Part shown: in pieces, positions 1 to 64,000 of the stretch
Numbering within the stretch: position 1 is the stretch's first letter
Layout of the letters: each line of letters starts with the position of its first letter
Assembly: GCA_045837725.1 (NCBI GenBank)
Contig: JBEWZL010000244.1
Span: 434,001 to 498,000 of the forward strand
Length of the DNA stretch: 64,000 bases
Direction of reading: 5' to 3'
DNA from: Vermamoeba vermiformis
Lineage: Eukaryota
Translations under genes and position numbers: made by a program
The notes under the pieces: model-generated
Database searches by the model: none
Told to the model about the DNA's origin: nothing
The model's input: only the letters and a program-made list of their open reading frames with translations

Positions 1-145
1 ATTTGCATTTGTAAGCGTGATTGTTGCCAAAATGTTTTCGAGCATCCATTGTAGTTATGCAGACGCAAGTGGTGAGCCGTCAAGTTTGATAGGAAGATGA
101 GACGTGTACTTCTCCAGATTTCGGATGTGGTTTTGTCGTTCTTTG

Positions 146-2609
146 TCAGACAGGTACAGTACATGTGGCTTCGCAAATTGCTTTGAGCCACCCAGGAATC
201 GGACATTTGAACAAATTGTCCGAAGCATTACACTGTTTCAGCAACGGTGGTACCTTATTGAACTTGGACGATACGGAAGTAAAATTGTTCTCGCTGATGT
301 CTAGAACCACTAAATTCTGAACGAATTCTTCTGGTAGGTCTAATTCGCCGCTGAAATAATTGACTTGAAGTGCAATGTATACATTTTCAGGACTCACGAG
401 TGCTTCGTTGAGTTTTGGAATTGTGCCGGAGAGCTGATTGCCGCCTATTTCTAATCGAACTACGTTCGTTTTTGCAAGGCTCGGTATTGTGCCAGTGAGA
501 TTATTGTAGCCCAGATGCAACCGCGTCAGATTCGTCAATTGTGAAATTTCGTTGGGCAATGTTCCTTGCAATCCACTCCGATAGATATTTAATTCTGTAA
601 GGTTCTTTAGGTTCCCAATCTGTGTCGGCATCGTCCACGACAGCTGTTGATTAAGACCAAGGTATAAAGTGTTCAATGACGGCAATGAAAATATCTCCAA
701 AGGCACAGATCCGTGGAGTAGTGTTCTTCTAAAGGAAAGCTTGGCGAGACTTGTAATATCTCCTATCGACTTTGGTATTGTTCCGTATAAGTGTTGCGAT
801 GCCAAGTATAATTTTCTGAGCTTGCTGAGTCTTCCAATTGAGTTGGGAATTGTTCCTATCATTTTATCGTTGTCCATAGCAATCTCGATCACTCTCAAAT
901 CACTGTCACAATAGACACCAGGCCACTTGCACACAGACACAAATGCCGATGCTCCATTCTGCCAATTTGGCCCGTCAGTATCGTAAAAGAACTCTTGCAG
1001 CACGTCTTGGTCCTTCGATGTCGCTGGAGCAGGTGCTAGCGGTGTTAATGCATCGGAATCTGGTCGTCGATTATCGCTACTTGGCGGTGTGTGAACGAAT
1101 GGCACGATGAAGAACACTCCAATAGCAACACTGATCAACAAGAGAACTGCGAGTGATGTGCCGATGATCCATCGAAGTGATCGATTCCTAGAATTGGGTA
1201 GTGCTGACTTTTGTATACTGTTCTGCTCTTTTTTGATAAATTCGGCGTACATCATATCGACAACTTGATGGATCTGACTAGTGTTCGCTTTCATGTCACT
1301 GATGTCTCTAAAGTTCTGTTTGATCGATTCGCTCAGGTAAGGAATCAATGACTCGTAGTCGACATGAAGAATGCCTAAATATACTCATTAGTATTGAGCT
1401 CAATAGTACTGTAAACACGTACCATCGATGAGTTGAACTGCTTCAGGCACGACACTCTCAATTTGCTGAGCGATGTATCCAACGAATCGTCTGTTTAGCA
1501 GTGCATTGGTGGCACCTTGTTTGAATTTGTACTCCACTCCATCAATTTTGAGAAGCACGGAGCGTGGGTCACGGTCGTCGATCAGCAGTCTTACATCTTC
1601 TTTGATGTTGATGTCTGATGCCTTGTAGAAGTTGAGTGCTCTGAAGTTGCCAATCACTTCTGCATTGCCGTTGTACAGCACGATATATTCATTGGAGTAA
1701 TCACTGTGTAATTGTTAATAAATGCCGAATTAGTGGAAGAGACGCGTACTTTTCAATATATTGTCTAAGTTCTGTCGTTGCATAACTCGCTTGCCTATAG
1801 TGCAACATAATTAAAACACGGTCTTAAGTAGTAAATCAGTGCCACTAGCTTACGAAATTGGTACGAGTGCAAGATCCTCCGAATCACCTTCATTGCTGTA
1901 ACTTTGCAATCTCTCTTCGGAGTCATTGAAGTCCGCCATAACACTATCTTCATCGCAATATTCTTCGGGAGAGGCGTAAACTGCGTCATTTTGAGGAAGT
2001 AGAACAGGTTTGTTTTGATCTCCTGCATCCAGCGGCCAACAAATTTGGATTATCGCTATAATTAAATAAAAATTAATATTTTCATTCATGCCCAATAGTT
2101 GAAAAATTAATTAAGGAATAAAAATTTGTTGTGATAATTAATTTCTATTTACCACTGTCCTCGGCCTCCTCGTCTGCAACACGCCTCTTAGGAAGTACTC
2201 TACACGTTTGAGAAAAGCCAGTATTTAAAAGAACGTCGTTTGAGAAACAACGGACCACAAATCTGATCGAGCGATCTTTGTTTCGTCTAAAATCGAACAC
2301 TCCGGCATTAATTTTCAATCTGCATAAAAGTCCTTCTATTATTGGGGTGTTTTGATTCGTTTGAAACTTAAAAGGTGTTCTTTTGGCCCAAACAAGGCCG
2401 TTTGTTATCAGATCTTCTGAAACTCCATTCGATTGAAGCATTTGAATTTGATAATGATAGCTCTCGTGCGTATCAGTTCTCGTCAGTGTCAATCCGAAGC
2501 TCGGAGACGTTATTTGAGTGAATACAAACGAATCTGCTCTACCAGCAACCGGAATCCGCAACCGGAAATTGGTCAATACGTGAAGTAGCGGGTCATTTGT
2601 TTCTTCCAT
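146..2609 (-). CDS. MYRF-like membrane-tethered transcription factor with S74 auto-cleavage domain and LRR ectodomain, copy 1 (~737 aa)
   Basis: Hand-spliced GT-AG exons 2609-2153, 2055-1854, 1794-1750, 1703-1423, 1374-146 give one continuous 2214-nt frame. Motifs: PKRR NLS; acidic linker; GNAEVIGNF..KASDINIKEDV, GYIAQQIESVVPEAV and LHVDYESLIPYL (S74/ICA); TM WIIGTSLAVLLLISVAIGVFFIVPF; CKWPGVYC LRR N-cap; GTIPxxIGxL repeats; Cys C-cap. Confidence 0.88.
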
Positions 2610-2802
2610 TTCGGTGTTATATCAATTTTGACCGCTTGTGAACCGAATCAAGCTGGTCTCATACCTGTCACACTCGTCACGAAGTTCGAACTCCGCAAAA
2701 TCCCAGTTTCTGTTTGTAAAAAACAAGAAAATAGGCGAAACGGCACATTTATAGACGGCTTTAAAGCTTGGAAGAATCATTTCCGTCGTTTCAATTTTTT
2801 TT

Positions 2803-5344
2803 TTATGTACAACTAGCGCTACACTCTGTTTTGAACCATTCAGGAATCGAACATTTGAACGGATTGCCTGTTGCATAGCAAAACATGTACGTTGCTGTCC
2901 TGTTGTCGAATCGAGGAGATACTGAACTGAAATTATTGTTGATGATATCAAAGTAATTCATAGTTTTGGGCGCTATCGGCAAGTCGAATTCGCCGCTAAA
3001 ACTATTATTCGCAATACTGACGGCCAGCTCCAATTTTTCGTTCTCGATAAAAAGTTGCTCGTTCAACTTGGGAATTGAGCCAGTAAAATTGTTGTTTTCC
3101 AATTTTAACCGACGCACGCTTGTTTTTGCAAGACTAGGCACTGTTCCAATTAAATTGTTACTGCCAACTGACAATCCTTCGAGTTTCGTCAATTTTGAAA
3201 TTTCGTCAGGCAATGTTCCGTGCAGGCCAGTAACATGCGCGTCAAAGATTTTGAGGTTTTTCAGGTTTCCAATTTGTGGCGGTATTGTCCACGACAAATT
3301 TGCATTATCGCTGATCTCTAGAGTCTGCAGCGAAACCAACGAGAATATCTCCAATGGCACTGTACCCGTGAGCTGACTGCGTATCAAATGCAGCTTGACG
3401 AGACTTGTTAGATTTCCAATAGAGGCTGGTATAGTTCCAGATATCTTGTTTTGATACGGCAACTGCAGAATTTGAAGCTTGTCCAGTTTGCCAATTGAGT
3501 CCGGGATCGTGCCAGCCAAATTCTGGTACTTGTCTAGCTGAATAGCTACCACTCTGAAGTCTTCGTCGCATTTGACGCAAAGCCAGTCACAAACTGATAT
3601 AGAAGGTGATGCAGTTACTCCCCAATACTTGCTGCCACCAGTAGCATAAAACAAGTCGACGAGCACTTCCTGATCGATTGACGGGAAAGCCGATGGTGTC
3701 GTTGATTGTAATGGACTCGGTACGCTAGGCAGTGGCGTGTTTGGTGCTTCAGGGAGGTTGTGAATATTCGGGGCAGGACGGACTAGTGGCACGATGAAGA
3801 ACGCTCCAATAGCAACACTGAGCAATAAGAGAACTGCGAGTGATGTGCCAATGATCCATCGTAGCGAATGATTACGTAGATGTTGTTTTGGATTGGACGT
3901 AGTTGACTTATTAATCTTCTTTTGCTCCTTTTTGATGAACTCAGCATAAAGCATATCAACAACTTGGTGAATCTGACTCGTGTTCGCTTTCATGTCACTG
4001 ATGTCTCTGAAGTTCTGTTTGATTGATTCACTCAGATATGGTATCAATGACTCGTAGTCCACGTGAAGAATGCCTAAATATACTCATTAGTATTGAGCTT
4101 GATAGTGCTGCATGCACTTACCATCGATGAGTTGAACTGCTTCAGGTACGACACTCTCAATTTGCTGAGCGATGTAACCGACGAATCTCTTGTTCAGTGG
4201 TGCATTGGTGGCACCTTGTTTGAACTTATATTCGACTCCATCGATTTTGAGAAGCACGGAGCGTGGATCGTGATCATCAATCAGCAGTCTGACATCTTCT
4301 TTGATGTTGATGTCTGATGCCTTGTAGAAGTTGAGTGCTCTGAAGTTGCCAATCACTTCTGCGTTGCCATTGTATAGCACCATGTAGTGTTCGGTATTGT
4401 GACTATTAAACGTTAGCAAAAGAAGATGGTACGACCAAGTGAGGCACGTACTTTGTGACGAACGCTTCGGGCTCTGCTAAAACGTAGCCGGAGTGCCTAT
4501 GGTGCATCATATTAAGAATGACGACGTCAATCATAGTGATAAAATATACAGCGATAAATAAATATACTTACGATACTGGGATCAGCGAAAGATCCTCGGA
4601 GTCACCTTCGTTGCTGAAACTTTGAAATCGTTCGTCCGAATCGTTATATGTTTCCATAACACTATCCTCATCTTGGTATTCTTGATACTCTTCAAGAGAT
4701 GAATATTGCTCGTTTTGTTGAACGACGCAATGCGGAGATTGATTTTCGGGTGAATCCAGGACCCAACAAATTGGAATTATTACTAATTAATAAAATGTAT
4801 AAATATTACAATCGCGTATTATCGAATCATATTTGTATTTAAATCTTGTACGAATATTTAAATTAATTTTGTTCGCTCACTTACGGTCACTGTCGTCAAC
4901 CTCCTCGTCCGCCACGCGTTTTTTAGGGTGCACATTGCATAACTGAGAAACTCCAGTGCTGAGTAGAACGTTATTGGAGAAACAACGAACTACAACTCTG
5001 ATCGATCTGTGTTTCACACGTCTGAAATCGAATATTCCTGTTGGGATTCGAAGTCTACATACTAGAGCTTCGATTATTGACGTGTTTTGCTTCTTTTGAA
5101 ACTGATATGGTGTTCTTTTGGCCCAATGAAGGCCGTTTAAAACAATTTCCTCCGATACTCCATTTGACTGGAGCATTTGAATTTGATAATGATAGCTCTC
5201 ATGCGTATCAGTTCTCGTCAATGTCAATCCGAAGCTCGGAGACGTTGTTTGAGTGAAAACAAATGCATCTACAGCTCCAGATAGAGGGATCAAGACTTGA
5301 AAATTGTTCAATACATTAATTTGTGTAGTGTTCGTCACCTCCAT
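2803..5344 (-). CDS. MYRF-like S74-TM-LRR protein, copy 2 (~755 aa)
   Basis: Exons 5344-4885, 4782-4572, 4496-4452, 4402-4122, 4073-2803 (2268 nt, in frame). Intron positions, phases and domain order are the same as in copy 1. Confidence 0.88.
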
Positions 5345-5485
5345 GCTTGATTTACGGTGGTCACGGCAAGGAAGTAAATTTAAAGTGCATGTGAACTGTC
5401 GAAAAATTTCGGAGTTATTGACGCTGCGCACGTGCGGCTGCTTATGTAATGTGATTTATTTGCAGTGATCGTTCATGAAATTGCT

Positions 5486-8008
5486 TTATTTACAAGAAGC
5501 ATGGCAAATTGTTTGAAGCCATTCAGGAATTGGACAGTTGAAGGGATTACCTTCCGCATGACAAACTGCGTGAACTTTAGTGACGTTAAAAAATTTTGGC
5601 GATACGGAAGTGAACAAATTTTCCGTGATATCCAGTAAGTCTATATCTTTCAAAAATTCTTGTGGCAAGTCGAATTCACCGCTGAAAGAGTTTTGCGCGA
5701 GAATAATGCTCGTGTAGGTTCCCTCAGGTAGCAGAACGTTCTCGTTAATCTTCGGAGCTGGGCCCGTCAAGAAATTGTATGACAATTGTAGCTGTCTAAT
5801 GTTTGTCTTTTCAAGACTAGGCACTGTGCCAGTCAGATTATTGCCGCCTAAGTACAATATCGTTAACGAAGACAGCTCTGAGATTTCGTTTGGTATCGTT
5901 CCATGAAGTCCAGCGACGTGTGCGTCGAACTCCTCAAGACGTTTGAGGTTTGAAATCTGTGGAGGTATCGTCCATGACAACCCACGGTTATTGTTCAGGC
6001 CCAAATTCTTCAATGAAGTCAACGAGAATATCTCCAACGGCACTGTTCCGCTAAGGTGCGTGTTGGACAAACTGAGTGTGACGAGGTTTGTAAGGTTTCC
6101 TATTGACACTGGAATAGTCCCGCTCAGCATGTTCGGCGACAATCGAAAACTTTCAAGCTTGTCTAGTTTGCCAATTGAATCGGGAATTGTTCCATCCAAA
6201 CTGCCAGCGACCTTCTCAATGCGAACTACTCTGAAGTCTTCGTTGCACGTGATACCAGGCCATTCACAAACTGAAATTGATGGCAGCGATGTGTTCTTCC
6301 ACTTCTTGCCTCCGCCAGTTGCGTAGTAGAACTCGAGAAGCACGTCTTGGTCGATTGACGGAAAATGACCAGGAACATTCGTACTCGGTGCTTCCGGCGT
6401 CGCTGAATGATTGGGACTCGATGGGTTATTGTTAACGAATGGCACGATGAAGAACACTCCAACGGCAATGCTGATCAACAAAACAACTGCGAGTGATGCG
6501 CCGATGATCCACCGAAGTGAGCGATTCCTGGTTCGTTCTTTCGTGCCAGCAGTTTTCTTTTCGTTTTTCTTCTGCTCTTTTTTGATGAACTCAGCATACA
6601 TCATATCAACGACTTGATGGATGTGACTCGCATCCGCTTTCATATCGCTGATGTCTCTGAAGTTCTGTTTGATTGATTCGCTCAGATATGGTATCAATGA
6701 TTCGTAGTCCACGTGAAGAATGCCTAAAGATACTCATTAGTATTGAGATTAATAGTGTGCATGTTCGTACCATCGATGAGTTGAACTGCTTCAGGAACAA
6801 CACTCTCAATTTGCTGAGCGATGTATCCGACGAATCTCTTGTTCAGTGGTGCGTTGGTGGCACCTTGTTTGAACTTATATTCGACTCCATCGATTTTGAG
6901 AAGCACGGAGCGCGGGTCACGATCGTCGATCAATAGCCTGACATCTTCTTTGATGTTGATGTCTGATGCCTTGTAGAAGTTGAGTGCTCTGAAGTTGCCG
7001 ATCACTTCTGCATTGCCATTGTAGAGTATCATGTAGTTGTCCGAGTGATAACTGCGTCTATGTTAGAAAACGACATCACGATAAAGTGAGCTACGTACTT
7101 CGTGGCACCCGACTGGAGTTCTGCGACATCACCGTAGCTTACGTGCCTGCCCGTAAATCATCGTTAGACTAACATCCGTGTGATGCTTTTAAAGCGTACG
7201 CCGCTATATTAAAACACTTACGAAACGGGGATCAGCGAAAGATCTTCAGATTCAGCGTCGTTGCTGTAACTTTGAAATCGTTCTTCTGAATCGTTAAGTG
7301 TGGTGGCCATTACACTATCTTCATCTTGGTATTCTTCAGGAGATGAATAAAGTGCCTCATGTTGCAAATGAACGCTTGCCGCATATTGAGCTTCTGCATC
7401 CAACGCCCAACAAATTGGAATAATAACTAAAAAAAGCCATTATACACGTAGTACTTGATACTAAAACGATTTTTGTTGCGAGGAATCATAAATGGTTTGA
7501 AAAATTGCAATTGGTAATAAAATTAATTAGCCGATTTTTACTTACCGTTGCCTTCGTCGGGTTCTTCGTCCGCAACACGCCTTTTAGGAAATACTTTGCA
7601 TGTTTGAGAAAGTCCTGTGCTTAAGAGAACGTCGTCTTTCGCAAAACAACGAACCACAATTCTGATCGAGCGATCTTTGTTTCTTCTGAAATCAAATACT
7701 CCTGTTGTGATCTTCAATCGACATATTAGTGCTTCTATTATTGAAGTATTGTATTTTTTCTGAAACTGATATGGTGTTCTCTTCGCCCACGCAAGGCCGT
7801 TTGAAACAACTTCTTCTTGCCCGTTCGTTGCTGTTTGAAGTATTTGGAATTGATAATGATAGCTATCATTTGTATCAATACGCGTCAGAGTCAATCCGAA
7901 GCTTGGATTGGTAGTCTGGGTGAAAACAAACGCATCCGCATCTCCTGAAATCGGAATAAAAATCTGAAAATTAGTTAAAACGTGCAGCTGAATTGCATTT
8001 GGTTCCAT
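5486..8008 (-). CDS. MYRF-like S74-TM-LRR protein, copy 3 (~744 aa)
   Basis: Exons 8008-7546, 7426-7222, 7146-7099, 7051-6771, 6723-5486 (2235 nt, in frame). Same architecture. Confidence 0.88.
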
Positions 8009-8124
8009 TGTGGTTAAGTACGCTGTTCATTTGAGGAACATTGAAATTAAATGGGTGTGATTCTATAAATCCCGTGTGATCTGATTGCCTGTCAAGTTAC
8101 TTAAAAAGATTACGATTTCGTTTT

Positions 8125-10702
8125 TTATGTACAAGTCGCTTGACACTCTATTTTCAACCATTCCGGAATTGGACACTTGAACGGATTGCCTGCCGCGAAA
8201 CATTTTGCTATTGTCGTTACATTATCGAGCCGCGGAGACACGGAAGTAAACTTATTATTTGCCAGGCCAATATAATTCTTATCGTTGAATATCTCTAATG
8301 GTAGGTCAACTTCACCGCTGAAAAAATTGTCATCCAAGTCCACACTAAACGGTTGGTGTTCTGCAGGTTCATTCAACTTTGGAATTGGACCCGTGAAGTG
8401 ATTCCTTGTCAAGCTTAGGTAGTTGAGGTTCAAGTTGGCAAGACTAGGCACTGTTCCGGTTATATTGTTGGAGCCCAACGACAACCAACCGAGATTTGTT
8501 AGTTGCGAAATTTCGTTGGGCAATGTTCCGTGCAGTCCAGAGAGACGCGCATTGAATCTTTTGAGTTGCTTCAAGTTTGAAATCTGCGGCGGTATCGTCC
8601 ATGACATGTTATAGTTGCTAATGACGTCAAATATCTTCAATGAAGTCAGAGAGAATATCTCCAATGGCACTGAACCGGTGAATTCTGACAGTCCGAGATC
8701 GAGTTCGACGAGGCTTGTAAGATTTCCAATCGATACTGGAATGGTCCCAGACAGCTTATTTGCACGAAGGCGAAGAGTTGTAAGCTTGTTGAGTTTGCCA
8801 ATGGAGTCGGGTATCGTTCCAACTAGATCTCCTTGCACGAATTGAATAGAAACCACTCTGAAGTCCGCGTCGCATTTTACACCAGGCCATTCACAAACTG
8901 AGGTTGAAGGCGAGGCCTTGTACTTCGTGTTCCAGTCTTTGCCACGGGTAGCGTAATAGAACTCGACAAGCACGTATTGATCTATTGACGGAAACACTTG
9001 TACGGGTGGCTCACTTGGTGGTGGATTTGGTGGGTTTATACTTGGCGATTCGATTGTTGCCGGTGTATTTGGGGTGTTAGGACTTGGTGACTCGTTAGAA
9101 CTTGCAGCTGGGTGTACTAGCGGTACGATGAACAATACTCCAATGGCAATACTGGCAAGTACCAAAGCTGTGATCGATGCGCTAATAATCCATCGAAGTG
9201 AGCGATTCCTAGGGCGTTCTTTCGTGCCAGCAGTTTTCTGTTCGTTTTTCTTTTGCTCTTTTTTGATGAACTCAGCGTACATCATATCAACGACTTGATG
9301 GATCTGATTCGCATCTGCTTTCATGTCACTGATGTCTCTGAAGTTCTGTTTGATTGACTCACTCAGATATGGTATCAATGACTCGTAGTCCACGTGAAGA
9401 ATGCCTGAGAAGCATGTTAGAAGAGAAATAAGCCGCATTACACTCCGTACCAATCGATGAGTTGAACTGCTTCAGGCACGACACTTTCAATCTGTTGAGC
9501 GATGTATCCGACGAATCTCTTGTTCAGTGGTGCGTTGGTGGCACCTTGTTTGAATTTGTATTCGACTCCATCGATTTTGAGAAGCACGGAGCGTGGGTCA
9601 CGATCATCAATCAATAGCCTCACATCTTCTTTGATGTTGATGTCTGATGCCTTGTAGAAGTTGAGTGCTCTGAAGTTGCCAATCACTTCTGCATTGCCGT
9701 TGTAGAGTACCATGTATCGATCGGATTGATCACTGTGAAAGTTTAGCGAATGAGATAAGAAGATTTCTCGAGACACATACTTGACGACCTGTTGCTCTGG
9801 TTCTGTAAGGATAAAGCTCGCTTCACTATCATATTTCGTAGTTAGAGTGGCGGCTTGTGCAATATGATATGGGTAACATAAGTGAAGTCGATATACTTAC
9901 GAAGTAGGCACGAGTGAAAGTTCGTCCGGGTCAGCTTCGTTGCTGAAACTTTGCAATCGTTCTTCAGAGTCGTTGAAGTTTGCCATGACACTGTCTTCAT
10001 CGGGATATTGTTCAGGTGACGAGAAAAATTGCTCAGGCGCTGCGTCAAACTGGTAATTAGGTTCTGCTGACCGATTCTGATCCTGATGCGCATCCAGCAA
10101 CCAGCAAATTGGAATAGTTACTGTTTGAAAAATAGTTAAAAATAGAAGCCGAATTATTTAATGTTAAAACATGTGCGCAGTAATTGAAAGCCATCCTGTA
10201 GCGACAAATAAATTTAATTTATGATCCGTTTAAAACCTTACCATTGTTTTCGGATTCCTCGTCGGCGAGTCTTTTTTTAGGAAGGACTTTGCATGTTTGA
10301 GAAAGTCCTGTACTTAATAAAACGTCGTTTGAAAAACACCGAACAATAAATCTGATCGACTGCGCGCTCTTTGTTCCGTCGAAAATCAAATATTCCTGAA
10401 GTTATCTTCACTGTACATATCAATGCTTCTATCAGTGAGGTATTTGCTCGCTTTTGAAAGTGGTATGGTGTTCTTTTGGCCCACGCGAGACCATTTGAAA
10501 TTATTTCTTCTGATCCACCAGTTGATTGAATCATTTGGATTTGATAATGGAAGCTTTCGCGAGTATCTACTCGAGTCAAAGTCAATCCGAAGCTTGGATC
10601 TGTTGTTTGAGTGAATACAAACGCATCCGCATCTCCGGAAATCGGAATTAACACATGAAAATTGTTCAATACATGAATATGAGTGTCGTAAGTAGCTTCC
10701 AT
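8125..10702 (-). pseudogene. MYRF-like S74-TM-LRR protein, copy 4, with two frameshifts (pseudogene or assembly errors)
   Basis: Exons 10702-10242, 10120-9901, 9825-9781, 9732-9451, 9404-8125. Relative to the paralogs there is a 4-nt insertion (gcag on minus, ~10360-10363) in exon 1 and one extra T (9452/9453) just before the exon-4 donor. The LRR exon is intact. Confidence 0.72.
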
Positions 10703-11071
10703 GATTGGTTTATGGTATGCGCGATAAGGTCATTGAATTAATGTTCATGTGAGCTGGAAGCAAAGTTCATGAAACAAAATTTGCCGAGATAAATTCTTCC
10801 ATTTTAGGACGACTGGTCTTGTGGATATCTCCCTTGATGATCAGCGTATTCCTGGACAACATCGGGAGCCTTTCTTGATTTCCGATTCGTTGTCGCCTCG
10901 TGCCATGTCAGATTTGCTCCTAGTGAGCAGGAGCATGATTTGTGCCTGGTTTATGCATGCAACAAGTCTTTTTCGATAACGTTGCGGGTTTGGCGGCCGG
11001 ACAACAAAATTCGAGTTCGCCTAAGTTGTCAGATTTAATTTTGATCTTTTATTGCATAGAGCAACACGACA

Positions 11072-14000
11072 ATGCAGTCATTAACATTAGATATACTCAA
11101 AAAACTGCCCAAAGCCGAGCTTCATTGTCATTTAGGTACGTTTCATTACAGATCGAACCCGTTCATTAAAATGTGCGAGATCTCCGGCACCCTCATTGGG
11201 ACGATATTAATCTTGATCTTTATTAGATGGAAGCGTTCGTGCATCTACCATCGTAGAATTGGCGAAAGAGCAAGTATGTATTTGTCAGACAAAATTAGAA
11301 AATATTTTTGAAAATGTCAAATTAATTCTTAAAATATTATTAGCGTGTTGAATTGCCTACTTATGATGTAGAAGAGTTGAAAAAAATTGTATCAGTCGAT
11401 TTAGATTGCAAATCACTGGAAGAATATTTGCGGGGCTTTGAGATCACCCTTCGTGTTCTGCAACGCGCTTGTTAGTAGCCTATTATCAATAGCAAATGGG
11501 TGCATATTAATAATTATATTATTTAGATGCCATTACTCGTGTGATGTATGAAGTTTGCGAGGATGCAGTCAACGATGGTGTTAAATATCTCGAAGTGCGA
11601 TTCTCTCCTATTCTCCACGTTGAAGGTAATATAAATCAATAAATAGCTTCGTTGTTAGCGGATCTAAATCAAATTTTAGGCGGTTTGAGCCTCAGCGGAG
11701 TTATGGAGGCAATTATTCAGGGCTTGGTGAGCATTGAGAAATTACTAAAATGAATATTATTGGAAATTAAAATATTTTATAGGTAATGGCTGAATATAGA
11801 CTGCCTATTAAAGCCCAAATTATCGTTTGCGGCATGCGTCAGCTTCCTTCAAGCGTAACTCTGAACCTAGCTGAGATTGCATGGTACGCTAACATTGCAT
11901 AAATTCGTCAGCATATCTAACTCCATTTAAGGCGATTCCGTCATAAAGGAGTCGTTGGATTTGATTTGGCAGGTCCTGAACAAGGTAAGTTCCGTTCAGT
12001 GAACTACGTATCTCATGAAATCACGTGATTAACGTTTGGTTCATGAACGCAGGATTCAGCTCCAAGCACCACAAAGAAGCGTTTGATTTGATTAGAAGCA
12101 AATGCATCAATTGCACGTTACACAGGTAGCTACTTCGAGCAGCAAATTACGACTACTTAATTTATGTCAATACTTACATTGTGTATTTAGCGGTGAAGGA
12201 GCAGGCTGGGAGTCAGTTCTCGATAGCATTCAGTTCTGCGGAGCTCATCGTATTGGTCACGGTACGCGTGAAGTTGACACCTGTCACGAGATCCACTAAC
12301 AAATGACACTTTGACAGGTGTCAGATTAATTCAAAATGAAGAGCTGTTGAAGCACGTAGCAGACCGTGGTATTGCTATTGAGGTACGCGCTATAATTTAA
12401 ATTGCTCTATCAACTGACGGAAATTTCGTAGTGTTGTTTGACGAGTAATGTACAAACCAAAGCAATTGCCAAGCTGGAAGATCATCCGATCAGACACTTC
12501 TACGACAGCGGAATTATTGTCGTACCAGGCACTGATAACGTTAGCGTGTCAAAAGTGACGTTGAGCGGCGAATACTTGTTGATCCACAACATTTTTAAGT
12601 TCAACGTCGAAGAAGTCGTGCGCTTGATTGACAGTACGCCTAATTTGGTAATAATCAGTTATATGTTTACTGACCGATTTTTCAGACGGTTTTAAGGCCT
12701 CGTTCATGGATGTAGTCTCGAAGAAAAGAATTCGCGCTGAAGTGTTCCGCGATTGCATTGTGGTGCTGAAACACGTACGTTGCTACATGACATATATATA
12801 TTCACGTACTAATATACCCTGCAAGGCCGGTGTTGATTTGACTCCGTTTAAGAAACAAAAGCACTCGTGGTGGAGCGAGATTGGTGTTGATTTGGAGGAC
12901 TTGTTAGCTCCGAGCAAGTACATCCTAAGCACTTAATTTATTGCTTAACTCACGGTTGTTTGAAGATTGCCTTTTTGGGGTAGCCACGTGAACCCTGAAA
13001 TTAGCCGTGAGCTCGTCAAGGCTCTGCCAAAAGCAGATCTGCATTGCAACCTCGATGGATCTGTTTCGATTGATTGGTTATGGTAAGCAACAACAAGAAC
13101 ATATAACAAATAATTAACACTATTTTAGGAATCAACTAACTCACAATGACGTGAAGATTAAAGAGCTGTTTAATGTTGAATGCAACACTTCGGAGGTAAG
13201 TTCGACAAACTTTCCATAAAAGGAGATTTATGATTAACAAGGGTCAAATAGGAGCTTGAAAACTTGTTGAAACAACAAACCGAGCATTCAGCGCTATTAT
13301 GCAAACGCATCATCAAACAAGTGCTGCAAACAAAGGAACAAATTGAAAGTGCACTCGATGACATTGCCACGCACGCTATTGAAGACGGAGTGAAGTGTAA
13401 GTTACGCAATATAAACATCACATAACTTCTCTGACACATTTTTATTCAGACATGGAACTCGCTTTCAGACCTCAAACTCACGCACTCGGAAAAATGACGC
13501 CGCACGAAGCATTGGTACGTCACAATATTTAATCTCAAAGTACACATCGTTGAATTTACTTACGATATTTGTGCAGCAATCCTTGTTATCAAAAGTCCGT
13601 TTGCTCAACGACAAACATCGCTCGTTGCTCAAGATCGCCGTAGTAGTCTACGTCAGCACTGTAGCCGACGGTAAGTATTATAACTACCATTATATAGTGC
13701 CTTGTTTATTCGCTAATTGCTCTGCAGATCCAATTGTGTTCAAAGAAATTGCCGAGTTAGCCGTTGCGTACCGCAGTGAAGTGTGCGGTTTTGGCATTTA
13801 TGGCGACAAAGAAATTGGCGCGCAAGAAGCGAAGTACTTTGCCAACACCATCAACTACTTGAAAAAGATGTTCATGAACGTGGCTATCTATTGCTCGAGG
13901 TACGCGAGGGCTGACAAGTGACACTTTGACACCTGTCATCAAAATTTTTCACGCCTCCAAACAAGATTAACCCCCTTATTAATAATACTATACTAACAAT

Positions 14001-14612
14001 ATATTATAAAGCGTTGATTCAATTATCACTGCGTTATCGGTCGGTGGTGCCAGACGAATTAGCGGCGCTTTTTACATGCACAAGTTCCCTCGTTTGATGA
14101 GCTACTTAGGTAGGTCTTCATTCTGTATATATATTACCTAATAATACTAATATTTAATGTTTTTGTAGCGGACCATCGTGTTCCTGTCGAATTGAGCTTG
14201 ACCAGTAAATTGTTGCAAAAAGCGGGTGAAGTTAAAACATTCTCCGGCAATCCTATCGGTCTATTTATTGGTAAGTACTAATCATTACCATATAAGGAAT
14301 AGATAAATTCTTAGAAACCTTATTTTACTGACCATGATTCCGTTTTTAGATAATGAAGTTCCCGTTACAATTTGCTCGTTCAGATCGCTGTTGTCAAAGT
14401 ACAACCGCAACGAGACTATCTATCGTATCATCAATGAATGTGGCTTGTCTATCTCGCAAGTCTTGTCGTTGCTCAGCACCGGATTCAGTTTGAATTTCCA
14501 GCCTTTGGCCACGCGTAACGAAATGTTGGAGAACTTCATGAAAGAGTCGCACGATTTGTTGACTAAGAAGGGCTTCCAATATTTGACCAAGAAACAATAT
14601 TCGTTGCATTAA
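11072..14612 (+). CDS. Adenosine deaminase family protein with two tandem ADA domains (multi-exon)
   Basis: Domain 1: LPKAELHCHLDGSVR, DGVKYLEVRFSP, VGFDLAGPE, TLHSGEGAG, HRIGHG, CLTSNVQT, HPI, PGTDN. Domain 2 begins LPKADLHCNLDGSVS (~13024). Many short GT-AG introns. Confidence 0.85.
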
Positions 14613-14879
14613 ACAGAGCGTTTCATAATAAAAAACTAAATTCAGTTTGCTTTCGGATCCGCCTGTTTTCTGATCTCTCAAAGGTTATATAGATAAGGTT
14701 AACTCCATTTCCTCCCTATACATTCCTGATTTATATATCATAGATACGATGTCCGCCTCCGTCTTGCCTTAAATGGTTAACTGAATAAAATTGATAAACA
14801 AAAATGAGATCGACAAGGCTCGTGACCTATTGCAAAATATTGATAGCAAGATACGATACACAGAAGAATACATGCAATA

Positions 14880-17026
14880 ATGGAAATAAAAGAGGGAGAC
14901 AATTTGTTCGACGCTCTGCCGATTGAGATCTTGGAAACAATTTTTGTTTTCTGCGGGATCGATGCCAAAAATGTCGCCAAAATTAGAAAAATAATTATTT
15001 AAATCCATCAAAGTATTGGCCGTGCTTAAAAGCGAGCAGACGGACTGATAATTAGGATCCGTTACGAATTCTGACTGTCTGATTCTGACCAAAAAATCAG
15101 AATTCTGACCGCAAAATAATTTGTCAGGATTTGTCACGTCAGAATTTTATTGCGGATTGAAGAATTACTGATTCTGACCACGCAAAATAATTTTACTGTA
15201 CAGTACCGTTTGTGAGCTATATATATGGTATATATGATTGAAAATGATATAAACAAACAAATTGCTTCGTTCGCGAGGCTGATCTAAGCGTACTGTGCGT
15301 ATAAATTAGCTGTTGATCGGAGCCAATCCTGCCCCGCTCACAATTTATATTTATGCAGAAGATAACATTTCCTAAGTGTTGTTGCATATATAGTGACCAT
15401 TAACGGTCTCAGAATTTATGATAGAGTGCTAAAGTTTAATACCGGATGTGCACTTTATTCGTGCAACGATGAAAGGCTACGCACCCGATTGTAACTGTGG
15501 GTAAAGTAGCTCTATGACATATATAGAAAATTCATTGCTGAATGAGCAAAAATAAGGCTTGCTGATAGCCGATATTCAAAAAAATTCTAAAATTTTTTCG
15601 TTCTGACCGCAAAAGCTGAAAAAATTCGTCAGAATCAGAAAACGTAATACTTTTCGAATTTTTTCTTGGGTTAACCAGAAGTCAGACAGTCAGAAAATCA
15701 GACAGTCAGAAAACGTAACGGATCCGATAATTAAACATAGTCTCCGTAAATTATTCCCACAACAAGCGAAAAATTAATTAAAATCCATTTTTATTAGGCT
15801 CGAGCAAGTATCTAAGAAGTGCAAGCAATATTGTTGGCGCTGTCAACCTTCTCTCGACTTGCATCCGTATCATTCAGTTGTCACCCAGCACGTGCTTAGA
15901 AAGCTGCTGAAATTGACCAATTATGGAAAATTGAAGTATTTATCGTTAAATACATGCGTTTATATCGATGGAGACCAATTTCCGCCTTTGGAAAACTTGT
16001 CGACTTTAGAACACTTGGATCTTGGCAACTGCGATACCCTCGATGATAAAGTCTTCGTGAATAGTTGGAATATGCCTAATTTATTATCGCTAAATCTGCG
16101 AAATACCGGTGTCTCAAGCATAGGTACGGATCAAATCCAAAAAAAAATTGGAACGAAAACTAATTTTATTCTGTTAGGACTTATGGGCCTTAGAAAATTA
16201 ACTCGCTTAACATCGCTCGATGTATATCATTGCTACAATGTTTCAACCCTGAAGCTGGTCTCGTCCTTGACTAACATCAAGTCTCTTGACTGCGGGTTTT
16301 GCGACTCGATGCGCGTGATGAGTGGCATTCGAGACATTACCAGTCTGCAAAAGTTAGAAGTACTCAACTGCCAGTTCTACTTTTTCGATAATGGTAAGTT
16401 ATAGGATATTTACACCAGTATATTATTTGTTCCAAACAAGTCCTCTCGCATCCAAAAAAATTTTCTCCCGTACAATTCCAATTACTCTATTCGAATTTTA
16501 TGATAGATAATAGTATAAGGAATTTATTGATGTCTTAATTTTTGGTTTTGTTGCTGACTTTGTTTTTTTAGCATTTGGTCTGCTGACAATGTTCCAACAT
16601 TTGACCAGTCTCGATGTGTCGCAGTCAAGTATGGTCACTAAACGAGGTGCCGCACTGTTAGCGAAATTAACTGGCTTAAAGTCGCTTAATATCAGCTGGT
16701 GTGATAAACTGGACGATGAAGGAATGAAGTCCCTGACGACATTAGTGAACTTGGAAGAGTTGAATATAGCCTATTGCAGACTTTTAACCGACGAATCAAT
16801 GGCTGTCGTGGGAAATTTCACAAAATTAACGCGATTGGACATCAGCGGAATAACTCACTTGACCGACGACGGAGCGAAGCATTTGCACGCGTTGAAGGGT
16901 TTGCGCGAGTTCAATATTGACATGTGTCATAATATAACCCCTGCAGGAGTCGTTGATTATAGAAAAGTAATGCTACGACAATCTGCAAACTTAAAAATAT
17001 CAACGGACTCGATCGATGTAGATTAG
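14880..17026 (+). CDS. F-box/LRR (AMN1/FBXL-type) protein
   Basis: Exon at 14880 encodes MEIKEGDNLFDALPIEILETIFVFC (F-box). It continues at 15798 with LEQVSKKCKQYCW, then Cys-containing LRRs (LTSLDVSQS, LKSLNISWCDKLDDEG, LEELNIAYCRLLTDES). The first intron contains a MITE and lacks a clean phase-2 GT donor. Confidence 0.7.
15055..15725. mobile_element. Non-autonomous TIR DNA transposon (MITE), 671 bp
   Basis: Left end GGATCCGTTACGAATTCTGACTGTCTGATT and right end AATCAGACAGTCAGAAAACGTAACGGATCC form an imperfect ~30-bp inverted repeat. Exact 8-bp direct repeat GATAATTA at 15047-15054 and 15726-15733. Multiple subterminal TTCTGAC/GTCAGAA motifs. No transposase ORF. Confidence 0.9.
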
Positions 17027-17139
17027 ATCCTACTTACTAAGTAATCTTTTTGTTTAAAAATAAAATGTTTATTATATATTATATAAACGATTCCGAAACT
17101 AGTAAGAGCTGCAAATGATCGTAGGTTGAGTCCGACACG

Positions 17140-17231
17140 CGTCAACATGTCAAAAAGAGTTCTCCGTCGCTCTCGTGACACGTTTAGAATTAGTGTTTGA
17201 ACGAGAGGACATCATTACGACAGTATTGCGG
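17140..17231 (-). promoter_or_regulatory. Eukaryotic SECIS element (type II-like) in the 3'UTR of the SelU gene
   Basis: The minus strand reads AUGAU-GUC-CUCUCGU-UC-AAA-CAC..GUG-UC-ACGAGAG-C-GAC-GGAG. This gives an AUGA/GA quartet (17215-17212 / 17165-17162), a 10-bp helix II, unpaired AAA 12 nt after AUGAN, an apical mini-stem and a plausible helix I. It lies ~230 nt downstream of the stop codon. Confidence 0.8.
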
Positions 17232-17444
17232 TGCCATTGGACAATCTGAAAGCAATCTCGTCGATTGCCTAATTAGGAAATGGCAGGCAGAATGGCAATA
17301 ATTGTTTAGTCATTTCCTGTTCAGCAACGAGAGATCAAACTTTCAAACTCGAAAAAATAAATTTTCGTCGACCTCTTATAATCAAATACTGCTCCTATTA
17401 CCTCGAAAATTCGTCAAATCTATTTACAACTTAGATGCGAGTAG

Positions 17445-18572
17445 TTAGGCGGCGTCTTCATCGCGAGGAGTCTTCTTTTCCTTGTGCTCGTCGTTAGGGA
17501 AGATGACCTTAAGCTCAGCTTTGATAGTCTCCTTGTCAAATCCAACAGCTTTCAAAACAGATTCGACTGGAGCGTGATCTCCTGGATAACTCTCAGAGTG
17601 AGTGTACAAGACCTAGAAAAATTAATCGATTAGATTTAATGTCTTATAAGCAATATGTAGATAATTATCGATGATAGGATTTCTCAATAAGGCTAAACGG
17701 AGACTCGGAGTTATTTGTGAATCCGAAACGGATTTGGACTTACGTGATCTTCAGGTTCGACAACGAGAACGCCTCCTAATTGATTACCATCACCTTGAGT
17801 TTTAGCTATTAAATTGACGATTAGCAAGTGAGATCTAAGTTGAAATTTGACAGTACAAAAACTTACCTTGACGGAAACCCTTCTTAAAAGCTTGGAAGGC
17901 CTTCTTCCACATACCCGCGGAGAAGAAAACGCTAAGACCGCTCGATTTCTAAATATTATTCGTAAGAATCTTTCGTAAAAAGAATTTTCCGAGATCTGAA
18001 TCTGTTAGAGAACGGTATTCCGAAAGTTACCTTGAAGTTCAGTGCCTTGTAAGAGTGCAATTCGGGGTCGGTATAGAGTTCACCTTCGAATTTGGTCTCT
18101 TCGACAAACGCATTCGCCATCCGAACGTTCCCGTTTCCGATCGCGATCAAACTAACTTCTTTCTGCAATATTTAAGGTAAATTTATCATCACTTCGCGAG
18201 ATAGATATAGTAAATACTTACACTTGCCAAGAGAGGTTTAATTTTTGCCATTGTAGCTGCCTGCTGCCTGCAGAAAACTGGATGCGTCTTTAGAATCATT
18301 TTTGCAATTAATTAGTTATTTTTTCTCGCACTTACTTCACCCATAGTGACGCAACCAAACAATGGCCTGTTGAAAAGAAGCGAATTATTAATTATTACGA
18401 AGATCAACTTTTCGGGATACGGAAGATTCAGTCAATTTGCTTAGTACTTTCTATATATGTATATTAATATGGTACTTACTGCTTTTCTTCCTTTCCAAAG
18501 TGAAGCCAACTCGACTTCGCTGCCGTCGAGGGCTTTAATCAAAACACCAGCGACTTGCTTGTTGATCGACAT
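17445..18572 (-). CDS. Selenoprotein U / PRXL2 (AhpC-TSA_2 peroxiredoxin-like) with selenocysteine
   Basis: Spliced product MSINKQVAGVLIKALDGSEVELASLWKGRKA-AIVWLRHYG-U-IFCRQQAA...IAIGNG...LYTDPELHSYKALNF...GDGNQLGGVLVV...YPGDHAPVESVL. The in-frame TGA at 18339-18337 falls at the redox C/UxxC position. Confidence 0.88.
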
Positions 18573-19182
18573 CCGGCAGTCGCTAAAAAGATTCTAATTG
18601 ATTAAAATACTACAACTAGTATCTGTACGTGTGGTCGTGTGATTACGATGTATAAAATAAGTGACGGATCGCCAAAAAGAGATTTTCTCTTGTCGCGCAC
18701 GTGACAATTCCCAAACGAAACAGGATGTCGCGCGATGAAGTAAATTACACGTAAATCAAGCATAGAGGACCACTGCACTCTTAGCAAACATTGGTACAGT
18801 ATTTTACTTGCCACAGCAAATTGTTTACTGAAAACTGGCCTTTTCTATTGAAAGATCGGCTTGCATCAGTTTCAGGCAAATTATCACAATTTTACGTTTC
18901 ATTAATCGATATGGATAAGCGTAAAAATAATTGTCATAATGCACCTGAGCTACCTCGCTGTAGAGTTGTAATTTGTTTAATTTTTATTGCAAATTTTTCC
19001 AAATCCAAATCGAAATCGCTCTGCTGGTTACAATTAAAATCACCAATATAATTACTGTACCACGATTAAAATCAAGTACCCACACTCAAAGAGCTCTAAA
19101 AATAGCTTGCAAATTTTTTTCGCGGCTTTATTCGCCAACAGCTCATTATTTTGTTTCAATCAATGCTCAAGCACGTATTATA

Positions 19183-21512
19183 ATGAAATTTATTATATTT
19201 ATATTGTGTTCAGTCGCTTTAATTGGCGCCATTCAAGCGCAACTCGTTGCAAATCTGGATACGACTCGAGCACGCCTGCTTCACGGCTGGGTTGGCTCTG
19301 GCGGTCCGACGCCTATAGATGTGACTATTTATAATGACTTAGGAAATTCCGTATTCGAGGACACAGTGTATCCAGGGGTAAGTAAAAATACAATCCGTTT
19401 TACGAACTGCTGCAATTAATTCCGAACCGATTAAAACAAGGTTAATTTTATTACAATCGTAGTGTTATTGTTCTATTAATACCATTTTGCATTGATTTTA
19501 GCGAAGTTAACGGACAGCACATAACTGTAAATTTAAATTTAATTTGCCAAATAGTTGACAACAGCTAATTCTGATTTAATTATCATAACGATTCCTTATC
19601 TAATATGTCGTATTATATAGGCCTCTAGCAGATGGGTCTATCTTGGAAGCCTATCTGCTTTCACGTTCGGCAATAACCTTGGATTCGATCTTCCTTACCA
19701 AAGCATCGATGCACGAGTAGCGACATACGTCCTATATGGCTCTAACGCTAGCAATCCTAATATCGATGTATGGGCTGATTCAACGGACAAGCCTCCTCGA
19801 GGCAAAGCCCGCATCCGTTTCTCATCTACCGTTGCCGAAGACTTTACAATCGTTATTGGCTCTTCTTCGAAACAATTATCATCTGGATCTGATATTAAGG
19901 CCTATGTTGAATTCGACGTTGATCCTGGATTGATTCAGATCTCGACTCAAGACAACAGATTTACGAGCAGCCACTCAGTGGATGCGGATGTGACTTATCG
20001 AGCCATTCATGTGATGCAAGAGGGCAATGATGTCGTTTTGTTAGCTGTTACATGCGATTATAGCGTTACTGGACGATGGAACATTGTCAGCTTGTTAAAC
20101 TCGGATGCGACTGTTATTCGTGGTGGTGTTGCCGAATCAACTCAAACTCTCGTAATGTAAGTATCTTGTTATAATAATTTATCAAAGATTTTAGCAACTT
20201 TTATCTATCCCACGTGACTTCTAACGTCTGGATCTGATCGTACAAAAAAAGTTCACTTATTTTATTTGATGTTACATGAGTTACTAAATATGGCTATATG
20301 TTAGGGCAAATGGAGCAACCAAGTACCGCGAATATATTCCTGGCAACGCTGAAGTGCAGATCCAACCATTACAAGGCAGCATTAATTATTTAGTACGAAT
20401 ATTTATGGCCGGATTCGAAGAAATGACGATGGTGATTGGTGCAGGAATAAGCTTAAATATCGACTATATTCCACAGCCGAAGAATAACAAAGCGTTAGTC
20501 GTGTTCAAGAACGATTGGACCTCTGCGACGGTGTCAACTCTCGAAGGATCCGTATTGATCCCTAATCTCGTTGTTGGCTGGTCGTCGTATATTGAGATAG
20601 AGCCCGGCAGTACGAGTGGATTCAGCATGGGTCCGATGACTAAGGTCTCGGTCAATCTCGAGGCCAATAACGTGTACATCATTGCGTTCAACGAGAACAA
20701 CATCGTAACTATGGTCCAAGCGGAGACTGGAGCCCCGTACAATTTGCGCCACATTCACGCCACGGCCACGTGTCAAAACCCAACGTCACTTTTCTTCAGC
20801 AACACTTCGAGTCCTATCATCAGTTCGGTCGAGTACGGTACCGCATCCGCGTACACATCGACAGTCACGTGGGCAGGATACTACAAGTACGTGGTTAAGG
20901 ATCAAGATGGCAAGTACATTGGTGCCGCAGCATTCAGATCTGAGCCCAACAAAAACTACAGCTTGATCACCATCGGCAAGTGTGACGTGACAGCAGTACC
21001 GCCCGTCAAAGTGTTCTACTGGCAAGACGACAACACTTTGCCCGAGGAAGGCATGGCACGTGTCAAAGCACTGCACGGCTCGTACGACACTTCGCCGTCG
21101 AACCCCATTCTGCAAATTAACGGCACCGTATCGCTGGAGCAAATGACATTCGGATATTTCAGTCCCAGTTACAAAGACATTCCTGGCGGCATGAAGCACC
21201 TCATTAACGTCAGTTTCGACAATAGCTAGAGAGTTCAATAAGACAGTGTACATTGGCAATCAGACCGTCGCGACAATAGTGACAGCTGGATCTTGGGCCG
21301 ATGACACTTTTGACATTTTTGTCTTCGCTGATGTCGGCACACTTCAAGAGCCTTCAAACGAGTCGCCGAACCGCGCGCCCATTGCCACACCGGCAAAAAA
21401 TAACAACGCGCCAAAGAGTTCAACTTCCACTGCTACTGGTAGTAGTAATAGCCTTTCAGCCATTATACTAATGGCCCTAATCGCAGTATTGGCCTTATTA
21501 TGTGTATATTAA
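19183..21512 (+). CDS. Secreted, probably GPI-anchored multi-DUF4397-like beta-sandwich surface protein
   Basis: Signal peptide MKFIIFILCSVALIGAIQA; repeated ARLLHG / LRHIHA / ARVKALHGS units with YGTASAY and FGYFSPSY; Ser/Thr stalk and hydrophobic C-terminus. The last junction needs a short GC-AG intron (~21189-21225) or a frameshift. Confidence 0.65.
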
Positions 21513-21851
21513 ACGAAATTAACATCCAGATGAAGATCAAGCGCTTTTTACGGATTTACCATACAATTTGCTCGGGTGAGACGCTACCTTGAAAAGATTT
21601 ATATATACTCATTGACGACCCTCTTTATGCTTCCTATTATTACTAAATTTCAACGGCTTATGTACAAATTCGGTTTTTTGTTTTTTGTTCTTTATCTCGT
21701 ACTATTTCACGAACGGAAAGACGCAACAAGCCGAAGAAATGTACATCGATCATTCCTTCGGAAAATATCGTACCTTATGTTGTTATTGCGTAGTCCTATT
21801 GTATTATTCGTGACAAGAACGGAGCACGGCGAATTGCGGAGTTAGCAACAG

Positions 21852-23180
21852 ATGGAACACAACCTGGCTCAAGTACTTCCTAATGACATCTGGAGGGTCA
21901 TATTAGCATTTGTAGATAATTTCTATACGATTATTGCCCTTAAACGAGTTTCACGTTGGTTACATCATGAGATCTTGAGGACAAAAATATTGGATTCACT
22001 TGACAATGCAAAATTTAGCACTAGTAAGTTACGGATAATTTTACATCATTATATACATATTATTAAAATAATTTATATTTTATAGAAATGATTTCTTATT
22101 TTACCCGACGAAAGATCACCCAAAATATTCCGGATGAACCGTAAGCCTTCCATTTGTTATATTTAATTACTAATATTTTAATCTGTAGCACGACGATAAA
22201 GATGATCTCGCCGAAAATAGTCTCATTTACGTCTGTAAAAGACAAAAGAAATGAATTAGCCAAGTTACTCCAGGTAAAATCATTTAAACTAGGAAAATTG
22301 ATTATCATAGTATTAATATCATATAATAATAGGACAATCGTGATCGCTTACCCGTAAGTTTGTAAAATTAGCCGATCTGGCGAGCTAATAGTGATTTACT
22401 TAGAACAACGGTGTATTTCTGAGCTCGACCGGCATTCAAGTGCATCCTAGAGTAGTAAGTAATATTTGATATTGCTTTAACTTTAAATTTGATGCGATAT
22501 CAAAAATTTTTGGTACATCCAGAATTCTCTATAACAAAAACTTGCAATGTCTGTCGGACGCGTATTAATTTATTATATATTAATAGCTAAGAATCCCTGA
22601 AGACGACCGCACGCTCGGGATCTATTGGCTCGGAGGTCATGCAGGCTTATTAATGTTCGATCTCGAAGACAGATCCAGTTTTCTCCGTATAATCGAGGAA
22701 TGGCTGCCATTCTGTTACAAACAACGCTCATCTTTGAATCCTAGAATGGTTTATCACCTCATTGGATTTGTTTCTAAGAACAAATCGAAACGCGCTGTAA
22801 CGGAGCACGAGATCGAGGTACAGAGCTTTTGTAAACAAATCAATCTTCTATTTAATATAATATTTAATTAATTACCACTCAATAGTATTATATTTTTACT
22901 AATTAAGCTTTCATTCTTCAGTTACTGGCGGATCTGTTCGGTTTAAAGTACCACGAAGTCCTATCCGATACTATTATGAATCTCGTGCAGCCAATTCAAT
23001 TGCTGTGTGAAGACTTAGCCACCGTTCAAATGTAAGTGCTTGATATTAATATTGCTATTCTTAGCTAAGAAAATTTTTTGCTGATCGGATTTGATTTTTT
23101 CCAGTACATCACAAGCTACTGAAATAGACGGCGACGATTTAGAGCCCTATAACGACAAGAATGAATGCTCCATAATGTAG
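21852..23180 (+). CDS. F-box-like domain fused to a degenerate Ras/Rab-like GTPase fold with CaaX box
   Basis: N-terminus LPNDIWRVILAFV..LKRVSRWL. Later YWLGGHAGLLMFDLEDRSSFLRIIEEWL..YHLIG..KRAVTEHEIE..LADLFGLKYHEV. C-terminus ECSIM-stop (23180). The middle exons are uncertain. Confidence 0.6.
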
Positions 23181-23396
23181 ATATCAATGTTGATAGTATT
23201 GGCCAGCCGCGTGGCTATTGACGCTGTTGGTACGGAAAGACTGTCAATTGTAGTAATTTTTATTATTATAGAAAAATGAAATCAATTTGAAAAGTGAACG
23301 ATTCTTCATACTTATTCATTATTTACAAAGTTCTTCAGTAAACCCTCTGATTCACCTGAAAAATCGCGTTCCGGTACAAAATTCTTTCTTAACTCA

Positions 23397-26249
23397 TCAT
23401 GCTGTAGCGTTCTTTTCGAGCATCGCACAAATAGCACCCATTTCCTAGAATTAACGGCGTTAGTTACAGACAATAATAATGATTATTCAAGTACTCACCG
23501 GTCGTTCATTTGGATCCATCTTCCAACACATCAGCATCACTTCACGAAGTACTTTAGGACAGCTCTCAGGTATTGTTGGCGTGTACCCCTCATCGCGAAT
23601 CTTAATCGCAACATCGATCACCTCCTCGGTCTCGTGAGGCTCTTTACGCGCAACAATCTCGTACAAAAGCATGCCAAACGACCACACGTCAGATTTCGTG
23701 CTGTACAACCGTTTGCCGAGTGCTTCAGGCGCCATCCATCTTAACGGACCAATATTTGTAGCGGTTTTTCCAACTTCTGACAATTCTTTCAATTTTCGTG
23801 ACATGCCAAAGTCAGATATTTTTGGTTCACCGTGATGCAACAAAATATTACGCACGGCAAGGTCACGATGAACGATATTATTTTGATGCAAATGATCGAT
23901 GCCCCTAGCTATCGCTTCAGCAAGTGCAATTTGTTCCGCAGGAGTGCTCAATTTGTCGGTCTCAAATAGGACATTGTCGAGACTGCCTTCGTTGCAGTAC
24001 TCCAGCACCACTAACGGCAAAGGACCATCAATCGATACGCCCAATAATTGCACAATGTTCGGATGTGGTGGGATGGCCGCTTGAAAATTGGCTTCGCGAA
24101 TGAATTCTTCTTGCGGAATTGTTGAATTGGCCACTTTGATAGCTACTTTTGTCGTTCTTAATTTGCCAAGGTATACTACAAAAGAGATTAAAATTATACC
24201 TAAATTTGGTAAAAAATACCTCTGCCAAATGATCCGACTCCAATTTCTTTGTCTAGAGTGACAGAGGCATAAGGAATCAGTCTATTGTCGACACTCATTG
24301 CCGCAGCATCATTCGGTGCAGTACCAGTTGTTGATGGCTCTGTGCCAACGAGACTAATGTGAGAATAAGTGCCGTTATTTGAATTGGCACCGCTGACAGG
24401 CTGCATAACATCGTAAGGAGAGTTGGTTTCAGGCGTCAACGGCACCGATGTCGTTGCGGCCTCTTTTTTCTTTGCCTTTCGTTTCTTCTTTTTCTTCAAA
24501 AGTAACAAAAGAAGTACCAACAGCCCTACACCAACAACAACGCCTGGCACAGCGACGCCAATTGCAATCTTAGCCGATTGCGTCAATGCAGAGGGTAGTG
24601 CCGCGACATTTTCATCCCCTGGCACAAATGTTGGTGCATCCGTGGCAGGTCCGTCAACTGGCGGAACCGAGTCTTCAGGCGAATTGACTGGAATACTAAC
24701 AGGTGAATCAATAGGAGTGCTAATCGGAGGTATAATGTCATTGGTATAATTGCCGTTTTGATCCACGAATTTGCTGCCGCCGACCCAAGTCCAAATGGTC
24801 GTACTAAACGAATACTTCCACAAATCATTCAACAGACCAACATTTCCATTAGTATCAAACCCATCACCCCCAAACAACCATAATATTCCGTCACCATCGA
24901 GCCACATTGCTGGATACCGTCTGGATCCAGGGTAATTCGATTGATCTCCCGTACCAGGACTATTAGGATAAACACCTGCTTCATTCGTAGTTGTAGGTCC
25001 TTTTAATAGAATCCAAGTTGTTCCGTCCCACTCAAGCAGATCCGCTAAAAACCCTCCTGTAACAAAAGTGTCAGGCAATTTCATGAACCGTCAACTGCCG
25101 TAGGATTATACCTGAGTCTGAAAATCCGCCAAAAATCCACGCCTTGCCTACAGTACTAACCGAACCCGAAGCAGAACGTTTGGTCAAGGCACCAGTCGCA
25201 CTCAACATGGTCCATTGACTCGGCACTGTTTCCTCGAATTTGAATACTTGATTAGTTGTGCCTTGGAACGATTGACCGACGGCAAAATAGAACGCGTTGT
25301 TGCTGTCGATCCATCCTGCTATACGAGAGCCGCAGACTGGATACTCCGTAGTAGAAGGTGTGTCTGCAGAGCTCAATGTACCGGCACAATTATTCGTATC
25401 TTCACCACTCACGAAATTCCAAGCATTATTTGACCGGTCGTAATACCATAAATCGTTCAAATAGCCTATATAGAATTAAATTAAATTAAATTTTTAAAAA
25501 TATTAAGGTAGATCCGCATCTCCTCTAAAGGAGGTCAAAAAACGTACCTGTAAAGCTAGAATCAGATCCATAGCCACCATTTACATAGGTCGTGGCTCCA
25601 AACGAGACGCATTTGTGAGTGACCCGGGCTCCGATCTCGTACAGTGGTCCGTACGAACCTCTTAGCGAACCACTGCGCATGTTGGCCCATTGACTAATAT
25701 CAGGGTCGTACTTCCAAACAGCACTTGAAAGGACTGATAAATAGTCCATTATTATTACAGCTGGATTCGAAGCGACGGTTAAGAAAAATTTTATGTTACC
25801 TGAACTCAGTTGCTCGCCTCCAAAAAGCCACAATTTGTTGGAATCATCGGTCCATGCGCACATATTGGCCAGTCCACCGGGATTGAAAACTGGATCGAAC
25901 GTTCCTGGATCGCCTCCTAAACCGATCAAGTCCTTGATTTTATTTCCTCCCTCAAAGTTCCATATATTCGTTAATGGATTGTAACTCCACATATCGCTCA
26001 ATAAGCCGGCTGTATTCGAATTTTGAATTAATAATTATTAATTTTAATTAATTTGAAGGTCTGCACAACTAACTTACCCAACGGTGAACTTTCATCCCAG
26101 CCTTGACCTCCAAATACCCATAATTTACTATCGTATAACCACGATGCAGCGCTGTATCTTCCTCCTGGATACGCTGCGTACAGAAAATTAGGTGATAATA
26201 TTGTTATAATTAAGCCCAATAACAATACGGGCCGTTTATAACAACTCAT
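23397..26249 (-). CDS. Receptor tyrosine kinase-like protein with kelch-type beta-propeller ectodomain
   Basis: Signal peptide; repeats PGxRxxxxxW..LWLFGG..LNDLWKY; Pro-rich stalk; TM followed by KKKKKRKAKKK; kinase motifs GVGSFG, VAIK, HRDLAVRN, DFG, GPLRWMAPE, SDVWSFG. Confidence 0.88.
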
Positions 26250-26599
26250 TTGTGGTCTTCAAAGCGTAAAATAAGGCGATCAGAATTCCGGAATTATTCT
26301 GGCCAAATTTTTTTTCGGCTGCCTCTCTACTAATTAGGAAGGTGATGTTCGTGCGTTGCTGCGTGTTTGCTTGAACTCGTTGAATTTCTACCTGCTCACG
26401 CGAGCAGCAGTCCTCCTAATATCGATTATTAACTATATTTATTAAGCAAAGAAATCGGTATCGCAATAGCTTATTGGTAAGCACGCGCTACAATTCAGAT
26501 TTGTTTTTTTGGGAATGAATTAATTTCCTGAGGCCTCATAATACTAATAATATTTTTGTAATAATCTTTGTGTTTATAGGCTAGTCAACTCAAGCGAAA

Positions 26600-28409
26600 A
26601 TGGAGGCGTGCCCACAAGAAATTAAAAAATTTATTTGCACCTTTCTGGACTATAATACTCGCCTCAAAATGCGACTACTTAGTACTCATTGGCTCAAAGT
26701 AATTGATTTAACTCATTTCAAATTTTATTTCACGCGGGATGCAGATGTACCCAAGATCGTCGAGCTTTTATCGCTCCACCGATCACCTTTCTCTATCTCA
26801 TTCCCAAAATCTAATATATGGGAATATGTCGATTTTTGTGGGCAGATAGCGAAGCTTACAGCATTAACTGGCTTGGAACTTCCAGATTTCAGCACTCTGC
26901 CGCCTGGACTGACACTGCGAGCTAAAATGACGGGTCTATCGGCGTTAACCAACTTAAAAAGCTTGACGAGAGATTTCAGTAACAATATTTTTTGGCCAAA
27001 CAAATGCGATTATTTTGAACCGAGCCAGATGTACCAAAATTTTAAACACTTGACGTACTTGGAAGTTCTGCCTGTTATCATAGACCGACGAAAGGGATGC
27101 ACACGCGAAGATATGAAAAATATAGCACCTATAATTGAGCAGAATCCAAATCTACAAGGAGCTGTGTTATATTTGGCCGATAAGACTTTAACGATCGACC
27201 AAAACTTTGCGGATTTGTTTGTGGAGCACAAAAACTTGAGGAAGTTGGTTATTGTATCTAACTTCACCAAGCATATTCAATGCAATCTATTCAACAATCT
27301 TGGCGGCTTGAAATCTTTATCCTTTGAAGACCTTGCAGATGGAGAACGAGGAGTGGAAGTAGCCTTATTTGCACAACTTACAAATTTAGAAGAGTTGACG
27401 TACCTCTCAGCGGTGCCTTTAATCAATATCGATCAATTGATCAACTTAACGTCGCTTAGATTGGCCAACAAGTCTTTATTTGGATCCGAGTGGCAAAAAG
27501 TTTTTCAGTCGGTCTCAGAATTGACAAAATTGAAAAGAATTGATTTGCATTTGCACGAGCACGACAGTACGGATTATCAATTTTTAGCAGCTTTGCAGTC
27601 AATTAGAAACTGTCTCGGTCAAACGAGGTCCAAACCAAGGAGATCAGATTCAGATCTTGGAACATCTTTCTTCGCCGAAATTGACGAAGCTAGTGGTTAA
27701 TATGGAATCAAATACGAGCTTAAGCGATATTGAACGACTTAATAGCACGTTGTTAGAGCTCGAACTGCATAATAATTGTAATCGAGTTCCCCTCAGCAGC
27801 ACCAATCGCGCAGCTTTGGCAGCCGCAACAAACATTACGAAGTTAATCTTTCTTGGTAGGACTGTCGAAGAAGACGTCCGCGCTATAGAACAAATGTCAA
27901 ACTTGAAAGATCTTACGTTCTACGAGGACAATTGGGGCCCGAAGATGAGCTTGAAAAATTTAACTAACCTTGAAAACATTGCCTCCAAGACCGACGCTGA
28001 CATTAATGAGATTGCCCTCTGCAAAAACTTAACAGCACTCAAATGTCGCTTTGACGTAGAGAGTGACACCAACACGGATGTCCTTGCTCCATTGCCGTTG
28101 AAAACGATTTTCATGCACGAACCATTGCCGTACAACCATTGGTTCCAAACGATCGGAAAAATCCAGTCGCTTGAAAGTTTGGTGCTTATTGGTGTTATTG
28201 ACGAAAATATGAAGACTTGGGATGGCTTAACGAACCTCACTCGCTTAGTGTACTTCGATGGATTTGTCCAAGGCGAGCATCTGTCCAAGTTGACAGCATT
28301 GCAAAGAATTTCAACGAACAGAACTGTGCCAGAGTTGGCAAAAAAATTGCCTCACGTTTACGAGTACACTAGCAATGTTCAATACTTCAGATCCTTGGTA
28401 CGCGAGTAG
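26600..28409 (+). CDS. F-box/LRR protein, intronless, with one apparent +1 frameshift near 27596
   Basis: MEACPQEIKKFICTFLD..LKMRLLSTHW (F-box), then LxxLxxL repeats. The two overlapping ORFs join as FLAAL-SQLETVSV if one base is removed. Confidence 0.7.
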
Positions 28410-28575
28410 TAACTGTTGTACTCTGGGAACAAATCCACTGCGATTTAAATAAACCGACAAATAGTATATTAATTGTTTATTTGAATATGCAACATGTTGA
28501 TACGTGTTGAATTTCGTTTCGATGAACTAAACTCAACGATCTTTGAGCACTCCGGTCTAGCGCTAGTTTTTTACT

Positions 28576-29980
28576 CTAATAGTTGAGAACGTGGCGTTTC
28601 TTGAGCTCTTTCTTAGTTTCAACGATGCTAGAGCGAGCAATTTGATAGAAGACGTAAGTCAAGAGAGTTTGAGGAACGATTCTGAGCACATCTGTCCACC
28701 AGCCAGCAAACAAACCAGCGACACCCTTCGCCTTAACCATTTCTTCGAAGCAATCTACTACGTTAGTGCAGACCACGTCGGCGCGCATTTCTTCGGGCAT
28801 CAAAGCGGACTGAGTTTCGAGTTTTCGTCGGATGACTTCAAATGGGTAAGACATTGTCTGACAAATACCATTAGATAGGGATTGATTGATATTTTTCACG
28901 TATTACTTACGTTAGCGACCGCAGATTCAATCATGTAGCGGATCAAAGGTGAATCTGTTGAGCTGAGAATTTGACGGCTCAATCTGTTACCGACGTACAA
29001 GCCCAACTCGAAGGGAACAACGCGCATAACGGCAGCATCGGCGCCTTTAATTATAAATTATTAGAATTTTCAGATCCTTGCGAGTTCTTGTGGCTATCCT
29101 CGTCGATCTTGAAATGCAAAAAGGCGTCAAAACTTACCCTTGAATAATCCAGCGTATCCCTCTTCTCTAATAATTGTTTCTACGGCATCGATGGGATTCT
29201 TATACTTTCTCTTGCCAAGATCTTGAGTGATCAAACGAGTGCGAATTACATCGATCGGCTGGGTAAGGGCAGTAGCTGCAGCACCACCCAAAATTGACAC
29301 GATCATAGTAGAACTATATTTAGTATATCATATTAGAATGATGATGCCGCAATCGAAAGCTTTCTAATCGATTTTTCGGTTAAATTGCAAAATGGAAAGT
29401 TTTTCAAGCCAGATCCACAAAAAAAGAATCTGAATTTGAGCTCATTAAACTCACCGAATAAAACCCTTATTAAATTATTATATTTGGGCAAATACTTACG
29501 TGTTCAACTTGGTGCCAAACCAAGAGAAAATGTCCATAGTGTAATCTACGGCAATGCCGCGAACAATAGTGTAAGGCACTTGTCTATAAATATAAATGAA
29601 TTAATATTTTTACTATTAATGATTGATTTGATTTAATTTCGTATTCTGCTCTGCATCCACAAAACTTTTCAATTTGCAAAACTTTTCGGCTCTTACCTGA
29701 TGATGCCCATCAAGTTGCCCTTAAACAAGCCCTTGAATCCTTCGTCTTGGTAGCTATCGATCAGCGTTAGGACTAAGCCGTCACGCTTTCCTCTGCCAAC
29801 TTGTTGCTTGACCTTTGCGACATCTACGGGCAATTATTAGATCCATTGAACAAACCGCTAGCGACGACAGTACTTACCCAAAGGATTGACAATAGTTCGG
29901 GCCAAAGCACCAGCGAGCCAGCCGGCAAACATTGCCTCACTGAACTTCACACGAGGAATAAACGGAGATCTGGTCGTCAT
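28576..29980 (-). CDS. Mitochondrial carrier (SLC25) family protein
   Basis: Three PxDxxK/R signatures (NPLDVAK, QPIDVIR, YPFEVIRRK), each followed by EGxxGLFKG / KGVAGLFAG. Multi-exon. Confidence 0.88.
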
Positions 29981-30586
29981 TTTAAGTAGTTGTAATTGGT
30001 GTAGTGTTATAAAGAAAATGAATACCGAGGCAATGCTGAATTTTGTAGTGAGCCCCGCGTGATTTGTTAAATCAGAAAGTTTCTAACGTAAAAATCCCTC
30101 AAATTTCGACAAGTTGTAGATCTGTTTTCAAAAGGCAATTTTTACAGGGCGCAATAGCTGTAATAGAACCACGGCCTGGTGTTACACGAGAGACTGGTCC
30201 ACGGTCAATGTTTGACAAGCGACAGCGACGTTTGGATCTACAACTCGTGAAAAAACGTTACTACTATTAATTTAAGGCTAATATTTATTGCTAATAAATT
30301 TTATTCATTATGGTAAGTCGTAAAAATGGTGTTGAATTCCTTCAAAAATAAAATAAATATTTCAGGCGGATTACCTCGCTCAATAATCATACGCTTTCCC
30401 CTTTTGTTGTTAGTTGCAACAATGCCAATTTAAAATTAATAAGTTTGCGCAGTCGTAAGAGTTTAATAATCATTCTCTTTGACCATCTGTGTAGTTTGTA
30501 AAAAGCCGCCAAATTAATTAGGTCGTTTCAAATAATCCCTGGCCACAGAATCCGAAATAAATTAAGTTTTATGGTGCACTCGTTGT

Positions 30587-33500
30587 CTATTTACAAATTT
30601 TCTTGCTCATTTCTTCTAAGTACGGTTCTATTCGCGTTGTAAAAACTTCTTTCCAACGTGGATGTGCCTCGAGGACGTCGTTCAATGGTGTGATCATTGA
30701 AGCCACACGATTCAACTTGTCTGCTAGATGTATCAAGTAGTGTGCGTATGAAGCTCTAAGGTGTCGATTCTTATCATTCTCGTCGGGTTGCAATTCGCTG
30801 CAGATGCGATCCAACAAGCCACTTCTCTTCACGAAGCCAATCGTAATATCGTAATTATCGCAGTAAAACAAGTTGCTAATCATATTGACCACATTGTGGT
30901 GAAGTACTGAGTTGAGTGGTTGATCAAAGAACGCGTTCAAAGCCAGATCGAAAATTTCATCCGCATCCATTTGCTTGTGCACTGCCTCAAAGTTGGACAG
31001 AAGCAGTGCGTTGAGCAACTCTAGTGATTTGATCGATAATGATTTGATGCTCACGAATGCACTGTCGATCAAGCTGTGGCCCCAGAACTGGTTCAACATG
31101 ATCTGCTCTTGTTCCGCTGTCAGAGCCGGATCTGCTCGTTGTCGTGACGAAGGTTTATGTCGCAATGCGCTATCAAGAGCCACCAACTGCTTCAACTTCA
31201 TCATTGGCTTCGTTGGGCTTTCCAAAAATGTCAAGATCGCAGGCGGAAACCGTCGTGAATTGTATTTGCTGTTGTAGAAATAAATTGGAATCAAAATTTG
31301 ATATTTTTCCTTATTTGCATTAAATTGACGTACCTATCATTATTTACAGACAATTCTAATATTACAGTGATGATGGAGATGATATGCGTGACAACAGGGC
31401 TTGGCAGATCCGTAAAAGATAGTTCTAAACCAAACATTATTAGGGACGATTCAATTAATATACCGTAAATCGTTAATCCAAAGTAGACCGTACTTTTTGG
31501 ATTCGTAATATTTCCTTTTTTGGAAATTTGAATTTTTGTTTAATTCTGTTACGCGGTACGTACCGATCAGCGGCTTGATAAACTGCGCGCTTTGAAACTT
31601 AACGGACATTGGCGACTGAGGATTTCGTTTAATGACTTGCGTCACTAACTCGGTTATGTTCATCAGCTCCAAGTCTGCTTTATACGTGTATTCGGTGTTG
31701 CAAATAGCTTGAATCCTAGTATATGTATGGAATCGTTAATATCAGATGATAGGACTAAAATAAAATTATGTAGCATGTTCATGGATCTGACGTACTTCTC
31801 GAGAATGGTTTCGCTCAGTTTGAACGGATTTTCTTCCAGCTTGTTGGACCAATTAACTAGCGTCTCGCCTACCATCATTTCCCAGAATATTCGGAACACG
31901 TTGCCATTAGCTACAGTAAACGTAAAGTTAGAAGATCCGGATCGACAATAGTTTTTTTTAGGACGAACGTACCAATCTTATTTACGAGTCCAAAAGCAAT
32001 ATTCTTGTTTTTCGACGCGTGCTCTGGGTTCTCTAAATATTCAACAAGCTTGGGACCCTTTTCATATTTACAAAATAAGAACTGCATCACTTTGAACCAC
32101 TCACGACCCTGCGTGTTTGCAATGTTATTAGTACTCCACCAATAAAAATCAAACCAAATATGGACATGCCTTCGTCGGGATGGTGTCAAACACGTTTTCA
32201 GCCACCGAGTTAAGTCCGCCCAACAGAATTTCTAAACATTCTTCATTGTCGATAAGTGCCTCGATGACGAGTGTTGGCTATCAAGTGTTATTTAGGATTC
32301 GTTATAACGCAGTGTTTCAATATATATAATTTAATGGCATTATTTAACGTGTACGTACTGTAGTGAGCACCCAGCTGCCAAAATTAATGAGACTTTGCCG
32401 CCTGTATTTTTCATCTTTGAACAGTGACACGTCGACCACCGGCGCCTTCTTCTGCGGTGGATTTTCTTCTTCGCCATTCGCCTCTTTGTCTTTGTGAGTA
32501 CCTGGCATTTCTTCCATTTCATCAGGCAAACGAGGCGTAATTTGTCTGTGCGAGGTGTCTTCAAGTAGCGCTGGCGACGAGTGTGAGTGAATTAACCTTG
32601 GTATACCCTCTTTACCGTTATTAATTGTTTGTGTGGCACTTGGTTCCACTATTGGTGCCGGCTGGGGCGGAATAGGCGCTACATTTTCACTGCTCGAGGA
32701 CAACTTCTCGGTATCCTGGCTGCTTTCAGGTATTGGCACGAGCTTGTCGTTCATGTTCTTTCTAACGGGGGACTCGCCGCCACTCTCTTCGCTAGACTCT
32801 TGCGAGCTGGAATTATCGTTGGAGGCCGTGGGCTCCTCGCTGATAGTTGGCTCAAAAGAGTCGCTCATCTTGTCTTTGTCTTTCCTTCTTTTTTCTTTTT
32901 CGCCCGAGCTCCTCCTTTTATCTCGTTTCTTCTCTTTTTCTTTCGGACTACCGTCCGGATTGAATTCCTTCCGTTTCCTTTTTCGTTCTTCGCTCGATAA
33001 CTCGTCGTGTGAATTGTGTCTCTTCTTTTTCTTGTCTAGAGGAACGCTGTCAGAGCTTAAACTGAGCGGCCTTGTCGATGTGTTGGCCAAAGTCAAGGAC
33101 TGCAATGACTCGCGCGACGTGATTGAGACACGTGTCGGTGAACTCGACAGCAGGTTGTCAAACGAGCTCTCCTTTCGCAAGACTATTCGATCACGTGATC
33201 TTGTGTACCGAAGAGCCGGTCGTTGGACGGGCGCTACCACTTGTGGTTTTGGCGGGGTCAAGTACCGCTCGACGTCTTCCAAAACACAGTCAATTATCTC
33301 TTTAAGTTGTTGTGGCTGTGATAGGAACTTAATTGCTTCGGGTTTTGTCGTTTCGAAGTCTTTAATAAATTGCACGCTTCTTCGTTCGTCGAACAGCAGT
33401 TCCTCGATCCGAATTCCGCAGCTGTAATCGATTGTCACCTCGCCATGTTCATCGATCGCTATTAATTGTAGCTTTCTGTCGCTAGGCTTTCGAGTGATAC

Positions 33501-33821
33501 GAGGGCTATCCGTGTGGTCCTAAAAACGAATCTGTCTTAAAAAAGTGTAATTCGAATATTTCTAAATCACATTATTTGTGAACAAAAAAATAGGCAATAA
33601 ATAATATGTAGTGTCTATATTGCAGAATAAATCTCAGCGGTCAATTTCATGGTGAATAAAATTAAATAATAATTTTAAAAATAGAACCAATTTAATATTT
33701 ACTACAACGGCAAAATTAGTTAAAACAATCAGCATATTATTAGCTTCGCTTTATTGTGTACCTGGCTTAGCTTATTGAGGTCGCTCAATTTGAGCTTTAA
33801 GTTTGTCATTGAATCCACCAT
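30587..33821 (-). CDS. SIT4 phosphatase-associated (SAPS/PPP6R) family protein with long low-complexity insert
   Basis: IEELLFDE...AIKFLSQPQQLKEII at the N-terminus. LALNAFFDQPLNSVLHHNVV and RASYAHYLIHLADKL resemble the SAPS FFxYxWNNFLH and GYMGHLxxIA motifs. First exon starts at 33821. Confidence 0.65.
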
Positions 33822-35052
33822 GATCGCACTGCTCGATGAACGCTAGCGCATAATAATAGGCCGCAACGCGTTCTATTTCGATAAATGACTGTTATTGTCT
33901 TGTTATTTCTGCGAGACAGTGTTCTGGTGCGTTTAAAATGAATTAACTATTGTCGAGATTTCTCGAGATTTTTCTTACGCCTCGACCGAGATACAAAAAA
34001 TCTCCTTTGCACCGGTCGTAGTAATAGTTGTTAATGGAGTATCATGTTAATGCATCGACTCTCAACTATTTGGCGGTAAACCAAATCTTAGTAACGGTCA
34101 CAGGCTTGAATTATTCCGTTCGAGATCACAGCTTAATTTTGATTCAATTTACAATAACTCCACATAACAAGCAGACCAACAAGTCCAATAAGATAGCTTT
34201 ATTATTGTGAGCTCACGATAAGATGCATAGCGAGACGATTGTCTCGTGCATTAAGCTCGGATGTGCTGCTTGGTAAATACTTTATTAATTTTATTTATAA
34301 ATACCTAATATAACTGTGTAATATTTTAGTTATACCCAAGCACCCCGTACCAATAATTTTCCTATTGAATCCGGATACGCCAAGACGGATTTGAAAAATT
34401 ATTAAATCACTTGTTAAGCGGTGCAATTTCGACATAGTGCAAAATAACCAAATTATTGTAAGGCAGAAACGAAAGTCAAAATTAATCTTGCAGACCGCGT
34501 CAACTTCGGGCCATTGATCAGATCTTCGTCACTTCTGAGTCGAGCAAATTAGGCCTAGTTTAGTAACATAGCAAGTTGCAGCAAGTTGCTACATAAATCC
34601 ACACAGCGATGCACGTTATCAATACTGGATACCAGTGCGCTGCCGTTGTACGTAATCAGTCTCGATCCATTGGAGAACCAGCCATTCACCCAGCAACAAT
34701 ACCGTGGCAGAAGTATCAAGCTCTGATGACTTTTACGGACGAGATGATAGCTGCTAATGCCCAGACGATATGACCTAAATACTCGGTAAATTTGAACGCC
34801 GTTAAATAAAAATTCTACCGCCATAAGACTCACTTGTTTATTACAGGGCTTGTCACTGTTCGACTTCGCTCTGATGGTTCATCCTCTCCTCGCGTTTGAT
34901 TGATGCTGCTTCTCCAAGCTAGTTTAAACAACAAGTACAAAGTCTGCTACAGTGGCTTCTGCTGTAGGAGAATCAGCCGTTTACACGAGCCAATTACATT
35001 GTGATCACTCCTCTGAATTTTGTGTTGAAGTGGAAAAATATTTTTTCGGGGG

Positions 35053-35171
<119 letters not shown>

Positions 35172-35429
35172 CGATAGCAATGCATTTCCTAATTAGTACT
35201 TCAGACCCACAACAACGCGCGACACTCGACTCGTTGCTGCATCGAATCCACCTGCAGCTGAGTGGCGGTGGCACGCACGACGTGAACGACAAGACCAAGT
35301 CACACGCGTACGTGCATCGCATTGTCCATCCATTCTGGGCGGGCCAACAAATTGCTTGACGCCGAAAACAGTAAGCAATCTAAAAATATGTAAGTACAAA
35401 GCGAATGTACTTATTATTATCGCTAATAG

Positions 35430-36200
35430 GCGGTGCTGGTGCCGTTACATTCGAATTGCTCGTTTGTCCTTGATTGGTCTCGTGTCTTGGTGCTTCTACA
35501 CCGTAAGTAACAAAAATTGAATTTAAATCGTAGCATACAAGTCTGGGTTCCTATAATTGGATTTTTAAAGTTTACAACGAATTAGACATCGAATTTTCGG
35601 TTCGTGTCCAACGCGCTCTTTTAACGTAATTTGATAAAAATAGGCATTCGGCTTGTCGTTCTTCCCTGTCGGTATGATCAGAGGCCGTCGTCATTTGATG
35701 GACGAGAAGTGTCAGTACGATGAGAAAGCTGAAGACGCACGTGAGAAGGTCAAGTTTATCGATGACAAAAGAAGTCCAGACGTGACCAACAAGACCGTGA
35801 AAAGTTGTTGCGCCGTGAAAGGTTAGTAGACTATTCACGTATTACTGGGCACTATAGTACTAGTTCAGTAGCGCTCTTTACTTTCGTTCTGCAGATTCCA
35901 GCATTATTTAATTGTTCTAACTTTAGAGCACTGAGCCGTCGTGCGGATAGTGTCGAAGAGTCGGGTTGCTGCTACAAATGCTTGCAATGGTAGCGTCCTT
36001 TGACCTTTATCTTCGGCCTCATCTTTTTGCTCGTCACTCTGTTGATTGTCATGTCGACTGTTTTGACCGCCTTGGACGAGATTTTGAACTCATTCTGTAG
36101 GTCAAGTGGAGCTTCATTTTGTCGCATCCTCAGATCCTCAAGCCCAAACGACTCCAAATGGTGCTCAATTGAGTGGGCACGCAATCAGTCTCCTCGACAG
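35430..36200 (+). pseudogene. LMBRD1-like (lysosomal cobalamin exporter) pseudogene fragment
   Basis: Spliced fragments LSLIGLVSWCFYT|AFGLSFFPVGMIRG and RALSRRADSVE..KCLQW*RPLTFIFGLIFLLVTLLIVMSTVLTALDEILNS resemble LMBR1-domain motifs. There is an in-frame TAG (35991-35993) and a downstream frameshift into FILSHPQIL. Confidence 0.6.
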
Positions 36201-36327
36201 AATCGAAGTTGCACAAGGTACGCTCAGTCATATTTTGCTGGAGATCTGAAGTCAGTACAATCGGTGCTGCACTGAATTTTATTGGCTAGTTGGAAGCTTC
36301 TTCCAACTACATCTTCATAATACCAAT

Positions 36328-38334
36328 TCATACAAGCAATTCTAGAAACAGTACAAGCAATACTGCTCCAAGAGTAAATGTGCTGGTGATCCTGCTAACG
36401 CCTGATACTGTTGTTGAAGGGCTAGTTGGCTCTGGGAGGACCACAATTGTGGGAGGCATGGGCTGATAGGGTGGAGGAGCAATGCCTGCAAGCCAACATT
36501 AATCAACATCAGATTCAAATATTTTTATGATGACTTACCTGATTTGGCTGAATCAATGAGCAGGTATAGCTCAGAGCCAATTCCCAAATCAGCTCCATCA
36601 GATCCAATGCCTTTCCAAGGACTGCTACTTTGAAGAAGCCACTTATTGTCAAAATTCACATCTGCAACTGTGGCAAGTTGAAATGTATTGCTTGGTGGAT
36701 TCTGATCAGTGCCAATGAGTCCATTGTGAAATAAATACTGATCCCCTAAGTACTGCTTAAGAATGGATGTACTATCCTTGTCAAAGCCAGTGTCATAGTC
36801 AGTAAAATCACCAGTAATTGCTCGAGTTTTGCCGAAGAAGATGTTGTCCTTGAAGTTAACATATTGTTTTGGTGCTTTGCTAGACAACAGTACTGTACTG
36901 TGCCTGTTGATGGTACTGTTTTCACGTGGAATGAATGTGTTGTGAATGAAGTCGACGAATAAATTATCGTGATGTAATCCAATCACTCGATTAGCTTCAA
37001 TTATATCCAAGAATAAATTGTTTCGAACCAAAATTCTTTGTGCACGTGAAATTGTTGTGTCGAAGAAAAAAGGTTGGTTCTTGTCAGTGGTCTGATAGGG
37101 AGGAAACCAAGATAGGCATTTTGAGCAGATGATCAATCCTATTGCAAGGTGTTAATGCATTCAAACAAGCTCGACAGTTAATACCTCCAGCACAGTTTTG
37201 AATTGTGTTGTTGCTGACAATGATGTCCTGCACAATTGCACTGGGATTTATTCCAGGCACCCAGCCAGGGAGCAATGGATTGGCAACTGATAGAATAACA
37301 GCAGAGTGCAGAGAATTTTCTACAATTCATTATCAATAAGCAATACTTGAATGGGTATGACGTACCAAGAACATTGCCATCTACCAGTACACGTTCGGCG
37401 TTTGAGAGTTGTACTAAGGGATAGGGTTTCCATGAGTCATCCCAAGTGGTCAATTTTGTCAATACATTTCCTCGAATTTCAATATCTGTAGCTACTTCGA
37501 ATGAGCCTGCAAACACGTTGTATCCAGAGCTGGCAATGAAATTGTTTACAACACGAATCACGGAGCCCGCCTTCACTTCAATGCCCATGCTAGCTGTAAT
37601 TGCAATGAGACAAAGTTCTCAAGTTATCTGCGTACCTCCACGGAAGAGCAGCTCCTCAAAATGTGAATTTACCACTCCAATCCAGTCTCCAGCAATGATT
37701 ATACCCTTCTTGATGTTATTAATTGCAGTACCGGACATGTAGCATTGATCAATAATGATGTGCGATGGCAACGATTCTCCGGATGAAATTGTAGTGTTGT
37801 CGCTGCCATACACACCAATGTGTACGATGCTCGGGGCCGTAGATCCAGCGCTGCGGAACTCAACTCCGCGTATTCTGTAGTACGAAGCACCAGGAGCAAC
37901 ACTAAGTACGAGTCCATTTGCTTGCAGTTGCGGGAGTACCACGTTGGCTGGATTTAGGCGAGTGTTCGGTGAAGGAAGCGAACTGACATCTTTAATACGA
38001 ATTGTAATATAACTACCAGCGTTGTTCTTGTTTGGCAAAATAAATGGACTGCCATTCGCCGTTGAATACACTTGCCCAGGATCGAGGCAAATTACGTCTC
38101 CTGGATTCGATGAGATTAAAAATAACTATCGAATATTCGTTTACCTGGTACTGCGCTTTCAATTGCGGATGAGAGTGCTCCTGGGGATGATAGAGGATTT
38201 ATGGTGCATTCCGCGCTATCCGAATTGGTTTCGAATAAATTCTCAGGCTGCTTCGGAACGAAAAATTCGGCCCGACAAATGTACGCAAGGCAGAATAAAC
38301 TGATGGCCAGCCGAATTGCGCTGGAAGAGTTCAT
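36328..38334 (-). CDS. Secreted right-handed beta-helix (pectin-lyase-like) protein with C-terminal GPI-like tail
   Basis: Signal peptide; AIESAVPGDVICLDPG; LPNK..YITIR; HIIIDQCYMSG; DIEIRGNVL; NAERVLVDGNVLE; DIIVSNNTI; LLQSSSPWKGIGSDGADLG. Four GT-AG introns restore one frame. Pro/Ser/Thr stalk and hydrophobic tail. Confidence 0.78.
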
Positions 38335-38504
38335 TCGTGGACTTGTGGTAATTATGACAACGTTTGTTTATAAAAACAGAACATTTTTGGACTGCGTAAC
38401 AGAAAACTTAAGCGAAATTTACACTGCGGTACCAAGGACCCGCTGTCTAAAGTTATTTATAGATTCCGCTTTTTCCGTCCGCTTATTTTATGCAATTTCA
38501 ATTC

Positions 38505-40859
38505 ATGACCACGTTGCAGATGCGGCAAGTTATGCGATCTGTAATTAATCCAACGGTAGGAAATTCGTATAATTACTTTATTCGCTTCTACTTATAGTCT
38601 TTCAAATAGATTCTGTTCTTCGGCTTAATATCGGCGATATTTTGTCAGCCGCAGTTCACTAAATTGCGGATTCAAAGTGTTGAATTGGCGATGTATCCAC
38701 ATGGAATTCGCGTTCCGTATTCTGGCCAGTTGGAATCCGTTTCGTTTAGCGCCGGAGGACCCTTTTCGTGCGATTATGGCATCGGTCCGGAGCCTAATTC
38801 AGTTTGGATAAGAATTAACGGTGGATTAACTACAGTCACCGATTATCTTGCTCCAGACACGTACGAAGGTTGTCAAGGCATCTTTCGCATTGGTGGTCAA
38901 GATTATCCTTTTTCAGTAGAGTTGACAGTACATCACGGGGCGGCAGTTTCCGTTACAAATAACGCGGGAGTGGAGGACGCAGATTTGCCGCATTGTCAGC
39001 CTAAATCAGACAAACCACGAGTGTTTTATAGCGAGAATTGCCAAGAATCAGATTTGCGACCTGGTGGCTCCTTCAACATGCCTCAAATTGGCGGTAGCTA
39101 CCGCGATTCTTTTGGCACAAACATTCGCGTTCTTACGTACGGATCTGGCAACCACTACGCATCCATAACTCCTTTTAACCTGGACGAGACTCTTGTGCTG
39201 CTAGAGGATGCAATATACAGGGTGGCAGACGGCGTTAAGATGTACACTTACAAGCCCGACAACGTTTGTGGCCCTCAGTGTTGGTTCGACTTTGTTCCAG
39301 GGTATACCAACACCCTCACGTGCTATGATGAGACTTTACCGATCTACGGAGGAAATGCTAGAATCATGCGCTACACCTTGCCTGATACGTGCGAGAGCCC
39401 ACCTTGTGCAATTGACAGCGGCGTCGAGATATACAAAGCACCCGCGCCGTACAACCAACTCACAAAGGGCGGCACTTCGGGGCCCACGACTGATGGTTGG
39501 AATGTGTGGGGAGAGTCTACATGGATAGGTACCGAACAGCAGTACATCTGGCGAATCTGCGCTGCTAACCTGGCAGTTCCGCCAGGCATGGTAAACCCTA
39601 TTTGCTACTCGGACTTCAAAGGGCGAACAGGAATGGATTCGTTTGACTACGTGACAATAAGTAAGAGCTTTGACAAGTTTGGTATCCGACACATTCTTGC
39701 GGCGAGTGCAGATCCGACTGCTGGAGTTTTTGCCTTTTCGAAAGGAGATTCAGAGCTGACTTTCTACAGTAATGGGCTAGTACGAGGCGATTTCTTTAAT
39801 AACCGTCGTATGCGTCCAAAATGCGAAGATGGTGTAGAGGACGTCAACTTCTGCATGAGAACTCCTCACGGAGACACCCTCACTGCAGACGGCAATTCGT
39901 ACTTTGTAGGTGATGGAGGGCCACAAATTCCGTATGGCGGGGGACCTAATTCTTGGCGTCTATCAGGCGCTCGACCTGAAGAAGATGGAGGCAAGAAGTG
40001 GTACGTGGATGAAGAGCTCGGTGGGGGTCAGCAATATCTCGGAGGTTTTGGTGGCTACCTTGGCTGCGCTCTTTTCTCTCCGATCTGCGTTACAACGGAT
40101 TACAGTCTGTCTAGAGCCCCCACTGGTCTCGGAGGCTCTCCTAGTTCCTGTTCCGGCGGTGTGTGCACTCTTCGCACAAGTTCCGATCACACGTTTTCAG
40201 TTGGTCAAGAGATTCTGATTGGAGCAAACACAGTCGGAATAACTCCGGGAACGGTAGCAACAATAGCTAGCGTACCTAGCTCAACATCTCTTACGTTTTC
40301 AAGCTCGGTAGTTGGCGAGGGAAATAGCGGATGGATTATTCTTAACCAGAAACTTGATTCCAATCCCGGAAATGAGTTGGCAGTAGTTCGCAAATTTGGC
40401 AGCCTTGGCGTTCAAATACACAGATTTGCCGATGTTCGTACAGTGTCATATTTTGGATATGGCGATTATCCCAAGCCTTGCATATCGCCCAGCGGACGCT
40501 ACGTTCTTTGGGGAGCCAACAACGGTATTCCAGGAGTGGGGTACGCGCTGATCGCAGAAACTGGACTCGGCACGCCTCCAACTTCTTCTCATTTCAACTC
40601 TTCTGACACCTCCGTATCCGTTCAACCCTCATCCTCGGAGTTACAATTCACTCTGAACATACCAGATCCAACCAAGACTTGCACATTGCGAGTTTCCGAA
40701 AACATCAGTTTGCGAGGAGGCAACTTGAAGACACAGTCTGTGCCATCCGGATCGTCGCAACAAACCCTTACGGTCAGCGGCCTTCAAAGTGGCACCCAGC
40801 ATTATTGGAGAGCGCAGTGTGGAGTCCACATTGCCGCAGGAACGGTAAATACCTTGTAA
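38505..40859 (+). CDS. Large secreted Cys/Gly-rich beta-propeller-like protein with C-terminal FN3-like domain
   Basis: A 2.25-kb uninterrupted exon (38610-40859) is preceded by a probable short exon 38505-38555; together they form a signal peptide (..ILFFGLISAIFC). PQIGGSYRDSFGTNIRVLT, ISPSGRYVLWGAN, and C-terminal LTVSGLQSGTQHYWRAQC. Confidence 0.7.
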
Positions 40860-41502
40860 TAGTACTGTTCGGTAAACTGGTATTTTGCGTCGAGAAAATT
40901 GTTGTTTAGAAGCCCACGTTTGATAAATAAACAATGCCTTGTCATTAAAGGCTTATTAATGTGTGTCCCTACAAGGCTAAGCTGAAATCAAGGAACGGCG
41001 GTGGTTCCAACAAAAAATACAATTTGAATTTTTTTGTCCGTTACAGATCAAGTGCACGCTTCACGAGATAAACAAAGTAATAGATGTATGCATCACGGTC
41101 CATTTGCTATAAGAAGCTGAAGCACTTCTTGTCAAAACCAAACGTAAAACAAAGCAGATGTTTGCAACGGAGGTGGAAAGCGACAGGTTCGATACACAAT
41201 TCCAGAAATAATTTAACAAAATTAATGGAGAATTATCATGAATTATAGAGGCTGCTAAACGTGTTTCTAAACGAGATGCAGAATTATTGTCAATGTCACT
41301 CGCAGAGGTAATCAAACCAGTTAGTTCCGCCTAAATACAATCAAATTATATTATTTAATGACGATTATTGGTACTTATATATTATTTGGACGATATGCAG
41401 TGGATAAGCTGTATGATCACGACTCGAACCACTGGTCGTCCTTATACGCACTAATAATGATCTATTAATTGTATATATTCACCTACATAATATTTTATAT
41501 CT

Positions 41503-44264
41503 TTGGTATTGACATCCGTTTCGAAGGCACGAGATGCGCTGTTGGATGGCAAAACTACATCCAAAGAGCTCGTGGAAGCTAGTCTCCGCATGATTGAACG
41601 CACTCAACCATTATACAACCACTATATATCCGTACAAAAGGAGCAAAGCCTTAAAGCCGCAGATGAGTTCGACCAAAAAAGATTAAAAGGTACACATTAA
41701 TCTCGAAAAGTTGAGCTTCCATAATCTTCGTCTAGAACAAAACATTTAAATTTTTTTATTTGTTTATCTCATGTCTAACACATGCCACAGGGCATAAAGT
41801 AGGGCGTTTGGCTGGCTTGCCTATCGCGGTCAAAGACAACTTTGCCGTAAAAGACACGCCGACAACATGCGCCTCGAAAATGTTGCAAAGTAAGTCAGAG
41901 TTACCCTAAATACGACTATATATCATATATATATGTTATATATAATATACTACTATTATAATGCAGTACGAGCTATTGGCCATAATTTCGGCATATTATT
42001 TGTTATCGACTTTATACCTTTAATACGATTAAATGGCCGGCTGTTTGACCTCTTATTTGTAGACTTCATCGCGCCATATGACGCAACAGTAGTGGACAGA
42101 TTAAAGCAGCAAGGCGGCATTATGTTGGGCAAAACAAACATGGACGAGTTCGCCATGGGGTATGTCTCGCCTAAACACATAAATCAACGGCTAAACTCAT
42201 GCGTGGAATGCTTCTACCTCGTGCTAATACTCGCTTGTACAGGTCAGACACGATTTACTCGGTCAACGGCCCCACGATCAATCCGTGGTCCACGGCCGAG
42301 AAGAAGTATGTCGCGGGTGGTTCATCTGGTGGCAGCGCTGTGGCAGTCGCAAGTCACACGTGCTATGGGTAAGACGACTACGTAGACCTCGTTAACGCTG
42401 TCTAGAGTATACTTTTGACATTTTCGTGCTCGGTCTTTTACGCCTGGCACGACCCATTCATGAACGGAGAAAAGATGCAAATTTTTTCTTTTTGAATGGC
42501 ACAGAAGTACTTTATAGCCTTAGCAAATAATATAACACGTATACTTTCTATAATAAGGAGAAATCTCTAACTGACTTGTTTTGGACAGAGCTTTAGGATC
42601 GGATACGGGTGGATCGGTCAGACTGCCAGCAAGCTTCACTGGTTTAGTAGGCTTGAAGCCTAGTTATGGCCGCACGAGTAGATATGGTTTGGTTGCATAT
42701 GGATCGAGTTTGGACTGCCCCGCTCTCTTCAGTAAAACTGTCCAAGATTCGGCGATCTTGCTCGGTAAGTCATAGTTCGAAGGGACGCGTCATAGTTGTC
42801 CAAATTAACTATGACACAATCCGAGACTTACATGTGTATTCCAGATGTTATTTCCGGCGAAGATCCGTTAGATTCAACATCCGTTCCCGCTAAAGCAGAG
42901 ACCCAATTCGAAAATAACCTTAAGAATGTGAAAGACCTTCGCGGTGTGCGCGTAGGAATTCCATCGGTAAGTATATTGCGTGCTAAGCACTATGAATCTT
43001 TGATCTCGAACAAGTAGCATCCAGCTACGTCTTTTACCTATCATTTACTGAATATCCATCGTGCAAAACATTTATTATTACATTCCTTACCGTTGTCAAC
43101 AGGAATACAACGTAGCAGAGCTATCGGACGACATCCGGCAGTACTGGAAGGACGGCGCGAGTTGGCTGAAGTCACATGGCGCTGAACTCGTAGAAGTATC
43201 ATTACCTCACACAAACCTCGTAAGTGATGACGATCTATAAGCACTTAAAGGCCAGAACAATGCCATGAAACTTTGTGCCAATCTGACACGATCTTTAGGC
43301 ACTTTCGGCTTACTATATAATTGCACCGGCTGAGGCTAGCTCTAACTTGGCCCGATACGATGGCGTTCGATATGGTAAGTGACCACTCGTTGCGTGTTAT
43401 ACGTAATATTTGGTCTGCATCTGTGCGCGTGATCTGATGTCACTAATAGGTCACCGAACGCAAGAAGATTGTGCCACTATAAAAGAAATGATCACAAAAT
43501 CAAGGACAGAAGGCTTTGGCTCTGAAGTTCAACGCCGCATTATTGTAGGAACATTTGCTCTATCGCGCAAGTAAGTTTCGGATGGCGGTTAACTTCGACT
43601 AACTGCGAAAATTAAATCAATAATTTCTCGTGCGCTGTTATGTATTTAACTATTATACTAATAATTTATCCCAATAGATCTTATGAAAGCTATTACAAGA
43701 AAGCGCTGGAAATTCGAAGGCTCGTACTAAACGACTTTCAAGCGGTGTTCCGAAGCAAAGAAAATCCTTCAGGTGTTGATGTATTACTTGCCCCCACTGC
43801 CCCTAGCTCGGCAGGTGAGCTGAAGAATGCATTAGAGAAGACAAAACAAAATCCGGTTGATCTCTACTTGATGGATGTCATGACTATTCCCGCCAACATG
43901 GCCGGTAAGTTAAATAATTATTTTCGATGCGGACAGCACTAGTGAGTTTTCCGAACCCCAATCAGTAAATTTATTTAGCCATCCACGGAAATTGTTCCGA
44001 GAGAACAATTCTAAATTGCTAAATAGGTTCAACGCGATCTAATTTTACGCTGCGATTCGCAATGCCAATCAATTCAATCTCCTCATATCTCGCTATTATT
44101 ACATAGGAATTCCCGCAATGTCGGTGCCCTACCAACTTTCTACTGCGAATTTACCCGTCGGTCTACAGCTGATGGCGAATTACTTCGACGAAGATATGCT
44201 GTTCAAAGTTGGATCTATTTTGGAGAAGCCTTGGTCCAGGAAGAGCCCGACCATGCCAGAATAA
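41503..44264 (+). CDS. gatA: Glutamyl-tRNA(Gln) amidotransferase subunit A (mitochondrial amidase-signature); 5' end uncertain
   Basis: [104 protein letters not shown]. Confidence 0.92.
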
Positions 44265-45601
44265 ACGCCCAGAGTTCACACACGTAAGCGGAAAACTATG
44301 GAAAAGATTTAGCGCACGCTTTTGCAAACCGTAAAATTTATTTCCGACCAATCTCGGTATATATGATTCATAGATGGTTGTAAGACTGGAACGATTCATG
44401 TTCTAACCCGTTGCAAAGCGCGCATTCAATCAATCGGCATTTGCCGAAACGAAAATTCTGATCGGATTTAATGGTCGCATATCAGCATTTTGAACTCCAA
44501 TAACCTTCCATCTCACAATTTGGCCAAGTATATTAATCACATAGCCTAAATAAGTGGCGTATACTCAAGGGCAAGTTCCTTTGCCATATTTCAGTGAACA
44601 TTAGCGCATTTCACTGAATGTGTGAACTGAATGATGCGTTGTTTGAAAATATAAGCCTTTCTTTCAAGCAACGGTCCGATATATTCTGGAAATGTCTTAA
44701 CCTTATTAAGCTATCACTTCCCTCCCAACATGAGTCGAATAAGACTCCAGCGTGGGACTGAATCCACGCGAAAACGAATCATTTCAGAACAGCAATCATT
44801 ACCGTTCTGAACGACATGATAGATTTCCGTACCAGCATTCCAAAATAAGTATTCGTACCGACCGTAAAAGGTTGTCGTTGCATTTATCGTAGGTCGGTCA
44901 CGCGCAACCAACTCAGTTCCACATAAGGAAAAACATTTACTCTTTTTATCAAGAAAACTTATACGATAAATCGTTCGCAAGATTCTCTCGTTGAGATGCT
45001 CTTACATCATCATAATAACGATACAGAAGTGCTTGATCCCAAAAAATTGTTGAAAGACAAAATTTCCGGATCTTACAGCATCGTAGCGATGTCACCTGAC
45101 CTCATTAAACTACTGGCCGGGTACGGCTGAATTCAACGCACTACAAAGCGAGAAAATGAGGTAGATAGTTGCTACTACCTGTCATTCATGTCACAAAAAA
45201 TTGAACGAAAGAGTGTCTAAAACCGATTCACACCTGCTTGGATCTGACTTCAAACACCTCCGAAACAATGCCAAGCCATCAGGTATGCTCTTATCTACAT
45301 CAATCAATTAGTTTTCAACGCAAATCAGCTCTGCCGATAATTTAACACTTCGGATTTAGGTCGCGCAACTCACCGTGGGCATTAGATTGATAGAGAATAC
45401 TATCCAGGCGATTGATGGAGATATTAAATGCTTACTCTGAAGCAGTGGAACCATCACGTGCCTGTCATTTCGTCAGAAACAGATAAAAGCGCATGCACGA
45501 GAACAACTAATTGATTAAAAATTTAGTTGTGGTGAACACACGAGGGAAACAAACTTCAAGAGAAAAATATCAGTATCTCTTCTCACGTTTACGTATCAAC
45601 A

Positions 45602-47521
45602 ATGAGCTGCGCTAACCACGACGAAGTAAGTCTAAGCTTTGAAATCAAAGTGCTCATGATTGAAAAGTACCCGGAAGCGTGCAAGATCTAACGTCAAATC
45701 ATTGTTTAGAGCAAGAGAAAGATTAAATCTGTCTCTATCAGAGTAAGTTGGCTGACTACACGAACAACTGGTTCAAAATTTATTAACGGCGTTGATGCAG
45801 AGCGAAGACAAATGTTTCTGCTGCCGCTCATCCAGCGGTCAATTAGTGAGCTGCAGCTTTTGCCCAAAATCATTCCACGCTGCGTGCTTGCCTGCAGGAA
45901 TCAGCACTACCAAGCCGAGATGGTAATTACCCTTTTGGTTACAAAAATAACTTCGTTCACAACTTGCGAATTTTCCACGAGATTTGTTGTTGACGGAATG
46001 CACGCAAGGAATAATTATCCACTTTAAGTAAAATGTTACGTCGCTACCATTTTAACTAATCGGCTTACGTAAACTAGGGGCTGCCCGAGCCACAAGTGCT
46101 CTGTCTGCGGTATGGGAACATCCAAGGGACGAGGCAAACTTTACAGATGCGTTGGTTGCCCTCTCGCTTGGTGCTAGTAAGTCTTATCATTTAATTAAAT
46201 CCACGATTTTTATGCGAATTTTAATCGCGTTGTAATTTTCTGCCTCCCTAAGATCGATCTGAATCGCGAATCTAACTCCTTTCTATTTAGTGATCATTTA
46301 GAAAAAGAACACAAGCCATACAACGGTAACCCCTTCGAGTCCCTTGGTCTCAGAGTCGGAAGCTACGCGTTTGTCTTCTGCGCTCGCTGTCGGGTATGTC
46401 TTTTAGAAATGAAACTACCGAGATTTCAATAGGAAACTCGTCTGATAAATATCTCAGCTGCGAGATACGTTTTTCAATAACGGATCTAAAGTTTTGCCTT
46501 TATTTCGATCAAATTAGCGAAGGCGCAGTGAAATTCTGGTCACCTTGCTTTTCGTTCAAACATTGCTCTAATTTTTTCCGGCGCATCTAGGAGGATACCG
46601 ATGTTCGCATGGAAATGCACAATTTGGAAGAAGAGTTGCTTGAATCAGGCTCAGAAGAAGAGAGATCATGCAAGAGAATGAAAAATGCTCGCGGTCAAGC
46701 CAAAAAGGCTCGTCGCACTTATCCCGACCAACAATTAGTAGATGAAGTGAAAAGATTTATGAAAGAATACAGCAAATTGCAAAAAGATGTCGCTCAAGAT
46801 ATTGGTGCAAGGTTAGTACTCATTACACATTATTGTCGGCATGAATACCGTATTAACCATTCCGAATCGCAAAATTGAACTAACGGAATTTCTTTTGTAG
46901 TGAAAGCGTTTTGTCTCAATATATGCACGGTGTTCAACGATCAAACGGCTGGAATGTTCTCGAAAATAAGTTGATTGAATGGATGGAAGCTGTCAAGGCG
47001 GCTGAAGTTCCCGCCGCTCCTTTACCCGCTTCACCAAACAGAAAACGGAAGTTCTCCGAAGTGGCAGGAAAGTTCGACGGCGTAGATAGCCCTAGAGAAT
47101 CGTACTATTCAGACTCTGATTTCTCAACCTCGCCAAACCACGATCAAGTCTACGTCCAACCAACAACTTACCAAACCCCAGCCGCTATTCCCACTCAACC
47201 CCCCAACCTCAATATTATCAAGCCCAAGCACAACCCATGCAAGCTCAACAACGACCGCAACAACAGTCGCAACAAGCTTACAATTACATGCAACAATTTT
47301 GGGCTAGCCAAACTATGCCCGCTGTTCGCGCGTCATTTGGCCACGGTACAAATGCTCCTGCTTATTCTTACTATCCTCAAGAGTCAGCTTATTATTACGA
47401 ATCTATGATGCACCAGCAACAACCAGTTTCACACCACTCCCACTGGATGCCGACTGAACACAATTTTCCTCAACCCATCACCGCTACTACCCGTGATGGT
47501 CAATCAGTCTATTATCTATGA
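45602..47521 (+). CDS. PHD-finger / C5HCH-like zinc-finger plus lambda-repressor-like HTH nuclear protein
   Basis: Spliced CFCC..LVSCSFCPKSFHAACL..WGCPSHKCSVCG..LYRCVGCPLAWC..H. Then LVDEVKRFMKEYSKLQKDVAQDIGASESVLSQYMHG (HTH), an RKRK NLS and a Gln/Pro/Tyr-rich tail. Probable 1-nt slip in a C6 run near 47200. Confidence 0.7.
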
Positions 47522-48341
47522 AACGCTGTAAATACGAATCAACCAAACCCTCCTCCCGATGTAAAATAATAAACCTGCGAATGTAACATTATCTCGAACA
47601 AGGCGTGCAATTATACAAATAGATCGTTTTTAATCTTGTGATATTAATTGCAAAATGATTAACCACGCGACCTCGAATTTCAGCTCCGGAGTTTAAGCTT
47701 GGCAATGCACAGAAAAACCCACTTTTTAATTGGACAGATAGCTAATAGTGGTGTCTGCAAGTGGATTGTAAATGCGTTTACGGAAAACTGCGGGAAGAGT
47801 CACATAATTTTGGCAAAAGTCCGCTTTTTTTCAATTTGAACTGACATAAGTGACAGGTACGCGTCCAGTAGCGTGAATAATCATTGTATTGCCTCACTTT
47901 TCTAAAAGGATTCGGCTCTAGCTTCCTTTCAAAGGGTACTACGTAAAAGAGGAGTTTGGGCCTGTTTCGTCCCTACTTAATTCTGAGTCCGATCAACTTT
48001 GCTTGCTAATCATACCGCATGCTGGTTAATGCATAGACTGCAATGAGGCCAAGATAATCTTTCAGATTTGTCTCTTTGTGAGTCAGTGGGTGATTGTTCA
48101 ATCAAGCGGTGCCGCTCCAAAGTTGTTACGAGTACTAGACATTACTTATCTCTATCATCATCGACCTCCATTCAACTGAGGTTTTAACAGTGCGATGCTA
48201 TTCGTTTCAGGTTTTTTGTTCTTTTTGCGCGATCGAGCCAGCACACGTGTAGTTAGGATTGTTAGCTCTAGGCAGGTGTTGCTTGTGCAGTTAATATAGG
48301 CTCGCTATTGGCACCGTAGGCAAATAATACAGCGATCTCGG

Positions 48342-50132
48342 ATGGCGCTTTTTACTCGACGAAAAATCGTTGTATTATTTTTTATATTTATTTTTATCAA
48401 TGTTATTGTTCAATATATAAACTGGCGCTTCAATTATTGGCAAATTAAGGACCGAGGTAAGGCTCAAAATTTAAAAAAAAATTAAAATTGGATCTGCCGT
48501 GTGGGGCTTATTATAATTATTTTATCGCTAGCTTCGATGGTATGGGATGTAGTATTGGGTGATGACCAGCATATTGAGGCAGAGCGACGCGCTGCAGCTT
48601 TGAGTAAGTTGGCGACGGTACACGCAGCAGTTGAAGAAGCTAATAGAGTCCTAATGGCTGTTAATAACTTAAAATAGGTGCTCATAGACTACGCTTATTT
48701 GAAGAGAAGTACAATCTGCAGCGGTGTCAAGGTACGATCAGATTTTGAAACTTTACGGGAGGATCGAACGCAAACCAATGATTATCCTCCTATCGCTATT
48801 TATATTGACACGTATGTGCCCAGAGAGTGATGTTGGTGCCAATTCGTGGGCTTGGATCACCGCGATCGCTACAGAAAATTATGTTACTCCTACCGTACGC
48901 ATAGAGCCAGGGATGTTTCAAACTTTAATTTATATTAATTGTGTAGTTAACAATGGGCCACACATTGAACGTATTTTCATGCGTGAAGAAGAAGCTGGTG
49001 CTTATCGACACGAACAGAGTGAGCAAATCCGGCCAAGAAAAGTTAAAGGTAACATTCTTAGGAGTATCTTTTGCAAGATACGCTGTTGTAAACACGAAGA
49101 ATATTATTTACCCGCGTGTTTCAAGTTGTGCAGCGAATCTTTTCCCAAATTTCCTTCACACGTCTCTGTGTCTCAATTAATAGACTTTGAATCAGTTCCA
49201 GAAGGACCCAATCTGATTTTCTTTTAAAATGCAGAAAATAGGATTTGAATTGATTCCAGTCGACACACTCGACTGTGAAATGATCGCATCGAAATATCAC
49301 GTAGACATCGGTAGTGAAATCCCAGGCACCCACAATAGGTTTGATTGAATGTTGAAACAAACGGCAATCCTGTCGTGTGCTGTCTCTAATAATAGACCCA
49401 GATTCTACTGTTGGAATCAAACGCAGTACTCGAAACTCATTTACGTTGATCCGGACGTGTTAGTGCTAAGTAACATTGACGAGCTGTTTACTTCCAATAC
49501 GACATTTGGCGCTGCGTTGTGTTCTCCGCCGAGGGCTAAGGACAATTGGTGCTTCAATGCCGGGCTATTAGTTATTACGCCGTCATCCAAAATATTCGAT
49601 GGTAACTCTCTTTTTCACGCTACTTATTAGGCCTTTCACTGCCCCTATTAATCTTCAGCACGATACTAATGTTGTTCGTCTAGAAATCGTGCAATCGTGG
49701 ATCGATACAGTGCTGAAAGAGCTCAAGTGCCTTGATGACCAAAACTTTTTGTTCTATTTCTACACGCAGAAGTACGGGTACGTAGCAAAGACAAGTCATA
49801 GTTATTACTATTACTCTCTATGAGCATAATATCGCTGCGAGGCTAATTGCGTGTTTCCTTAGGTGGGAGAGGCTGCCATTCTTGTACAATGTTCGGTGGG
49901 TCATTCACTATCCTATGAAAGTATTTCATTTCGCTGGTGTTGGCAAGCCGTGGAAAGGTACGTAACTATTTTGTTTAAATAATTTACCTCGTGCTGCGTA
50001 CAGCGAGATCCATTGCTAATGGCATTTGTAGCGGAACGAAACGGTGCGAATGACGTTGTGCTGACTGTTGATGATATGCACGAGCTTTGGTGGTATTACT
50101 ACAAACAAGCATTGACAGCATACGGATTGTGA
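48342..50132 (+). CDS. Glycosyltransferase family 8 (glycogenin-like), type II membrane
   Basis: N-terminal anchor; AWITAIATENYV, YSKLIYVDPDVLVLSNIDELF (DxD), FNAGLLVITPS, DDQNFL, WERLPFLYN, HFAGVGKPWK. Confidence 0.85.
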
Positions 50133-50505
50133 GGGCAGATCCACCTCACAACTGTGTGCTTGTTAACGAAAATGTAAATAAATCGCGGTACTCTTCATGA
50201 AGAGAAGGAAGATGGGCTGGCGAAACTACATAATAAAGTCCCGTGATGGAAGGCAACTACCAGGGAGATTGTTGTCAGACGGACGATGGAGGCTGACAGT
50301 AATCGAATCCGGTGCTGGTCCATGCTTCTGTCTTCTGTAAACATGACAAAGAGAACGGTTGGTGTTGCTATCACAATCCGTTGTCATAACGTCGAAACTT
50401 GAATGCTAGTAGTTCGTAATTGGAACATTACTAAACGGTACACATGTTACTTCCGTGTGCTGCGTAAGAGTTTACGGTTCCGAAGAAAAGTCATTAATCG
50501 TCACC

Positions 50506-53067
50506 ATGGAAGCTCAAATAGACCCTCAGATTCATGTATTAAATAACTTTCAAATATTTATTCCTCTTTCAGGAGATGCGGATACGTTTGTTTTCACTCA
50601 AACAACATCTCCGAGCTTCGGATTGACTTTAACACGGACCGATACTCGAGAGAGTTATCATTATCAAATCCAAATGTTGCCCTCTAATGATCTTTCTGAT
50701 GAACCGCTTTCAAATGGTCTCTCATGGGCAAAAAGAACGCCATATCAGTTTCAAAAGAAGCAAAACACGTCAATAATTGAAGCACTTGTATGTAGATTGA
50801 AGATTACCACGGGAGTTTTTGATTTTAGAAGAGTAAAACAACGCTCGATCAGATTTGTGGTCCGCTGTTTTGCGAGTGACACCTTGTTGAGCACTGGCGT
50901 CTCGCAGCAATGCAGAATATTTCCTAAAAAGCGACTTGCAGAGGAGGATAATGATGACAACGTGAATGGTAAGTTTGTATTAATTATATTCCGATTATGA
51001 GGAGACAAAAATACAATTTACTCGATTATTATCATAACCAAGTTTATTTGCAATTAATTCAATTGTTAGCCATCGTTCCGATAACTTGGATGCTGGGCTC
51101 ATCTGTTGAATCTACTTCACACTTACAGCAAGCCGAAGCACAATACTATTCATCTCCAGAACAATACCACGATGAAGACAGCGTTATGGCGAATTTTAAT
51201 GAATCCGAGGACAGGCTACAAAGTTACAGCAATGAAGGTGACTCGGAGGATCTTTCACTGGTACCAATATCGTAAGCAAACTCATTTTACACATATAATA
51301 TGATGCATCTAGTATTAACTACCAGTCTAATCGTGATATGCACTAGAGATGTGCCTTACATATTGATGGAGCCCGAACAATCCAGCGAAAAGTACGCTTC
51401 TCGCATTCATAAAATTACCACGGAGTTATAATTAATGTACACTAGCCAATCGGACCACTACATGGTGCTGTACAACGGCAACGCAGAAGTGATTGGCAAC
51501 TTCAGAGCACTCAACTTCTACAAGGCATCAGACATCAACATCAAAGAAGATGTCAGACTGCTGATCGACGACCGTGACCCACGCTCAGTTCTTCTCAAAA
51601 TCGATGGAGTGGAGTACAAGTTCAAACAAGGTGCCACCAACGCACCAATGAACAAGAGATTCGTCGGATACATCGCTCAGCAAATTGAGAGTGTTGTTCC
51701 TGAAGCAGTTCAACTCATCGATGGTACGCACAGTCATACACCTTACATTTGTTTATGTTCTAACATGCTTCTCAGGCATTCTCCATGTGGACTACGAGTC
51801 ATTGATACCATATCTGAGTGAGTCAATCAAACAGAACTTCAGAGACATCAGTGACATGAAAGCGGATGCGAGTCAGATCCACAAAATAGTTGATATGATG
51901 TACGCTGAGTTCATCAAGAAAGACCAAAAGAAGCACGAGAAATCGCCGAAGGCACGAGAGACAGTAACGAGACGCACAAAAATGATGCGATGGATCATTG
52001 GGACATCACTAACGGTCCTCGCATTGATCAGTGTTGCAATTGCTGTCGCCTTCATCGTGCCATTAACACATTCGACGCCAGAGTCAGGGACCAACCATCC
52101 GTCGGCTCCATCCCAAGAACCACTGTCTCCATCAAATCCTGAACAAGCAATCCCAGATCCACCGCCACTCGAGTCGTTAGATCAAGACGTAATATTGGAG
52201 TTGTATAACGCAACTGCTGGCGTGAAATGGCAAGGAAAAGTGTCGCTATCGCAGCCAGTGTGTGAGTGGCTGGGAATTACGTGCGACACAAACTTGCGAG
52301 TGGTCAAGCTCGAACTACTTGACATGAACTTGCAAGGTACATTGCCCGAGTCTATTGGCAAACTCGACCAGCTCCAGTATTTGCGGCTTTCATCGAGCTT
52401 TCTAACTGGAACAATTCCCGCGGCGATTGGAAATCTCTCGAATCTTGAAGCACTTGATCTGGCCTTCAACCAGTTCACTGGCACTGTGCCATTGGAGATA
52501 TTCTCTTTGCCTTCATTGAAGACTTTGACGCTCAACTACGCCTATGGATTGTCTTGGACAATACCACCGCAGATTTCAAACCTCAAATATCTCGAAAGCT
52601 TTTCAGCGCGCGCTTCTGGACTCCATGGAACATTGCCCAACGAAATTTCGCAGTTAAAGAACTTGAAAGTGTTGGGGCTTGGACAAAATCAACTCACAGG
52701 AACTATACCGAATCTGGCCCAAACAAACATCACGCAGCTGAGTCTGCTCAGAAATCAATTCACAGGTCCCGTCCCCAAAGTCAATCCCTTTGATAATGGC
52801 TTGCCGTTGGAAACCAAGTCTGTGGTCTTTGACATTTCAAGTAACTCTTTCACCGGTGAATTTCATTTGCCTTCGCAGTGGCTAGGCTCTCAGGCCGTGG
52901 ATGTGTTTGTCTCCATCGTGAACAACGATTTCACCTCATTGTCTCCCGAGCTACAAGAACGAAATATGACCTCGAATTGGGAGAGCTGTCGCGCCGGAGG
53001 AGTGCCATTTAGATGTCCAATTCCGGACTGGTTCCGCACGAGTTGTAGAGCCAAGTGTGTAAATTGA
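50506..53067 (+). CDS. MYRF-like S74-TM-LRR protein, copy 5 (~759 aa), dispersed
   Basis: Exons 50506-50968, 51070-51271, 51347-51391, 51446-51723, 51776-53067 (2280 nt, in frame). Same intron phases and domain order as copies 1-4. Confidence 0.9.
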
Positions 53068-53108
53068 AGTAAATAGTTAATTGTTTCGAAATATCTTTCT
53101 TGATTGTT

Positions 53109-54900
53109 TTATGTTGTGCGTTGTACAGGTTGACGTTTCCGTTCTTTTACAATTCTGAACAAAACTAAGCCAACGACCACCGCAACTAATCCACCGACAA
53201 TAAACGAATTGAACTCTTCAGTTTTCGAGCCCATCGATAGCCAAGGAATAGTGAATGCAATTTCAGCTAACGGAACAGCGCTCGTTGCTGCCACCCACAT
53301 GAGCGCACTGCTCTTGGTGCGGATCAAGAACGCTTGATTGATACGACCGAGCACTAATATCGCCATAAATACGACGTAGATCCAGCCCACTACCAGATAA
53401 ATAAATATTAGTATCTTTGGTTGCAATGTAAGCTATTGCCATATAAGGCAAGACAGTGGTTGACACGTGTCACGTACCAACATCGCATTGATCTTCAGGC
53501 AGAGTAGGTTCATTTTCAATCAAACATTTGTAGCCGTTAACGATATTAGACCATGTCTCAGAGATAGGAATGCCTAAATAAGGCATTAATATCGCCTGCG
53601 CCATCGAGATTTCGAACAAGATTTTCGTACCTTGAATTGGGACAATTGCAAAGACCAATGGCACTGCGACAATAAATTCAAACACATTGACCCACATCCA
53701 CATGTAGAAGATTCCGAGTTTCTGAAGCATAATTAGCCCTCATATTATTACCATAAAAGGCAAGTCGAGTCTTACGGTGTTTTTGAGCGCGTGTTCCATG
53801 TAAACTATGGCTGAAGACATCGGAATGCTCGACACTATTAACAATAACATGGCCCAAATAGCGTTGTCGGCGAAGTCTGCGTCCCTATTATACAACAATA
53901 AGCATTATAATAATATGAGGTTGCATATTAACACTCACTGAAGTTTGGGCCACAACACGATGAAAATTCCGGTCAAAATAAACGCAGCGCCCAAATAGTG
54001 CCAGAGCTTGTATCTCGTCTTTAAGAAAACAATTGATAGCACTAATGTCACCGGCACTACGAGCTGTTAAATAAAAAAGAATTAGAAAAACTAAAAAATT
54101 TCAGATCCGTTACACGAGCTTCAAGTATAGGATATTGATCTATACATTCGATATTATAGTACTTACTTGTTGTAATAACACGACTACAGGGCCAGGCACT
54201 AAATTTCCTCTGCTGCCACAGTACGCCAAGAAATTACTCAAAATAATCAGACCTCCTAATATCAGCAATCGATACAAAGGAGTTTTTTGCTCTACAATAA
54301 GACAGTATATTAATAAATATCCAAATAAGACTTTTTATCGACTTACTCTTAATTCTAATAGATCTGATTTTATCGCTAATTAAAGTATGAGGTTAGAAAC
54401 GTGTTAAATGGTCTATTTTACACTAAATATGGTCATCATATAACAAATTATGTAGTCTTATAGTTAAATACGTACACAGTATAATCGCCAGTGTCATAAT
54501 ATTCAGCGACATTAATTTGCGCAGTTTTCTTCGTTTTGAGCATGTTATATACATGATTGGCTAGTGTTAATAATCCAAATAATATTGTCGTGCAAATAGG
54601 TTGAGATATTGTTAATACGAATGGGTAATTGTACATCCGCTGCGAAACTTTTTTCTAAAATAAGAATTCAATCAATTATATGCGATAATTAATCGATTAT
54701 ATGAGGGTTATTACCTGTAAGAATAATATACCAGCTTGTAATAATAGAAATGTGATTAAGAATAGATTTGTCCAAGTAAAAATCCTTCGCGCAATCGATC
54801 GACACTTGGATCTGTTGTCAAAATCAAAATCTTCGCTGCGCATTAATAGAGACGCCTCTTCATCTTGTATTGATAAATCTTCTTCACTTCCGCTGCGCAT
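53109..54900 (-). CDS. CRT-like (chloroquine-resistance-transporter-like) DMT-superfamily transporter
   Basis: MYNYPFVLTISQP, GNLVPGPVVVLLQQ, LSIVFLKTRYKLWHYLGAAFILTGI, MWMWVNVFEF, NIVNGYKCL; about 10 hydrophobic helices; acidic/dileucine N-terminal tail. Confidence 0.75.
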
Positions 54901-55351
54901 TTTCTGTGATAATGATTAATAAATTAGTCCACAAATTATATTCAACAAGACAGGTCCTGATTTCGTTATATTTACGCAATAAAATTATCAAAATATTATT
55001 GCGTGGTATTTACAATAATTAATACGTCAATTTGTCGCGTGAAAGTTTTGGACTGATCCGGAAAAAAATCATCGAATAACGAAGAAAGGACTCACCTTCT
55101 AGTTGGTCCTATTATGCCAATATTGTTGTAATGAATTGGTGTATAATTAAATAAATTAATTATCGCTTGTGCTATTCATCGCAGAAAATTACAAAGAATA
55201 ATCACTCCGACAATGTTCTGGCCTGTAAACCTCTAACATCGGTACAAAAAATACATTTATGAATACTAGTACCATATAGGAAGCTAATGACGGCAATTCA
55301 AAGGTAGATTTGTGAATCACATAACGAAATAAATTTAGCTCGACTCTTGTG

Positions 55352-58300
55352 ATGGAGTTGACAAGCGCTTCAGCAAGGCGGAAACACATATCAATGAGCA
55401 AATTAAATAAAGTTGCGACGGTAGAAGAGGCTGTTGCATTAATAGGCGATAATGACTGGATTACAACGACCGGATTTGTTGGGACAGGTAAGCAGTTTTG
55501 ATTGCGGCCTAAAAAATTCAGATCAAAATAAATAAATCAAATAACGATGAGAAATCATTATATAGAAGCAATTGTACTTAATGGCGTGTTTCATTTGATT
55601 ATGTGAATTAAGTGATTGATTTTTTATTTAATGGACAGGCATCCCCGAAGAAATTATCATAGGTGTCAAAGAACGGTTCGAAAAAACAGGTGTTTAATGT
55701 GACTTAATATTTTATACACGTTAGCGCATACTAATTTGATTTTTAAGGACATCCACGAAATCTTTCTCTAGTTTTCGCTGCCGGTCAAGGAGATGGCAAA
55801 GGACGTGGTGTAGATTTATTAAGCGTTCATCCAGGCTTATTACACACTGTTATTGGAGGTAAGATCTTATTATTTCTCTATTTTTAGCGCATTTTGACAA
55901 GTTGCGATCCGAAATTTAAAAATAAACAAATCGAAATAAATCCTCTAATTGCTTGATTAACGAAAGGTCATTATGGCTTGATTCCTGGCATCGGAAAGCT
56001 AGCTTTGGACAATAAAGTCATCGCATACAACTTGCCTCAAGGGTATGTCAATAGTAGTAGTAGAGTAGATCGGATAAAATAATTCAAAAATTCAATTTAA
56101 AGCGAAATCTACGGTCATCATGACTAAATAACATCTATTTATATAACAATATTATCGTGTAAGCGATAATTAGTTGTCTAATTCAATTTCAATTGTACTC
56201 GAAATTTATCCAGCAATTTCCTTATTTAGACGCGTAATTCAACAATTCTTATTAATTAACAATATTATACTAGTATTATAAGTCAAATGTACCGAGCTGT
56301 CGCGAATAAGCAGCCTGGAATTATTTCAAAAATTGGTCTCGGAACTTTTGTTGATCCTCGACTGGAAGGTGGCAAGGTCAGTTCATAGAATTATACGCGA
56401 TCATACTAGCACATTATCAGTGATTTTATAATTTATATTGAATAATTTATGACGACTTAAACAATCTTTATTATTGAAGACGTCTCAAACGAACTTTCTA
56501 GAACAATTATTCCACAAAGAAACAATTTGTGTACCCTTTTTAATTGTTTCTTTTGCAATATTATACACGTTTAAGTACCAAACACAGATACGGATCAAAT
56601 ACTTATGATCATTAATTTCTTCGAAACATCTTGTGACATCAATATCATTCTCTAGGTGAATTGTTTGACGAAGAAAGATATCGTATCAGTGATTCAAATA
56701 GGCAACGAAGAATATTTGCATTATCAACCCTTCAAATTAGACGTGGCTTTTGTACGCGGAACAACTGCGGATCTGGATGGAAATGTGACCATGGAGAAAG
56801 AAGCCTTGACTCTCGATTCATTAGGCAAGTATTAATATAATATACACCCGAGACCTATATTCTAATCTTAAAATACTAGCCATTGCAATGGCCACCAAGA
56901 ACTGCGGAGGTCGTGTCATTGTGCAGGTACGAAAACAAAAACCGACTTAAAATTCTGTTATTTTTAACTTTCACGTTGTCAATAATACATATATACTTAT
57001 AGCAGCGTTAATATACTATACTTACTACGGACTTAGTGCTTTTTTTTTGTTCGTGATCGTCATGATAACCGATGTTTTTTTTCGCTAGGTTGAGCGCTTA
57101 GCAGCGGAAGGCACGCTGAATCCTCATCAAGTCAAGATCCCCGGTGTGTTGGTGGATTACATTGTGGTACGTACTAGTCATTGCCTTATTTGGTAATCAT
57201 AAAACTAATCGTCCAATGTACTAGGTCTCGAGACCTGAAAATCACAGACAAACACTCGCTGAGAATTACAATGCAGGTCAGTTAGGATTTAATCACGTGG
57301 TATCGCCAAATAAGGAAATATACTAACGTAATCTATTCGTAGGGTTCTCTGGCGAAGTTCATGTGCCAACGTCATCCTTTTTAGGCAAAATGCCATTTAG
57401 TGCACGAAAGATTATTTGCAGGTACGATCAATATTGACGTTGTTATTTCCAAATAAGGAAACTAATTGGTTTTAAAGACGTGCCGCGTTAGAATTGAAAC
57501 CGTACGGAATCATCAATCTCGGAATCGGTGTGCCCGAAGGTAATTGTTTCACTGAAACTAGTTCGGTCTATATTTGGTACCAACATTGAGGCCTATATTA
57601 ATATTATTCCTATAATTAGGTGTTGCACTGATCGCAAACGAAGAAAAAATCTTGAAAATGTTGACCATGACAGCGGAACCAGGCATTATCGGAGGTACGT
57701 CCGAAAGTGTTTTTGACCTTACAATGACTAACGCTTGCCAAATTAGGAATTATTTCTGGTGGTCTGAACTTTGGCACGGCAGTTAATCCGCGCAGCATCA
57801 TCGATCAAAACACGCAGTTTGATTTTTACGACGGCGGAGGTCTCGACACGACTTTTTTGGGCATGGCACAGGTCGATCAGCACGGCAATGTTAATGTTTC
57901 CAAATTTGGAAAAAAGCTTGCTGGCTGCGGAGGCTTTATCAACATCAGTCAAAGTAAGTGAAAAAAAACGTTAATCTTTGCAATAAATTTAACACTTGCC
58001 ATGTATAGGCACGAAGCACGTTGTATTTTTGGGCACTTTCACGAATGGCGACACGAAGATCCAACTTCAAAGCGGAAAATTAGTGCTGCACGGTGACGGA
58101 GAAACTCGAAAATTCGTGAATCAAGTGCAACAGATCACGTTCAGCGGAAAAACTGCCGTTAAGAATAAGCAGCACGTGATTTTTATCACTGAACGATGCG
58201 TGTTTAGATTGGTCGAGGACGGTACGCAGTGACTTGCCTAATTTGAAAAGTCTAACAATTGTTTCTTATATCAGGTTTGGAGTTAGTTGAAGTGGCACCG

Positions 58301-58873
58301 GGCATTGACATTGATCGGGATATTTTGCCTAAAATGGAATTTACTCCGATTGTTAAACGAGAATCTGTGCGAGTGATGGATCCGCGAATTTTTGACAACA
58401 AGTTGATGGAGCTGCGTCACAGCATGATTCAACGGTTCTTAGAGCACCGTATTGATTATGACGCTGCTGATAACCTCTTGTTTATCGATCTCAAGGTAAG
58501 TTCAAGTGCAGATCCACAGCAGTTCATGACCGAGTTGACCCAATTCTATTTTTAGGGCATGAAACTGACTACGTTCGAGGACGTCGATAATATCATGCGC
58601 GCTATTGAGGAGCGATGCAAAGAGATCGGCAAACAATGCTTCGCAATCATCAACTACACCACAATGCAAATGGATCGGGACGCGATCAAAGAACTTTTGA
58701 GCGCTGAACTGAAGCTGTCACGTGCTTACTTCTTGAAAGTATCGCGCTTTGCTGTGGGCAATAACCTCCGATTTAACTTGCAAGCAGTATTGCAGAAGTT
58801 GGATCCCAGTGCCGTTGTGTTCAGATCGCTCGAAGAGGCAGTGGAAGCAGTTAATTTCAAAGCCAAGCTGTAA
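55352..58873 (+). CDS. Family I acyl-CoA:acetate CoA-transferase (YdiF/Pct-type fused alpha-beta) with C-terminal extension and PTS1
   Basis: [74 protein letters not shown] (catalytic Glu), [40 protein letters not shown]. Ends AKL-stop. Start is at 55352 or 55394. Confidence 0.9.
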
Positions 58874-59033
58874 TTTTGACCCATTTCTCTTTTATTGTAA
58901 ATTTTGTAAAAGGATAATTTTATCGTACGAGTCAACATAAATTTGCTCGTGTAAGTTATCGGTCACGCGCGGCGCTTCATCACGCCAGGCAGCCGAGGCG
59001 CATGGGAGTGGTCACATGTGGTGCAATCGTTGG

Positions 59034-60158
59034 CTAGTCTTCTAGTCGCACAGCCACAGGTTCAACAATGGTGATGGTGGTCGCGTACTGCGCGTCGAGC
59101 GCGTAATCTCTACTAAGCACAAAGAACGACACGACAGATCCAGCAGCCAATTCAGCGTTGTGTGTTTCTCCAATGACCTGATATTCAACTGTAAGTTTCA
59201 CGGAATAATTGCTGCCGGGCAAGTTGAAGTCGCTGTGAGTAGCACATCTGGTCAAAAAGATAGGAACGGCGTACAACTCGTGAACACCGCATTCAATATG
59301 AGCAGTACAAACAATATCTACAGTTAAGATAATTCATCTGAATAACTAAAGGATAGTTTATTGTTTTGCCTTAGACCAAAAGTGCAGTCCAAATTACAAG
59401 ACGACTTTTGACAGTCACGTTAGAGTAAGTGTTGACCACGACTATCTGCAACAAATTGGCAACAGGAGTGGCGTCGTAAGTATCATAGTACGTCACATTG
59501 ACGTTTGAAATACAATTATTTCCCAGCACATTGTTGCCGGCTACACTCTGCAACGTCAAACAACTCTTTCCGTTTCGAGACTTTTCGTTGACCGATTTGG
59601 CACGCTTTTGCATTATCGTAGATAAGGTGGGTGAATTGTTGCTGTAGACGGGACTGATTGTATACGTTAGAAGCCTTGGCTCAATGACTGCAATAGAAAT
59701 TGAGTAAGACAGGCGAACGAATATTATACTTTATTTCTATAAATAATTAACTACTTACGATTGTCCACATTAATGAAAAATTGCTGCGAACGTTCACCCG
59801 TATCTTGCGACAAGAGAAGTGTTGCGTTTACACTGAAGCCGCAAGCATTGCCAATCCATATACTGTCCGTCATGGTAATAGATGACTTATTGTAATTTGA
59901 GACTGCAAAAGCCACAATGCAGTCAATAGGTTCGCCCAAAAAATCTAAAATTACCGATTATAGAATAAGTATTGCACTATTTGTTCTTTTGGATTTGTGG
60001 TCATTACCCAAGTTAGGATTTTCTTCATAGACGCGATGGAGAATTACGCTGGATAAGATGACTGCAGCGATTGCCAAGAGGGTTGCAGTAGCCGACAAGA
60101 TCTCAAAAATCTTTCGACAATTTCGCTGTTCGTGCAGAAGAGGCTCGTTTTCATTCAT
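59034..60158 (-). CDS. Type II single-pass membrane protein of unknown function
   Basis: MNENEPLL (dileucine-like), TM ILSATATLLAIAAVILSSVIL, then a Cys- and N-glycosylation-site-containing beta-rich region across several exons. Confidence 0.55.
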
Positions 60159-60498
60159 GGTGTGTTGCTTTCTAATATTAGAAATATAATAAACCCTAAA
60201 TTGGTAATCAATTTATTTCTAGTCGTAAGAATAAATTGTGCGGCCTCCGTCGATTTTACCCTTGCCTCTTGTTAACGTAGTATAATTCTGCGTATAAGGG
60301 TTTGATAACATGAAAGAACCATAGAAGATATGAAGTTACTCCCAAAATAGCCCGGATTACGAAAATTCAGATCTCTTACGGGTAATACTTTTTTTATGTT
60401 TTGAAAGAAAAGGTTTCGGTGTAGTACAGGTTTCAATATTCTGTATCTTCAATTCAGTAGAACCGAAGGTCCGTTACCGATGCAAAACTTTGAAAGTT

Positions 60499-61665
60499 TT
60501 AGCTACTTTCTCGTTGAGCTTTAAACGCGCGACAATAGATATCAAGTTCTTGCAACAAGCCAATGCGCTTTGGTTTCCAGCCCAATTCTCTACGTGCTTT
60601 CTCACCGACTACGCGAATCGAAACGTCGGTGAGTTTGAGGCTAGAAGCTATTATTAAAATCGAGGTACGAAATACAGGGAAATTTTTACTCACAAGAACT
60701 GCTCTGGTCGGAGATCGTTGACGTCAACGTACTTAATGCGTCCTTTCCATCCTGCTGCCTTTGCAGCGGCCACTTGGAGTTGTTCATAATCAATGTATTC
60801 CGACGCAACATCATACAACTACAAAAAGTTAGTCCGCGCTTAAATAATATTCGTTAATTTAACGATGGAAATTTCGCTGTATAATATTTGAACTTGCTTT
60901 GCCATAAGCTCCTGTCTCGACCAATAAAACATAAGCATCAGCCAAATCCTTTACGTGCACCACACTGTAGGGCTTATGAGGCTTGCCATAGATCGGGAGA
61001 TCATCGTTTTCACCAACAGAAAAAGCGGCATGCAAAAATCTAGTCTCAGGAATACCTCCGTTGACATTGCCGTCGAGGCCGTACACTCCACCAGGTCTGA
61101 TAATATTGCCTTTGAAGCTCTCGTTGGTGGTAATGACCTCTTCCGCTTGGGCTCGCTCGAGTAATCCGGGGATAGGGAAATTGGCACTAACTACTGGGCG
61201 GGTTCGTTCGACAGCCAATGCTGGTGAATCAGCGTGCAACAAAATACCCGAAGTTCCGATGTATTGGTGTTGGTAGTTGCGATTTTTCTCGGTTTTGTTC
61301 AGCTCGACAAGATACTTGATAATATTTTGATCCATTCCGGAGGTATCTACCACCGAAATCGCTTCGTTGACAGCATTCTTGAACTCTTCGGTAGGTTGGT
61401 TGATATCACTTTACAAAAATGAATTAATTAACTTTTTTAAGTACGCCCAGGAAACGGTGGTATGCTTACAGCAGAATGATTGGCAAAATTTCGTTTTGAA
61501 GCAACATCGGTGCAAAGTCTGACTTTCTGATGACACCGTAGACACGATAGCCCGCTATATTGAGCTTAATATTATTATGATTTGATATATACTACCTTCT
61601 CGAAGTGCAAAAGCCACGTAACGACCAATGTAACCGGATGCTCCGTAGACGACGACAGAGGACAT
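60499..61665 (-). CDS. NAD-dependent epimerase/dehydratase (extended/atypical SDR)
   Basis: MSSVVVYGASGYIG (GxxGxxG), YIGTSG, IIRPGGVYG, VHVKDLADAYVL, EKARRELGWKPK. Confidence 0.85.
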
Positions 61666-62375
61666 TTTGATTGAGTATTAGAAGAGAACTGTTGTTACTA
61701 AACTCGCTGCCGAAACTCTTTAAGAGTACTTCTAAATAAGGAAGAACGGCGAAATAGAACAGTTTCTCCTTTTTTCCGAACCGGTCTCGAGAGGAGGCGA
61801 TTGTGCCATTACCAAAATTGGATTTTGCAGGGAGATTTCCCTACTTTAATAAGATCAATACGGCCGATAACCATGATAAATCACGGAGAAGAGGATAAAC
61901 GACTCGAATACGACAAGTTGGCTGCTGAAATCTGGCTCCCACCATAAGCCTATTTGTCAAATATTCAAACCAACAGATGAAAATTCTAAAAATTAAATTC
62001 TCGTGTCTAAAAATTCGCCAATATCAAACAATTAGCCCAAAATACGGTACTCACGTAACGAAGCTTCAGTATAATTACCAGCCACTAAGTTGTCCGTTTC
62101 AACCCAAATCTGATCCGATTATTGCTTATTGCGCTTCCTTCGTTCTTTAGGTGGATTTGTACTGTAATATATCTTACTAGATTTATAACAGCTCTTGCAG
62201 CATCCTCTTGTGAGTGATTCTATTTGTGGTGTTCGGGAATTCTAATTTTGAAAATTAACAAAATTACGGGTTCAGATCGAATTATGATTTACGCCTTTTA
62301 CTCTAAAAATTCTTTATTTAGGTGGGATTATTATACAGAGGAGGCAATGGTCGGGTGACAGAAGATCTAAGCTGG

Positions 62376-62537
62376 TTAAAACTTTCGCTTGCCCTTGCTC
62401 CTCTTCTTGGGGCCACCCTTTCGATCGCTATCGCTGTCGTACATGCTCTGTTGCATGCGCTTCGTTTGTTTGCGTAAGTCCTTCATGTCCTTCTCGACTT
62501 GTCTCATCATGCGGTCCGCACTTGCTTGAGCGCCCAT
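62376..62537 (-). CDS. 53-aa basic microprotein with N-myristoylation consensus
   Basis: MGAQASADRMMRQVEKDMKDLRKQTKRMQQSMYDSDSDRKGGPKKRSKGKRKF-stop. Coding-like composition and an A-rich context before the ATG. Too short for the ORF track. Confidence 0.5.
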   Translation of the reverse strand: MGAQASADRMMRQVEKDMKDLRKQTKRMQQSMYDSDSDRKGGPKKRSKGKRKF

Positions 62538-62927
62538 TTGCGTTGTTGTTGCTAGTTAGTGTTGTGTGAATGAACAGAAAGTGCTGGCCAGATATTTATA
62601 GTTTTGTGGACTGGACACCGAACGCCTGTCATGTCGCGTGGAATTGCCCAATTTTCGTGTTTCACACCTTGGAATTCCAAAATGCTCGTTGCAAGAGTAC
62701 TATGCCCAATGTAATTTATATACTGTGGTTTGTACCCTATGAATCATGCACCATTAATTCCCAATGGGTTCGCCAGAGCAAAAATAAATTGTATCCTTTC
62801 AGTCGCGCATTTTTCGCAAACATTCAGCGTGGAAACAACGCGCAAGTTGGTCCTTCATCAAGATGCAGCGCTTTTTATATAGAGTGATTGATTTTTGTTA
62901 AAAAGTCTGCTAGTTTTACGAACGAAA

Positions 62928-64000
62928 ATGGCCGAAGATATGCTGGATTCGGTCGTTATCGACTTAGGCTCAAGTAAATACACGAATATATACACAACTT
63001 AAAAACATTACATCCATTCAGATGAATGAGAAAGGGGGTGAAAGTGAGAATTAATTTTTTTAAATTTAATTAAATTTAATTTTTTTTGAACTGAGCATTG
63101 CCCCTACGATTACCATCTACTTGACACTAAGGATATAAAATATAAAATTCAATAAATTTTGACAGGCATTGTTAAGGCCGGATTTGCCAACAACGACGCA
63201 CCCTTTGCCGTATTTCCCAATATTTATGGTTGTTTAAATCGACCTGCCGTGCAATCAGGAGTCAGCGGCAAAGAGAAATGTAAGTGACAGATACCAGATT
63301 CTTTGGTCTAACCTTCCTGCAGATGTCGGAGATCACGCACAAAGTGTACGTGGGGTGTTAACTCTACGCCACCCTATGGATCGCGGTATAGTTAACGACT
63401 GGGTAGCAATGGGGGGCGTCATTCATCACACACTTTACAACGAAATGCAGGCTGGGGATTTATATCCGACGTTGTTCACTGAACGGCCGTTCACGCCGAT
63501 TTCTCAACGCGAGAGATTTTGTGTTATGATGTTTGAAAGATATGACACACCTGCTGTATCATTCGCAATGCCTGAAGTTCTCGCTGCGTGGGCGTCTGGA
63601 AGAAATACGGCGCTTGTGGTCGACGTTGGTGAGCAGTTTTGTCTGACTGCCAGTCAATTAATAATTTCATCTTATAGGCCACGGAGTCATGACTATCATG
63701 CCTATTGTTAACGGTTGTATCATTCGATCGGGAGTTGTTCGCGCCGACTTCGGTGGAGCAGATCTCACGAATTACTTACAAAGACTTTTAACCGAAAGAG
63801 GGTGAGCCCAACACTACTTTATTAGCTTGTAATGTTAATTTCGTACTTAGTTATTATTTCACTTCTTCGCGAGAAACAGAAATAATACGTGACATGAAAG
63901 AAAAGTTGTGTTACGTGCCGCTAGATTATGAAAGTGAACTGCAAACTTCATTGTGTTCCGTACTACTTAAAAAGGATTACGAGATGCCTGATGGGAATAT
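62928..64000 (+). CDS. Divergent actin / actin-related protein (3' end outside window)
   Basis: [98 protein letters not shown]. Confidence 0.88.

Follow-up and report, generated by a model that had tools for sequence, protein, structure and literature searches.

Introduction

Membrane-bound transcription factors of the MYRF/MrfA type represent the closest described systems for the locus presented here. In the accessible text of the corresponding papers they are type II proteins, combining a beta-sandwich domain, a Peptidase_S74 or intramolecular chaperone auto-processing (ICA) domain, a transmembrane (TM) helix and a non-cytosolic C-terminal domain (PMC3742443, PMC3742440, PMC5473870). The catalytic pair of the ICA domain is given in the available portion of PMC3742443 as a Ser and the Lys five residues on. 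The gating of MYRF cleavage involves a separate LRR protein in C. elegans (PMC8099431), and the available sections on this nematode describe PAN-1 as an LRR-TM protein that acts with MYRF (PMC8099431, PMC12803276).

Variability of the concave face among LRR paralogs is already a familiar pattern. In lamprey VLRs, whose diversity is made somatically from LRR cassettes that flank an incomplete germline gene, this face is the variable recognition surface. In plant LRR families, the variability is concentrated at the x positions of xxLxLxx, as far as the accessible parts of PMC3113787 and PMC4115169 describe it. What is unusual in the genes of this window, the 64-kb stretch of Vermamoeba vermiformis DNA that we analysed as a whole, is the module to which the LRR domain is attached. 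This is a phage-derived self-cleaving domain with a beta-sandwich domain, arranged as in MYRF. Through a natural fusion of a sensor and a cleavable factor, found in several paralogs that differ in their surfaces, the gating of MYRF cleavage would become open to direct tests. Free-living amoebae, in which the recognition of microbes is, to our knowledge, poorly understood, would moreover seem to possess a repertoire of receptors.

Gene Copies in the Window

Five paralogous genes have in common one design of a nine-repeat plant-type LRR ectodomain. Four of them form a tandem array on the minus strand (146-10702), and the fifth lies apart on the plus strand (Table 1). An earlier note on this DNA had assigned copies 1-5 to positions 146-9000; the four tandem copies are indeed there or adjoining, but the last exon of c4 extends beyond 9000 and c5 lies far outside. 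The parallel with lamprey VLRs drawn in the same note fails, as tblastn recovered five full-length germline genes and no partial LRR pieces or cassettes in the 64-kb window.

The spliced model of c2 contains 0 internal stops, uses GTAAGT/GTACGT donors, has introns of 102, 75, 49 and 48 nt and encodes 755 aa; its last exon is also given as ORF 2803-4062. The product aligns end to end with the 751-aa transcript-derived Vermamoeba vermiformis protein P0162 (44.6% over 785 columns), and is also matched by the JGI model P0106. Exon 1 of c4 carries a frameshift, which divides the reading over two frames; in the run X6 contig 4 nt are missing at 10354, a change that would bring both frames into register.

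Table 1. Coordinates of the five gene copies and their principal features within the window.
Feature	Position	Strand	Details	Basis
Copy c1, whole gene	146..2609	-	last exon ORF 146-1348; Peptidase_S74 exon ~1391-1711; exon 1 2148-2609	ORFs, tblastn, Pfam LRR
c1 LRR repeats R1-R9	272..895	-	carry the variable concave positions	alignment, repeat lay-out
Copy c2, whole gene	2803..5344	-	exons 5344-4885, 4782-4572, 4496-4452, 4402-4122, 4073-2803	splice sites read from sequence
c2 LRR repeats R1-R9	2920..3555	-		alignment, repeat lay-out
c2 Peptidase_S74 exon	4122..4402	-	contains S-D-I-N-I-K motif	Pfam PF13884, alignment to 7dc3 and 6f45
c2 exon 1	4885..5344	-	153-aa all-beta N-terminal domain, invariant FDFR(R/K), PKKR motif	
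Copy c3, whole gene	5486..8008	-	last exon 5486-6712; Peptidase_S74 exon ~6760-7053; exon 1 7541-8008	ORFs, Pfam, tblastn
c3 LRR repeats R1-R9	5603..6232	-	modelled copy	alignment, repeat lay-out, AlphaFold model
TM helix (c3)	6431..6520	-	other copies: c1 1088-1180 (-), c2 3775-3867 (-), c4 9109-9201 (-), c5 51982-52074 (+)	c3 model, K/R counts
Copy c4, whole gene	8125..10702	-	last exon 8125-9453; Peptidase_S74 exon ~9453-9746; exon 1 10237-10702	ORFs, Pfam, tblastn
c4 LRR repeats R1-R9	8239..8859	-		alignment, repeat lay-out
Copy c5, whole gene	50506..53067	+	exon 1 from 50506; Peptidase_S74 exon ~51441-51725; last exon 51652-53067	tblastn
c5 LRR repeats R1-R9	52297..52941	+		alignment, repeat lay-out

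A MYRF-Like Module

Each gene encodes a single-pass type-II membrane protein, comprising a cytosolic N-terminal beta-sandwich, an acidic linker, the Peptidase_S74 (ICA) domain, a conserved helix, the TM helix, a Pro/Ser stalk and the capped nine-repeat LRR ectodomain. The TM helix corresponds to a helix predicted at residues 65-93 of the c3 model. The 25 residues before it hold 6-11 K/R and the residues after it 0-2, and the ectodomain bears 4-6 N-x-S/T sequons and 6-7 Cys. Pfam, the c3 model and the K/R counts together place an ICA domain ahead of a TM helix in type-II topology, as in the MYRF family. The architecture is MYRF-like and fused to an LRR sensor, and no description of such a fusion was found in the literature searched.

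The Peptidase_S74 family (PF13884) scored above its cut-off of 22 bits in both ICA exons scanned, with 38.9 bits (E = 1e-9) for c2 and 37.4 bits for the other. All five copies contain the S-D-x-x-x-K motif in the form SDINIK, which aligns with ADLRAK of the MYRF structure 7dc3 and with SDRRIK of the phage T5 fibre 6f45; its Ser and Lys we take to be the catalytic residues. This inner module is nearly invariant between the paralogs, the Peptidase_S74 exon having a pN of 0.005-0.018 and the cytosolic helix being 0.91 identical.

The predicted N-terminal domain appears to weakly resemble the DNA-binding domains of EBF, p53 and Ndt80. Its best fold match is EBF1 (Z 8.4), with Ndt80 at 5.2 and the MYRF DNA-binding domain at 5.1, all of which are middling scores. 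As in MYRF/MrfA, a basic PKKR motif follows this domain. Unlike MYRF, it has no Ndt80/PhoG-type Pfam match, at E up to 10 for two exon-1 proteins and E 0.01 for one more. In the Atlas, the clusters nearest to exon 1 carry DG1062_N (PF28397, Pfam 38.1) with scores of 0.88 and 0.87, under the 0.9 level, which is an Atlas lead only.

The other differences from MYRF are the tandem expansion of the amoebal family and the non-cytosolic C-terminal part. MRF_C1 and MRF_C2 are the C-terminal domains of MYRF. Both were absent from the four last exons scanned (E up to 0.01), and because only LRR families matched there, the C-terminal part is an LRR domain rather than a MYRF C-terminal region.

The Plant-Type LRR Ectodomain

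In all four last exons scanned, Pfam LRR families exceeded their cut-offs, LRR_14 with 44.9-51.9 bits against 40, and LRR_1, LRR_4 and LRR_8 as well. The repeat lay-out follows the 24-residue LxxLxLxxNxLxGxIPxxIGxL periodicity of the plant-specific LRR class. This repeat and the CxWxGxxC N-cap are those of plant PGIP and of LRR-RLPs/kinases such as FLS2, PEPR1, MIK2 and GSO1, the sequence match to GSO1 reaching E = 4e-113. The AlphaFold model of c3 has a pLDDT mostly above 90 over the LRR region and forms a beta strand at positions 3-5 in nine of nine repeats. Plant LRR ectodomains are its top fold matches (PGIP, FLS2, PEPR1 and MIK2; Foldseek E ~1e-13), with a TMt of 0.77 to PGIP. Unlike the plant receptors, the amoebal proteins lack a kinase and have an ICA-based output module; and, as type II proteins with the LRR domain at the C-terminus, they are turned round with respect to the membrane anchor.

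Proposed Mechanism

By analogy with MYRF, each paralog would use its LRR ectodomain to bind a ligand of its own, either extracellular or lumenal. The ICA domain would trimerise and then cleave at the SDINIK Ser, by which the N-terminal domain, together with the acidic region and the PKKR motif, might be released to the nucleus. We tentatively propose, as a possibility rather than an expectation, that these proteins are one-component amoebal receptor-transcription factors. A ligand on the concave LRR face could control ICA trimerisation and Ser/Lys self-cleavage, with an EBF/p53-like DNA-binding fragment going straight to the nucleus. The tandem family might then serve as a germline-encoded set of receptors that recognise patterns or prey/kin and act directly on transcription, and as a cis-fused counterpart of nematode PAN-1/MYRF. 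In the worm, according to the accessible text, the functional coupling of an LRR ectodomain to an ICA-cleaved membrane transcription factor involves two proteins in trans, whereas the amoebal genes encode both the LRR domain and the ICA module in one polypeptide.

Variability of the LRR Positions

The pattern that the earlier note had described is borne out. Its near-constant scaffold segments (GTIPxSIGxL, G(T/S)VPLEIFSL, SWT(I/M)PxQI, GLxGTxPxEIS and FxCxIPxW) occur in all five copies, and every repeat string that it quoted is found in the sequence. Across the copies, repeat R2 reads RKLYLASQH, QILQLPYQNK, ESFRLSPNM, TTLRLRANK and QYLRLSSSF, and repeat R3 reads KLSFRRTL, KLHLIRSQ, TLSLSNTH, ELDLGLSE and ALDLAFNQ. 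Over the ten pairs of copies, the mean amino acid identity is 0.19 in the 43 concave x columns (positions 2, 3, 5, 7 and 8), 0.59 in the 56 other x columns and 0.79 in the 81 scaffold columns. By repeat position, identity is 0.30, 0.22, 0.14, 0.19, 0.11 and 0.30 at positions 2, 3, 5, 7, 8 and 10, and at least 0.50 at each of the remaining 18. These six variable positions form the concave beta-sheet face, the solvent exposure of which follows from known LRR geometry. Among 26 family members, the entropy is likewise highest at concave sites (2.69 bits, against 1.69 at other x and 0.71 at scaffold sites). The pS values of the three classes are near equal (0.72, 0.60 and 0.65), and the concave excess therefore lies in replacements, not in mutation.

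Evolution of the Concave Face

Across the old paralog tree, the concave sites evolved at about the neutral rate. A fixed-sites codon model gave an omega of 1.08 for concave sites (profile interval ~0.8-1.45), 0.26 for other x and 0.11 for scaffold, and the concave value became 0.82 with class-specific codon frequencies; these estimates are imprecise because synonymous sites in the LRR region are near saturation (pS 0.60-0.72). The model rejected a single omega shared by concave and other x sites (2dlnL = 99, p = 3e-23), showing that evolution is faster at the x positions of xxLxLxx than at the other x positions. A concave omega of 1 was not rejected in the same model (p = 0.58). With five copies and saturated dS, the site models have low power; M1a against M2a supported no positively selected class (p = 0.72), M8a against M8 gave p = 0.14, and M7 against M8 reached significance (p = 3e-4), the added class having an omega of no more than 1.18. 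Of the 42 concave codons, 31 fell in the omega = 1 class with a posterior above 0.9; of the 239 remaining codons, 44 did so. The dN/dS above 1 at exposed positions, expected in the earlier note from diversifying selection in plant R/RLP genes, was thus not recovered.

Taken by themselves, these values suit relaxed constraint only, in which the concave positions have no function, the solenoid scaffold alone is selected and the rest drifts to saturation. Concave omega does not differ from 1, the models with selection add nothing to M1a and M8a, and the disordered stalk is almost as diverged as the concave sites (identity 0.29, pN/pS 0.71). Neutral sites should, however, be the fastest class among close variants as well, which is not the case. 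Four pairs of window and database sequences with 97-99% identity differ at 1/172 concave, 7/224 other x, 5/324 scaffold and 4/88 stalk columns, and ten clusters of at least 90% identity are polymorphic at 12/421, 25/550, 12/796 and 12/223 columns, respectively. In the pooled data, concave sites (13/593) change no faster than other x (32/774) or stalk sites (16/311). Had the paralog rate ratios held, 7-9 of the 13 changes in the pairs and 27-33 of the 49 in the clusters would have been concave (P of the observed counts 2e-5 to 5e-4 and 2e-9 to 1e-5). Within each paralog lineage, conservation of the concave sites equals that of the ectodomain elsewhere. In a between-strain comparison, 13 of ~320 DNA differences were visible in the last exon of c3, of which 2, a very small count, fell in concave codons (one E>D, one synonymous).

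In younger paralog pairs of relatives, by contrast with the close variants, the concave sites are those that changed most. P0010/P0014 differ at 16/43 concave and 3/22 stalk columns, and P0016/P0019 at 28/43 and 3/22, these two pairs having been chosen post hoc as the closest. An MK-like table of concave to stalk changes (44:6 in young paralogs, 13:16 in close variants) gave an odds ratio of 9 (p = 6.5e-5). This table and the within-lineage test are protein-only, rely for their reference on the Pro/Ser stalk or other site classes instead of synonymous sites, and use small counts drawn mostly from relatives rather than from the window. Concave conservation within lineages and the excess between young paralogs contradict relaxed constraint only, the outcome that the earlier note had set against its own reading, and we regard it as quite unlikely.

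Ongoing diversifying selection, an arms race like that of plant R genes, RLPs and PGIPs, would have alleles and recent copies still changing with omega above 1. Those families vary at the same positions, the closest solved folds are plant immune/peptide receptors and PGIP, the genes stand in a tandem array, and young paralogs differ mainly at concave sites. Yet no test establishes an omega above 1, and both the concave differences of the 97-99% pairs and the polymorphism of the 90% clusters, lower at concave than at other x sites, run against it. The allelic hypervariability that such a process implies is not present in the close variants, unlike in plant R genes; we consider an arms race unlikely.

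Neither drift free of constraint nor an arms race still running among alleles seems to account for the pattern. It suggests that every paralog maintains a recognition surface particular to it, and that these surfaces diverged after duplication, probably adaptively. The earlier note had proposed that each paralog recognises a different ligand while sharing one module. The near-invariant inner module agrees with the second part, and within-lineage conservation with the MK-like excess leaves different recognition per paralog as the best inference, although by another route. As a whole, a type-II LRR/ICA tandem family, with paralog-specific surfaces maintained after their divergence and a MYRF-like mechanism by analogy, is in our judgement the best explanation and a reasonably probable one.

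Sequence homogenisation, by which gene conversion keeps the scaffold alike and patches escaping conversion look hypervariable, is very improbable as a source of these surfaces. Synonymous divergence in the ICA exon is half that of the LRR region (pS 0.23-0.36 against 0.60-0.72), and relatives include a mosaic, P0009/P0014, matching at 149/150 aligned residues up to LRRNT and then at 40-65% per 40-column window. Within each 24-residue repeat, however, the switch between variable and constant positions occurs from one codon to the next, which rules out conversion tracts as the source. Scaffold and concave codons of the LRR region do not differ in pS, a result that speaks directly against homogenisation, and the introns are ~50% identical.

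Gene Array and Domain Organization

At the left end of the window, units repeat head to tail about every 2.65-2.70 kb, and tblastn with the ORF products placed five copies of one gene in the window, c1 to c4 in tandem and c5 apart. The earlier note had located its copies within 146-9000; the copies are real, but the fourth reaches 9453 and the fifth lies 42 kb away. Composition is even, at about 41% G+C, and every array unit is one multi-exon eukaryotic gene. The c2 splice sites were taken from the sequence and then checked by script; the introns (102, 75, 49, and 48 nt) have GTAAGT or GTACGT donors and TAG acceptors, and the spliced frame is open, with a product of 755 aa. Because c2 aligns end to end (44.6% identity, 785 columns) with P0162, a 751-aa complete ORF from a Vermamoeba vermiformis transcriptome (EukProt), the gene model has transcript support in a relative; the JGI model P0106 is also alignable to c2.

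Exon 1 of c4 occupies two reading frames with a one-base offset, directly after FDFRRNKE; in metagenome run X6, one contig is 4 nt shorter at 10354, a difference that would restore the frame. The split could reflect pseudogenization of c4 in this strain or an error of assembly.

Coordinates of the features in the window
Feature	Position	Strand	Basis
c1-c4	146-10702	-	tblastn
c5	50506-53067	+	tblastn
c2 exon 1	5344-4885	-	splice sites in sequence
c2 exon 2	4782-4572	-	splice sites in sequence
c2 exon 3	4496-4452	-	splice sites in sequence
c2 exon 4	4402-4122	-	splice sites in sequence
c2 exon 5	4073-2803	-	splice sites in sequence
c4 exon 1	10219-10729	-	
Peptidase_S74 exons compared	1391-1711; 4122-4402; 9453-9746; 51441-51725		
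LRR-containing ORFs, unrelated to the tandem family	15778-17026; 26600-28409	+	LRR_4, LRR_14, RPS2-like, Zer-1-like profiles
Tyr/Ser-Thr kinase domain ORF	23487-25084	-	PF07714, E = 5e-58

In the c2 model, the product of exon 1 is a domain of 153 aa that matches no Pfam family, exon 2 is acidic, and exon 4 encodes Peptidase_S74 (PF13884), the intramolecular chaperone auto-processing (ICA) domain, for which the two ICA exons scanned reached 38.9 and 37.4 bits (cut-off 22). The last exon encodes, from N- to C-terminus, a near-invariant helix (LIPYLSESIKQNFRDISDMK...), a transmembrane helix, a Pro/Ser stalk, an LRRNT with CxWxGxxC, nine LRRs, and a four-Cys cap. A stretch of 25 residues ahead of the membrane helix holds 6-11 Lys/Arg, against 0-2 after it, and the C-terminal part has 4-6 N-x-S/T sequons and 6-7 Cys; together these features speak for an N-terminus in the cytosol and an LRR domain outside the cell or in a lumen. 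The ectodomain belongs to the 24-residue LRR class of plants, its best sequence matches among solved structures being GSO1, FLS2, RGFR, HAESA, PEPR1, and MIK2, and its best fold matches including an ice-binding LRR protein from a plant as well as PGIP (TMt 0.77). LRR positions 3-5 form a strand in all nine repeats of the c3 AlphaFold model, whose pLDDT averages 82 and mostly exceeds 90 in the LRR part.

Variability and Tests of Selection at the Concave Face

Site classes were set beforehand from the LRR consensus, independently of variability: concave x, the predicted ligand-binding strand face (positions 2, 3, 5, 7, and 8; 43 columns), other x (positions 10, 12, 14, 17, 18, 21, 23, and 24; 56 columns), and scaffold (81 columns). 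The repeat strings quoted in the earlier note are all present in the sequence, and the hypervariability it described is borne out, with concave x having the lowest identity and the highest entropy among the site classes. Per-position identity falls below 0.31 only at positions 2, 3, 5, 7, 8, and 10 and is at least 0.50 at all others; the cytosolic helix, for comparison, stands at 0.91.

Variability, substitution rates, and differences by site class
Measure	Concave x	Other x	Scaffold	Stalk
Mean pairwise identity, 5 copies	0.19	0.59	0.79	0.29
Entropy, 26 family members (bits)	2.69	1.69	0.71	
pN/pS (Nei-Gojobori)	0.81	0.41	0.22	
Omega, fixed-sites model	1.08	0.26	0.11	
Omega, class-specific codon frequencies	0.82	0.31	0.14	
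Differences, four 97-99% pairs	1/172	7/224	5/324	4/88
Polymorphic columns, ten 90% clusters	12/421	25/550	12/796	12/223
Differing columns, P0010/P0014	16/43	5/56		3/22
Differing columns, P0016/P0019	28/43	15/56		3/22

The pN/pS ratios carry a pS of 0.60-0.72, which is near saturation; since pS is alike in the three site classes, there is no sign of targeted mutation. A fixed-sites codon model was fitted with GY-type rates, a single tree in synonymous units, a common kappa, and one omega per class. Its concave omega is 1.07-1.08 over the four best topologies; equal omega for concave and other x is rejected (2dlnL = 99, p = 3e-23), and a concave omega of 1 is not (p = 0.58; profile interval roughly 0.8-1.45). 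Random-sites models were run on 281 gap-free ectodomain codons. M1a against M2a gave 2dlnL = 0.66 (p = 0.72), and M8a against M8 gave p = 0.14; M7 against M8 gave 2dlnL = 16.2 (p = 3e-4), yet the added class has an omega of only 1.18 and covers 30% of sites. Under M1a, the omega = 1 class is reached at posterior above 0.9 by 31 of 42 concave codons against 44 of 239 others (Fisher p = 3e-12). By the criterion set in the earlier note, the exposed positions outpace the remainder of the ectodomain without exceeding the neutral rate. The interpretation in that note as a whole, with one ligand per paralog and a common signalling module, is supported in part.

Probable Divergence after Duplication

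Distinct DNA loci of the family are mutually 34-52% identical in protein, except for the identical overlap of L004 and L005, and hold no unsaturated DNA pair for close-pair dN/dS. Comparison within lineages was made on proteins, using four pairs of database proteins and window copies at 97-99% identity (P0006/c1, P0007/c5, P0001/c4, and P0003/c2) and ten further family members with clusters of variants at 90% identity or above. At the paralog rate ratios, concave sites should account for 7-9 of 13 changes in the pairs, against one observed (binomial P(<=1) = 2e-5 to 5e-4), and for 27-33 of 49 changes in the clusters, against 12 observed (P 2e-9 to 1e-5). The LRRNT differs at 7 of 164 positions in the four pairs.

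A concave omega for which equality with 1 is not rejected is what relaxed constraint only, with drift at the concave sites, would give; unconstrained sites should, however, change fastest among close variants, yet here the stalk changes about twice as fast as the concave sites, and the data do not fit drift. Nor do they fit a continuing allelic arms race at the concave face, given how little close variants differ there. In two cases among relatives, younger paralog pairs show the opposite pattern to the close variants, with the differences concentrated at concave columns. An MK-like table set divergence between paralogs against polymorphism among close variants, with stalk or other x as the reference in place of synonymous sites; it gave concave:stalk counts of 44:6 against 13:16 (odds ratio 9, p = 6.5e-5) and an odds ratio of 5.4 (p = 4.6e-5) with other x; the counts, as in the within-lineage tests, are small and mostly from relatives, and the young pairs were selected for being closer than any others at hand. 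Within these limits, the protein comparisons favour concave surfaces whose divergence followed duplication and which are at present maintained.

Over the stretch of the family alignment that begins with the cytosolic helix and ends with the LRRNT, the relatives P0009 and P0014 share 149 of 150 aligned residues; in the LRRs, identity drops to 40-65% per 40-column window, against 68-92% for P0010 and P0014. Such a mosaic implies that recombination took place in these relatives where the LRR domain begins.

The Shared ICA Module

The ICA exon is near-invariant (pN 0.005-0.018 over six pairs from four copies, c3 left out), and S-D-I-N-I-K is found in all five copies. By phmmer, SDINIK aligned weakly to ADLRAK of the MYRF ICA structure 7dc3 (E 0.06) and to SDRRIK of the phage T5 fibre 6f45 (E 0.11); the solid evidence for the predicted domain is the Pfam match. 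In MYRF, a membrane transcription factor of type-II topology, the ICA domain is what makes the protein trimerise and cleave itself, and cleavage frees an N-terminal DNA-binding trimer to the nucleus (PMC3742443). By analogy, the present protein appears built to work like MYRF. It lies outside the MYRF family, since neither an Ndt80 profile match nor MYRF C-terminal domains were found. In C. elegans, a separate LRR transmembrane protein, PAN-1, is a binding partner of MYRF and promotes the movement of MYRF into the nucleus (PMC8099431); sensor and cleavable factor, two proteins in the worm, are here joined in one chain. No description of an ICA-LRR fusion was found in the literature searched, and the fusion is a new combination, while the pattern of LRR variability is itself of a known kind.

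The pS of the Peptidase_S74 exon is 0.23-0.36, against 0.60-0.72 in the LRR region, and its flanking introns are only about 50% identical, which suggests short-tract gene conversion of this exon or selection on its nucleotide sequence.

The Exon 1 Domain

The exon 1 domain is rare: a search of 1.84 billion representatives yielded 39 relatives, most of them ORFs the size of an exon. The domain has an FDFR that is invariant and an LLPKKR motif that is conserved. Its model is a confident all-beta sandwich (pLDDT 92), for which Foldseek returned zero PDB matches at E <= 0.001. Of 50 fold entries from an exhaustive aligner, the top one was the DNA-binding domain of EBF1 (Z 8.4 over 125 residues, rmsd 3.5), a middling score where a best Z of 7-8 is common; velvet (5.8, 5.7), CP2c (5.7), RBPJ (5.6), CEP-1 and p53 (5.4, 5.1), Ndt80 (5.2), and the MYRF DBD (5.1) were also listed. 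Independently, an Atlas search set exon 1 near the DG1062_N, LAG1, p53, and SPT23/MGA2 DNA-binding clusters, all below the 0.9 level; no description of DG1062 was found in the literature searched. Judging by the modelled fold, DNA binding by this domain is somewhat likely.

Related Loci and Neighboring Genes

Related loci occur in genome contigs (two) and metagenome contigs (three), with none in viral contigs. The organism is probably an amoebozoan with kinship to Vermamoeba; apart from the likely source itself, the nearest related DNA comes from water, aquifer, and soil metagenomes. Both genome loci, L001 and L002, lie on small contigs of a cyanobacterial assembly (Brasilonema sp. CT11) and are probably eukaryotic contamination by an amoeba; the source genome of L001 holds three family matches. 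In L001 and the related locus L003, the Peptidase_S74 and LRR parts share a single open frame, and the intron that divides exon 4 from the last exon in the window copies is absent.

Over 1-10800, metagenome runs X5-X8 gave short, low-depth contigs at 0-10% divergence; among 40 differences listed of about 320, 13 fall in the last exon of c3, too few for a selection test. Some of these contigs link one copy to another (3299 to 6012, for instance, or 8534 back to 3250, with unrelated letters between); such joints could be artefacts of assembly or could come from related strains with other paralogs or another arrangement. Elsewhere in the window, the kinase ORF adjoins a Kelch-repeat ORF, and the two may be exons of a single gene.
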